From: Eledone cirrhosa
Taxonomy: Eukaryota
Assembly: GCA_964016885.1 (NCBI GenBank)
Contig: OZ024741.1
Location: 189,348,001-189,412,000 of the forward strand
Reading direction: 5' to 3'
DNA: 64,000 bases
Positions within the stretch are counted from its first letter, which is position 1; the number at the start of each line of letters is the position of its first letter. The translations under genes were made by a program, and so were the position numbers. A model generated the notes under the pieces. The model saw nothing but the letters and a program-made list of their open reading frames with translations. It was not told the origin of the DNA and made no database searches. Below, one piece after another: positions 1 to 64,000 of this stretch.

Positions 1-1256
1 TCTCTATCTGCTATTCATCGATCTATCTATCGATTTATCTATTTATTTATCTCTCTATATATTTATATATGTATATGTATGTGTGTATGTCCATATACCT
101 ACCTATCTATCTAAATATGTATACAGATTATAATCATTCATACAAACCCTGGTTTCATCCATTACCATATGGTAACTTCTAAGTAAACAACATGCAGCCT
201 TCTTTCATTCACCAACATGCTAGAAATGGCGACTCTGAAAAAAAGAAACACAAAGTTTTAGAGAACAGAAATACTACATTGAAATCATTTTAATCGTTAA
301 AAAAAATGTAAAACAATTGCACAGAATTCTGATGCCTTCAACTGTTCCTGCTACAACAGCACCAACAGGTCTACAGTCTAAGAAAATCAAGAAGAAAAAA
401 AAGATACAAGAAAAGAAAAAGTATAGACCTACAATTTGTGAAAAAATAAATGCTAGATGATCTGAGAGAATGTTATCTGTAATAGATTCATGTCTTATCC
501 AAGGAAATATTTATCTCTGATTTGCTTCATATGATGGAATTAAAGGCAAGCAGTGGTTATTAAATTGCTTCTGGTCTTACCTAAATAGTATTTATGATTC
601 CACATAGCATGCTCTGTTATTTAGGACTGAAAACATGCCATGCCTTGGGTTCCCATAGAAAAGATGATCAAGAAATTTTGTTGAAATTGAGTTACTAAAT
701 TCTAGTCAAAAGATACAATTACAGTGAAAAGCTATAAATAGCAGCCTAATCTCTCTCAAATCACATCATATATTTTAGAATAAAGAACAATGTATTGGAC
801 CATGTAGTTGTCCCCAATATATAAAAAGGCAACATGGTCACAGTTAGAACATCTTTGATCGTTGGTCAGTTGGATCAGAGTGGACCTGATAAGTCACATT
901 AGACAATGTAGTCTTAGACACAGTACATCTGAATAAAAGAAGAGGGAGTCACAGCTGGAACATCTTGAGTAATAGGTCTGCTGAATCAGATCTGAACTTG
1001 GTTTAAACAACATCACAAATAATAACTAGTAATAATTTTCTTGATCCCAGAAGGATAAAGGCCTATGTCACATCCAGTAAGATTCTCACATAGTGAGACT
1101 CATTAGATTTGTGTGTATCTATACTTCAGGAATGTGATAGATTAATTTGAACAGAGACCATCTACTGCATTGTTTTGTTTTTTGTTTTGTTTTGTTTGCG
1201 TGTTTTTTGTTTTGTTGTTGTTGTTTTCTTTTAAACAAGGTCTTGTTATTTTTCAG

Positions 1257-1490
1257 ATGTTCATTAAGGAATATCCAGAAGTTCCATTTGATGCTATCAC
1301 ATATATGACTGGAGAATGCAATTATGGAGGGCGTGTCACAGATTCCTGGGATAGGCGATGTCTGTTGACCATTCTAGCAGACTTTTACAATCCAGCAGTT
1401 ATAAAGGAAGCCAAGTACAAGTTCTCCTTGAGTGGTATCTACTATGCACCGCAGAAGGGTTCATATGATGATTATGTGGAATTCATTAAG
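1257..1490 (+). CDS. DNAH12: Axonemal dynein heavy chain internal exon (AAA6 lid region), DNAH12-like
   Basis: tttcag|ATG acceptor and AAG|gtaatg donor; 234 nt, phase 0-0. Encodes MFIKEYPEVPFDAITYMTGECNYGGRVTDSWDRRCLLTILADFYN...PQKGSYDDYVEFIK, including the dynein GECNYGGRVTDxWDRR motif. DNAH12 versus DNAH3/7 is assigned from recalled sequence similarity. Confidence 0.9.
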
Positions 1491-1599
1491 GTAATGTCAG
1501 TTTGTTTTATTAATTTTATTAGTATTATTGTTACTAGCAGAAAACGACCCTTCGAGTGGTTTTCTGCTAGCATGTGTAGTGTATTGATATTACACGCAA

Positions 1600-2025
1600 A
1601 TCATCATCATCATTATCATCGTTTAACGTCTATCTTCCACGGTAGCATGGGTTTAGACGGGAATTGTCCCACTTGTGGCAAGATTGGTTGTCTTGCTCGT
1701 ATAGGACTGTCTGGCGGGTTTTCTACGGCTGGATGCCCTTCCTAACACCAACCACGTTTACAGTGTGGACTGGGAGGTTTTTACCGTGTTACCTACACGG
1801 CCACATTACAGCGTGGACTGTGTGATTTTTGTTGTGACACCTACACAACCTCATTTATTTAGGACTGGATGTTGTGGTACCAACATAACTTTACAGAGAA
1901 AGGGGTGGTGTAGATGGGGGTGTAGTTTTGGTTAAGATGTGACTACTGACTGTAGGTTTCACTTTGTACTTAGGCAAGGCGGGTCTTCTGTATTACTGTG
2001 TAGCGCCAAAGATCTCAGTCCAGTG
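1600..2025 (-). mobile_element. RTE LINE 3' fragment
   Basis: (CAT)n tail plus 3' UTR and last codons homologous to the 45223-48519 copy. Confidence 0.85.
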
Positions 2026-2040
2026 AAAAATCCCATTAGA

Positions 2041-2246
2041 AAAATCCCATTAGAAAAATTATACAGTTTTTTAAACTTATGGAGCAATATCAGTTTGTAC
2101 ATTTAGTGCATCTTGAATACCTAAAATAATAAATAAAGAAATCATTATTATTTGTGGTATTCAAGATGTATTGACTGTACACATCGATGTTGCTCCTTAA
2201 ATTTCAAACTGTATTATTTCTTTTTTAATTTTTCTAATAGGATTTT
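2041..2246. repeat. Diverged ~100-bp-arm palindrome
   Basis: aaaatcccattagaaaaatt/aatttttctaataggatttt, ggagcaatatc/gatgttgctcc and catcttgaatacc/ggtattcaagatg pair symmetrically. Confidence 0.8.
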
Positions 2247-2559
2247 GGCATTTTATTTGTTAAGTTTGTTCTTAACATTCTCAAGGGAAACTGTTTAAAA
2301 GTTCTCAATGCTTTCCCTAATTAGAATACATTTAGCTATTAACCACCACATCAACTGACACTAACCTAATCCTGAGTGAAAACGTTAGAAACCAATAATA
2401 TAGAAAACTCTAAAACTGATAGTGGAAGTGTTGAAGCAGGCTCCTTGGTTGCCTATGGAGCTAAAACACTCAGAGGTTCCAGGCATCTGATGTAGAGGCA
2501 GATCCCTGCTGATCATCAAGCTATGAATAAGACCCTTAGTTTAAGAAAAAGAATAAAAT

Positions 2560-4195
2560 AGATGACTCAACATGATAGTTATGAAGTGCTATTATATAAG
2601 CAGCCAGTAAAAGCGGGATATAAAAAAAATAATGTTAAATACCTGGAAAGGACTTGGAATGGAAACAATTGAAGGAAGCAAATTGTCTGGGCAGGTGATC
2701 TCCATTGAAAGTAATGGGTACTTTTTAAAATAAGAGACACTGACATGGAATGATAAAATATAAAGGCAAAAGAAACTATCTGGTTCCATCTCAAAAATGG
2801 AACTCAACATGATGGTAATGAAATGTTACTTCATTAGCAAACCATACAAGAAAGAGTACAGGCAAAGAATGGTTGCAATCTAGAATGAAATAAATATTTC
2901 TAGTGAGAGAACAGAAACTCTTAGAGCAAGCAAGATCTATACAGCAGGTGTAGAAAAATAAATAGGGGACAAAGGTGAATCTGAAATTAATGTAAATCAA
3001 GTTAATGAAGAAACAAAGTGTGACTATTGTAGAGAAGGAGATGAATAGAATAGGGAGAAAATAGAATTAAAAATGAGATAGGGTGGTTGGAGGGATGATG
3101 AGATTGAACGTTTGGGCAAGATACGTTACCAACTGAGGTAAAACGATAACAAGAAGCATGCCAGCCTAAGAACATTTAATAGGAAAGAGATAAAATAAAA
3201 AGTGAAAGAGTTTGACCATGTTATAGAATATGTCTACTGGAGGTAAATAACCTATACAAAGTGGTAGCAGAAGTAGTAGCCAAAGAAGTTGGTTACAAGG
3301 CAAGTAAACCAAGAATGAACAGAGAAATAGCTTGGTGGAAAAGATGAACAGAAAATAGCTTTAAAAGCTTCAGATGAGAAGTAAGCCAACTACAGTCACT
3401 ATAAAAAGTTAAACAAAAGAAAGGAGTCACCAAAACACTAAAGAGAAAATATAATGTGAAAAAGAGAGAAATGACTATTACAATCCAATCAAAGAACTGA
3501 AGCAAAGAGTGACAGCAAAGAAAGCTTAGATAATATGATATGAAAATAGAATAGATAAGTTCTAGCAGACCAGGCTGTTCCAGAATAATGAAAAGAGATT
3601 GTTTGAGAAACTGGAGGGAGTAGAATAGTACAATAATGAAGTACCAGATGCAGAGAGAAGCAATGAGTTTTGGAGTGATATGTGGAGCAAGAAAGTTAGC
3701 CACACTGAGAAGACAGAATGGATAAGAGGAGTAGAAAAAGAACTGAAACAAGTAAAACAGTTATTTGATATAATAATTGTTTCTACTTTTGGCACAAGGC
3801 CAGCAATTATTCCAGTGTATTACTGGTACTTTATTTTATCGACCCCCGTAAGGATGAATAAAATAAAGTACCAGTAATACACTGGAATAATTGCTGGCCT
3901 TGTGCCAAAAGTAGAAACAATTATTATATCAAATAAATAATCACTCCAGAGATCAATACAAAAGAAGTTGCAAAATTATGTAATATGAAGGCATTAGACA
4001 GCTTGCAAGGGTTCTGGTTGAAGAATGTTAAAACATAGAGGCTAGTTAGTGCTGGTGAATCTATTAAATACAAGTCTCCAGAGTGAAAGTACCCAAGATT
4101 GGATGACTAAGGGCAGAAAGTGGCAGAGGTTTGAAACAACAGACCAATAACTTGTCTTGTTCTACCATGGAAACTGTTAACAAGTATATTTGCAC
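2560..4195 (+). mobile_element. Degenerate R4/Dong-like non-LTR retrotransposon fragment
   Basis: Broken frames give GYKK.MLNTW, QTRLFQNNEKRLFEKL, PDAERSNEFWSDMWS..VSH..K.EWI, WMTKGR and RPITCL..WKLLTSI, typical of the R4-clade pre-RT and RT start. Confidence 0.65.
3761..3936. repeat. Perfect palindrome of two Meta/MESC-type SINE 3' ends
   Basis: Arms 3761-3839 and 3858-3936 are exact reverse complements. Confidence 0.9.
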
Positions 4196-4247
4196 ACCTA
4201 GACGCGAGTCTCTGTGTTAACATGTATATGTGAGTCTACATGTTAAC

Positions 4248-4337
4248 GCATTTCTGAGGATCTTCCAATTCCAGAGTCAGAATCGATCATTAATCAATCA
4301 TTCCTCGAGCTGATCGACAGTGAAACATGTAATATGT
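4248..4337 (+). ncRNA. Candidate degenerate hammerhead ribozyme
   Basis: gcattt-CTGAGGA-t...(tcgatca/tgatcga stem)...t-GAAAC-AT-GTA-atatgt; palindromic stem III ACATGT, imperfect stem I. Confidence 0.45.
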
Positions 4338-4737
4338 AATTAAATATGTATATGATGCAACACTAATTCTTTCTTTATGAACATATTTAAATGAAAATAG
4401 AAGTCTGGATTCTAATATATATCCTTTAATGTTTCATAAGAACACAATAAATATTTCTATGGCCAGCAGCTTACATCATCATATCATGGTGAAAGACATC
4501 CAACAACATTGTCAGGTATAAAATAATAATAAAGATTTAGTAATCAGCTTCTAGGTTACGGCAAAATATAAACAGATAATTAATACAGAGGTGATCCATC
4601 AATTGATGCAAACGTTGTGACAGATGGCCCCTTATATATATATAGGTGAATAGTGTTGTTTTTATTGTCTAAACATCCACATCTATGTATATATGTATAT
4701 CTGTATAAATATATACACATGTATGTATATAAATATA

Positions 4738-4792
<55 letters not shown>

Positions 4793-4794
<2 letters not shown>

Positions 4795-7117
4795 CATCAT
4801 CATCATCATCATCATCAGGTTTAGCGTCCGTGTTCCACGCTTGCATGGGTTTGGACGGGGGTTTTCCCACTTGAGGCAAGAGTGGTTGTCTTGCTCGCAT
4901 AGGACGGGTTTTCTACAGCTGGATGCCCTTCCTAACACCAACCACATTTACAGTGTGGGGCTGGGAGGTTTTTACCGTGTTGCCTACACGGCCACATTAC
5001 AGCGTGGACTGTCTGGCGGGTTTTCTACAGCTGGATGCCCTTCCTAACACCAACCACATTTACAGTGTGGGGCTGGGAGGTTTTTACCGTGTTGCCTACA
5101 CGGCCACATTTACAGCGTGGACTGTGTGTTTTTTGTCGTGACACCTACACGATCTCATTTGTTTCGGCCTGGATGTTGTGGGACCAACATAACTTTACAT
5201 TGAAAGGGGCGGTGTGGAGGGACGGGGGTGTGTTTTGATAGAGGTGCCTACTGACTGTAGTAGGTTTTTACTTTGTATTTAGGTAAGGCGGGTCTTCTCT
5301 ATTACTGAGTACCGCCAAAGGTCTCGGTCCAGTGACAGTGTCTTGGAGAGGTGTAAGCGTGTGAGGTCGGAATTTATCAGCTCGTCCCATGTTTTTCTGG
5401 GTCTGCCTACTCCGTGGCTACCGTCTATCTTTATTGCCCTGCACTTTGTTATACAGCTATCGACTTTCATGCGCATCACGTGACCATACCAACGTAGCCT
5501 TCTCTCGAGTAAACAACATCTGATCCCTCTTATTTCTAATTTTTTCCTTAGTTCGTTTATGCTTTGCCGTTCACGTATATTACTATTGCACATCCAGCGG
5601 AGCATGCAAGCTTCGTTCCTCTCTAGTCTGCGTATATCCTCTGCACACAATGCCCAGGTCTCACTGCCATGCAGCATTGCTGTTCGTATGCAGGCATCGT
5701 ATAACCTGCCTTTCATTTTTAGGGAGAACCCTCTAGCGGCTAATAGTGGTATAAGCTCTCTGAACTTTTTCCATCCAGTTCTGACTCTAGCTACTGTACT
5801 TTCAGAGCACCCTCCCCCACTGCTGATTTTGTCACCCAGATAACGGAAGCTGTCCACTATTTCTATAGAACCCTCTGCGCAGTTGAAGGAGCTAGTATTT
5901 TGTGGGCACTTGCTGCTACTTATTGCACCAGAGCACCGGCCACATGTAAAATCTATGTTCTTAGTTAGCTTACCTGTGATCCCACTACATCTTTTATGCA
6001 CCCATACTTTGCATTTGGGACATAAAATGGAGTTTCTACCTACGCCTTTCCTACACACTGAGCATGGCCATTTCCCCGATGGGACCGCCGCCTTATTTTC
6101 TTTCCTACAAACTAGAACTTTAGTCTTAGCCAGGTTAATTTTAAGGCCTTTTGATTCTAGGCCGTGCTTCCACGTTTGGAATTTCTTCTCTAGTTCGGTC
6201 ATTGATTCAGCTATGAGCGTTAGATCATCTGCGTATAGGAGTTCCCATGGGCAGCCGGTCTTGAACTCCTCTGTTATAGCCTGAAGGGCAATAATAAATA
6301 GTAGGGGGCTAAGTACAGAGCCCTGATGGACACCAACTTTTACGCTAAACTCTTCACTATATTCGTTGTTAATTCTAACCTTACTGACTGTTTCTTTATA
6401 CATGGCTTGTATAGCTCTCACAAGCCATTCGTCAACACCTAGTTTTCTAAGAGACCACCAGATAATGGAACGGGGGACTCTGTCGAAGGCTTTCTCCAAG
6501 TCGACAAAAGCTAAGTATAGGGGTTTACTTTTAGCTAGGTACTTCTCCTGTATTTGTCGTACAATGAAAAGAGCGTCTGTGGTACTTTTGCCTGACACAA
6601 ACCCGAACTGCATTTCATCTAGATCAATTCTCTCTCTGATTAGTTGCGCTATTACTTTTTCCGTGACCTTCATGACCTGGTCGATTAATTTAATGCCTCT
6701 ATAGTTACTCCTATCTAGGGCATCTCCTTTTCCCTTATAGCAGTTAACGATGATGCTGCTACGCCATTCCTTCGGAACAACCCCATTCTGTACGACTTGG
6801 TTAACTATCCGGGTGACCATGGTGTGTCCCACCGAACCAGATGCCTTCAGCATCTCAGCAACTATTTCCGAAGGCCCAGCCGCCTTACCCGTCTTCATAT
6901 CTTTGATTGCCTTACTTATTATACTACCTTCAACTAACACTGCTGGTCCCTCTATTGGATCGATCTGGGGGAGACTGTCTTTCTCCCATTTGTTCTCCTC
7001 ATTTAGAAGCCTTTCGTAGTGACACTTCCAAGCTACCTTCTTATCAGCGTCGGTGATGGCAAGTATGCCATCATCGTTAAGTACACACTTCTCCCCGACA
7101 ATATCACGGTTTTCCTT

Positions 7118-7120
<3 letters not shown>
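4793..7120 (-). mobile_element. RTE-clade LINE, 5'-truncated (subfamily 1), intact RT ORF 5279-6940
   Basis: RT motifs FVDLEKAFD, QGSVLSP, YADD, FRYLG; (CAT)n tail; ~112-bp tandem duplication in the 3' UTR; (TA)n on both sides. Confidence 0.95.
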
Positions 7121-7163
<43 letters not shown>

Positions 7164-7173
<10 letters not shown>

Positions 7174-7570
7174 CAAGGGAGTGTAAACACAGAAAATATC
7201 TTAAAAAATAATAATAAATAATTAAATTCCAAAAAATTCACTGTACTTACTATATATGCGTTTACCACGGTATATTCTCTGAGAGAGAAAAGCCTTCTGA
7301 CGATGATCTCTTTCTCAATGGAAATCCACTTGGATTGTCTATTTTGGGGGGATCTGAAACCGCGGTAAAGGCACATATAGTAAGTACAGTGAATTTTTTG
7401 GAATTTAATTATTTATTATTATTTTTTAAGATATTTTCTGTGTTTACACTCCCTTGATTTTATATGTTCTGGCTTGTTAATTTATTAACTTGCTATTAAA
7501 CCGCACTGGCAGGCGGACAATACTTGTATCCTTGTATGTATTAATTACATATAGGACACATACTTTTATT
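7164..7570 (+). mobile_element. Penelope-like pseudo-LTR fragment with 5' inversion
   Basis: 7164-7271 is the reverse complement of 7359-7465; contains a hammerhead; bounded by (TA)n on both sides. Confidence 0.7.
7292..7372 (+). ncRNA. Type-I hammerhead ribozyme
   Basis: GCCTT-CTGACGA-t-GATCTC...GGGATC-t-GAAAC-CGCG-GTA-AAGGC; stem I GCCTT/AAGGC, palindromic stem III ACCGCGGT, predicted cleavage after 7367. Confidence 0.85.
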
Positions 7571-7584
7571 ATATATATATATAT

Positions 7585-7967
7585 CGTCATCATCATCATA
7601 ACTGTTTTACATCTGTTCTTCCATGCTAGCATGGGTTAGACAGGTTGTCCTGTTGTGGGAAGTGTCCAGTCGGCTGACCATGTCTTGCTCATACGGGAAC
7701 TGATTCTACAGCTGGATGCCCTTCCTAACACCAACCTCATTTACAGTGTGGGCTGGGTGCTTTTTTGCCATGGCACCTCCACAACCAGTTTGCAATGGAA
7801 TGATATGGACCCCAGTCCTATCATCTCATTTCTACAGCTGAGTAAACTGGGGCAATTTGAAATAAAGTGTCTTGCTCAAAGAAACAACACATCACCCAGT
7901 CTGAGAATTGAACTCACAACCTTTCGATTGCAAGCCCAATACTCTAACCACTAAGCCATGCGCCTTC

Positions 7968-7969
<2 letters not shown>
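7585..7969 (-). mobile_element. tRNA-derived SINE with RTE-derived 3' tail
   Basis: On the minus strand: A box TGGCTTAGTGG, B box GAGTTCAATTC, central ttgagcaagacactt domain, then RTE 3' end and (GAT)n. Related copies at 15337-15679 (-), 27673-28750 (+), 40026-40390 (+). Confidence 0.8.
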
Positions 7970-8012
<43 letters not shown>

Positions 8013-8017
<5 letters not shown>

Positions 8018-8899
8018 TTTGGCCCAAAAGTAAGGGTATTGATGTTTTATATAAATGTATATTAGACATACATGAAATTATCTCCTTCAAAATATGATCC
8101 TTGGGAAGTCACATGGTGGTTCCAACGTTTTTTCCATTAATCATAACAGTACCAGAAGTCATTTTCTGTGAGTGTCCTTAGCTCATCGGTTACAATTTAC
8201 TGTATGTTTTCCACAGTCCCAAAATGATGACCCTTCAACTTTGATTTCAACTTAGGGAAGAGATAGAAATCACATGGAGCTAGATCTAGGCTGCTAGGCT
8301 GTAGAGAGGATGTGGAAGAGTGGGAATGTTTGTCTTCACTAGAAATTCTCTAATTGAAAGTACTGTGTGAGCAGGCATGTTATCATGGTGCAATACCCAA
8401 TCTTTTGCAATGTCCTCTAGGACATGCTGAAACCGTTTCTGAAATGTTCTGAGACATCCTTGCAGAGGGTGTGATTAAAACATCACCGTTTGCACCACTT
8501 CCACATTTTGTTCATTTGTTGATGAGATTGGCCTTCCAGAACAAGGTTGGCCTTCAACTTTATGTCATTTAAAAACCTTATTCTTGACAGACTAGCATGT
8601 CCATAAGCTTGTGTTAAAGTGTTAAAGAATTAAATGTTTTGGTGACAGATTTGTTGAGTTTCATACAAAATTTGATTGCATACTATTGTTCGATATTTTC
8701 CTCCATCGCAAATGTAACAGAGGTTATAAACACATCTGTACATAAATAGCAATAACTCAGAATTGACTCAATTGATCATGTTGAAACAAGCATGTATGTG
8801 CAGCTAATGTCATAACCAACATGCCTACATACATTGAGGTGCTGCTTTACCATATCATACATAGGAAAATCAGTACCCTTACTTTTTGGACAGACCTCA
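8013..8899 (-). mobile_element. Internally deleted mariner-like DNA transposon
   Basis: ~30-bp TIRs (ggtttggcccaaaagtaagggtattga / tcagtacccttactttttggacagacc), TA at the right end, minus-strand remnants HHDN, SLDLAPCDF, RW....SQGSYFE. Confidence 0.8.
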
Positions 8900-9404
8900 T
8901 AAATTTATGTTGTTGGCAAAAACAATGTTTACTTATGTTGTCATTCTCCACTACTTGCACTTGTGCACTTAATACCCCTGGGTAACACAAAGTGGTTGTT
9001 ACATGACAGTGAAGTTTTATTATAAAAGAGAGATAGGGAGCTAGGGGCATTAATCAATTGTTGTAACTGGCAGATTAAATACAAGACAAACTGATCTGAT
9101 ATTCTTGGAAAGAGAGGCCAATAGAGAACAGCAGGGAACACAACCACATGCACAAACGCACAAATACATATAAACACTTACAAATACATACATACACATA
9201 CACACACTTTCATATGCTCACACACATACACACAAACTCATAAACATGCACATTCAAACACTTTCACATGCTCACACACATACACACGCAGTGTAAATCG
9301 AAAATTTCTAAGTCTTCCATTCAACTCCTTCTTATTTCCTTTCATAATCTCAACATATAACTGTGGACTGGATTATTATTACTCTCTATAGTCATGTATG
9401 ATAT

Positions 9405-10059
9405 TACACACACACACACACAGACATACACACACACACACACACAGACATACACACACACACACAGAGACAGACATACACACACACAGACACACACACA
9501 CACACAGACAGACATAGACAGACACAGATACACTCACAGATACACACACACAGACACACACACATACAGATACACACACACATACACACACACATACACA
9601 CACACATACACACACACATACACACACACACACACACAGACATACACACACACACACACACACAGACACACACACAGACAGACAGACATAGACAGACACA
9701 GATACACACACATAGACACACACACATACATACACACACACACACACATAGACACACACACACACACAGACATACACACACACAGACACACGCACACACA
9801 CAGACACACGCACACACAATCACAGATACACACATACAGACACACACACACACAGACACACACACAGACAGACACACTCACAGATACACACACACACAGA
9901 CACACACACAGACACACACAGACACACGCACACACATACAAACACACACACACAGACACACACACATACAGATACACACAGGCAGACACACACACTCACA
10001 GATACACACACACACACAGACAGACACACACGCACTCACAGATACACACACCCACACAG

Positions 10060-10090
<31 letters not shown>

Positions 10091-11005
10091 GATACAAACA
10101 GACACAGACACACTGACAAAAACACAGACACACACATGCACAGAACACAAACACCCACACATGCATACACCACCATTTTTTCTTTCTCTTCCTCTATCAC
10201 ATTCAATCTCTTTTTTAGCCTCTCTCTCTCCTTCTCTAGCACTCTCTCCCTCTTACTCTCTCTCTCTCTCTTTCTTCCTACCTCTCTCCCTATTACACTC
10301 CTCTCGTTTTCTAGCTCTCTCCCTCTCTCTCTCTTCCTCTCCTTCTTTCTCTCTCTCTCTCTCCCTGTCTCTCTTCCTCTCCTTCCTTCTCTCTCTCTCT
10401 CTCCCTGTCTCTCTCCCTATTACACTCCTCTCGCTTTCTAGCTCTCTCTCTCTCTCTCCCTCTTTCTCTCTCCTCTCCCTCTCTCTATCTCTCTCCCTCT
10501 CTCTCACCAGCTACTATATTCCATATCACACATTTCTTTGTTTATTCCCTTCATGTAATATTTACCAAAGTGTGTATGTGATGTTTGTGTTGTGTGTGTG
10601 TTGTGTGTGTGTGTGTGTGTGTATGTGTTTTGTGTGCGTTTGCATATGTGTACGTCTGTGTTAAGTAGGAATCAAAGGAAAGCTGAAACTGTCACAGACA
10701 TAATCTTTATTTACAAATACCTTCATGTCTTTGGCAGGTTTTTTTATGATGGTGATAGGAATGATGATGATGATGGTGGTGGTGATGGTGATGATGATAT
10801 AATGATGATGATGATAATGATGGTGATATGGATGATGATGATGGTGTTGGTGATGAGGGTGGTGGAGATGATGATATAATGATGGTGATGATGATAATGA
10901 TGGTGATATGTATGATGGTGATGATGATGGTGTTGGTGATGAGGGTGGTGGAGATGATGGATATGATGATATTGATGGTGATGATGATGATGATGATGAT
11001 GATGG
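9405..11005. repeat. Compound microsatellite block: (CA)n-rich 9405-10170, (CT)n 10215-10505, (GAT)n 10748-11005
   Basis: Direct inspection; accounts for the many spurious low-complexity ORFs. Confidence 0.95.
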
Positions 11006-11026
11006 AGATAATTGTTTCTACGTTAG

Positions 11027-11182
11027 GCACAAGGCCAGCAATTACCCAGTGCATTACTGGTACTTTATTTTATCGACCCCGTAAGGATGAAAGACAAAGT
11101 CAACCTCGGCGGGATTTGAACTCAGTCCGTAAAGGGACGTAACTATGCTGGAAAGCATGGCGTCCGACCCTCTACCGATTGG
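11027..11182 (-). mobile_element. Meta/MESC-type tRNA-derived SINE
   Basis: Same family as 50426-50618. Confidence 0.85.
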
Positions 11183-11930
11183 AGATAATGCTGGGGATTA
11201 TGATATGGTAATGGTTGTTGTTGATGGTGGAGTTGGTGGTGGAGATGGTGGTGGAGATGGTGTTGCTGCAGATTTGTCTGTGTTTGGTATAGGTGTGTAT
11301 TTGGTGACACTGTGGGTTTGGTGACACTGTGAGATTGAGTATTGGGTTAAAAGAAGATTCTATGTTTTTAATAGTTTTTATATGTCAACTACTTCCCTCC
11401 TCTCCCTCATGCTGTTCATTTTGGGGGACTATATTATGCAATCCAATAATGGAACACTGGAAAATGTTGGTGAGGGATGGAAATTTTCAAATACGAAATT
11501 GCTCCTTAGGGATAAAAATTCAAGGGTCATTCCCATTGAAAATAGAAAATACATGACCATATTCTCTAGCATGACATTTCGTGGAATGGGTTAGCAGGTA
11601 ATAAATGACAATTTTCAAGAATGAAGTGTGGGCTGGCTGATTTAAAAAAAAGTAACATACTACTACTACCACTACTACTGCAACTGTTGATGCTGCTGCT
11701 AATAATAATGATTTCGTTATTAACCACAATGAGTTCACATGAAGAAAAAATTAAGTGCGGTAGAGTAAAAAAACTGATTGTCTGTAGTGGTGGTGGCGGG
11801 GGGGGGGGGGGTCTTGTGTGAAAACAGGAGAGAAAACAAAAACAAAAAAGATAATAAAATTATAACAAAGTTCTGGAATAGGGAAGAGACATCTGTGGGC
11901 CACTCATAAAACCACATTTAATTCGACCAC

Positions 11931-12144
11931 TAACCCTTTAGCATTTAAACCGGCCGTATCCGGCTAGAATTCTCTCACCTCTTTCTGTTCAAACTGGCTG
12001 TAACCAACCACTCCATACTGATGTTAAGATATTGTTCTCAAAATAAATATCAAAATCTCATAGATTTGATATTATGTGAGGTAAAGCCTTTACCATGGAA
12101 ATACTATAGTATATATATAGAGAAATGTATGTGTTAAAGGGTTA
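11931..12144. mobile_element. piggyBac-like MITE
   Basis: Ends taaccctttagcat / gttaaagggtta; inverted homolog at 31776-31984. Confidence 0.65.
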
Positions 12145-13432
12145 TGGTAAGTGACTTCTCCCAGTTCTTCTGCTCCAATTTACAGGTGTATATTCAAAGT
12201 AGGCCTGTTGACTTTGACCATGCTTGCTACTCTTGCCCACCTTTCAAAATGGATGGAAGATAGCACTTCCTTCTCCACCTTGATTTTCCTCTTAAATTAA
12301 TGAGGGATTGACTAAAGAGGAAAGTCTCTGTCTTCAGTCCTTTTCATCTTGTCCATGATATGGGTTCTTTTGCCACCAGACATAAGAAAACTGCTCACTC
12401 TTCCCTATTAAAGAAAAGTGGTAGGGCAATCTTAACGGTCCCTAGACTAACTCTCTACTCACTATCGTGACTGATTTGGCCACCCCCATGAGTGAGCCCC
12501 ACAAATTTGAATTATTATTTTAACACATTTCCTTCACCATTCTCTGAGGAAACATCTGTCCACTGGTTCAACGCGGCAACCAGTGCCTGGTGCCCTGCAC
12601 ACCAGATAGTGCTCCCTCACACTATTTGGACCCATATCATTGGGACAGGTGTGTTTGAATTCATTTTTGGTATTACACACCACACTATATAAACATTAAT
12701 ACACCGCATTGCTTACCTGCTCCATCGATGACTGAAGCATCTAATATTCAAACTAATAGAGTAAAAGTTATTAAAACGCAAATATAAAGTTTACAGTTTG
12801 TAATTAAATTGTAGATGAAATATTTTTAAAAATGAAGATAAAAAATACAAATTAAGATGCAAAAAAATTAAAGCAACAAATACATCTTCACAGTGGACTT
12901 GGTTAATAGCTGGATTTGTCATTCATACGACAACAGTTTTTCAACATAACTCAGAATATCAGCAATACACAGGCATTGAATGAGTGCATGCAAAACAATT
13001 TCATTACTCTGTGCACATTTTAGTCAGATCCATTTGACAGCTCTTCCATGCCTGATGAGTTTATCTTGAACCAACAATGCTCCCCCAATAGCACTGCTGG
13101 GCCAGAGATTTCTGGAAAATATTCATAATCCTCCAGGCTGAAAGTCCACCATAACAGACCAGCTAGTTCATTCTCATTGACACCTAGGACTTACCCAAGA
13201 ATATTATCATGCTTTCCCACCACTAATCCTCTATAGATTGCTATTGTAAAACTTTTTAACATTGGCAGAAGGCCAGTAATTTGTTGGGGAGGGGAAGTTT
13301 GGTTATAGCAACTTCCAGAACTCAACGGGAAATATATTTTATTGATCCCAGAAGGATGAGAGGCAAGTTTGACCTTCGTGGGATTTGAACTCAGTAGAAA
13401 GTCAGAACTAAATACTGCAAATATTTTGTCAT

Positions 13433-13626
13433 AATAATTGTTTCTACTCTTTGGTACAAAGCCAGCAATTATCCAGTGCATTACTGGTACTTTATTTTAT
13501 CGACCCCGTAAGGATGAAAGGCAAAGTTAACCTCGGCGGGATTCGAACTCAGAATGGCAATTGCCGTAACTCTATGTGTCAGAGCATAGCGTCCGACCCT
13601 CTACCGATACTGCCAATCCACCGCCC
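13433..13626 (-). mobile_element. Meta/MESC-type SINE, full length
   Basis: Begins GGCGGTGGATTGGCAGTATCGG on the minus strand, B box GAGTTCGAATCC, family 3' end. Confidence 0.85.
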
Positions 13627-13750
13627 TTTTTGTCATATTTTGCCATAATAATAACTGTTTATGGAATATGGAAATATTTAATTTCTATATATATTACACA
13701 CAGCGAATTTTCTCTCGGTTTTAATAAATGTCCTTACCTTTTCTCTCTCT

Positions 13751-13839
<89 letters not shown>

Positions 13840-13924
13840 AAAATGGAACGGGAACAAAATAGAGAGGCAGTACAAACAAATATATATATAAAAGAAAATT
13901 GTCGCTCTACATGGCTGAATACAA

Positions 13925-14165
13925 TAAATATAATCTGAGTTTTTCGAATATTAATAATAACATTCGATTCGTTTGCAATTATGCAAACAAGCTTCAATTT
14001 TATAGCCATGTCAGTAGAATGAACCCTTCATTTCACATGCCAACCCAAGAGAAAGAATGAATAGTTCATTCTACTGACATGGCTATAAAATTGAGGCTTG
14101 TTTGCATAATTGCAAACGAATCGAATGTTATTATTAATATTCAAAAAAACTCAGATTACATTTAT
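13925..14165. repeat. ~100-bp-arm palindrome between (TA)n tracts
   Basis: 13925-14024 pairs with 14064-14165; each arm holds two small hairpins. Confidence 0.9.
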
Positions 14166-14172
14166 ATATATA

Positions 14173-15174
14173 TCATCATCATCATCATCATCAACGTTTA
14201 ACGTCCGTGTTCCACGCTTGCATGGGTTTGGACGGGGGTAGTCCCACTTGAGGCAAGAGTGATTGTCTTGCTCGCATAGGACTGTCTGGCAGGTTTTCTA
14301 CAGTTGGATGCCCTTCCTAACACCAACCACATTTACAGTGTGGGTCTGGGAGGTTTTTACCGTGTTGCCTACACGGCCACATTACAGCGTGGACTGTGTG
14401 TTTTTTTGTCGTGACACCTACACGATCTCATTTGTTTCGGCCTCGATGGCGCGGCACCATCATAACTTTACATAGAACGGGGTGGTGTGGATCGGGTGGG
14501 GGTGGGGGTGGTGGGACGGGGTGTATTTTGTTAGAGATGCCTACTGGCTGGAGTAGGTTTTACTATATATTTAGGTAAGGTGGGTCTTCTCTGTTACTGA
14601 GTACCGCCAAAGGTCTCGGTCCAGTGACATTGTCTTGGAGAGGTGTAAGTGTGTGATGTCGGAGTTTATCAGCTCGTCCCAGGTTTTTCTAGGTCTGCCT
14701 ATTCCGTGACTACCGTCTATCTTTATTGCCCTGCACTTTGTTATACAGCTATCGACTTTCATGCGCATCACGTGTCCATACCAACGTAGCCTTCTCTCGA
14801 GTAAACAACATCTGATCCCTCTTATCTCTAATTTATTCCTTAGTTCGTTTATGCTTTGCCGTTCACGTATATTACTGTTACACATCCAGCGGAGCATGCA
14901 AGCTTCGTTCCTCTCTAGTCTGCGTATATCCTCTGCACACAATGCCCAGGTCTCACTGCCATGCAGCATTGCTGTTCGTATGCAGGCATCGTACAACCTG
15001 CCTTTCATTTTTAGTGAGAACCCTTTAGCAGCTAATAGTGGTATAAGCTCTCTGAACTTTTTCCAACCAGTTCTGACTCTAGCTACAGTACTTTCAGAGC
15101 ACCCTCCCCCACTGCTGATTTTATCGCCCAGGTAACGGAAGCTGTCCACTATTTCTATAGAACCCTCTGCGCAA
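14173..15174 (-). mobile_element. RTE LINE 3' 1 kb (subfamily 1)
   Basis: Nearly identical to the reverse complement of 47517-48519; (TA)n on both sides. Confidence 0.95.
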
Positions 15175-15248
<74 letters not shown>

Positions 15249-16102
15249 GTCGGAGGCCGTATTCAGTTAATTCAGGTTTACTTAAAACTCCATTATACAT
15301 ATTTCACTGAGGATTATTTGTTTAGATAGCCTGAGCTTCATCATCATCATCATCATTTTACATCCGCTTTTCCCTGCTTGCAAGGGTGGGACGGGAACTG
15401 ATTCTGGCTTGATTTCTACAGCCGGATGCCCTTCCTAACACCAACCTCATTTACGGTGAGTGCTGGGTGCTTTTTTGCCGTGTCACCTCCACGACCACTT
15501 TGCAGTGGAATGATAGGGACCCCAGTCCCTATCATCTCATTTCTACAGCTGAGTAAACTGGAGCGATGGGAAATAAAGTGTCTTGCTCAAGGAAACAACA
15601 CATCACCCGGTCTGAGAATTAAACACACAACCTTTCGATTGCAAGGCCAATGCTCTAACCACTAAGTCATATGCCTTCATATATATATATATATGTGTGT
15701 ATATATATGTATACATATATGTATATATATATCTCATCATCAACATCATCTTCGTTTAACGTCCATGCTAGCATGGGTTAGACGGGAGTTGTCCCACTTG
15801 AGGTAAGATTGATCGGGTGACCGTGTCTCGCTCATATAAGACTATCTGGCAGCTTTTCTATGGCTGGATGCCCTTCCTAACACCAACCACATTTACAGTG
15901 TGGAAATGGGAACTTTTTACCGTGTTACCTACACGGCACATTACAGCGTGGACTGTGTGTTTTTTTTTGTCATGACACCTACATGATCTCGATCTCATTA
16001 TCTCATTATATATATATATATAAATATATTAAATGAAGTATTTCCGTAGGAAAGGTAAAGGAAAAGAGAGTGCTCTATGTAAGCTACAGAGCTTTTTAGT
16101 TT

Positions 16103-16280
16103 TGTAATAAACAACATAAGATAATTATTTCATTTACCAATGGTTTCTTGAAGACAGATACTTATGTCTGTCTTCATTCATCAGAAAAAATATTTCTTCT
16201 GAGGAATGAAGACAGACATAAGTATATGTCTTCAAGAAACCATTGGTAAATGAAATAATTATCTTATGTTGTTTATTACA
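16103..16280. ncRNA. Head-to-head pair of hammerhead ribozymes in a palindrome
   Basis: + strand 16191-16257: tatttctt-CTGAGGA-a-TGAAGACA..TGTCTTCA-a-GAAAC-CATTG-GTA-aatgaaata. The minus-strand copy 16126-16192 has CTGATGA. Confidence 0.8.
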
Positions 16281-16298
16281 TAACTATATATATATATA

Positions 16299-17011
16299 TC
16301 ATCATCATCATCATCATCTTCGTTTAACGTCCACTTTCCACACTAGCATTGGTTAGACGGGAGTTGTCCCACTTGAGGCAAGGTTGGTCAGGTGACCGTG
16401 TCCACTCATATAGGATATCTGGCAAGTTTTCTACAGCTGGATGCCCTTCCTAACACCAACCACATTTACAGTGTGGAACTGGGAACTTTTTACCATGTTA
16501 CCTACACGGCCACATTACAGCGTGGACTGTGTGTTTTTTTCTCGTGACACCTACACGATCTTGATCTCAATCTCATTTATCTCATTTATTTGGACTGGAT
16601 GTTGTGGTACCAACTTTATAGAGAGAGGGTGGTATTGGTGGGAGTGGGGGGATAGGGTAGAGGTAGTGGTTTGGGGTGTATATTTGGTTAAGAGGTGCCT
16701 ACTGACTGTAGGTTTTGCTTTGTACATAAGCAAGGCGGGTCTTCTGTATTACTGCATAGCGGCAAAGGTCTCGGTCCAGTGACATTGTCTTAGAGAGGTG
16801 CAAGTGTGCAAGGTCGGAATTTATCAAATTGTCTCAGGTTTTTCTGGGTCTACCTACTCCATAACTTCCATCAATTTTGATCACCCTGCACTTTTTTATA
16901 CAGCTGTCGTCTTTCATGCGCATCACGTGGCCATACCAACGTAGTCTTCTCTCGAGTAAACAGCATCTGATCCCTCTTATTCCTAATTTCTCATTTAGTT
17001 CATGTATGCTT
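16299..17011 (-). mobile_element. RTE LINE 3' fragment (more diverged)
   Basis: (CAT)n tail, 3' UTR and C-terminal RRLRWYGHVMRM region; a shorter UTR-only copy lies at 15735-16010. Confidence 0.9.
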
Positions 17012-17209
17012 CGTTCCTTTCCATTTACACCAACACATCACCTATCATCACACATCAGGCTAAATAATTTCTTTAATTTCTTTAGTCAAAATACGGCGAT
17101 AGCTTACATTTCTAATAATTTCAAATCAACTCGCTGTTTCGAAAATATTCTTACTTGACATTACAGTCGCTAAGTTTATAGCTTCTAATTTGAATGGAAA
17201 AAGATGGGT

Positions 17210-17281
17210 GATGTGTTGGTGTAAATGGTAGCACAGTGGTCCGGATAACCAAAGATGTGGGTTCGACTCCCATGTACGTCA
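17210..17281 (+). other. tRNA-like cloverleaf with non-canonical anticodon loop inside a repeat element
   Basis: Acceptor GATGTGT/GTACGTC, D arm GTGT-AAATGGTA-GCAC, anticodon arm GTGGT-CCGGATA-ACCAA, T arm GTGGG-TTCGACT-CCCAT; 72 nt; lacks U33 and purine 37. Confidence 0.75.
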
Positions 17282-17429
17282 ATACTCATCTTTTTCCATT
17301 TCTCCGAGGGTTCTTAGCCCCACTATCAGGCTAAATAATTTCTTTAATTTCTTTAGTCAAAATACGGCGATAACTTACATTTCTAATAATTTCAAACCCA
17401 CTTGCTGTTTCGAAAATATTCTTACTTGA

Positions 17430-17475
<46 letters not shown>

Positions 17476-17784
17476 TCCTCCCTCCTCTCTTTCTCTCACC
17501 ATTCTTCACTGCCTTTGCTTTATCATAAAAAATATCTTACTAAAATAACTTAACCAATTTACATAAATTCTATATTAAATTCTTCAATCTGAAGCAGAAT
17601 CTTGTCATTTCAAATATTCAGGTTGTCTTTATTGTTTTCTTTTATTGTTTTTTGGGGGTTTTTTTTGTTAACTTATTTCCGTATTCAGTTTTAATATTCA
17701 TCTGAATAAAAGAGAAAAATGCCTGCATTTATATCACATGGTTTACTGCAACCACACAACATTGCTGAAGTTTATTAATGTTAC

Positions 17785-18300
17785 ATCATACTGTGGTATA
17801 GTGATGTTACACCTCACTGGTATATTGGTGTTACATCATAGAGTGGTATATTGATATTACACCTCACTGTGGTATATTGATGTCACACCACACTGTGGTA
17901 TACTGATGTGACACCACACTGTGGTATATTGATGTCACACCACACACGTATATTGGTGTCACATCACACTGTGGTATATTGTTGTTACACCTCACACTGG
18001 TATATTGGTGTCACATCACACTAGTGTATTGGTGTTACACAACACTGTGGTATATTGGTGTCACACCACACTGTGGTATATTGGTATTACACTACAATGT
18101 GGTATATTAGTGTTACACCACATTCTGGTATATTAGTGTTATACCACACTCTGGTATATTGGTGTTACACCACAATGTGGTACATTGGTGTTACACCACA
18201 CTGGTATATTGGTGTCATGTAATGCATCTGGTATATTAGTGTCATGTGACACAAAGTGGTATGTTGGTGTTACATATCACACTGTGGTATATTGGTGTCA
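17785..18300. repeat. ~26-bp minisatellite
   Basis: About 20 diverged units of cactgtggtatattggtgtcacacca. Confidence 0.9.
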
Positions 18301-19130
18301 TGCGACATCTCATGATAAAACACATCCAGTACACTCTGTAAAATGGTTGGTGTTATGAATGGCTTCCAGCCATAATAAACATGTAAAATAAAGGTTGAGT
18401 GGATTCTTCAATTGTGTCTAGGACACAAAATCCTCTCTAGTATTGGTAACACATAAAAATTACCCAGTACACTCTGTAGAGCGGTTGCTGAGATGAAAGT
18501 TATCCCACTGTAGAAAACTTACTAATCATAACATCAAGAGGACGCTTCAGTTGCATCAGAGACATTACAACCTCCCTAGTATTAGTGCCAGGATAAAACA
18601 CACCCAGTATACTCAGCACATGGGAACAAATGTAAGGAAGATGCACCCTCCTCACCTACCTGAGAGGTTAGTGGCTCTTGCTAAATACTGACTTTGTCTG
18701 TGACAATCCATCCAGCCCTTGCTAGCAGGGAAAATGAGTGTTTAAATGATTATACTGTAGTTTAATATACTGTAGTTCTACTTGACACAGTATTTTAATG
18801 GACAATAATTTTGTAGTTTACTTGTGTGACACAAGAACACAGCTGCGGTATGCTGGGGCTACATGACAAGAACATTGTGGCTTACTGGGGCCAAACTATA
18901 AAATGTCTATCCATGTCTAAGATTTTAACAATTCCTTATAGAATTTACATGTGTGTGCTTATATATGTTAGTTACAACAGTGGTTGCCAACCTTTCTAAA
19001 ACCGAGGAACCCTCTAAATATTTTGAATTCTTCACAGAACCTATACAATACAAAACTTTTCAAAAAAAAATAATAAAGTATTTATTTATTTTAGTGTTTC
19101 ATGCGTGTGTATGTAATCGAACACAATTAA

Positions 19131-21023
19131 CTAGTGGCTTTTCTGCTGCAGCCCCTCATCAGTGAGTTTAGAAAATCGAGGTTCAACACTAGTTAATGCC
19201 AGTCTCATACACTCGTCAATTGCTGACAGTTTATTCATCTTCTTTGTGCAGATTTCTACCAACTGCGAAAACCCTTCGCACAAGTAGCTAGATAGGAATA
19301 AAGTCAAATACTTCAATGCAAGTTGGCTGATTTCATTAAACTACCCAATCAAGAATAAGTCGATCCATAGTTCTTTCTTTCTACTTTCGAATATCACTTT
19401 CAGGTCTTCGTTTGAATTCAAATCCATCAACTGATGTAAGCATTGTGCAGGTAGTAAATTTTTACAATTTCCAGCGTCATTTTCTGACACTAACTGCTCG
19501 ATTTCGGTGAACGGGTTTTTATCCATAAATTTCCGCTAACAATATCTTTTTCCATCAAGTCAAAATAATCTGAAAAACTTGTGGAAAGCACATTTAAATG
19601 AGAAAGAATAATCTTCTTTAGATTGCTGGAGTAAAAATCTTCTCTCTTTTTAAGCTCTATTTCAAGGTTTGAAAGTAATGAGTAATTGTCCGATTCAATT
19701 CTTTTTATAAAGATGTTTAATTTTGATTGAAAATATGTAATAAAATTGATTGAAGTAAAAATATCTGCATTGTTACCCTGAAGACACTTATTTAGTTTGT
19801 TGAGTTCACCAAAAATGTCTACTAAATAAGCGAGTTGCACATTCCATTCATTGGTTTCTAATACACTTGCTCTTTCATCATTCTGTTTTTTTAGAAAAAC
19901 TATTATTTCTTCTCTCAGTTCAAAAACTCTCTTCATAGCATCCCCAAATGACAGCCAACGCACATCGTTGTTCAATAACAATCTATTATAATTACTTCCA
20001 GAAGATTCACAAATAGATTCAAACATTCTAGAATTTTTTGCTCTTGCATGGATCAAATTGATAATTTTGACAATGTCTTTCAGCTGGTCATTTAATATTT
20101 GAGCATCTCTGTCTTTGAATTTTTTTTAACACAAAACCTCTCAATGAATCATACAATGATTTGAAATACAATTTGGGGCCTGTTCTTTAATTTTTGCAAT
20201 CAAACCAGAATTTTTACCAGTCATTGCAGCTGCTCCATCTGTTGTTATTGAAGTCAACTTGCTCCAAGATACACCATTTTTTAAAAAATACTCTTCAATT
20301 TTATTGAATATATCTTGACCTTTAGTTGTGATGTCTAATACCAGACAAAACAAACTCTAATACTAATTCTTTTTTATCAAGGTCTACAAACCGTACATAG
20401 CAAATTAATTGAGCCTTGTTATTAATATCCGTAGTTTCGTCCACTTGCAGACCAAAACATGTGCTTTTCTTTAGTGCAGTTAGTATCTGATTTTCTATAT
20501 CAGAAGAAATATCAATTATCCTTCTTTTTACGGTATTTGCTGACAATGGTAACCGGCTTAATTTTTCTTTGTCCTTAATACTGCAGCTTTCAAAAAGATT
20601 CTCTGTAGCAATTTTTATACTTGGCAGAATTAACTGTTCTCCTAATGTAAATGGTTTCTTGTTTTTACCAATCAAATGTGAAATTTCAAAAGATGTTCTT
20701 GTTAAAGCTTTATTTCTATCTGACTTTTTACAAAACAAGTCATACATATTAGCTTGTGATTTTTTGATGTTGTTTTTCAGCGAAGTAAAGTATTCCAGTG
20801 ACTTGCTTTTATCATTGGTGTGATTAGTATCAAGGTGTCTTTTAAGTTTTGCAGGATTTAAACAGCTATTTGATAGAGCTTTTGAACATAGCAAACACAT
20901 GGGCTGATCTGGTGTATCTTTTTTAGTGTCAGCTTTTTGAAATCCATATCTAACATAATTATCACACCACTGTCTAACCTTACTGCTGGTATCTAACTTC
21001 AGCTTCTTTGCAGTAGACATCAT
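19131..21023 (-). pseudogene. Frameshifted Buster/ZBED5-SCAND3-like transposase
   Basis: Consecutive ORF pieces: BED finger (CLLC...HLDTNH), VDETTD, TTDGA, HCMIH, VRWLS, YLCEGFS, DECMRLAL. Confidence 0.92.
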
Positions 21024-21487
21024 ATCAAGGTTATTTATCTACAGTTAACATTTTTAATATGACATTAATAAACAAGAGAAATTAAGTTTTTTTTATTACA
21101 GAAAGTACTTAAATTAACTTTAATTTTAGATATTTGGAAAAACTTAACTAGTTAAAAAAAATTTTTAATTTTTAAAAATTGAAATTTCTCCATTTTAGGA
21201 TGGCAAACATATTATTTAAAGTCTTATAATAATATTAAAATATTAGGGGTTACTGAAAAAGGTGCAAATTTATAAACAACTAGAAGAAATCTTTTTCAGA
21301 GTCCAGCACTTCCTGCAAATACTACTTTAGGGTCGTATTAAATATTATTGGTAATGTAAATATATTTAAATATCTGCCAAAAGGTGCAAAAAAATGCAAA
21401 TCAGCTGATAGTGTAGAAGATGTGACGATGGTATTGGAAATTAATTCAGATATCTTCTATCTATTTTGACTCAAAGTTAGATATAAT

Positions 21488-21581
21488 TGTTTCTACTTTA
21501 GGCACAAGGCCAGCAAATACCCATTGCATTACTGGTACTTTATTTTATCAACCCCGTAAGGATGAAAGGCAAAGTCAACCT
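21488..21581 (-). mobile_element. 5'-truncated Meta/MESC SINE nested in the hAT element
   Basis: 17-bp direct repeat tcaaagttagatataat at 21471-21487 and 21582-21598. Confidence 0.9.
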
Positions 21582-23539
21582 TCAAAGTTAGATATAATAT
21601 AAGAAGGCTTTAGGCTGCGTTAAACATATATTAGATTGGAACAAATAAAGTTTAGTCAAATGTTTGTGGACATATATATTTATTGTATAAAGTAATTTCT
21701 CAATTGTGAATGCAGATGTCATCAAATGAATACATAATTGTGTGGCAAAGTTTATAGTGTTTGCATGGAATACAAAATTACCTTTGTTAGTAGTCGAAAC
21801 TTTACAGGCGTTATATTTTCTGTGCAAAGTACAGCAGAATGTAACGTGTTCTTATTTAGAATTGTCTGTAGAACTGATGCATGTTGAAAACGACTAGTAA
21901 GCGAGTTCACTCTGTGAGGAAACTTTAGGCGACTTTAAAGCTTTTGTGAGGACAGCAGATTAAAACGTGTTCTCTATTGAAAACAGTCTACTGAACTTAC
22001 GTTGTGAGAACAGCGAACTGACCCTGTCTCTCGGTTGAGAGACCTTGCTGAACTGAAGTTTTCAGTTTAAAGTTATGCTGTTATCGACCAACATTTACTT
22101 GTTCGTGATTGGTCAATTTCTAAGTTTAATTAATGTATTATCTGTAGTAGTCTCGGAATTCAGAAAACTATGTCTTTCCAAGAATTGATGTGAAATTGAA
22201 AGTATTCAATTTTCACGAATCTCAGAACAGTGTTTTTCTGCTAATTCAAGTGAGAAACTGAAAGTAGTGTTTTCCACGAATTGGAGTGGAGAACCTGTGT
22301 ACACTACAATAGTACTCGTTCATTTATACATTGCACCTTTGGCATTTTCTTTGCACCTTTTTCAGAAAACCCAAAATATTAATGGTAATGTAAATATTTA
22401 TTTTTTTAAGGAACCCGGAGTTTGTTTTACGGAACTCCAAGGTTCCGCGGAACCCATGTTGGCGACCACTGAGTTACAACATAGGTGATGATTTGAAAAT
22501 GATTGGAACAAGTGTTTAGAGTAGGCACAACAGCAAGGTTGTAAAGAAGAGAGCAAGAAATGTTTGCATTAAGTGAAACAAGGTGTATGTGGCATGACAT
22601 TTATTAGTTCGGTGATTCAGAGACACAATAACTGATGTAGCTATGGTAGAGGAGAAAAGAAGATTGTGCAGCACATCTGTGAGAGAGATTGGAAGAAGAG
22701 AGAAAGACATTTGGATTTGATGAGCCTGCATGTAGGTGGTATGGCATTTACTGGTTTAGAGAAATAGTAACAGATGCTAGCGTGGAAGATGGACGTTAAA
22801 CAAAGATGATGATGTAATAGTAGTAGAAGATGGAAAAAGAATTCAATATAGCCTGTATATGTGCTTTGCAACTCCGTTGTTCCATATATTTGAGCACTAT
22901 GCTAATATGAGTAACACTTTGGATTTTTTGATAATCTCAATAATTTATCAGGTCTGAAGTATTTTCTAGCCCTCAAGAGAATCTTTTGTTTTTTAATTAC
23001 ATGCATTCATTGACAATAGCCTCATTGAAGAAAGACATGTTCCTTAGTTGTAACCAATAGTTCACTGCATTGTCACTGGGATAATTCTGATTGTAGCTGC
23101 AGAATGTTTGAGTGCAGAAAGTACTCTAATGTGTGAGTCTTTACATAAGGCAGTGAAAGGGTATGTATATGTGTAGTAGTAGTACAAGTATTTGTACAAC
23201 AATGTTTTTCATTCTATGGTGGCAGAAAAACTCTAAGTGTTATATCTTGTATATATTTTATAGAGTGTTAGCGTCACAGCAACCTCTGATTTAACAGAAA
23301 ATACCTAAAAACAAATTTATCAATTCAAATGTTTGTAGTATCTTTACAGGTAGACAGATCATTGTGAAAATTTGCAATATTATGGTAAAAGCTTTCATTT
23401 TTAATGTGATGCAGTCATAGTACTGTTAAGAATGTCTTGTTAATTCAGTTTCATGTGGTGCACAATGTTAAAGAGTTAATTGTAACGATCCTGAGTGACA
23501 GCTTTCTTGTCTACTGAATTCAGTTAACTGAATATATAC

Positions 23540-24195
23540 TTTATCAATCATTCATCAAGGACAGATAGGCATACTTCATGATGCTTTGGCTTTGTGTATT
23601 GAAGACAATGGCTCTTCCAACTTTGTGTATTGAAGACAATGGCTCTTTCAACTGGTTTCCAATTTTTTCTCCTACTCCAATACTCAGTGCAGCTTTGTTA
23701 TTTATGGTAAGGATATGCTCTTTCCATACTAGTTTACTGTCCATACTTACACCCAAAATTCAACCTAGGTTTTCATAGGCAAATTATTCTAATTTCTACA
23801 GAGCAGTTCAAAGTTTGATGGCCTTCTTTTATTTGATATAACAATTAATTTCTACTTTGAAGTCTGAAATATCACCTTCTAATTATCACCCAAGTTTTCA
23901 TCTAGTCAAGGTCTCAGTCTAAATTGGATTCTGTAAGGTCATTTTTACCTGCAAGTATTATTGGTACAAACAGTAGTGAGTTGTTAAACAGAAGGGGACC
24001 AAGTATTGAAATTGTTGGACTGATACATTGACATCGATGACAGATCAGGGGATTGATCTGAAAAGATAACTTTGCTGGTTCTCTACTTCAGGTAATTTTG
24101 TAGCCACATAAGCACTTTCTTGTACCTCTCCTCAACACCCAGGTCATTGTGCCACACACTCTGTCGAAGGTTCCATTGTTATCAAGAGCAATGAC
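23540..24195 (-). mobile_element. Old Jockey/CR1-like RT fragment
   Basis: Minus-strand remnants FDRVWH, SILGPLLF, LGVSMDSKLVWKEHI. Confidence 0.6.
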
Positions 24196-26621
24196 ATCAT
24201 CACCATCATTATTTAACATCCATTTTCCATGCTAGCATGGGTTAGACGGGTCATCCCATTTAAGGTAAGTTGGGTCAGGTGACCATAACTTACTCATATA
24301 GGACTGTTTTTGACTAGGTTTCTATGGCTGAATGCCCTTCCTAATGCCCTAGATAACTGTTCTATGTCTGGGAAGAGAATAATGAAACATGCCTGTTATG
24401 TTGTGGGTATGTTATTCGTTAAGAACTGATTTTATTCATCTTGTAATATTGCTGATGATGCTCGGGTGAATAATGGTAGATTAACAGAATCCTTCCCTGC
24501 AGAGGATAAAATGCCCTGTGGTATTTGTTCTGGCTGTTTACATTCTGAGTTGAAATCCAACTGAGGTCAACTTTATATTTCATCCTTCTGTAGTTGATCC
24601 AGAAACTGGATCAATATAATTGACTTGGCCTTTCCCTGAAATTTGAGATCCTGTACTCTGGTAAGAAATTAATGATGTGAGCTGTTAGTTTGTAGTATCT
24701 AGGACTACACTGTCTATAATATCTTTCCTTTCTTAAAGATTGTAGGTTGTGAGTGAATGAGTGAGGTTTGACTGTTTAAGCTAGCAAGTCAAGCAACCAT
24801 GTAGAAGCTCCTTCATTTGGAGGATATTTTTCTAAGTTTCTGTTCATGTAAGCAGTGCATGTGAATGATGTTTGTGTTTAAAGGTTAAGGAAAAGTGAAG
24901 GGCAGTATTATCTATCTCCATGGAAGTGTGTGTTGCTAGAACCGACAGCATTATAAATACTGTTTCCATGGAGACTTCATATAACTCCTTATAAAGTGCC
25001 ATATTATCATCATAAAGTAGTAACTCCCATCAACAGAGATTCCAGTCTTTCAAACTACAGCTCTGTAATTACAGGAGACCAACAATGTTTTATTATCATT
25101 GATAGTTATTTCTCCATTAAAAGAGGCAACTCTCAATCTTTGCTTCCCTGCAAAAGACTTTCAAATACTGTTTTATTGGAAATCTATGATTTAATTTTTT
25201 TTTTTTCTTTTGTCATCTTTTTCCTTATATTTTTCTCTCTTGCTGTTTTACTCATTTTCTTGATTTTTCTTACTTTTTTGCTTGTCTTTGCTGTTTTACA
25301 ACCATTTTCATTCTATTCTTGTGTGAGTGGTGAAGATATTCATTACAGGTGTGGGGGAGAACAATTGTTCTTAGAGTTGGATATTTTCTTCCCTACCCCA
25401 CCCTCTTCTACTCTACATTCAACATATGGTTCTTGTTTTATTTTTTAAGTCTATCCTGATATAATGGAGATAAAACTGAGAGTAGGGGCCTATGTTGTCA
25501 TCACTTTTGTCATGGTACAGGTCCCAACAACAGCATCTGAACTCAGCATGATGAATGTTTATTAATGTTTCTAATGTCAAATGTTATTTATATTAAAATC
25601 TCTTCTCTAGTTGTTGATTTATAATTTGTCCATTTTCTTTGATTAAATTGTCATTGCAAACATTGAAAAATGGGGTTTAATATTTTGCTAGCCATTTCAG
25701 TTTAAATGTGTATTTGCTAGAAATAGCAATCAATCCTTAAATTTTACTGTTTACAAAGAGAATACCAAATATAATCATACTTGTTTATGTTTTCACAAGC
25801 AGGCTTAGAATTCAAAAAACAAACTGAGATACTAATAAATATTTCTCGTTTGTTATGTTCAAAACCACAACTTAATAGCTAGACATTTTAGTTATTTTAA
25901 AGAATCTCTCCAATTTTTCATTTATTTATTTTATTTCAACCCTTTTGATACCAACACGTCCAAAACTACCTAGGATTCTATGAAACAAAACCCATTTTAA
26001 AGGGTTCCCATTCAAATTCAAATTTGTCAACATAATTTGATATAAGAACCTTTTGCTAAATTATATTACAAATACCACCTTAAGAATGAAATAATTAATT
26101 ATTTTAGTAAACTCCTAAAAATTCTTCATTAATTAATTCAAATATAGTATATTTCATTATAAATATAGTAACAAAAAAGTTTAAAATAAACTTAAAGTGA
26201 CTTGCCTGCAACCAAGGGAAGTTTTAAATATTCAGTTTTTCTTGAGTTTATTGTACTAATCAGAGAGTGATAAGTACTTCATAACCACTCTAATGTAGGA
26301 CGTCTTGAGCACTAACACATTCTCCATCTCCAGCCATGCTGCTTCAGCCACAAACCCAGGCACTGCCAACCATAATGCAGAGGAGTGGAAAATATTTAAT
26401 TGCTGGAACTTGACAGACTACTTCCTTTGCGATCAACACCTCCGGAGTCCTCAATCCCTGCAATGCCATTTTCCACTGCAAAATTGGGATGTGTGCATCC
26501 CGCCTGAAGAAGGAGCCCCATTAAGGGAAGTGGTTGGTGTAGCAGGTGTTACTGGCAATTCTCCACAACAATGCTTTTACCATCTTGTCTGTAGGGTGCA
26601 GCTCACATATACCACCTAGAG

Positions 26622-26916
26622 CAGTGATTCCCAACATGGGGCACACACTCCAGGGGGGGGGGGGAATATTTCAAGGTTTCATTTGAAAATGATGCTAATG
26701 AGAACAAACTTCAGGTTTTACCTTCTTACTTTGACACTAAGGTACCTTTTCCTCTACACAGATTTTGTGTGTATCTAGCACCACCTATATACCAATTTGT
26801 TTATACTTTACAGTTGATCATTGCGGTTTTCATATAAATTTATTTGGGGGGAGGGGCAATAACAATTTTTGTGATATTGAGGTGGAGCATGATGCAGAAA
26901 AGGTTGGGAACCACTG
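26622..26916. mobile_element. hAT (Buster/Charlie) MITE
   Basis: TIRs CAGTGATTCCCAAC / GTTGGGAACCACTG; TSD ACCTAGAG / ACCTAGAC. Confidence 0.85.
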
Positions 26917-29900
26917 ACCTAGACAGAGATATAGTCTGCCCCTCCCATCCCACTTCCCCTTATTTTCATCATTTAATTTTTTTTCTTTCTTCCTGTTTAC
27001 TATACAAAATATTTAGGCACTAGCGATATAAAAGTTGTTTTTCTCTCTTTACTCAACAGTAACCAAAGTAAGCTGTTTCACTTCTTTTTTAATTCAAGAA
27101 CTCAGCCAGAACAAGCAGTCTTTTGGCAGCTCTTAGCCATCTATATATAAATGTCTGTGATTCTGTCACAACACATAAAGAAAGAGAGAGGAATAGTTTG
27201 ACTATCTCATACTACTCTTCTCTCTTTTCATCTGCTGCCTGCGTGAATGTATGTGTGTGTAAAAGGAAAGAAGGGGATTATGAAAAAACTACGCTGTGTG
27301 TGAGTGTATGTTTGTGTAAATGTATGTGTGTGTGTGTGTGTGTGTGCGTTTGTGTGAATGTATGTATGTGTTTGTGTGAATGTGTGCCTGTGAGTGTATT
27401 TTTGCAAATGTGTCTGTGTTTACACATTTATATTTATATACTCATACATATAAATATATGTGTATGCACATACACACATGCAAACACATATACACATATG
27501 CATCAGTGTGTTCAAAAAATCCTAGTGCAACCAACTGTTGGAATCAGTCTTCATAAGACATGTTCCAGTTGAACAAGACATTGATTTGCCATGATGTCAA
27601 TTCTACAAAGTTACAACCCACATACATTGATTTCCTTTTACTTTCATCTTGACATTTTCCATTCCCACTACATGAAGAGGCATGTGGCTTAGTGGTTAGG
27701 TTGTTCAATTCACAATCATAAGATTGGGAATTCAATTTCTGGTGGCATGTTGTGTTCTTGAGCAAAATACTTTATTTCACATTGTTCCAGTGCACTCAAC
27801 TGGCAAAAATGAGTTGTATCTGTATTTCAAAGGGCCTGCCTTGTTACACATTGTGTCATGCTGAATCTCCCTGAGAGTTGCATTAAGGGTACATGTGGAA
27901 TGCTCAGCCACTTGCACATTAATTTCATGAGCAGGTTGTCCTGTTGATCAAGCAACTAGAACACTCATTGTTGAAACCAATGGAGTTCCAACAACATGTG
28001 TGACACAAAGGAACATTTTTTGTCAAGGACATACTTATGATACCACAGTGGGACCATCCAGTTCTCAAACTATGGCTCCAATGTGAGCAGGGTACAGTGC
28101 AGCCAACTGGCCAGACCCTCCTCATAACAGTTCCACTCTGAAAACATTGTTGATGTTAGAAAGGGTATTCAACAGCTGTAAAAACCCAGCCAACACACAG
28201 TCCTAATAAGTGCAAGGTACAGTGCAGCCATCTGGTCAGACTTGTTTTATAACATAACCACCCAGTAACACAGCCCCACTATGAACAAGGCATGTTGTGA
28301 CCAACTGGTCAGAGATCCCTCATAATGGGTCCACCCAGCCCCCAAATTACAGTTCCATTGTGAGTAGATTTCCAATATATGCAAGGTACGGCATGGATAT
28401 CAGGCTAGACTTGTCCCATAACAGGACCACCCAGCAACACAGCCCCACTATGAGTAAGGCTTGGTGTGGCCAACATGCCAGACCTCCCTCATAATGGGAT
28501 CACCAGCTCCCAAATTATGGTTCCGACGTAAGCAGGGTATGGCACTGGCCAGACCCTGCTCATAATGTCCCATCCAGATCCACACTGTAAACATGGTTGG
28601 TGTTAGGAAGGGCATCCAGCTGTAAAAAAATCCAAGCCAAAATACAGTTCTGTCAGAGCAAGGTACAGCATGGCCAGACTTGTCTCATGGTATAGGTGAC
28701 CCATCTAATCCATGCAAGCATGGAAAAATAGACATTTAACGGTGACGATGATGTACTACATATCTATCCCAACCTTTTTTATGCATGCTATAATCAAAAT
28801 GTGTTACTCTTCTCTGTATGAATTGCTATACCATTCAAATCTGTACTTTTACAAACCTTTGGAAGCTATGCTGTTTAATCAAATTGACTTATACCTTTTG
28901 TAGTATCTAAAATTTCTAAACCACTTAACCCTTTCATTGCCATATTTGTAATGACACCATGTATTTTAATTAATTAATGAAGATTTGGGAGGGCTATATT
29001 AAAATTATTAATTATTTCATAAAGATAGTATCTGTAACAAATGGTTGTTATATCAAATTTTGTTGGAAGATTTTAATCTAAATACCTTCTCTGTTTTACC
29101 TATAACTCTTGGGGATGTCATACAGTTACCATAGTGGCAGGGCATTTCTTAAGTATTTCAAAACTGATGGAAATCATCCCCTCTCCAGATCTGAACACAG
29201 CTAATTTCTTCTAGAGATTGAGAGAACAACAGTGAGAACGTGTATAGAGAAAGAAACAACCATAATATTGGACTGGTACATTTTTTTTATCAACCTTGAA
29301 AGGATGAAAATCAAAGTTGACTTCAGCACGATTTGAGTCTAGAAAGCTGCAACAAATACTGCAATGCATTCTATCTAACAGTTAAAACCACATTAGATTA
29401 TAGAACAACTTATGCCAGTTGGAGTTTGTTCTTTTAGTGGTATGTAAAATTGATGTATCGTTCAAGTTACAAACTTTGAAAGTAAGCCTTCAATTTAAAA
29501 CTACATTGAGTAGTGGTACTACGTAGACCAATAGAGGCATCTAGAAAATAAATTATACATAATTTATTGTTGCTGCCTCTGACATCCATATTTTCTACAA
29601 CCTGAAATACATAGGCAATGTTTTTCATTATAAATATGGCCACTAAAAGGTTCAACTAAATCAGTCAACAAAGGACATTCTATGCTGCTATGTTTAATCC
29701 AGATTTATGACATGGAATGACTCAGCTTGCCATCCTACTTTTTATTTTTTATTCTATTTACTTTTTTTTTGTATTCTATGTGAAGTCATCAATACCATGT
29801 GATTGATTTATCAGTTTTTAGATGAAAAAATTAAAGCTGAAGCCCATGATTTAAGTAAATTATTGCTTCTGTTTCATCCTTGGTTCCCTGAACTGAAGGA

Positions 29901-31399
29901 ATTATCATCATCATGAGTATCTGTCTGACTGTGGATCTGCCTTTATTAGAGTCTAAATAATATAACTCCTTCCATTCCCCCTCTACCACCTTCTTCTCAG
30001 AACTATATATTACTTACAGACAACTACATGGTATTCTCTATGTGTGTGTGTGTTGTGTTTATGAGGATATGTATGTGCATGGCTGTGTGTATGTCTACAG
30101 TTGTGTGTGTGTGTTGTGTTTTGTCACACAATAGAGTCAGCCAAGTCCAAACTTTATGCAACTAATCAACAAGTGGCTAGATGGATGTCTAGCTTGCTGG
30201 TTAGCTGTTTGTTACTATGTTGTATAGTCAGTGTGCTTTTGTTGTGTTGCTATTGTTATTGTCATTGCTGTATGTTGTTCTTGTTGTGTAGTCCATGTGT
30301 TGTGTTATTGTTACTGTTGTTTAGCCCAAGCCACCCTAATTGAGCAGCTCTAAGATCAAAGACATTCCAGCTATGATAATCCTGCATTTCTAGGCTTACA
30401 TGCAAAGCATACTCTTAACCCTAATGCCTAAATTAACCCTTTTGTTACCATATTTCCAATAAAAGACACCGCCTATGATTTTCAAATAATTTTGAAAATA
30501 CTCAAGGATTGGAATCTGGATTTAGTAAAACAACTATTTTGTTTTTGTAACCAGCTTTCTATGAGATTTAAATAGAGTTGCAGTAGTTGTTCAGCAGCAT
30601 CTGGAGAATGGTGAGAGAATGTCAATGCAATGTCATCTGTGTATGACATTGCCTATTAGTAGCATTGTGGAAACATTGCATAGGAATAGGTTGAAAAGAA
30701 GTAGTAAGATAACTGTTCCATGTGGTACACCATTCTGAATGTTGTTCTTACACTTTACATAAGTTTGGTGACCTGAAAGGCAATTTGCATGCCATTGTTT
30801 TGGGTTGCTTCTTAAGGCTATAATTGGTAGGTGATCTGGTGGCTGGCTGGTTTTCTGAAGTTATTGTTGCAGAACTCCAGGAGATTTAATCCAGCCTCAT
30901 TCCTCATAGCAAAACCATATCCTCCATGGACACGATAAAAGCCATCACTGTGTTGCCCTAAATCTTCTTCTTCTTATTATTATTATTATTCTTTGCCCAC
31001 TTATTTCTGGAGGGGTCATAGGAGCAGAGTCCTCAAACACTCCTTTCAGTGGGTCCTGTCAGAAGCAACCATCTCCAAATGATCTGGCTGGATCTCCAAG
31101 AGAGACCAGCCAAGCTCATGGATGTTATCCAACCATCTTGCTTAGGGTCTACCCCTGGGTCACCTACCAGTAGGTTTTTCCCATAAAATCTGTCCAGCAT
31201 TTCTTTCCTTAGACATTCTAACCACATGCCCATAGTGTCAAAGCTGTAATCTCTCAATTCAGAGAAGTAGCAGTGCTACCTGGAGTGACTCTCTGATCTC
31301 CGAGTTACACACTTTATCGAGTAATGTCCATTAAAATTACCAGCCATAATTATGATGTTACTGTCATTTGTTAATGAGGCAATATGCATAAGAGACTCA

Positions 31400-31760
31400 T
31401 AGAACTGGTCCTTCAGTTCCTCTGACAGCCCAGTTTATAATATGTATATGCCTTGATGACTGTTACTGTTGTTCTATCTAGGACTAACCTAAGCTCAATG
31501 ATTCTTTCACTTACTCTGGCTATTTCAATTACCTTGTGTACTTATTTCATTATAAACAGTATTTCCACTCCTCTATCCCATGATTGTTACTCACCCAGGA
31601 AAATTTATAGCATTGGTTTTTTTCCTTTGAGAAGTCTGGCCGAGGCTCCTCATCATCTTGTTTCTTATTCACAGCACACATCCACTCACTTTCACTCCAG
31701 CGTCTCTACAGTTTCATCTTACCTACCTTTTATCATGTAAATATTGATGATGGCAGCTGT
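31400..31760 (-). mobile_element. Old RTE AP-endonuclease N-terminal fragment
   Basis: Minus strand resembles RVSERIIELRLVLDRTTVTVI of the 45223 copy; other decayed RT pieces near 30600-31360. Confidence 0.55.
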
Positions 31761-31779
31761 TAAGTTTTGTAACACTTAA

Positions 31780-31980
31780 CACTTTAGCATTTACATTATT
31801 CTATATATTATTTTCCCGGTAAAGACTTTATCTCACATAATATCAAATCTATGAGATTTTGATATTATTTATTTTGAGAACAATACCTTAACATCAGTAT
31901 GGGTGGCTAGTTACAGCCAGTTTGAACAGAAAGAGATGAGAGAATTCTGGCTGGATATGGCCGGTTTAAATGCTAAAGGG
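31780..31980. mobile_element. piggyBac-like MITE
   Basis: TTAA on both sides; TIR cactttagcattta / taaatgctaaaggg. Confidence 0.75.
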
Positions 31981-32160
31981 TTAAAGAAACTAGAGTTTTG
32001 ATGGTTGGGTGGGTAGTTTGATACTTAATTTCTGCATCTGATGGGTTCTCTTTCATGATTTCCTATCTTTCACCTGAGTTGCTATGTATTGTATCGCCCA
32101 CTAACTAAATTACTATGAATAATTATTAACATGCCTAGTACTCTAGTTTTCAGCCAATTG

Positions 32161-33718
32161 AGCCACTCTACTTGGCATTTGTCGACCTTGAGAAAGCCTT
32201 TGACAGAGTGCCACGTGCAGTAATCTGGTGGGCTCTTAGAAAACTAGGAGTAGATGAATGGCTTGTGAAAGCGGTACAAGCCATGTATAGGGGAGCAGTC
32301 AGCAAAGTTAGGATTGGCAATGAGTATAGCGAGGAATTTAGCGTACAGGTTGGGGTCCACCAGGGCTCTGTTCTTAGCCCTCTCCTGTTCATCATAGTCC
32401 TGCAGGCAATAACGGAGGAGTTTAAGACCGGATGCCCATGGGAACTCCTGTATGCTGATGACCTCGCACTCATAGCTGAATCTATGGTAGAACTAGAGAA
32501 TAAATTCCAAACCTGGAAGCAGGGACTAGAGAGAAAGGGCCTCAAAGTCAACATGACAAAGACTAAGGTCCTTATAAGTAGACGAGAAAACAGAACCCAG
32601 ATCCCCTCAGGGAAATGGCCTTGCTCAGTATGTAGGAAAGGTGTAGGTAGGAACTCCATTCTTTGCCCCAAATGCAAACAATGGGTACACAAGAGATGTA
32701 GCGGGATCTCAGGAAGCCTAATTAAGAATGTAGGATTCACATGCAGCAGCTGTGCTGAAACAGCAAGCAAACAGCCACAGGAAACAAGTACCACCAATCT
32801 CTGGGAGGGCCCTGTAGAAACAGTAGACAGCTTCTGCTACCTAGGTGACCGAATTAGCAACGGAGGTGGGTGCTCAGAAAGTACAATAACTAGGGTAAGA
32901 ACGGGATGGAAGAAGTTTAGGGAACTACTACCACTGCTAGCTACAAAAGGCTTCTCCCTCAGAATGAAAGGCAGACTGTATGATGTGTGTATCCGAACAG
33001 CGATGTTGCATGGTAGTGAGACCTGGGCGCTGAAGGTGGAAGACTTACGTAGATTAGAGAGAAACGAAGCCTGCATGCTCCGATGGATGTGTAACAGTAA
33101 TATACGTGAACGACAAAGCATAAATGAATTGAGAGAGAGACTGAGCATAAGAGGAATCAAATGCTGCGTGCAGGAGAGGCGGTTACGCTGGTATGGACAT
33201 GTGATGCGTATGAAGGATGACAGCTGCATAAAAAGGTGCAGAGCACTAGAAGTTGATGGAAACCGCGGAGTGGGGAGACCCAAGATGACTTGGGATGAGG
33301 TGATAAAAGCCGACCTTACCCAACTACACCTCTCAAAGTCAATGACACACGACCGTGACTTCTGGCGTCACGCAGTAATACAGGGTACCCGACCTCCCAT
33401 GGGTACATGCTGAAGCATATAAACAATATGCCCCCCCCCCCCCCCCCCACCGCAAGGTGGTCGTGGAGGTGCCACGGCAAAAAAGCACCCAGCCCACACT
33501 GTAAAGTGGACGTGTAGGCGCCACGAAAAAGCACCCAGCACTCACTGTAAATGAGGTTGGTGTTAGGAAGGGCATCCAGCTGTAGAAATCAAGCCAGATC
33601 AGTTCCTGTATGAGCAAGGCATGGTCAGCCGACCAGACACTGCCCACAACAGGACAACCCGTCTAACCCATGCTAGCGTGGAAGAACGGACGTAAAACGG
33701 TGATGATGATGATGATGA
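32161..33718 (+). mobile_element. RTE LINE subfamily 2, 5'-truncated; ORF 32172-33413 open
   Basis: RT motifs, PHD finger, distinct 3' UTR, (GAT)n tail. Confidence 0.95.
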
Positions 33719-34241
33719 AGGGAAGCTACTACTGAAATTTGGAGATACCTTTGTTACTTATCAGGAGAACATAATATGATTGATTTATCAGAATTAGTGA
33801 CAGTGAGGGGTGGTTGAAAGGGAGCTTGAAAGAGCAGCGAGTTGGGACATTTACATAGTTGAAGTGAATAGAAAGAAAACAATTGTGAAAACATATGTGT
33901 GTGTGTGTGTATGTGTTTAGGAAACGGGTAAAATATACGAAGGCCTGAAAAAGGAGAGGCTAAAGGGACAGAGAGAGGGGGGGGGGATTATGGAAATGAA
34001 ATTGTTTGCAAGTAATAACAAATAGACTGGAATAAAATACAAAATATCATAGAAACAAATATTTTATTACATTTTTAATTCAGTTAAGACTATAAGTAGC
34101 AATAAACTTGTTTGTAGACAAAACAAATAAAATTTGAATAAAATATCAGATCATAGCAAAACTTTGGTACAGAGAAAAATGACTAATCTCAGCCAGATGG
34201 TGGCAAAGAGGGAACTAACTCTCTCTTCCACCCTCTCTCTG

Positions 34242-34292
<51 letters not shown>

Positions 34293-34469
34293 CGAGAATT
34301 AGTACATCTACCAACATATGTGTACAGATGTACACCCATGCTAGCAAATATATATGTTATGTCTTAGTACCTTTGTGGTTCTATGCAGGGGGATGCAGAA
34401 CAATTATATGAAAGACGTAAAATAAGAAAATTTTAAAAATTAAAAATCAACTTACTTACTAAAATTTTC

Positions 34470-34551
34470 ACTCCAACTAATTAGTTTCTGTAAGGGGATA
34501 AATATAGTTACGTAATATAACTATAGAGAATTCCTTACGTCATCAGGGAGT
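34470..34551 (-). ncRNA. Type-I hammerhead ribozyme
   Basis: Minus strand: ACTCC-CTGATGA-c-GTAAGG...CCTTAC-a-GAAAC-TAATTA-GTT-GGAGT; palindromic stem III ACTAATTAGT. Confidence 0.85.
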
Positions 34552-34925
34552 CTATTCTCAGCTAAGTTCCCAGGCGATGCGCGGACACTAGGAACCCATA
34601 TAAAAATAATAATTCAGTGGATGGAATAAAGCTAGCGAGGACTAAATTCCAGAGCACTGAAAAAATTCACTGCCTCTGGTCAGTGGCAGATTCTAAAGAA
34701 TCAGTCACGTGACACTGAGGTTAATCAGTTAGGAGCGGGGTGGTATTATGACAAGAGCCTACTACTACCATGAATCAGCAGTAACTTTTGGCAAGTTTTG
34801 CTCAACAAATAATTTGGAGTTAAATATAGAGAATTAGTACATCTACCATTTCTTATTTTACGTCTTTCATATATATATATATACAATATATTAACAAATG
34901 GAAACTATATTTATAAAACCATATT

Positions 34926-34991
34926 TATTTCATTATACATATTTCAAGGGCCACCAGAGCAAACTATGGTGCGCTTTCATCAGATAAAATA
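34926..34991 (-). ncRNA. Type-I hammerhead ribozyme
   Basis: Minus strand: TATTTTAT-CTGATGA-aagcgcacca..tggtggccctt-GAAAT-ATGT-ATA-ATGAAATA. Confidence 0.75.
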
Positions 34992-35020
34992 TAATATAGG
35001 TTAGTTTTATAAATAAATAT

Positions 35021-36178
35021 TGACTAAGGTCCTTGTAAGTAGACGAGAAAACAGAACCCAGATCTCCTCAGGGAAATGGCCTTGCTCAGTATGTAGGAAA
35101 GGTGTAGGTAGGAACTCCATTCTCTGCCCCAAATGCAAACAATGGGTACACAAGAGATGTAGCGGGATCTCAGGAAGCTTAATTAAGAATGTAGGATTCA
35201 CATGCAGCAGCTGTGCTGAAACAGCAAGCAAACAGCCACAGGAAACAAGTACCACCAATCTCTGGGAGGGCCCTGTAGAAACAGTAGACAGCTTCTGCTA
35301 CCTAGGTGACCGAATTAGCAATGGAGGTGGGTGCTCAGAAAGTACAATAACTAGGGTAAGAACGGGATGGAAGAAGTTTAGGGAACTACTACCACTGCTA
35401 GCTGCAAAAGGCTTCTCCCTCAGAATGAAAGGCAGACTGTATGATGCGTGTATCCGAACAGCGATGTTGCATGGTAGTGAGACCTGGGCGCTGAAGGTGG
35501 AAGACTTACGTAGATTAGAGAGAAACGAAGCCTGCATGCTCCGATGGATGTGTAACAGTAATATACGTGAACGACAAAGCATAAAGGAATAAGAGAGAGA
35601 CTGAGCATAAGAGGAATCAAATGCTGCGTGCAGGAGAGGCGGTTACGCTGGTATGGACATGTGATGTGTATGAAGGATGACAGCTGCATAAAAAGGTGCA
35701 GAGCACTAGAAGTTGATGGAAACCGCGGAGTGGGGAGACCCAAGATGACTTGGGATGAGGTGATAAAAGCCGACCTTACCCAACTACACCTCTCAAAGAC
35801 AATGACACACGACCGTGACTTCTGGCGTCACGCAGTAATACAGAGTACCCGACCTCCCATGGGTACATGCTGAAGCATATAAACAATATGCCCCCACTCC
35901 CCCCACCGCAAGGTGGTCGTGGAGGTGCCACGGCAAAAAAGCATCCAGCCCACACTGTAAAGTGGACGTGTAGGCGCCACGAAAAAGCACCCAGCACTCA
36001 CTGTAAATGAGGTTGGTGTTAGGAAGGGCATCCAGCTGTAGAAATCAAGCCAAATCAGTTCCTGTATGAGCAAGGCATGGTCAGCCGACCAGACACTGCC
36101 CACAACAAAACAACCCGTCTAACCCATGCTAGCGTGGAAGAATGGACGTAAAACGGTGATGATGATGATGATGATGAT
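35021..36178 (+). mobile_element. RTE LINE subfamily 2, shorter copy with frameshift
   Basis: Nearly identical to 32561-33718; frame breaks near 35585. Confidence 0.95.
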
Positions 36179-36949
36179 TGACATACCCTTACAATTGACA
36201 TACCCAATAATTTGTTGAGTGCTTTATATCAGTTATAAAAATATTTTGCTTGTTGTATCCCAACAAATTAAATATAACCTCTACATATATATATCCCTCT
36301 ATCTATCTCACTCTCTCTCCCTCTCTCTATATATATATTATATCTATCCTTTTCTGTTGATATCTTCTTGTCACTCTAATTAATCATCGTCTCTTTCACA
36401 GAAAATAGATGTAATCATCATATCTACCTGCCCCACTCCTGCACCATTTTCAGTCTGGTAGAAATATTTAAAAAGACTTATTGAGGTTCATAATTCGATT
36501 GAATTATAATTATCTCTAATGTCTATGCAGACACACATATATATACATGATGGCTGCCCCCTCGTTATCGAGTATGGCCATTGCACAATATACCATTATT
36601 AATAATTATTAATTAATTCTATCGTGCAATGCCTGTGCGTGAAGATATTTTTTAAAGTGAGGAAAGACTGTGCACTGAGCCAATCCCACTCTCTGAGCGA
36701 CAGTAGCTATAACTCGAAAAGAAGAAAAGATCAACATCATCGGTAACTACTGAGCCCCAGGTTTTATGTCGGAGTTATCCCAATTTCCTGAGTTGCCTTC
36801 TCTTAGAAGAATGCCCTGACAAAGGTTAGGGGTCCTTCACTCCCAGTGGTTTAACCACGTGATTGGGTATCCAGCTCGTTTATTTCTTTGTCCCTGTGCA
36901 TATACACACATATGTACACATGTATATAAATATTTGCACACTTTTCGAA

Positions 36950-37133
36950 GGCCATTGACTCTTATGAGTTCTTCCACCCTTTGTCAGGTTTTGTTTTTTG
37001 TCCTGCAGCGTGTCCAAAATCACCCTCACCAAGTAAACTTGGTGGGGTTGTCGGTTTAGTCGCCGACGACCCGACCAGGCGACAGGTTGTACTGGGTTAC
37101 ATGTTACCAGTAGCACTCAAGAGTAACCTGACA
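36950..37133 (-). mobile_element. Dispersed structured repeat (LINE/SINE 5' end-like); second copy 44443-44630 (+)
   Basis: The two segments align as reverse complements (gtaacccagtacaac...caccaag..acttggtgag..gattttggacac). Confidence 0.65.
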
Positions 37134-37254
37134 CATATATATATATATACAAACAAACAATTAAATTGAATTACAGTTGACCTATCTGAAAAACCCCATA
37201 GCATTTACACTAACTAAATCAAATGACACTAAATATACATGCAGAACTACAAAC

Positions 37255-37682
37255 ACATGTTCCAGTAACTAATCACCACACATTGCCGAAATAATTATAT
37301 ATGAATCAGAACTAACCTCCACCGAACCAAATCTTAATTTGATGTGTAAATGATACATAAGTATGGTGGAAGTTAAATTTAAACAACAATACTTCAACCA
37401 TACTTATTCCTTTGGAAGTATAAAAAAAGAAGAATGCAACAAAATGATCTATGTCTGGAGTTTGACAGAATATGCTATGGCTTTCAGAATTAAGTGGAAG
37501 ATCCTAAAAGAATGCAAACTATGCAGAAATGTTATAGTTTTATATACAAAATGTTGTGTATTATGCATAGTTGAAAAGAGACTCATACTAAAAAAACTAT
37601 AACATCTGCAAACTATCTAAATGTCAGATCAGAATTCTTCAACAAATGCTGCCATTCAAACAAGTATCTCCCAAAACAATGG
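37255..37682 (+). pseudogene. Degenerate C-terminal GIY-YIG endonuclease of a Penelope-like (Naiad-type) retroelement
   Basis: IIYESE...YISMVEVKFKQQYFNH..SF...YVWSL...IKWKIL...CVLCIVEKRLI...YLNVRSEFFNKCCHSNKYL fits the FKxRYxNH / CxLCxxEK / LNxRSE...CxH pattern. Confidence 0.75.
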
Positions 37683-38100
37683 AAGGTTATACTACCACTT
37701 GATGTAATAGATCAATACTTGGCTCTTCAGCAGGAATATTCACGCTTTCTATATCTCTCTTCAATTTTAATAGCCATTCTTGAATTCACTATACTTTATT
37801 CATTCAGATGTTCACAGGAAATTCTTCTCCCTTTAAACATTTCTCTTGATTTCAAATACAATCATACTTTGTGTGTGTACACCTATTAGGCAAGTGAGAT
37901 ATACACATGGTTCTCCAAATTCCTCTTTTGGCTATCACCATCTTAACCAAATATATAATGACTATTGTCACATATTAATGAACCCACTTTAAATTATTGA
38001 TAAATAATGACTAGAATTACTTTACTCTTAGAGGCACATCTTTAATTTTTTTTCATCTATTTTACTGTTGTGCAATGAGACTTGTATTCATATTATTATT

Positions 38101-38700
38101 ATTGGCAGTATCGGTAGAGGGTCGGACGCCATGTTTTGACGCATTGAGTTACGGCCTTTGCCATTCTGAGTTCAAATCCCGCCGAGGTTAACTTTGCCTT
38201 TCATCCTTACGGGGTCAATAAAATAAAGTACCAGTAATGCACTGGGTATTTGCTGGCCTTGTGCCAAATGTAGAAACAATTATTGGCAGTATCGGTAGAG
38301 GGTCGGTCACCATGCTGTAACGCATACATAGAGTTACGACCCTTGCCATTCTGAGTTCAAATCCTGTCGAGGTTAACTTTGCCTTTCATCCTTATGGGGG
38401 TCGATAAAATAAAGTATCAGTAATGCACTGGGGTCGATTTATTCGACTTTTCCTTCCCCTTAAAAAAATTGCTGGCCTTGTGCCTAAAGTAGAAACAATT
38501 ATTATTATTATTACTATTTCATTAGAGTTATGGCTCTTTATGTTCTGAGTTCAAATCCCTCCAAAGTTAGCTTTGCCTTTCATCTTTACAGGGTCAATAA
38601 AATAAAGCACCAGTAATGCACTGGGGTCAATTTAATCAACTTCCCCCCCCCCCCCCCCCCCCAAAAAAAATCCTGGCCTTTTGCCAAATGTAGAAACTAT
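38101..38700 (+). mobile_element. Three tandem Meta/MESC SINE copies
   Basis: Units start at about 38101, 38282 and 38522, each ending gtagaaac(a/t)att. Confidence 0.9.
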
Positions 38701-39030
38701 TATCATCATTATTTCACGGCAATAATAATAATAATAATAATAATAATTAAAATTCAACTATAGAATCATTATTAGTTTGTTTCATATTTATTTCCTTGCA
38801 GTAAAGATTATGATAATAATAATTATAATAAAATTTAAATAACATATATATATTTCGATCTTAACTGAATCTCCTCATAATGATATCAAATATAAAATTA
38901 TTCACAGAAAAAAGTCAGGAAACAAGAAAAAAAAGGCTTAAAAAGAGAAGAATTTTCCATCATCATTTATAGTTAAGAGAACCGACCACCAAAGCCTATG
39001 GCAAGAAAAGCAAATGAATCCATTCAACAT

Positions 39031-39063
<33 letters not shown>

Positions 39064-39477
39064 GTGTGTTTATGTGTGTGTGTGTGTGTATATATATTTA
39101 TATATATGTATATATATACGCATATATTATATATATGTGTATATATATATATACATATTATATGTCCCATCGAGGTTAACTTTGCTTTTCATCCTTAGGG
39201 GGTCGATAAAATAAAGTACCAGTAATGCACTGGGTAATTGCTGGCCTTGTGCCAAAAGTAGAAACAATTATATATATCTATATATATATATATATATGTA
39301 GGAGGTGAGTTTTATTGTAGTACAATAAAGCAATGCAGATATTGGATAAGGAGCACTCTACAGTTTGTAGGACTGGAGTATACATAATATATAAGATCAA
39401 AAGATGGTTAAAAGAGTTCCATGTATTTTATTATGCGCATTTCAAAAACAAATATCATCATGCAATAATATTTGTGT

Positions 39478-39544
39478 TTTTATCTGATGAAAACACAAAT
39501 ATTATTGCATGATGATATTTGTTTTTGAAATGCGCATAATAAAA
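39478..39544 (+). ncRNA. Type-I hammerhead ribozyme at the centre of a perfect palindrome (39384-39586)
   Basis: TTTTAT-CTGATGA-AAACACAAATAT..ATATTTGTTTTT-GAAAT-GCGC-ATA-ATAAAA; palindromic stem III ATGCGCAT. Confidence 0.85.
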
Positions 39545-39601
39545 TACATGGAACTCTTTTAACCATCTTTTGATCTTATATATTATATATATATATATAT
39601 A

Positions 39602-39965
39602 TAGTTAAGTTAATTTATAGAAATTAGTTAAGTTAATTCTTTTTTTTTAAAAGATTATAATCTTTAAAAAAAAAAAGAATTAGATACAGTTTTTCAAATA
39701 AAAAAGTCAGTGAGAAAGCAAGTGCAATAAGTGTACACAGCAATGTTTTTTATTCTCAAATTATATATACATATATCACTGACTTTTTTATTTGAAAAAC
39801 TGTATCTTATCTAATTCTTTTTTTTTTAAAGATTATAATCTTTTAAAAAAAAAGAATTAACTTAACTAATTTCTATAAATTAACTTAACTAATTTCTATA
39901 AATAACCTTCAATTTGGTATCGTTCTGAAGAAATCTAGTTGAGATCAAAATATAAAATATACTAA
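39602..39965 (+). repeat. 110-bp-arm palindrome followed by a decayed hammerhead
   Basis: 39602-39713 pairs with 39776-39891; CTGAAGA-a-ATCT-agttg-AGAT-c-AAAA at 39925-39950 (possible CpG decay of CGAAA). Confidence 0.7.
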
Positions 39966-40524
39966 ACACAATTCTGCCACTGGATTTTAATTATTATATA
40001 TATTATTAGTATTAGTAGTAGAGGTATGAAGATATATGGCTTAGTCGTTTGAGTGTTGGGAGTCAGAATTATGAGGTTGAGAGTTTGATTCCAAGACTGG
40101 GCAGTGCATTGTGTTTCTGACCAAAGTATTTGACTTCATGTTGTTCCCATTCACTGTTGGAGAAAGGAGTGACAATGTCACTGGTACCAAGCTTTATTAG
40201 CCTTTGCCTTTCCTCTCGGACAGCATTGGTGGAGTGGAGAGGGGCGACTGGTATACATGGGCAACTGGGGCTCTTCCACAAAAGCAACTTGCCCAGGCTT
40301 GTGCCTCAGAGAGGAACTTTCTAGGTGCCAAACCCATGGTCATTCTTGGCCAAATGGGACTTTTAGTAGTAGTAGTAGTAGTAGTAGTATTGCTATGGAT
40401 AGATTAATGAAATATAGTCATTAATACCCTACGACTTTTTACTAGCAATTGTTGCTGCAATTGTTGTAGTTGCTGCAATTTTTGTTGTTGCTGTTGTCAT
40501 TATAGCACATGTATTATTTTTCAG

Positions 40525-40710
40525 GAGTTGCCACTAAGTCAGCTGCCAGAGGTATTTGGAATGAATGAAAATGTTGATATCACCCGAGAGCTCCATGAAA
40601 CACATCAACTATTTGAGTCTTTCCTGCTCACCATTGGACAAACAGGCGAAGGAGCCTCTGGAGGATCAGTCGATACGCTCAGTGACATTGCATCAGATAT
40701 TTTAGCCAAG
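40525..40710 (+). CDS. DNAH12: Next exon of the same dynein heavy chain
   Basis: ttttcag|GAG acceptor and AAG|gtttgt donor; 186 nt, phase 0-0. ELPLSQLPEVFGMNENVDITRELHETHQLFESFLLT...DIASDILAK continues in frame from ...YVEFIK and matches the dynein LPxxxxPEVFGxHxN motif. Confidence 0.9.
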
Positions 40711-41019
40711 GTTTGTTGTTTATCTCTTCACATTTTGCTCAAATATTCAGATCTTATATTAACTTTTAACATTCCATACCACATGAAACCACACTAGCAA
40801 GACATTCTTAAAAAGTACAAAAGAGCACGATGACAAAACCACATTTAAAATTGAAGTCTGTACTTTGAAACTACAAATTTTCACCAAGATCTGCCTACTA
40901 GTATAGATAATTAATATAAGTATCTGAATTAACAAACCCCTTTTTAGATATTTTCTATTAAATCATTAGAGGATTTTAAGAATTAACGATCAGATTACGT
41001 ATTGGTGTTATGGTAGTAA

Positions 41020-41230
41020 AGGAGTTTGGTTAAGGCAGTGGTTGAGTGTGGTTAAGGTCATAGTAGGGTGTAGTTAAGGTAGTAGTAAGGTGTGGTTAAC
41101 ATAGTAGTAGAGTGTGGTTACCATAGTAGTAGAGTGTGGTTAAGGTAGTGGTGGAGTGTGGTGAAGGTATTAGTAGGATGTGGTTAACATAGTGGTGAAG
41201 TGTGGTTAAGTTAGTAGTGGATTGTGTTTG
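41020..41230. repeat. ~21-bp minisatellite
   Basis: Repeats of gtagtagagtgtggttaa-like units. Confidence 0.8.
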
Positions 41231-42754
41231 AGTAGCAAACTTTGACTTCTGTAACCTAGGTAGCTTATGTAATGATGCATGTGGTTTGTAAATGTAACCT
41301 ATACATGCATCAGATGAGTAACATATGGTTAGTAGATAGTTTCTGTTACTTAGGTAACTTAATATTGTTTTGAGTTGTGAGGAAATTATCTTATAATAGG
41401 GTCAGGTGTATTAACTTACAGATACTACATGACTGGGACATTATTTTATTGATCCTGATAATATTTGAATCCTGACTGTAAATGGTTGTAATTAAATACC
41501 AACAGCCATTTTAGCAGCTGCTCTACCTTTTCTATTATCCATTGATCTAATATTTAAAATGATAGTGATTTTTTTCATTACTACTTGGGCGGTAGATAGG
41601 CAGTTGTTATAGTTTTGGATAAAATGCTTAATGGTGTTTCGTTATCACTTTCTACATTCTGAATTCATATCCTATTTAGGTCAAATTTGCCATTCCTCCT
41701 TCCATGGTTGATTAGATAAAGTAGCAGTTAAGTACTGGGTGCTTAAATATTGGGAGGAAAGGAGAACGTCAATTACATTGACTCTCCCCTTTCCTCAAAT
41801 TGCTGGCCTTGTGCCAATGTTAAAGAAAATTATTATTTGAGGAGCAGTTGCAAGGTCAATGATGATAATACTGATTTCTAATGTAAGCACAACGCCAACA
41901 GTTTGTAGAGAAGGGAATTCAATTACATCAACCCCAATATGTAACTAGTATTTTACTTTTTTGATCTCTGATGGAGATGGCAGGATTTGAACTCAGAATA
42001 TAAAGAGTTGGAAATTATTGATTTCCAATTTAGGGCTCGAGGCCTGCAAATTTTGAAGGAGAACAAATTTGATTAAATCAACCCCAGTACTTTATTTTGT
42101 TGACCGTAAAAGGATGAAAGGCAAAGATGACTTCAGCAGGATTTGAATTCAAAATGTAAAGAGCCAGAAGAAATACCACAAAACGTTTTGTTTGATTCTG
42201 TCAATTTACTGCCCTGCGAATGATAATAATAATATACTCATAACTTATCCATAGATGTGTGCGTCTGTGTTTATGGTTGTGTGTGTAATTGTATGTGTGT
42301 TTGTGTGTGTAGGCATGACAAAGTGATTAAAAAGTTCATTTCACCATCATAAGATCTCAGATCTAATTTACACGTGTGGCATCTTGAGCAAGTGACTTTT
42401 ACCATAGCTTCTGATCAACTCTAGCTTTGTTTAGTAAAATTAGGTAGGTAGATGGAAACTGTAGAAACCCTTCAGATGGATTGTACCAGCAATACAAATG
42501 GCCAGCCTCACACCATGCTTTGTCTTACTGATTCTGAGAAGTAAGACCAGAGAGGGGACATGTAAGCTAGATGGCATTGGCCTACAATTTAGAGGACAGG
42601 AATATTCTTCTCAACTTCTTGTTCTTTTATTCTGTTCTGTTACTTATAAATACATCATGTGCAGTGTATACCTGCAATGCATATGTAAACCATATGTATT
42701 TAGCAATGAGTACTAAAATATTTCATGAAATGGGAACTGCATTTCATATTTGGG

Positions 42755-43471
42755 ACTATTAGCAGCTTTGAGAGCTTACATTTCATATATGGTCTGAGTC
42801 TATTAGCAGCTTTGAGAGCCTACATTTCATATATGGGTCTATTACCAGCTTTGAGAGCTTACATTTCACATCTTGTCTGGGTCTATTTCCAGCTTTGAGA
42901 GCCTACATTTCATATCTGGGGTCTATTACCAGCTTTGAGAGCCTACATTTCATATCTGGGTCTATTACCATCTTTGAGAGTCTACATTTCACATTTTTCT
43001 GGGTCTATTACCAGCTTTGAGAGCCTACATTTCATATCTGGGTCTATTACCAGCTTTGTGAGTCTACATTTCACATCTTTTCTGGGTCTATTTCCAGCTT
43101 TGAGAGCCTACATTTCATATCTGGGTCTATTACCAGCTTTGAGAGCCTACATTTCATATATATGGGTCTATTACCAGCTTTGTGAGTCTACATTTCACAT
43201 CTTTTCTGGGTCTATTTCCAGCTTTGAGAGCCTACATTTCATATCTGGGTCTATTACCATCTTTGATAGTCTACATTTCATATCTGGGTCTATTACCATC
43301 TTTGAGAGTCTACATTTCACATCTTGTCTGGGTCTATTTCCAGCTTTGAGAGCCTACATTTCATATCTGGGGTCTATTACCAGCTTTGAGAGCCTACATT
43401 TCATATCTGGGTCTATTACCATCTTTGAGAGTCTACATTTCACATCTTTTCTGGGTCTATTTCCAGCTTTG
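42755..43471. repeat. 39/44-bp minisatellite
   Basis: ctgggtctattaccagctttgagagcctacatttcatat with a recurring longer variant; produces the spurious 228-aa ORF. Confidence 0.92.
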
Positions 43472-45173
43472 CACAGGTCTAGTTCAGTGTGCATGCCTGT
43501 TGAATACTCAGCCATGTTCACTATATTTCAAAACGTAGGCAGTTTAATTGATCAAACAACTGGAATACTTATCATTATTAAGATCCAATTAGTTGAGATG
43601 ACTAATCTCACCCTCTTTTAATATGAGGTAAACCAAAATAATTCCCAGTTCCACGAGTAAATCTGACCCAAATAAACTGACCAAAAACAATAAATTCTAA
43701 TGAGATGGTTCATTGTCTAATTCAATTCGATTATTTACTTTTACCAAAAATAACCAAAGCTTTTCTTTGAAAACCATAGTAAGTTCTTGAAAATAATCAG
43801 ATTAAAAGCTTCCAGTTTGGACAGAACTTGTCAGAGAGACTGGAGACAGCTTAACTTTGATAGAGAGAAGAAAGAGGAGGAGGGAGTAAGTGATGGAACT
43901 TGTTTTACTTATGATTAAGATATATATAGAGTGAGAGAGGGAAGAAGAGTAAAGTGTATGACTATGTAAGAGTGAGTTTATGTGAGTGTGGGGGTTTGTC
44001 TATGTGTGTGTGAGTGTGTGAGAGTCTGTTTATGTGTGAGTGGCTGTATATTTGTGCCTGTGAGAGTAGTATGTATGTATGTATATAACCAATTTCTTCT
44101 AACAAGAGCTGGTTTTGTTAACTATCTGATAAAACCTGATCCAGGGAGAAATTGAGCCAACTGTAAGATGGTTCAACTGCCACACTCCACGGTACATTTT
44201 CAGTGAGTGTGACTTGATTTGCAAGTCACCTGGTGGACAGACCAGACATGGTAAAATGCAGGAAGGTACACCCCAACCAGTTTTACCAGGAGACAGACAG
44301 TTCAAGTATCACATCTGTGAATGTGGCTGAAAAACAAAAGTGGGTCTGAAAAGTTACCTGCATGTACATGATCATGCAATGTTCAATGAAGGGATGGCAC
44401 TCTTCTGACAAGAAGTAGTAATCAGCATGTATGTATATTTATGTCAAGTCACTCTTCAGCATACTGGTCACGTGTAACCCAGTACAACTTGTGCATGGTT
44501 AGGTTGTCGGTGACTAAACCAGCAACCCCACCAAGCTTACTTGGTGAGGAGGGTGATTTTGGACACCCTGCGGGATGAAATACAAGACCTGTCAAAGAGC
44601 GGAGGAACTCAGGAGAGTCAGCGGCCATCCAATAAAGATTATTATTTTTTTTTTTTTTTGCCTTCATTAAGACATCTCTCTAGGCCTACAACATCCACAC
44701 AACAACTCCACCTCACCACATACATGCCAATATGTCTATAGCATGCCAAAACACCACACCCCGTAATTCACATCAACCATCACTCGTCACTATGCTCACC
44801 CCCCCCCCCCACCTATCACACATGCCAAAACATTCCTCATAGCTACACCACCAATCAAAACAACATAAACTGACCACCATACCAACGCGAAACGTTACAG
44901 ACATTTCTATGCTTTATATGTTCATGCTGTCATTACAACAGCAGAGGTCCGACAGGCTTTTGATTCCAGACTCGGGCAAGATCGATACAGATCGAACCTT
45001 GAGCTAATCAATAGCGAAACGTGTGTCACCAATCAATAAATGTAATGAAGGCATAACAAATTGTCCTTGTATTATTATATTTACATTCTGTTTAGCCCTA
45101 CACCTCGCCACTGACGAGAACCTAAACATCGAGTGCTTACCTGGGTGAACAGTAACTTCATGTTTCACTCCCT

Positions 45174-45222
<49 letters not shown>

Positions 45223-45225
<3 letters not shown>

Positions 45226-48200
45226 AAAAAACGATGTTATAAGCTTTTCTGGGTGGGAAACGACGATGGGCTGGGTGGAGTAGGAATCATGGTAGCAGAA
45301 AAGTGGGCAGATAAGATAATAGACGTAAATAGAGTGAACGACAGAATAATTAAAATACGACTTGTCCTCAATAGAACTACGGTGACAGTAATATCTGCGT
45401 ACGCACCCCAATCCGGACTGCCCGGCACTATAAAAGACAGATTCTATGAGACACTGATGCTAACTACCTCCCAAATATCCGACAGTGACTATATAATTAT
45501 CGCAGGCGACCTAAATGGTCACGTTGGACAACATTGTGACGGCTACGACGAAATCCATGGAGGCTATGGGTTTGGTACTAGAAATGAGGAAGGCTCCAGA
45601 ATCCTGGAATTCTGTGATGCAAATAACCTAACTATCTGTAACACTAACTTCAAAAAACGTGACAATCACCTGATCACCTATAGATCCGGGGAACACACAA
45701 GCCAGGTAGATTATATCCTTACCAGAAGACGTGACAGAGTGTCTGTTGTAAACACTAAATCCCTCCCCCATGAAGAATGCACCTCCCAACATAGACTGAT
45801 AATTAGCGACCTCATAGTCAGGACGAGACGTACTCGACAACAGAAGAGGACTATCCTCAGGAGGAAAATATGGAAGCTAAAGGACCCCACAGCCAGGAAT
45901 AAATTTCAAAGCATATTACTTGATGCTTTCGACAGTAAGGAAGAACATTTAGAGTCGGACAATATAGAGGGAGAGTGGGAATTTCTGAAAGCAAACCTGC
46001 TGTTGGCGACAGACGAAGTCTGTGGCTGGAGCAGGCCTGTAGGCAGGAGGAGAGTAACATGGTGGTGGAACAGTAAGGTGGAGGGGTCAATTAAGGCCAA
46101 AAAGCAGGCTTGGAAAGTATGGCGGGATGGGGGAAGTAGAGAGGACTATCAAGTGGCCAGGAGGGAAGCTAGGAGACAAGTGTACTTAGCAAGAAGGGAA
46201 GCTGAGGAAAGAAAGTTCAAGCATGTTCTACAACGCGATGACCAAAAACGTGAGGTGTTCAGGATTGCTAGGCAATGCGTCAAGGAAAACCGTGATATTG
46301 TCGGGGAGAAGTGTGTACTAAACGACGATGGCACACTTGCCATCACCGACGCTGATAAGAAGGTAGCTTGGAAGTGTCACTATGAAAGGCTACTAAATGA
46401 GGAGAATAATTGGGAGAAAGGCAGTCTCCCCCATATCGACCCAATAGAGGGACCAGCAGTGTTAGTCGAGGGGAGTATAATAAGTAAGGCAATCAAGGAT
46501 ATGAAGACGGGTAAGGCGGCTGGGCCTTCGGAAATAGTTGCTGAGATGCTGAAGGCATCTGGCACGGTGGGACACACCATGGTCACCCGCATAGTTAACC
46601 AAGTCGTACAGAATGGGGTTGTTCCGAAGGACTGGCATAGCAGCATCATCGTTAACTGTTATAAGGGTAAAGGAGACGCCCTAGATAGGAGTAACTATAG
46701 AGGCATTAAATTAATCGACCAGGTCATGAAGGTCACGGAAAAAGTAATAGCGCAACTAATCAGAGAGAGAATTGACCTAGATGAAATGCAGTTCGGGTTT
46801 GTGTCAGGCAAAAGTACCACAGACGCTCTTTTCATAGTACGACAACTACAGGAGAAGTACCTAGCTAAAGGTAAACCCCTCTACTTAGCTTTTGTCGACT
46901 TGGAGAAAGCCTTCGACAGAGTCCCCCGCTCCATTATCTGGTGGGCTCTTAGAAAACTAGGCGTTGACGAATGGCTTGTGAGGGCTATACAAGCCATGTA
47001 TAAAGAAACAGTCAGCAAGGTTAGAATTAACAACGAATATAGTGAAGAGTTTAGCGTAAAAGTTGGCGTCCATCAGGGCTCTGTTCTCAGCCCACTACTA
47101 TTTATTATTGCCCTTCAGGCTATAACAGAGGAGTTCAAGACAGGCTGCCCATGGGAACTCCTATACGCAGACGACCTGACACTCATAGCGGAATCAATGG
47201 CCGAGCTAGAGAAGAAATTCCAAACATGGAAGCACGGCCTAGAGTCAAAAGGACTTAAAATTAACCTGGCTAAGACCAAAGTACTAGTTTGTAGGAAAGA
47301 AAACAAGGCGGCGGTCCCTTCTGGGAAATGGTCGTGCTCGGTGTGTAGGAAAGGCGTAGGTAGAAACTCCATTTTATGTCCTAAATGCAAAGTATGGGTG
47401 CATAAAAGATGTAGTGGGATCACAGGTAAGCTAACTAAGAACATAGATTTTACATGTGGCCGGTGCTCTGGTGCAATAAGTAGCAGCAAGTGCCCACAAA
47501 CTACTAGCTCTTTCAATTGCGCAGAGGGTTCTATAGAAATAGTGGACAGCTTCCGTTACCTGGGCGATAAAGTCAGCAGTGGGGGAGGGTGCTCTGAAAG
47601 TACTGTAGCTAGAGTCAGAACTGGTTGGAAAAAGTTCAGAGAGCTTATACCACTATTAGCTGCTAAAGGGTTCTCACTAAAAATGAAAGGCAGGTTGTAC
47701 GATGCCTGCATACGAACAGCAATGCTGCATGGCAGTGAGACCTGGGCATTGTGTGCAGAGGATATACGCAGACTAGAGAGGAACGAAGCTTGCATGCTCC
47801 GCTGGATGTGTAACAGTAATATACGTGAACGGCAAAGCATAAACGAACTAAGGAAAAAATTAGAGATAAGAGGGATCAGATGTTGTTTACTCGAGAGAAG
47901 GCTACGTTGGTATGGACACGTGATGCGCATGAAAGTCGATAGCTGTATAACAAAGTGCAGGGCAATAAAGATAGACGGTAGTCACGGAATAGGCAGACCT
48001 AGAAAAACCTGGGACGAGCTGATAAACTCCGACATCACACACTTACACCTCTCCAAGACAATGTCACTGGACCGAGACCTTTGGCGGTACTCAGTAACAG
48101 AGAAGACCCGCCTTACCTAAATATATAGTAAAACCTACTCCAGCCAGTAGGCATCTCTAACAAAATACACCCCGTCCCACCACCCCCACCCCCACCCGAT

Positions 48201-48519
48201 CCACACCACCCCGTTCTATGTAAAGTTATGATGGTGCCGCGCCATCGAGGCCGAAACAAATGAGATCGTGTAGGTGTCACGACAAAAAAACACACAGTCC
48301 ACGCTGTAATGTGGCCGTGTAGGCAACACGGTAAAAACCTCCCAGACCCACACTGTAAATGTGGTTGGTGTTAGGAAGGGCATCCAACTGTAGAAAACCT
48401 GCCAGACAGTCCTATGCGAGCAAGACAATCACTCTTGCCTCAAGTGGGACTACCCCCGTCCAAACCCATGCAAGCGTGGAACACGGACGTTAAACGTTGA
48501 TGATGATGATGATGATGAT
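45223..48519 (+). mobile_element. Near full-length RTE LINE (subfamily 1): APE endonuclease, RT and PHD finger; ORF open to 48120
   Basis: SAYAP, GDLNGHVG, VDYIL, SQHR endonuclease motifs; complete RT; no stops over ~965 codons. The endonuclease N-terminus is replaced by (TA)n. (GAT)n tail. Confidence 0.97.
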
Positions 48520-48659
48520 TATAAAAAGTCTTTATAATATAAACATACTCTACTACCACAAGTCTCAATTACTTTGGTGAGTAATAGTCTAACCAGTCTC
48601 AAACTGAGTCCATCCTGAGTTTTATATATATATATAGCGATTTCAACTAGGAATTATGG

Positions 48660-49260
48660 TTGGCTTTATTCCCTCCTTTATACCTACTACTATAGAACAG
48701 ATAAAGGCAACATTGTGCTTAGTGCAATATATAGAGCTGGAATATTATGTGTGAATAAGATGTGATCAGTAAACTGGATGCACCTTTCTATAACTATTTT
48801 GTTCAGTCTTCTTGACTTTATATGCTTCAACACTTCAACATTTCTCACCCTGTTTCTCCATGATACCTTCAAGTTTCTATGAAGACATCTCATATGAATA
48901 GTGTCCAACAGATTAATAACTACTGTGACCAATTCCTAAGTCTCTCATGTATATAAAGCAGTGGAGAGAACTATTGAGTTCTACAACCTGAGCTTTATTT
49001 GTTGGTTGATCACATTTGAGAACCAGATTTTCTTGAGTCGTTTGATCACTGAACTGGCTCTTGCGAACCTGGTTTCACATTTTTTTCAATGTCACGATTG
49101 TGGGATTGTACACTCCCCAAGTAAGTGAAGTTTTCATCAACCTCTACAGATAGCCCCTCCAAACAATATCAGAATCATCTTCTAGATCTTCAATCTTCTG
49201 GAGTTTTGTTTTCTCAGCTCTAATCCTCAGATCAATCTTTTTTCTGCTATCAATGCCATA
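48660..49260 (-). mobile_element. Old RTE/BovB-like LINE 3' fragment
   Basis: FTYLGS and HMRCLHRNLKVSWRNRVRNVEVL remnants. Confidence 0.65.
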
Positions 49261-49346
49261 GACTGTACTAAGTCAGTTTTAGAAATGAGGAACTTTGGGT
49301 GTTGAGCTGGTAACCTTACCTCATAAAACATCATACTACAAAAACC

Positions 49347-49399
<53 letters not shown>

Positions 49400-50425
49400 G
49401 AAATTGGCTGGGTATCTCCATCCAATGTTTCATACACAAAAGCCATTTATGCCTTAGCAACATCTTGTCAGAGAACTGAGTGCGTAAATGTCACCAATGA
49501 AGTATAAAAAATCCAGAAACATATGTTTGGCATTTTCACTGGCAACTGAGATAGCTGAGACATAATCACAGTTTAAAATATTCATAGTGAGACACATGTG
49601 TTTATTACACATAGCATGTTTATTACAAAGCATATATGTTTTATCATATATACTTTCATATACAGCCCTATTATGAACCATGCTATGTTAGTGCTACTGC
49701 CAATATATATATGTATATATTCAGTTTCCATGCATTACTGACTTGTGGAGTTTTGTCAAACGGTTGCCACATGTTGGACAGATATAGCTTTAGGCTGACT
49801 CCATCATGAAGATCACCCTGCCACCATCTTTGTTCTTCTGTCTGGTGGCTATCATGAAAGACATTGGGTAGTAGACATGATTGAAAGAGCTGAAGAAAAC
49901 ACTTTGCTCTTCAGCTGATCCCTCATTGATTTTTTTTCAAGTTTCACTTGAATTATGTTCTCGCTTTCTTATCATTTCCTATTTCAGTAACCCCTTGCAT
50001 TTTAGTGACCTTATAGCATTACTTGGGGGATGAGAAAATTAAAAAAAAGAAGGGATAGTGAGAATAGAAAGAAAAGTCCTGCTCCTCAGTATATTTGTTA
50101 AAAGGTGGCTGAATGTTGTAAGAATCACCTGAGTGAATGGGGTCTACTTTTAGTAAGTGCCTCTAGACTGGAGAGAACAGTGGGGAAAGGGGCACTTGCA
50201 TTTGGTAATTGGGTTAGTCTTGGATCTGTGGTGATCCTTACTTACTACAGGGTGGTGCTCCCCTTTCTGTGAAAATTTATTAATTTATTGTGACTCTGTT
50301 ACCTGTTTTTTTTTTCTGTTCACTCAATTTATGTAAATCCCCCTCTGCCCTTGTTTATTTTTGTATTGTCTTTAGTGGTTTGGCCCTAGTGGCCAATAAA
50401 GAAATCATTATTAGTTAGCTAACAC

Positions 50426-50618
50426 GGCGGTAGATTGGCAGTATCGGTAGAGAGTCGGACACCATGCTTTCCAGCATAGTTATGTCCCTTTACGGTCTGA
50501 GTTCAAATCCCGCCGAGGTTAACTTTGCCTTTCATCCTTACGGGGTCGATAAAATAAAGTACCAGTAATGTACTGGGTAATTTGCTGGCCTTGTGCCAAA
50601 AAGTAGAAACAATTATTA
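50426..50618 (+). mobile_element. Full-length Meta/MESC-type tRNA SINE with TSD
   Basis: A box TGGCAGTATCGG, B box GAGTTCAAATCC, central GCCTTTCATCCTTACGGGGTCGATAAAAT domain, flanking direct repeat attattagttagctaac. Further copies at 39170, 52596, 53163, 55090, 55953. Confidence 0.9.
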
Positions 50619-51198
50619 GTTAGCTAACTAATTTAGTCTTCTGTTGATTTAGTTATTTTATTGTCAAACCTCTTTTGTCACACTTTTTTTAATCTTTTCA
50701 ATGACTATTTTGGCTTTACACACACACACATAAAAATACACACTTAGTATTCACACCATATTAATGCTTTTTGTTTAGTGTCAAGAGATCAAAGCCATAC
50801 ACAATGATGCCAAACTTTGAACTTTTTCACTTGTGGCTCCTTTTGATCATACAGCTTGTTCATTTTTACTAAACAAAGTTATATATTTTTGAAGAATATT
50901 TAATTAAACCCATTTGGGGATTAATTTTTATGTTAACAGTTTGGGGAGTTTTTGTCAGCCCAAGTCATGCTTTACATTCAAAGAAAATATTACAAGTGAA
51001 GAATGAACATAGTATTCTGAGATATTTCTTATTAGGTAACTTGTGTTTAGACCGTGTAGCCTGAATTAACACATATATACATATACACATATATATATGT
51101 GATATATACATATGCACACACACACATTCATATATATATATATATAAGCCTGAATCAACACATATATACATATACACATATGTGTGATATATACATAT

Positions 51199-51280
<82 letters not shown>

Positions 51281-51451
51281 CGAAGGAAATGTGGTAAGGA
51301 ACCAGATGGACCATAACGCACCAAAGTACTCAATACTTAGTGTAGTAGAGTGGGTAATAGGGACAAGTATACTTGTTCCTATATATATATATTAGTAGAA
51401 CACTGGGTTATATACGTAGTAGTAGAGCACTCACTCCATGGGACAAGTTTG

Positions 51452-52310
51452 GTAGTAATAGTTCCATAACAGTTAATTCACCATTTCCGAGAACAATTGT
51501 TTCACCTTAGTCGGATCATCAGCTCGGTTATAAATGAGATTATACGGAAAAGGAAAAACAATTATATGAATACGCATGTGCAAAAGAAGTTCTTCCCAAA
51601 GGGGAGGTAACTCCCATTAGATTGATGAGTGGAAATGACTGCGAAAACTCAGAATATAATAGATTATTCATGTTATTCAGTCTAGTGGTTATGTCCGGTA
51701 GCCAGTCTGGGGCTTTAAAATTACATAATAGATGTTGCGGAAAACATAAGTAAAACTCAGATCTTGTATTTAGACAAGCATTATTATGCAATGCATTGAA
51801 GAAAGAATCAATATCCTGAGGATATTGTGTAATAGCACTTGTCTAAATACAAGTTCTCAGTTTTGCTCATGTTGTCCACACGTTTCGAAACATCTATTAT
51901 GTAATTTTAACTTGTATTTAGACAAGTGCTATTACACAATATCCTCAGGATATTGATTCTTTCTTCAATGCATTGCATAATAATGCTTGTCTAAATACAA
52001 GATCTGAGTTTTACTTATGTTTTCCGCAACATCTATTATGTAATTTTAAAGCCCCAGACTGGCTACCGGACATAACCACTAGACTGAATAACATGAATAA
52101 TCTATTATATTCTGAGTTTTCGCAGTTGACTCCCTCCATCGATCTAACGGAAGTTACCTCCCCTTTGGGAAGAACTTCTTCTGCACATGTGTATTCGTAT
52201 AATTGTTTTTCCTTTTCCGTATAATCTCATTTAAACCGAGCTGATGATCTGACTAAGGTGAAACAATTGTTTTCCAAAATGGTGAATTAACTGTAGTGGA
52301 ACTACTACTA
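51452..52310. mobile_element. Inverted pair of Penelope-like 3' ends/pLTRs (~400-bp arms)
   Basis: 51452-51855 pairs with 51909-52310; each arm encodes CLNTRSEF...HLLCNFK (PLE C-terminus) and has a hammerhead near its outer end. Confidence 0.85.
51487..51527 (-). ncRNA. Minimal type-I hammerhead ribozyme
   Basis: Minus strand: CCGAG-CTGATGA-t-CC-gactaa-GG-t-GAAAC-AATT-GTT-CTCGG. The + copy at 52236-52276 has a damaged stem I. Confidence 0.85.
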
Positions 52311-52817
52311 TATATATATATATATATATCAGTAGAGGTTATGTTGTGAGGCCATGAGCATAAACAGGTTTAAGCAATCCAAGAGCACCTCATGGCAGTA
52401 GTGTATCGCTAGTGAAATGTTGGTGATTAAGTGTAATGGAGTTCCATTTACGAAATGTTAAGACAGAGTTACTTTTACATAATTGTTTCACTGCATTATA
52501 TATAGTTCAGTATCATAGCTATGCAATGGTTATATTATTCACAGTCCCTATGCGTCATCATCAGATGTTCATACAATTATGAGGTGTCATTATCGGATTG
52601 GCAGTATCGGTAGAGGGTCAGACACCATGCTTTGAGGCATGGAGTTACGGGCCTTGCCATTCTGAGTTCAAATCCCGCCGAGGTTAACTTTGCCTTTCAT
52701 CCTTACGGGGTCGATAAAATAAAGTACCAGTAATGTACTGGGATAATTGCTGGCCTTGTGCCAAAAGTAGAAACAATTATACAAATATGAAGCTATGCCA
52801 CTGGTGTGATGCTAGCA

Positions 52818-55800
52818 AACATATGAGATACTGAGTCTTGTTTCTTATTAATGTCTAGTGGCAGATGTATCTGTCTTTTGATTGGTGGAATTTGTATGCT
52901 CTGAGAAAAGTTCTTTAATGTTATTCTTGACAAATTTATTCCTTTTAGCTTGGTGTATTGTTAAGTCTCTCACTTACATGTTGAATCAACTGCTAGTCTT
53001 GTCTGGTCCTCTTCTGTTTATTACAATCCTTTGTATCACTATAACACCGCTCCTGTCACACCAGCAAGAGTAATAGTTTGTCCATTCCGTACAACAACAG
53101 CAGCAATAAGGACGTTGGGGATTGCTTTGATGACAGCAACACTACCAATAATAATAATAAAGATTTCTACTCTAGGCACAAGGCCAACAATTTTTGGGGA
53201 GGGGAAAGTTGATTAAATCGAGCCCAATACCTTACTGGTACTTTATTTGATTGACCCCGTAAGGATGAAAGGCAAAGCTAACTTCGGTAGGATTTAAACT
53301 CAGATCGTAAAGGAACGTAACTCTATGCTGCAAAGCATGTTGTCCGACGCTCTACCGATACTGCCAATATACTATTAATGACAGTATGGTACAGATATAC
53401 TGTAATTCAAAGATAAAAAATAAATAATAGTAATACTTAAAGGATAAGAAACAAACAAGAGAATAAAATAATAAAAAATATAAAATAGATGAAAGATAAG
53501 AAATTAAAGCTAAAAATATATATTTAAAAAAATAAGAAATAAAGAAATATATATAAAGGACTAAAATACAGATTCTGAATAAAAATGATCAAAGTAAAAA
53601 CAGAACCAAAATAAATAAATAACAGAAAAATAATAAGAAACTATAACAGAATGTAACATAATCTATACATAATATAAAAGAGATGTTATTGGTTGGTTGG
53701 TTGTTCCTTCACGCATGGCACAAAAACAAAAACTGACAATTGAAATGTAAGTTCACCAATGGAATAAGGATATATCCAAGAAGGTTTATTGATACTAATT
53801 TTATAACATCGAAGTAGAAGAAAAACATCCCAGTTATGCTAAACAACCCGACTGCTATTTCCAGCAGGTTGGGAGACAAACCTAAGGGATTCTCTCTGTG
53901 TTATCAGCGATGATTGTGTTTCATGGTCAGTGTCTCCATGGAATCGAACATTGGTTACACACACATTTATACATAATTATCTTTGGATGTGAAATTTATG
54001 TTTTTCCTATGATATTTTGTGTTTTGAATGAATATAACCTTCAAAACTGCCAGGTATTATTGTGTTTTTTTTTAGTAAACAAATAGTTTATTATATGAAA
54101 TGAATGGATTCAAAACGGCACTCAATGCATGTGTGAAAGTGACATCCGAACGAGTATCCTTCGCTGCCAACTAACTTACTCTTGGCCTCTGGGTCCCGGT
54201 CAACAGGATGGAGAATGCATTGCCCTGGAATATGGCAAGGGAGACACGCTGGAACAGCCACTCCATTGCATGGGGCTCACACCTGTGGGTGGTTAACTCC
54301 ACTCCATTAGCACTGAGTAGAGATGTTGTCTGGAGGCCAAGAATGCCAGAAGTCTCCACTGCTACAGGCTCTACCACAAACCTATCCGAGAGCGGCTGAT
54401 GCTTGGACATAATATAATTATCTCTATATATATATATATATAAAATAAATGATTGGGACTCCTATCATCCTTTTGCGAAAGCTGGACCAGCCACATCTAT
54501 GCAATGGCACATGCTTAACAGTCAGGTGGATAAAGAACCATCTCCTGGAGGTCACTACTCTTGGAGGGGCAATCATCAAATAGAAAGTGCATATATTCTC
54601 AAGATTCTTCCCATCCCTTCCTCTACTAAACTGCCATTCAAATTCCCAAGATTTCAGTTCCCTGTTAAAGCCAGTTTTGCTATGAACATAAATAAAGCTC
54701 CAGGTCAGGGTCTTAAAGTTGTAGGATTGAATACAAGAGATTCGCTTTTTACCCATGGACAGTTATATGTAGGTTGTTCACCAGTGGGAACACCTAAAAA
54801 TCTTCATATAATATGCACGAATGGTAAAATGAAGAATCTGGTGTAACTGGAAGATTTTTTACTGTTCTATTTTTGTTGTTACACACACACCACGGTCTCA
54901 CCTCATATTGTAAACCAAACAATGCATCCAATAGTCATTTTCTCTTCTACCCGTCTTATCTTATCATCTGGGTACCTTGGCTAATAAGTAAATTAGTAAA
55001 GTGAAGTGAAGTGAACCGTGATGGAAGGAAAGTGCTAGAGTAGAAGACTAAAAGAACCTAAAATCTTTTCCTGTCATAATACCCTAGCATTAAATCCCGC
55101 CGAGGTTAACTTTGCCTTTCATCCTTACGGGGGTCGATAAAATAAAGTACCAGTAATGCACTGGATAATTGCTGGCCTTGTGCCAAAAGTAGAAACAATT
55201 AATTACCATGTTTGTTAAAGCTATGTTGTCATGATGTTTTCAGGAACTATAGAATAGATAGATACAAAGAGAGGGAGGGAATAAGAAGAAGTAAGGATGA
55301 GGAAAATGAAGGCAGAGAGGAGGGAGGGGTTAGATAGGGATGAAAAAAATAAAATCAATAAAGTTGATAATGTTATGGGGGGGGGGTGTCACATTGGCAA
55401 TAAGTGGAAATTATAATTATGTATATTATGCCAAATTAAACTTAACTGGACTAACAAGCTATTATGGTATGGAAAGTTCAAATTAAGTTCGACAGTAAAA
55501 AGTAAAGGGTAATATACAGGAATTCAGTTATGTGTAACAGAGTGAATCGAAAGGAACTATACAGAAATTCTAATTATGTATACTATACTAAACTGAGAGG
55601 TAAGCTGTGGAAAATCTAGTTATGTATAAAGAATAAACTGAGAGGCCGTTCCATCTCGGTTCACTTCACTTCACTTATATTACATTCTTTTTTATTATTA
55701 TTTTTCTATTATATAATTATTTGGGTTTTGTTTTTACTTTGGTCATTTTTATTCGCAGTCTTTATTTTAGTCCTTTATATATATTTCTTTATTTCTTTTT

Positions 55801-56487
55801 TTTATATATATTTTTATCTTTCATTTTTTATCTTTCATCTATTTTATATTTTTTATTATTTTATTCTCTTATTTCTTTCTTATCCTTTAAGTATTACTAT
55901 TATTTTTTTTATCTTTTAATTACAGTCTATCTGTACCATGCTGTCATTAATCGGTAGAGCGTCAGACACTATGCTTTGCAGCATAGAGTTATGGCCCTTT
56001 GCGTTCTAAGTTTAAATCCCACCGAAGTTAGCTTTGCCTTTCATCCTTACGGGATCGATAAAATAAAGTACCGATAAGGTATTGGGCTCGATTTAATTCA
56101 CTGTCCCCGCCCTGAAAATTGCTGGCTTTGTGCCTATAGTAGAAATCATTATTATTATTATTATTGGTGGTGTTGCTGTCATCAAGCAATCCCCAACGTC
56201 CTTATTGCTGCTGTTGTTGTACGGAATGGACAAACTATTACTCTTGCTGGTGTGACAGTGGCGGTGTTGTAGTGATACAAAGGATTGTAATAAACAGAAG
56301 AGGACCAGACAAGACTAGCAGTTGATTCAACATGTAAGTGAGAGACTTAACAATAATACACCAAGCTAAAAGGAATAAATTTGTCAAGAATAACATTAGA
56401 GAAATTTTCTCAGATCCTACAAATTCCATTAATCAAAAGACAGATACATCTTCCAATAAGAAACAATACTCAGTATCTCATATGTTT
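52818..56487. repeat. Large diverged inverted duplication (arms ~52818-53661 and ~55676-56487)
   Basis: Near-identical ORF translations on opposite strands (52882 + and 56238 -) and a shared embedded SINE. Confidence 0.9.
54440..54846 (+). pseudogene. Helitron Pif1-type helicase C-terminal fragment
   Basis: IGTPIILLRKLDQPHLCNGT and LPFKFPRFQFPVKASFAMNINKAPGQGL...FTHGQLYVGCS...KNLV. Confidence 0.88.
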
Positions 56488-56687
56488 NNNNNNNNNNNNN
56501 NNNNNNNNNNNNNNNNNNNNNNNNNNNNNNNNNNNNNNNNNNNNNNNNNNNNNNNNNNNNNNNNNNNNNNNNNNNNNNNNNNNNNNNNNNNNNNNNNNNN
56601 NNNNNNNNNNNNNNNNNNNNNNNNNNNNNNNNNNNNNNNNNNNNNNNNNNNNNNNNNNNNNNNNNNNNNNNNNNNNNNNNNNNNNNN
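56488..56687. other. Assembly gap (200 N)
   Basis: N run. Confidence 1.
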
Positions 56688-58725
56688 GAGAGTGAAGAGC
56701 GACATAGAGAGTAAAGCAGTTAAATTATAGAGAGGGGGAATGATCTATTATAGAGAGAGGGAAGAGCGACGGAGAGAGTAAAGCTAAGAAACTATAGGGA
56801 GGTGTGTAGCTTTATAAGTATAGATATGTGTGTGTGTGTATGTGTGTATGTGCATGTGTGTGTCTGTGTTTTGTTTTGATGTTATCCGGCAATTGGCGAA
56901 ATCAGGTGTGAAAGTATGTGTATGTGTGTGTGTGTATGTGTTACTTATGCAAGCGACGACATGATTCAATCACCACTACGTTTGATCATTATTTTAATGC
57001 CGATACTTGATTTAACGTCATTGGAAAGAAGGGAGATACGGAAACTGAAACAGTGTTGTCATATAGAGAGTGAAGAGCGACAGAGAGCGTAAAGCAGTTA
57101 AATTATAGAGAGGAGGAATGATCTATTATAGAGAGAGGGAAGAGCGACAGAGAGAGTAAAGCTAAGAAACTATAGGGAGGTGTGTAGGATACATACATAC
57201 ATAATACATACACACGACGCTCAGCTTCATAATATTATAGATAGATATATATGTAGAATAGAAAACGAAAAATCAGTGATGCATCTAAACTCAATTTATT
57301 GTGTATTATAATTGTTTCACCGGCGGACAGCTTGAGACGTGATCATTGTGTGAATTTGTCTGATTCTGGACCCGCAGGTTCGACGGACACGTCTAATATA
57401 TATATATATACAGTTGTAACACCACATTAAAAATAAAATCCAAGAAAATCGTCGTCGTAGGCAAAGAAATATTGGTGAGACCTCTGTAACAAATTTGCTC
57501 AGAATTGCTGTACTGATGCCCTTTAACAAATCAGACTCAGTTTTGCAATGACCTGTATGGCACATTGATGCTGTTAATGAAATGTGGACACAATAAGCTT
57601 GTGAACTCACCTGCTGAAATGTGACCTGTTCTGTCTGTGTTGCTCTCCTGACCTTTGCACGGGACCTCATCTGCTGAAGGCGAGACTGGCGCTGCTCTTG
57701 AGACTCAGCTGCTCGACTGGCTGTTGCATGAGTCCTCATCTGCTGAAGGCGAGACTGGCGCTGCTCTTGAGACTCAGCTGCTCGACTGGCTCTTGCATGA
57801 GTCCTCATCTGCTGGAGGCGACGTTCATGATCGTCCTCAGATTGTGCTGATGTAGTATAATTCTTTCTTCTGGTTTTGCTAAAATGTATGTTAATTGCTG
57901 GCCTTGTGCCTAAAGTAGAAACAATTATTATATTTGTCTGTATTTTCATTCTGTGTATCCAAATGATTTTAGATGTATGTATTACCTGCTTTCCCGTCCC
58001 TCTGTTTCTCTTTCCCTGTCTCTCTCTCCTCTCTCCCTCTTTAGATGTGTGTGTGTGTAGTTTTCCTAATCTGTCTCTTTCACTCTCTGTCTCTCTAAGA
58101 GGGTTGTCTTTTGATGTATATATTACCTGCTTGTGTGTTGACCGAAAGTGAAGGTTATCCTTTTGAAATAAACATACATACGACGCTCCGGAAAGTAAAA
58201 GAGTGTTGTCATATAGAGAGTGAAGAGAGACAGAGAGTAAAGCAATTAAATTATAGAGAGGGTGAAAGAGGGAGAGAGAGAGAGAGAAGACGTTCAGCTT
58301 TTTAATATTAGAAAGTGAAGAGCGACAGAGAGAAAAAACAGTTAAATTATAGAGAGAGAGAAGAGCGATGGAGAGAGTAAAGCTAAGAAACTATAAGGAG
58401 GTGTGTAGGATACATAAGTGTTGACCGAATTTACATATGACGCTCATCTCTACGGAAAGTAAAAGAGTATTGTCATATAGAGAGTGAAGAGAGACAGAGA
58501 GTAAAGCAGTTAAATTATAGAGAGGGTGAAAGAGGGAGAGAGAGAGAGAGACGACGCTCAGCTTTATAATATTTGAGAGTGAAGAGCGACAGAGAGTAAA
58601 GCAGTTAAATTATAGAGAGAGGGAACAGCGACGGAGAGAGTAAAGATAAGAAACTATAGGGAGATGTGTAGGATACATACATACATAATACATACATACG
58701 ACGCTCAGCTTTATAATATTATAGA
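56688..58725 (-). mobile_element. Two tandem or nested Helitron 5' regions with internal tandem repeats and an STPR-repeat exon
   Basis: A|TCTATAATATTAT(A/G)AAGCTGAGCGTCG termini at 58725 and 57241; repeated gagagtgaagagcgacagagagtaaagcagttaaattata blocks; 69-bp repeats encoding ESQEQRQSRLQQMRTHATASRAA. Confidence 0.72.
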
Positions 58726-59332
58726 TATATATATGCAAACAAGACTGTTATTGTTCCAACCAATCTATTCATCATTGATAACTACCCTAAATATACACAC
58801 ACTTACACCACACATATATACACTATATACATATATAGAACAAACACAAACAATCATCGAATACCCTATATGTAAATAATTCACTCAGAACACAAAGCCA
58901 ACAATAAATAGAACATCTAGTGGATAAGACCATTGGATTCCAAACTCATAAAAATTACATTCTTAAAAATCAAGCCAATCAGGAACTAATGTCTATATTA
59001 GAACTAAGACATTCTCTATAATCCCTATCTCAGACATCATACATATTTCCCAACCTCTAACCCGCTCTAAATATGAGTATGGGGAGACATACTTTTTCAA
59101 GTTGCTGCTGTTAAATTACGCAGTTTCTGAATAAAAAGAGACATTAAACAATGTCCATTATTACCTATAGTAACTACAATCCTATTATGTAATAGGCCTG
59201 CCTCCATCCTCTCCCATAAACCCTTGACCGTAAAGCCTCAAGCAATTCTCCCCAGATGATGTGATGTCATGCAGCAGGAGGCCCAGGTTTCAAATAGATG
59301 TAATATATATATATCCATCGATATATGTTATG

Positions 59333-61300
59333 TCATCATCAGTTTTTAAGTCAATTTTTCTGTGGTTGCATAGATTCAATGAATCCTCTCCAATAATGAG
59401 GACTAAGCTTTAATGAATACTGAATTGCTCGCTGAATTCCTCGCTAAACTCAGTCCTTACTCTCACTTCACTGATAGCATCTCTACATGACATGCACCAT
59501 GCTCATTAACCATTCATCTGCACCTAGTGTTCTTGAAAACCACCAGATCATAAATTATGGTACTTTGTCAAAGGCCTTCTGTACATAATGAATGTTAGGT
59601 GTAGTGGCTTATTCTTAGCTAGAAACTCCTCTTACAGGTATCTCGCTAAGAATAGAGCATCAGTGGTATTCCATCCTGGTTCAAATCCAAACAGCTTCTT
59701 ATCTAAATTTTTTCCTGGTCAGTTAGACTAAAACTTTTTCTATTACTTTCATAACTTGATCCATGAATTTGATGCCTGTGTTGTTGCTTCTTTCTAGAAC
59801 ATTACCTTTGCCTTTGAAGAAGTTGATGTTGATACTTCTAAGCCATTCATTGATTGACTATACAAGTGATTACCTCAAGTCCTATTTCACCAGATATTTT
59901 CAGTATCTCAACAATTTGTGATAGTCTAAATGCATTCCCCTTCATATCATTTAATTGCCTCTTTGACCATATAACCATCAACCTTGAACACTTGTTACTC
60001 TAACTATTGGGCATGGTTCCTCTTCTTTCTATACATTCTCATTTACTAAGCTCTTATTTTGAGGCCCCTTTCATCTGAGTGTCAATAAGGCAAAGTGCAC
60101 TGATATTATTCTGAACACTTTCCCAATAATATTTTGATTTACACTGACACACTACCTCACAATTCAAAATATCTCACACCTCTTATCCTCTCACCTCAGA
60201 ACACTGGCAAACCTCTTGTTTTAAGTTTCTCTTTGTAAAATGTAAACCTGATGTCTAACTTGTCTCTTATAGCTGCAAAATATTCTTTACAGCCCACTTT
60301 CTTCCAGCTTTTCCAAGCCTGTTTTCTTTTAGCTTTAATAGCTTTGTCTACAGCACTACGAGTATTCCACTATCATGTTACCTTTTGTCTGGTTGATTCC
60401 TTGCTCCAGCCTCTAATCATGTCAGGGACCTGCAACAGATTGTCTTTAAGAAACTTCCAATTGTCATCTATATCCTCCTCTTTCTCATCATATGCACTAT
60501 ACATGGCATCTCTGAATCTATATTTAACAGATAGATCTTTTAGTTTCCACATCCTCCTTCTTTATATTGACCTGTTTCTCTGAATCCATTTAGATCTAAC
60601 TCTAATGTCACTAATGTCTAGTCTATATTAGGTGATGCATTTTCTCTGGAGAAAGATTTACTATTAACAACCATGTCTATCATGTTTTCTAATGAGTATG
60701 AAGTCAATTTGGCTTGTGTATTCATCTGATTTGTAGGTAATCAAGTGACTGGTTGATTCCCTGAAGTTAGTGTTGCAGATAGTTCAGCAGATTTCTAGAA
60801 GCAGAATACTAGAAGCCTTGAATACTCTTCATTTCCTGACCCATATCCATAGCCACCATTTACTGAAGAGTTGCTAGCCATTATGCTACTGCCCAACATG
60901 TCTATTAAATTCACCATCCATTATAAGAAAGTTACTGACAATTGTTGTTCAGGTGGTACACAAGAGGTTTTCATAGAAATGAAGCTTTCACTCATTTGCC
61001 AGTTCTGACTGTTATGCATAAGCTGAAATCATTTTTGTTGCATTGCTTAAACTTGATAATTCTGTTGCATATCCTGACTACTTCAAAAACATTATCTAAC
61101 CAATTATCAACTAACAGCATACCTACTTCAACTACTCCATCATTGTTATCTACTCAGATGAGTTTATACATTAGTTCTTTATCCACGAAGAGCATTGTTG
61201 AGTCTTCCTTCCATCATACTTGTTGTACACATCTCCTCTCCAACATCTCCACAATTTCACCAGACCTACATAACATATCATTGTACCAACATTGACAGTG
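59333..61300 (-). mobile_element. Old, heavily decayed RTE LINE
   Basis: Minus-strand remnants GGYGYG, HLITYK, KAFDKVP and a decayed (CAT)n tail. Confidence 0.75.
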
Positions 61301-61473
61301 GTAGCACTAAAATCTGTTACCTGACAAGAAGATATCCAGTGGTGATTGGGTTGTCTTTTGACCTTTGTTTCCTACATCTGAAATGAGAGGTGAATAGATT
61401 AAAACATGTTTTGTGTGATCTTTTACTCTATCTATTTCCCCTTCCCTAACAGTTTCACTCTCATATTGTTTCA

Positions 61474-61504
<31 letters not shown>

Positions 61505-61871
61505 TCCCCTCACATATTCTATCATCTCTCTCTCCCTCTCTCAATCTCCCTCCTCTTTTATCTCTCTCCTTTCTTTCTCTCTCCTGTTATCTCTCTTCTT
61601 TCCTTCTCTCTACCATCTTCTCTCTCTTTCTCTACAGAAACAAAATGGCAAGATTTTTCGATATACATATGGAAATATATACAATTGAATTTAAATATAT
61701 TGCTTGCTTTGTGAAACAAAACAATTTTTACCATTACTTCTCTGGTGACATAGGGAATATATTTATATAGCTTTGTGGGTGTTCCTTATCCCACTGGACA
61801 AGTAATTGTGGTGTTTATTTTGGTGTATAAAACAGTAATTTATATTAAATTCAATTCTATTAATTTTCTCA

Positions 61872-62487
61872 TCTATATATCTAAAACAGAGAACGTCTGT
61901 CTGTTTGACTCCCTAAAACTCGAGAACCACCCAACCGATTGTTTTCAAACTTTACACATCTAATACTTATGGTCCTGTGAGTGTTTTGAGCAAAATATAT
62001 TTCAAATTTTCAATGCCCTAGGGACTGCATTAGGCAATTTAGTGATCTCTCTATATAATTTTTAGTCTTTCTTTTTAGATAGATATATAGATATAACGTT
62101 GTGCCCTTATAATATCTGTCTGTATGTCTGGCTGTCTGCATTATGATGCTATATGAGTGTGTGTGTATATATGTATATATAGTGTGTGTATATATATGTA
62201 TAGTGTGTAACGTTTTTCGAACTATTTACTTCTGCGTTCAAAGATTCATTTTTTTAGTTTCAGAAGATCCCATTAAGGGTGAAAGCAGCGATTCTTTGCT
62301 TAAACTTTAATCTGTTATTTTAATATATATATATATAATTATATATTCGTGTACAGATATTTTTGCATACACAATAACAAAATATAAACAAACGTATTTA
62401 TTTCACGAGGCTCGATAAGGATAAATATATATCAAATATATAAGAACCCTAGAGCAAATCCTGAGCAATGCCGGGCCATTCTGCTAG
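61872..62487 (+). mobile_element. Non-autonomous Helitron
   Basis: A|TCTATATATCTAAAA 5' end; subterminal hairpin cctgagcaatgccggg; 3' CTAG|T. Confidence 0.8.
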
Positions 62488-63283
62488 TATTCATATAAAA
62501 ACAAGTTGGCCATTTTGTTTTGGAATTGTCTCTCTCTCTCTCCATTCTGTAGAGAAGGACAAAGAGGTTGAAGGCATAGAAAAGGGAAGATGTAAGAAAA
62601 GAGAAAAGACTTATATATATAATAGAGAAAGAGATATAGACCAAAAACAAATGAACGTACTGCTAAATTATGAATGGGAGTTTAATAGTTTATTCATGAG
62701 CCAACGCTAACTTTCATCACCATCATCATCGTTTAACGTCCATTTTCCATGCTGGCATGGGTAGGATGGGCTGTCCCTTTGTGAGAGATCTGATTGGAGG
62801 ACCATGTTTATTTTATTTATTTATAGTTTTCAAAACAGCCCTCAGGATCATTTTTTTTTTAATTTCGGTTTTAATTGTGTAAAAATGAAAAAGATTTATT
62901 TTTTGGTCCTACCCTTTTCACTGAAAATATATGCAACAATTCATCTAAGAGTAAAGCATAAAATATGCTGACTGTAAAAGGAGTAGTATTCAAAGTTAAC
63001 ACCACTGGACAAAACTAATAATATTTTTATCTAGCTTTTCAATGGACAATTGACAAAGAAAATTTGCTATAATTCCTGTTTTAGTGAAAATACAGTGACC
63101 CTTCTTTATTGATCAAATATTTTGTAATATGTGCCATAATAAATAGTTACTTTCATGAAATACTTGGACACAGCCTGTTACCTCTGCTACTGAATACACA
63201 CATACTTTTTCTAATTTTTTTTTTCTGTTTCTTCTTCTTCTTCTCACTTTATCTTTCTATTTCATCTTTTATTTCTTATTCTA

Positions 63284-63319
63284 TCTTCTGAAGAAGGACT
63301 AGTGTCCGATTTGTAAAGA
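63284..63319 (+). ncRNA. Decayed hammerhead
   Basis: TCTT-CTGAAGA-a-GGAC-tagt-GTCC-GA[AAC missing]..GTA-AAGA. Confidence 0.4.
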
Positions 63320-63407
63320 CTCTTTTCCTACTTTATCAAGTGTTAAACAAACATATTTCTTCATTGTACTGTGTTGCTTGCTTTGTGGTTTCTGTTTACT
63401 ATATTAC

Positions 63408-63465
<58 letters not shown>

Positions 63466-63769
63466 TTGACAGTGGCTCTGGTATTTTAATCTTATTGGCC
63501 CTAGTGCTTATTATTTTTTCAAACCTGGTATTTATTTTATCAATCACTATTATTGAACTGTGAAATTACAGAACTTAAACAAACAGTAAACATAACCACA
63601 CACACACACACTCGTGTGTGTGTGTGATGGGCCTCCACATAATTACTGTCTATATAGTTTTTATTTTATTAACAATCCTAGGCTATAGTAGAAGACACTT
63701 GGCCAAAGTGCTATACTGTAGGACTTGGCACAAAATTGTGGTTGTGAAGTGAGCTCTTTAACCATACAA

Positions 63770-64000
63770 ACTTAAACCTACAGTCAGTAGGCACCTCTTA
63801 ACCCAATATACACCCCACCTCACACACCCTACCTCATCCTCCCATTTCTGTCCACTGTGTTGCTGACATGGTAAAAAGGCTCCTAGTCCACGCTGTAAAT
63901 GTGGTTGGTGTTAGGAAGGGCATCCAGCCATAGAAAACCTGCCAGAGACACTTCTGTACAAGCAAGTCATGGTCTCCCGACCAATCCTGTATCAAGTGGA
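63770..64000 (+). mobile_element. RTE 3' UTR fragment
   Basis: tacagtcagtaggcacctct ... gtggttggtgttaggaagggcatccagc. Confidence 0.8.

Follow-up and report, generated by a model that had tools for sequence, protein, structure and literature searches.

A dispersed tRNA-bearing repeat of Eledone cirrhosa with the insertion architecture of Penelope-like elements and no detectable hammerhead

We describe an abundant, dispersed family of 271-nt repeats in the genome of Eledone cirrhosa that carries a tRNA-like cloverleaf and behaves like a non-autonomous Penelope-like element (PLE), failing the defining tests of retrozymes, Sm-alpha-type repeats, SINEs and TRIMp3 elements. The element likely borrows the copying enzyme of a PLE, and its tRNA part likely supplies a promoter of its own that replaces a self-cutting ribozyme. 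Full-text literature searches yielded no description of a hammerhead-free, tRNA-bearing PLE parasite; Repbase, Dfam and article supplements may hold the sequence under another label.

The copy from which the family was recognized lies in the window, the 64,000-nt stretch of DNA that was analyzed, surrounded by RTE LINEs in an intron of what reads as a dynein-like gene (these names come from the translations). We number the unit as window position minus 17158, such that the full unit (u1-271) occupies 17159-17429 and the cloverleaf u52-124. The copy opens with a short inverted 5' arm on the minus strand (17021-17046), which is a reverse copy of u45-70, matches 17203-17228 at 96% and stops at the preferred 5' end of the family. 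All further parts are on the plus strand. First comes a 5'-truncated upstream partial unit or pseudo-LTR (u167-271; 17054-17158), 96% identical to 17325-17429 at a spacing of 271 nt. The full unit begins with a leader (u1-45; 17159-17203), present in all three age tiers of the family, which lies upstream of a pile-up of copy 5' ends (u45-55, mode u48; 17203-17213) at the putative Pol III start. The 5' arm of a clamp helix (u35-51; 17193-17209) leads into the cloverleaf (17210-17282, the start being placed at 17209 or 17210) with its A box at 17217-17230 and B box at 17260-17270; a second 5'-end pile-up (u104-121; 17262-17279), possibly due to reverse transcriptase (RT) stalling on folded RNA, covers the T-arm and the 3' strand of the acceptor stem. 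The 3' arm of the clamp (17284-17300) includes a conserved T5 run resembling a Pol III terminator (17291-17295). The body then extends to the short 3' end at u232 (17301-17390), and a 39-nt PLE-type tail (PMC8557442; PMC11167929) spans the interval from the short to the long 3' end (17391-17429), where the copy ends directly at an unstranded (TA)n target (17430-17474).

An earlier note on this DNA had read the direct repeats, the inverted arm and the terminal (TA)n correctly. Its cloverleaf with A and B boxes and the anticodon loop CCGGATA was recovered by ARAGORN as Ser-GGA and by the Rfam tRNA model at 42.4 bits (gathering threshold 29), and its 17-bp clamp stem folds in the window copy (17188-17305, plus strand, z = -4.2). 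We likewise found no LINE tail or target-site duplication (TSD), and no hammerhead: Rfam returned no ribozyme and the core word CTGANGA is missing from both strands. The upstream partial unit and the downstream unit differ at three of six polymorphic columns, and the window copy is one of the rare chimeras of two haplotypes. Elsewhere in the window we noted RTE-type LINE frames at 45115-48120 (+), 5279-7237 (-) and 32139-33413 (+), one of which, about 1000 aa long, is apparently open; a near-perfect 95-bp palindrome with no spacer and TA on both sides (16097-16286), which looks like another two-armed TA insertion; and a partly self-complementary minisatellite with about 21 copies of a 26-bp period (17765-18310).

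Searching the same genome with the unit revealed a dispersed family, not a single-copy locus, with young, middle and oldest tiers; the middle tier is about 80-85% identical, and the middle and oldest tiers have the same layout. Five such searches gave 2911, 980, 987, 46 and 708 first-look candidates, numbers that are rough lower bounds, and the best 40 matches of each were scored, so that the copy samples are not random draws. The resulting 150 loci were merged into 131 insertions, 127 of them uncut by a locus edge. Pieces of the family also occur in contigs of eight sequencing runs not recorded as RNA, with several other organisms represented; neither ends nor strand are visible in these contigs. 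The note's 1.4-unit state describes the window copy well but is not the family norm: only 25 of the 101 insertions from four short-query searches cross a unit junction, a count from which the merging rule missed a few.

The 127 insertions have 211 outward 3' ends, of which 109 are long (u254-271, nearly all u266-271), 81 short (u205-240, mode u232) and 21 elsewhere, the long and short sites being 39 nt apart; the flank contains TA at 99 of the 109 long and 69 of the 81 short ends. Hence, the note's shared 3' end before (TA)n holds for the long end (~17424-17429), but the family has a second one, at 17390 in the window copy. Among 85 two-ended insertions, 62 pair a long with a short end, one has two short ends, one two long ends, and 21 have one non-canonical end. 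Thus, 62 of the 64 insertions with both ends canonical are of the long-short type, and where the sets had been assembled without selection for the long end the figure is 39 of 41 (p = 4e-10). This pairing is the "tail" signature of PLEs. According to Craig (2021), these elements are marked by a bias for (TA)n, by partial tandems, by a truncated copy in reverse orientation and by a tail of 30-40 bp on one side (PMC8557442). Frangieh (2024) showed that the tail measures how far apart two internal start sites of the RT lie; nicking and extension affect both strands, and the reaction in vitro does not require the hammerhead (PMC11167929). Partial tandems (pLTR), 5' truncation and an adjacent inverted arm are all present here, and together with the two 3' ends, the tail and the TA target they bear out the PLE-type architecture proposed in the note. 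In 40 one-armed insertions, the search for TSDs yielded nothing beyond A/T words or matches of 4-5 letters, a duplication of TA being indistinguishable from the target itself. Folding of the tail into a hairpin is weak (z = -0.6).

Potential helpers are encoded in the same genome. We surveyed 75 PLE loci in nine clusters, drawn from about 10,600 first-look GIY-YIG candidates; Naiad families, with their N-terminal EN, lie outside this survey. Three loci contain intact-looking, Neptune-type frames combining an RT with a C-terminal GIY-YIG domain: L106 (4306-7122, -; 938 aa), L107 (2488-5022, +; 844 aa) and L108 (1775-5065, +; 1096 aa). The CX4-5CxxC linker, which Craig ascribes to Neptune/Nematis (PMC8557442), is present in five of six PLE proteins. 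Both short and long ends, bordered by TA, occur in PLE families A, B, D and E (12 long, 6 short and 2 other in family B; 7, 9 and 1 in family D). BLAST found no autonomous partner sharing the unit sequence among the 75 loci, the sole match being one nested copy, and local alignment of the unit to 17 PLE 3' regions stayed at shuffle level (z <= 1.0). The word ACTCG occurs 5-8 nt past the short end in the otherwise unrelated tails of families A, D and E (e.g. L115, L118 and L123), with a similar word further out in family B, and the two younger tiers of the element have it a few bases into their tail; it might be a recognition signal for the RT, but it is missing from the oldest tier and we treat it as a lead only. 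At five loci (L074, L082, L148, L211 and L250), copies of the element sit inside the TA run that ends an autonomous PLE copy, which indicates that the element and the PLEs have targets in common.

The head of the element is closest to tRNA-Gln among the Gln, Thr, Ala, Val, Asp and Ile-type genes compared: its D arm matches genomic tRNA-Gln in 17 of 18 letters in the middle tier and in 18 of 18 in some of the oldest copies. The cloverleaf combines this Gln-like D arm with a Ser anticodon and a short variable loop, and the anticodon loop drifts between tiers; hence, neither the conserved anticodon nor the isotype agreement of a functional tRNA gene is seen. We compared the stems in 25 young, 14 middle and 25 oldest copies (a sub-group of three being poorly aligned). 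Four stem changes separate the young and middle copies from the main oldest group, and all keep pairing via G.U on the plus strand; the B box of the oldest tier is altered (TTCGTGT loop). The note's internal, clamped cloverleaf is supported at the family level, as the clamp too is conserved, with one compensatory change. Its pairing is kept via wobble changes, with one pair broken in the young tier; 21 of the 25 young copies carry a C.A mismatch in the clamp stem, where the window copy has T. The oldest tier has a 9-bp outer clamp helix with a two-sided switch from A-U (13 copies) to U-A (7 copies) and three mismatches (p = 0.001, a single lineage event), whereas young and middle copies show one-sided pair changes only. 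A run of T5 or longer is kept in 22 of 25 young, 9 of 14 middle and 18 of 25 oldest copies. The conserved outer clamp suggests that leader sequence preceding the 5' pile-up is part of the working RNA and pairs across the conserved T5. Derivation of the clamp from the flanks of a tRNA-Gln gene is a weak lead, its leader and trailer words occurring together in 2 of 52 pattern hits, some of which are element copies.

Two further groups of tRNA-like genes came to light in these searches. A tRNA-Gln gene cluster with repeated CUA-anticodon (amber-type) variants is located at ~168.21-168.28 Mb of G000:C1 (L287-L299), and dispersed, near-identical tRNA-like genes with common flanks and varying anticodons (Val, Ala, Asp and Thr labels; L188 and L190-L198) probably represent another tRNA-derived mobile family.

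The absence of the hammerhead core extends to the family. CTGANGA was found on neither strand in any of 80 young full units or 27 oldest copies, and tRNA alone scored above the Rfam threshold, with no ribozyme. Partial hammerhead-core 7-mers do occur: TTGANAA in 4 of the 80 young units (plus strand) and 12 of the 27 oldest copies (minus strand), and ATGANTA commonly, in young copies on the minus strand of the clamp arm.

The 5' ends of the arms point to how the RNA may begin. With stops occurring at a background rate of 0.6 per 100 nt, 6 of 20 and 10 of 21 arms stop at u45-55, where 1.3-1.4 are expected, and 26 of 54 stop at u104-121, where 5.7 are expected. The head pile-up (mode u48) lies 0-6 nt upstream of the tRNA +1 (u52) and just inside it, with many ends about 11-13 nt before the A box; the middle tier has the same pile-up, as judged by eye, and the remaining arms run through the leader and the unit junction. 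Such a position is more readily explained by Pol III initiation than by RNase P cleavage, and from these DNA ends we infer that the head pile-up probably represents the true 5' end of an RNA initiated by Pol III, which lends support to the note's suggestion that the tRNA mimic supplies a Pol III promoter. The T-arm pile-up would reflect stalling of the RT on the folded T-arm. An m1A58 modification was considered as the cause of this stall and rejected, u108 not being hypermutated (2 of 194), as was an upstream TATA promoter, the TATA-like leader word being missing from the middle tier. Stops at u45-55 seem rarer once an arm is on its second pass: 1 of 10 arms, versus 16 of 41 during the first (p = 0.14), a hint that templates may be endless or multimeric.

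Variation within insertions bears on the nature of the template. Within an insertion, neighboring units and the two opposed arms tend to have the same haplotype: polymorphic columns disagree in 7% of comparisons (23/325 and 16/235), versus 32% between insertions, and rare alleles are common to the units of one insertion in 16.7% versus 1.2% between. These shared haplotypes fit repeated reading of one molecule, but also a tandem source of uniform sequence or the activity of a single subfamily at any given time. Haplotype chimeras are few, the window copy being one of them. Two long arrays (~10 and >=32 units) contain variants common to subsets of their units, and both expanded by later DNA duplication. 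We had considered them as proof of rolling-circle copying and rejected this, with 11 shared variants in L253 where about 1.5 are expected; the count for L252 does not exceed chance, yet the same unit pairs have many variants in common. L252 (G000:C4, ~264.915-264.924 Mb) and L253 are satellite-like arrays with higher-order sharing and the same subfamily haplotype.

The model that we favor, with modest confidence, is that tandem copies give rise to a longer-than-unit Pol III RNA, which a Neptune-type PLE would prime internally; its RNA steps are proposed on the basis of the DNA copies. Pol III would start at u46-48, some 4-6 nt ahead of the cloverleaf, in an upstream unit of a tandem locus, leak past the first T5, cross the junction into the next unit and stop at the T5 of that unit, where the full clamp can form, giving a longer-than-unit RNA with repeated ends. 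An RNA ending at or beyond the next T5 would account for both the 5' pile-up and the conserved outer clamp. The PLE protein would then nick both (TA)n strands and prime internally, at u232 for one end and at u266-271 for the other; internal priming has been reported in vitro for Poseidon (PMC11167929). The RT may stall at the T-arm or drop off at the RNA 5' end; alternatively, it may move to the repeated end, or read on in a multimer, so that the tandem is rebuilt. The cloverleaf would thus act as promoter and the clamp as a shield against RNase P/Z rather than a cleavage signal. In yeast, RNA helices beside short T tracts enhance Pol III release (PMC9278858), and we regard the clamp as a candidate termination switch. 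By the same token, a T5 right after structured RNA should end Pol III transcription well, so the first read-through needs leakage, and this is the weak point of the model.

The main rival, which we consider rather unlikely, retains the PLE helper but has as template a covalent 271-nt circle or a long multimer, ribozyme-free, read by rolling RT. It draws on the seamless junctions, on the common haplotypes and rare alleles of units and of both arms, on an outer clamp that requires the leader in the same molecule, and on the fewer head stops on the second pass. The strong head 5'-end pile-up speaks against it, unless unligated or nicked molecules are invoked, as do the derived variants shared among units in both long arrays, which mark growth at the DNA level, and the chimeric window copy; furthermore, neither a ribozyme nor another circle-making step was found. 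The rolling-circle copying suggested in the note is compatible with the shared haplotypes, but the pile-up points to linear 5' ends, and the two long arrays grew by DNA duplication.

It appears improbable that RNase P and/or RNase Z cut a multimeric RNA at the cloverleaf in lieu of a hammerhead, as the note had proposed. The cloverleaf fold is indeed conserved while the anticodon is not, and some 5' ends fall at u51-54; however, u48 is the commonest end, many of the ends, at u46-51, likewise precede +1, and the clamp pairs leader with trailer, thereby lengthening the acceptor stem. Lengthening the acceptor by 4 bp strongly impaired cleavage by PRORP3 (PMC4797305), a protein-only RNase P of plants, so the comparison is indirect. 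An ordinary LINE-dependent tRNA SINE, with tandems and inversions arising by L1-type twin priming and local duplication, is largely refuted and very improbable: the pile-up at the tRNA head, the abundance of RTE LINEs in the window and the 21 of 85 two-ended insertions with one arm at a non-canonical end would suit it, but the two arms have sequence in common and terminate at two fixed positions, 39 nt from each other, with one tail per insertion, TSDs are absent from the 40 one-armed insertions, and the leader upstream of the tRNA is inherited. Pol II transcription from flanks or arrays, the cloverleaf and clamp serving RNA stability or RT recognition alone, would sidestep the T5 problem and suit the altered B box of the oldest tier, but it has very little likelihood as it leaves the pile-up ~11-13 nt upstream of the A box unexplained.

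Several known systems share individual traits with the element. Sm-alpha and Sj-alpha of Schistosoma are likewise tandem SINE-like units, apparently transcribed by Pol III (as would be predicted for the element), that require tandem copies to propagate and are related to repeats derived from tRNA-Gln-TTG, the isotype nearest to the element's head; however, Sm-alpha carries an active hammerhead, and the accounts consulted name neither a PLE helper nor a tail signature for it (PMC6765202; PMC2770079). The non-LTR retrozymes of animals, for which an origin as non-autonomous derivatives of PLEs has been proposed, also consist of small non-coding units in tandem, comparable in length, but are defined by a type I hammerhead per unit and by circular RNAs (PMC7229834; bioRxiv 10.64898/2026.07.22.740005). 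In the element, which is known here from DNA copies, the tRNA cloverleaf replaces the hammerhead, and no homology to their pLTRs was found.

The closest resemblance in insertion structure is to the EN+ PLEs (Neptune, Naiad) and the non-autonomous Chlamys (MRC1), which are described as having partial tandems, 5' truncation, an inverted arm, a 30-40 bp tail at one end, a (TA)n bias and no discernible TSD, Naiad and Chlamys also being without canonical hammerheads (PMC8557442; PMC11167929). The element differs in having no ORF and a predicted tRNA-type internal promoter; moreover, non-autonomous Chlamys elements generally match the 3' sequence of an autonomous family, a match not found for the element. 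TRIMp3 elements (Helenus, Ajax, Cassandra) are also non-autonomous with a small-RNA-derived Pol III promoter within the repeated unit, and the Cassandra transcript runs from one repeat into the following one, so that its ends are repeated; however, they are LTR elements with a PBS, a PPT and 4-5 bp TSDs (PMC10886601), none of which is present in the element, and the element's 5' ends vary. Finally, tRNA-derived SINEs, including those of octopus (Ohshima and Okada, 1994), have a comparable tRNA head with A and B boxes and 5' ends located there, and the element, too, has a tRNA-derived region with these boxes at what its DNA copies indicate to be the RNA 5' end. It departs from them in that no LINE tail or TSD was found, its leader is inherited and its ends are of the PLE type. 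The repeat annotation of Octopus vulgaris gives SINEs and PLEs by class only (PMC13282606).

It is conceivable, though we propose this tentatively, that the element represents a third class of Pol III parasites beside the SINEs with their LINE helpers and the TRIMp3 elements with their LTR helpers: ribozyme-free and PLE-dependent, its clamped tRNA mimic would be at once promoter, position-dependent terminator and nuclease shield, and its terminally redundant or circular RNA would be read round more than once. If so, it would offer a 271-nt model for the formation of PLE pseudo-LTRs. How PLEs make tandem and inverted insertions is still an open question (PMC8557442; PMC11167929).

Circles made by hammerheads are a long-standing proposal for these tandem and inverted structures, and the element forms the same structures without a hammerhead. 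Its unit is short enough to be synthesized, and the ends of its many young copies record where the RT starts, stalls and stops, which would permit a direct test of a circular against a terminally redundant linear RNA. The pairing of one long with one short end in two-armed insertions constrains how a PLE dimer primes both sides of the break. More broadly, the family suggests that some invertebrate repeats annotated as tRNA SINEs or tRNA pseudogenes may depend on PLEs rather than LINEs.
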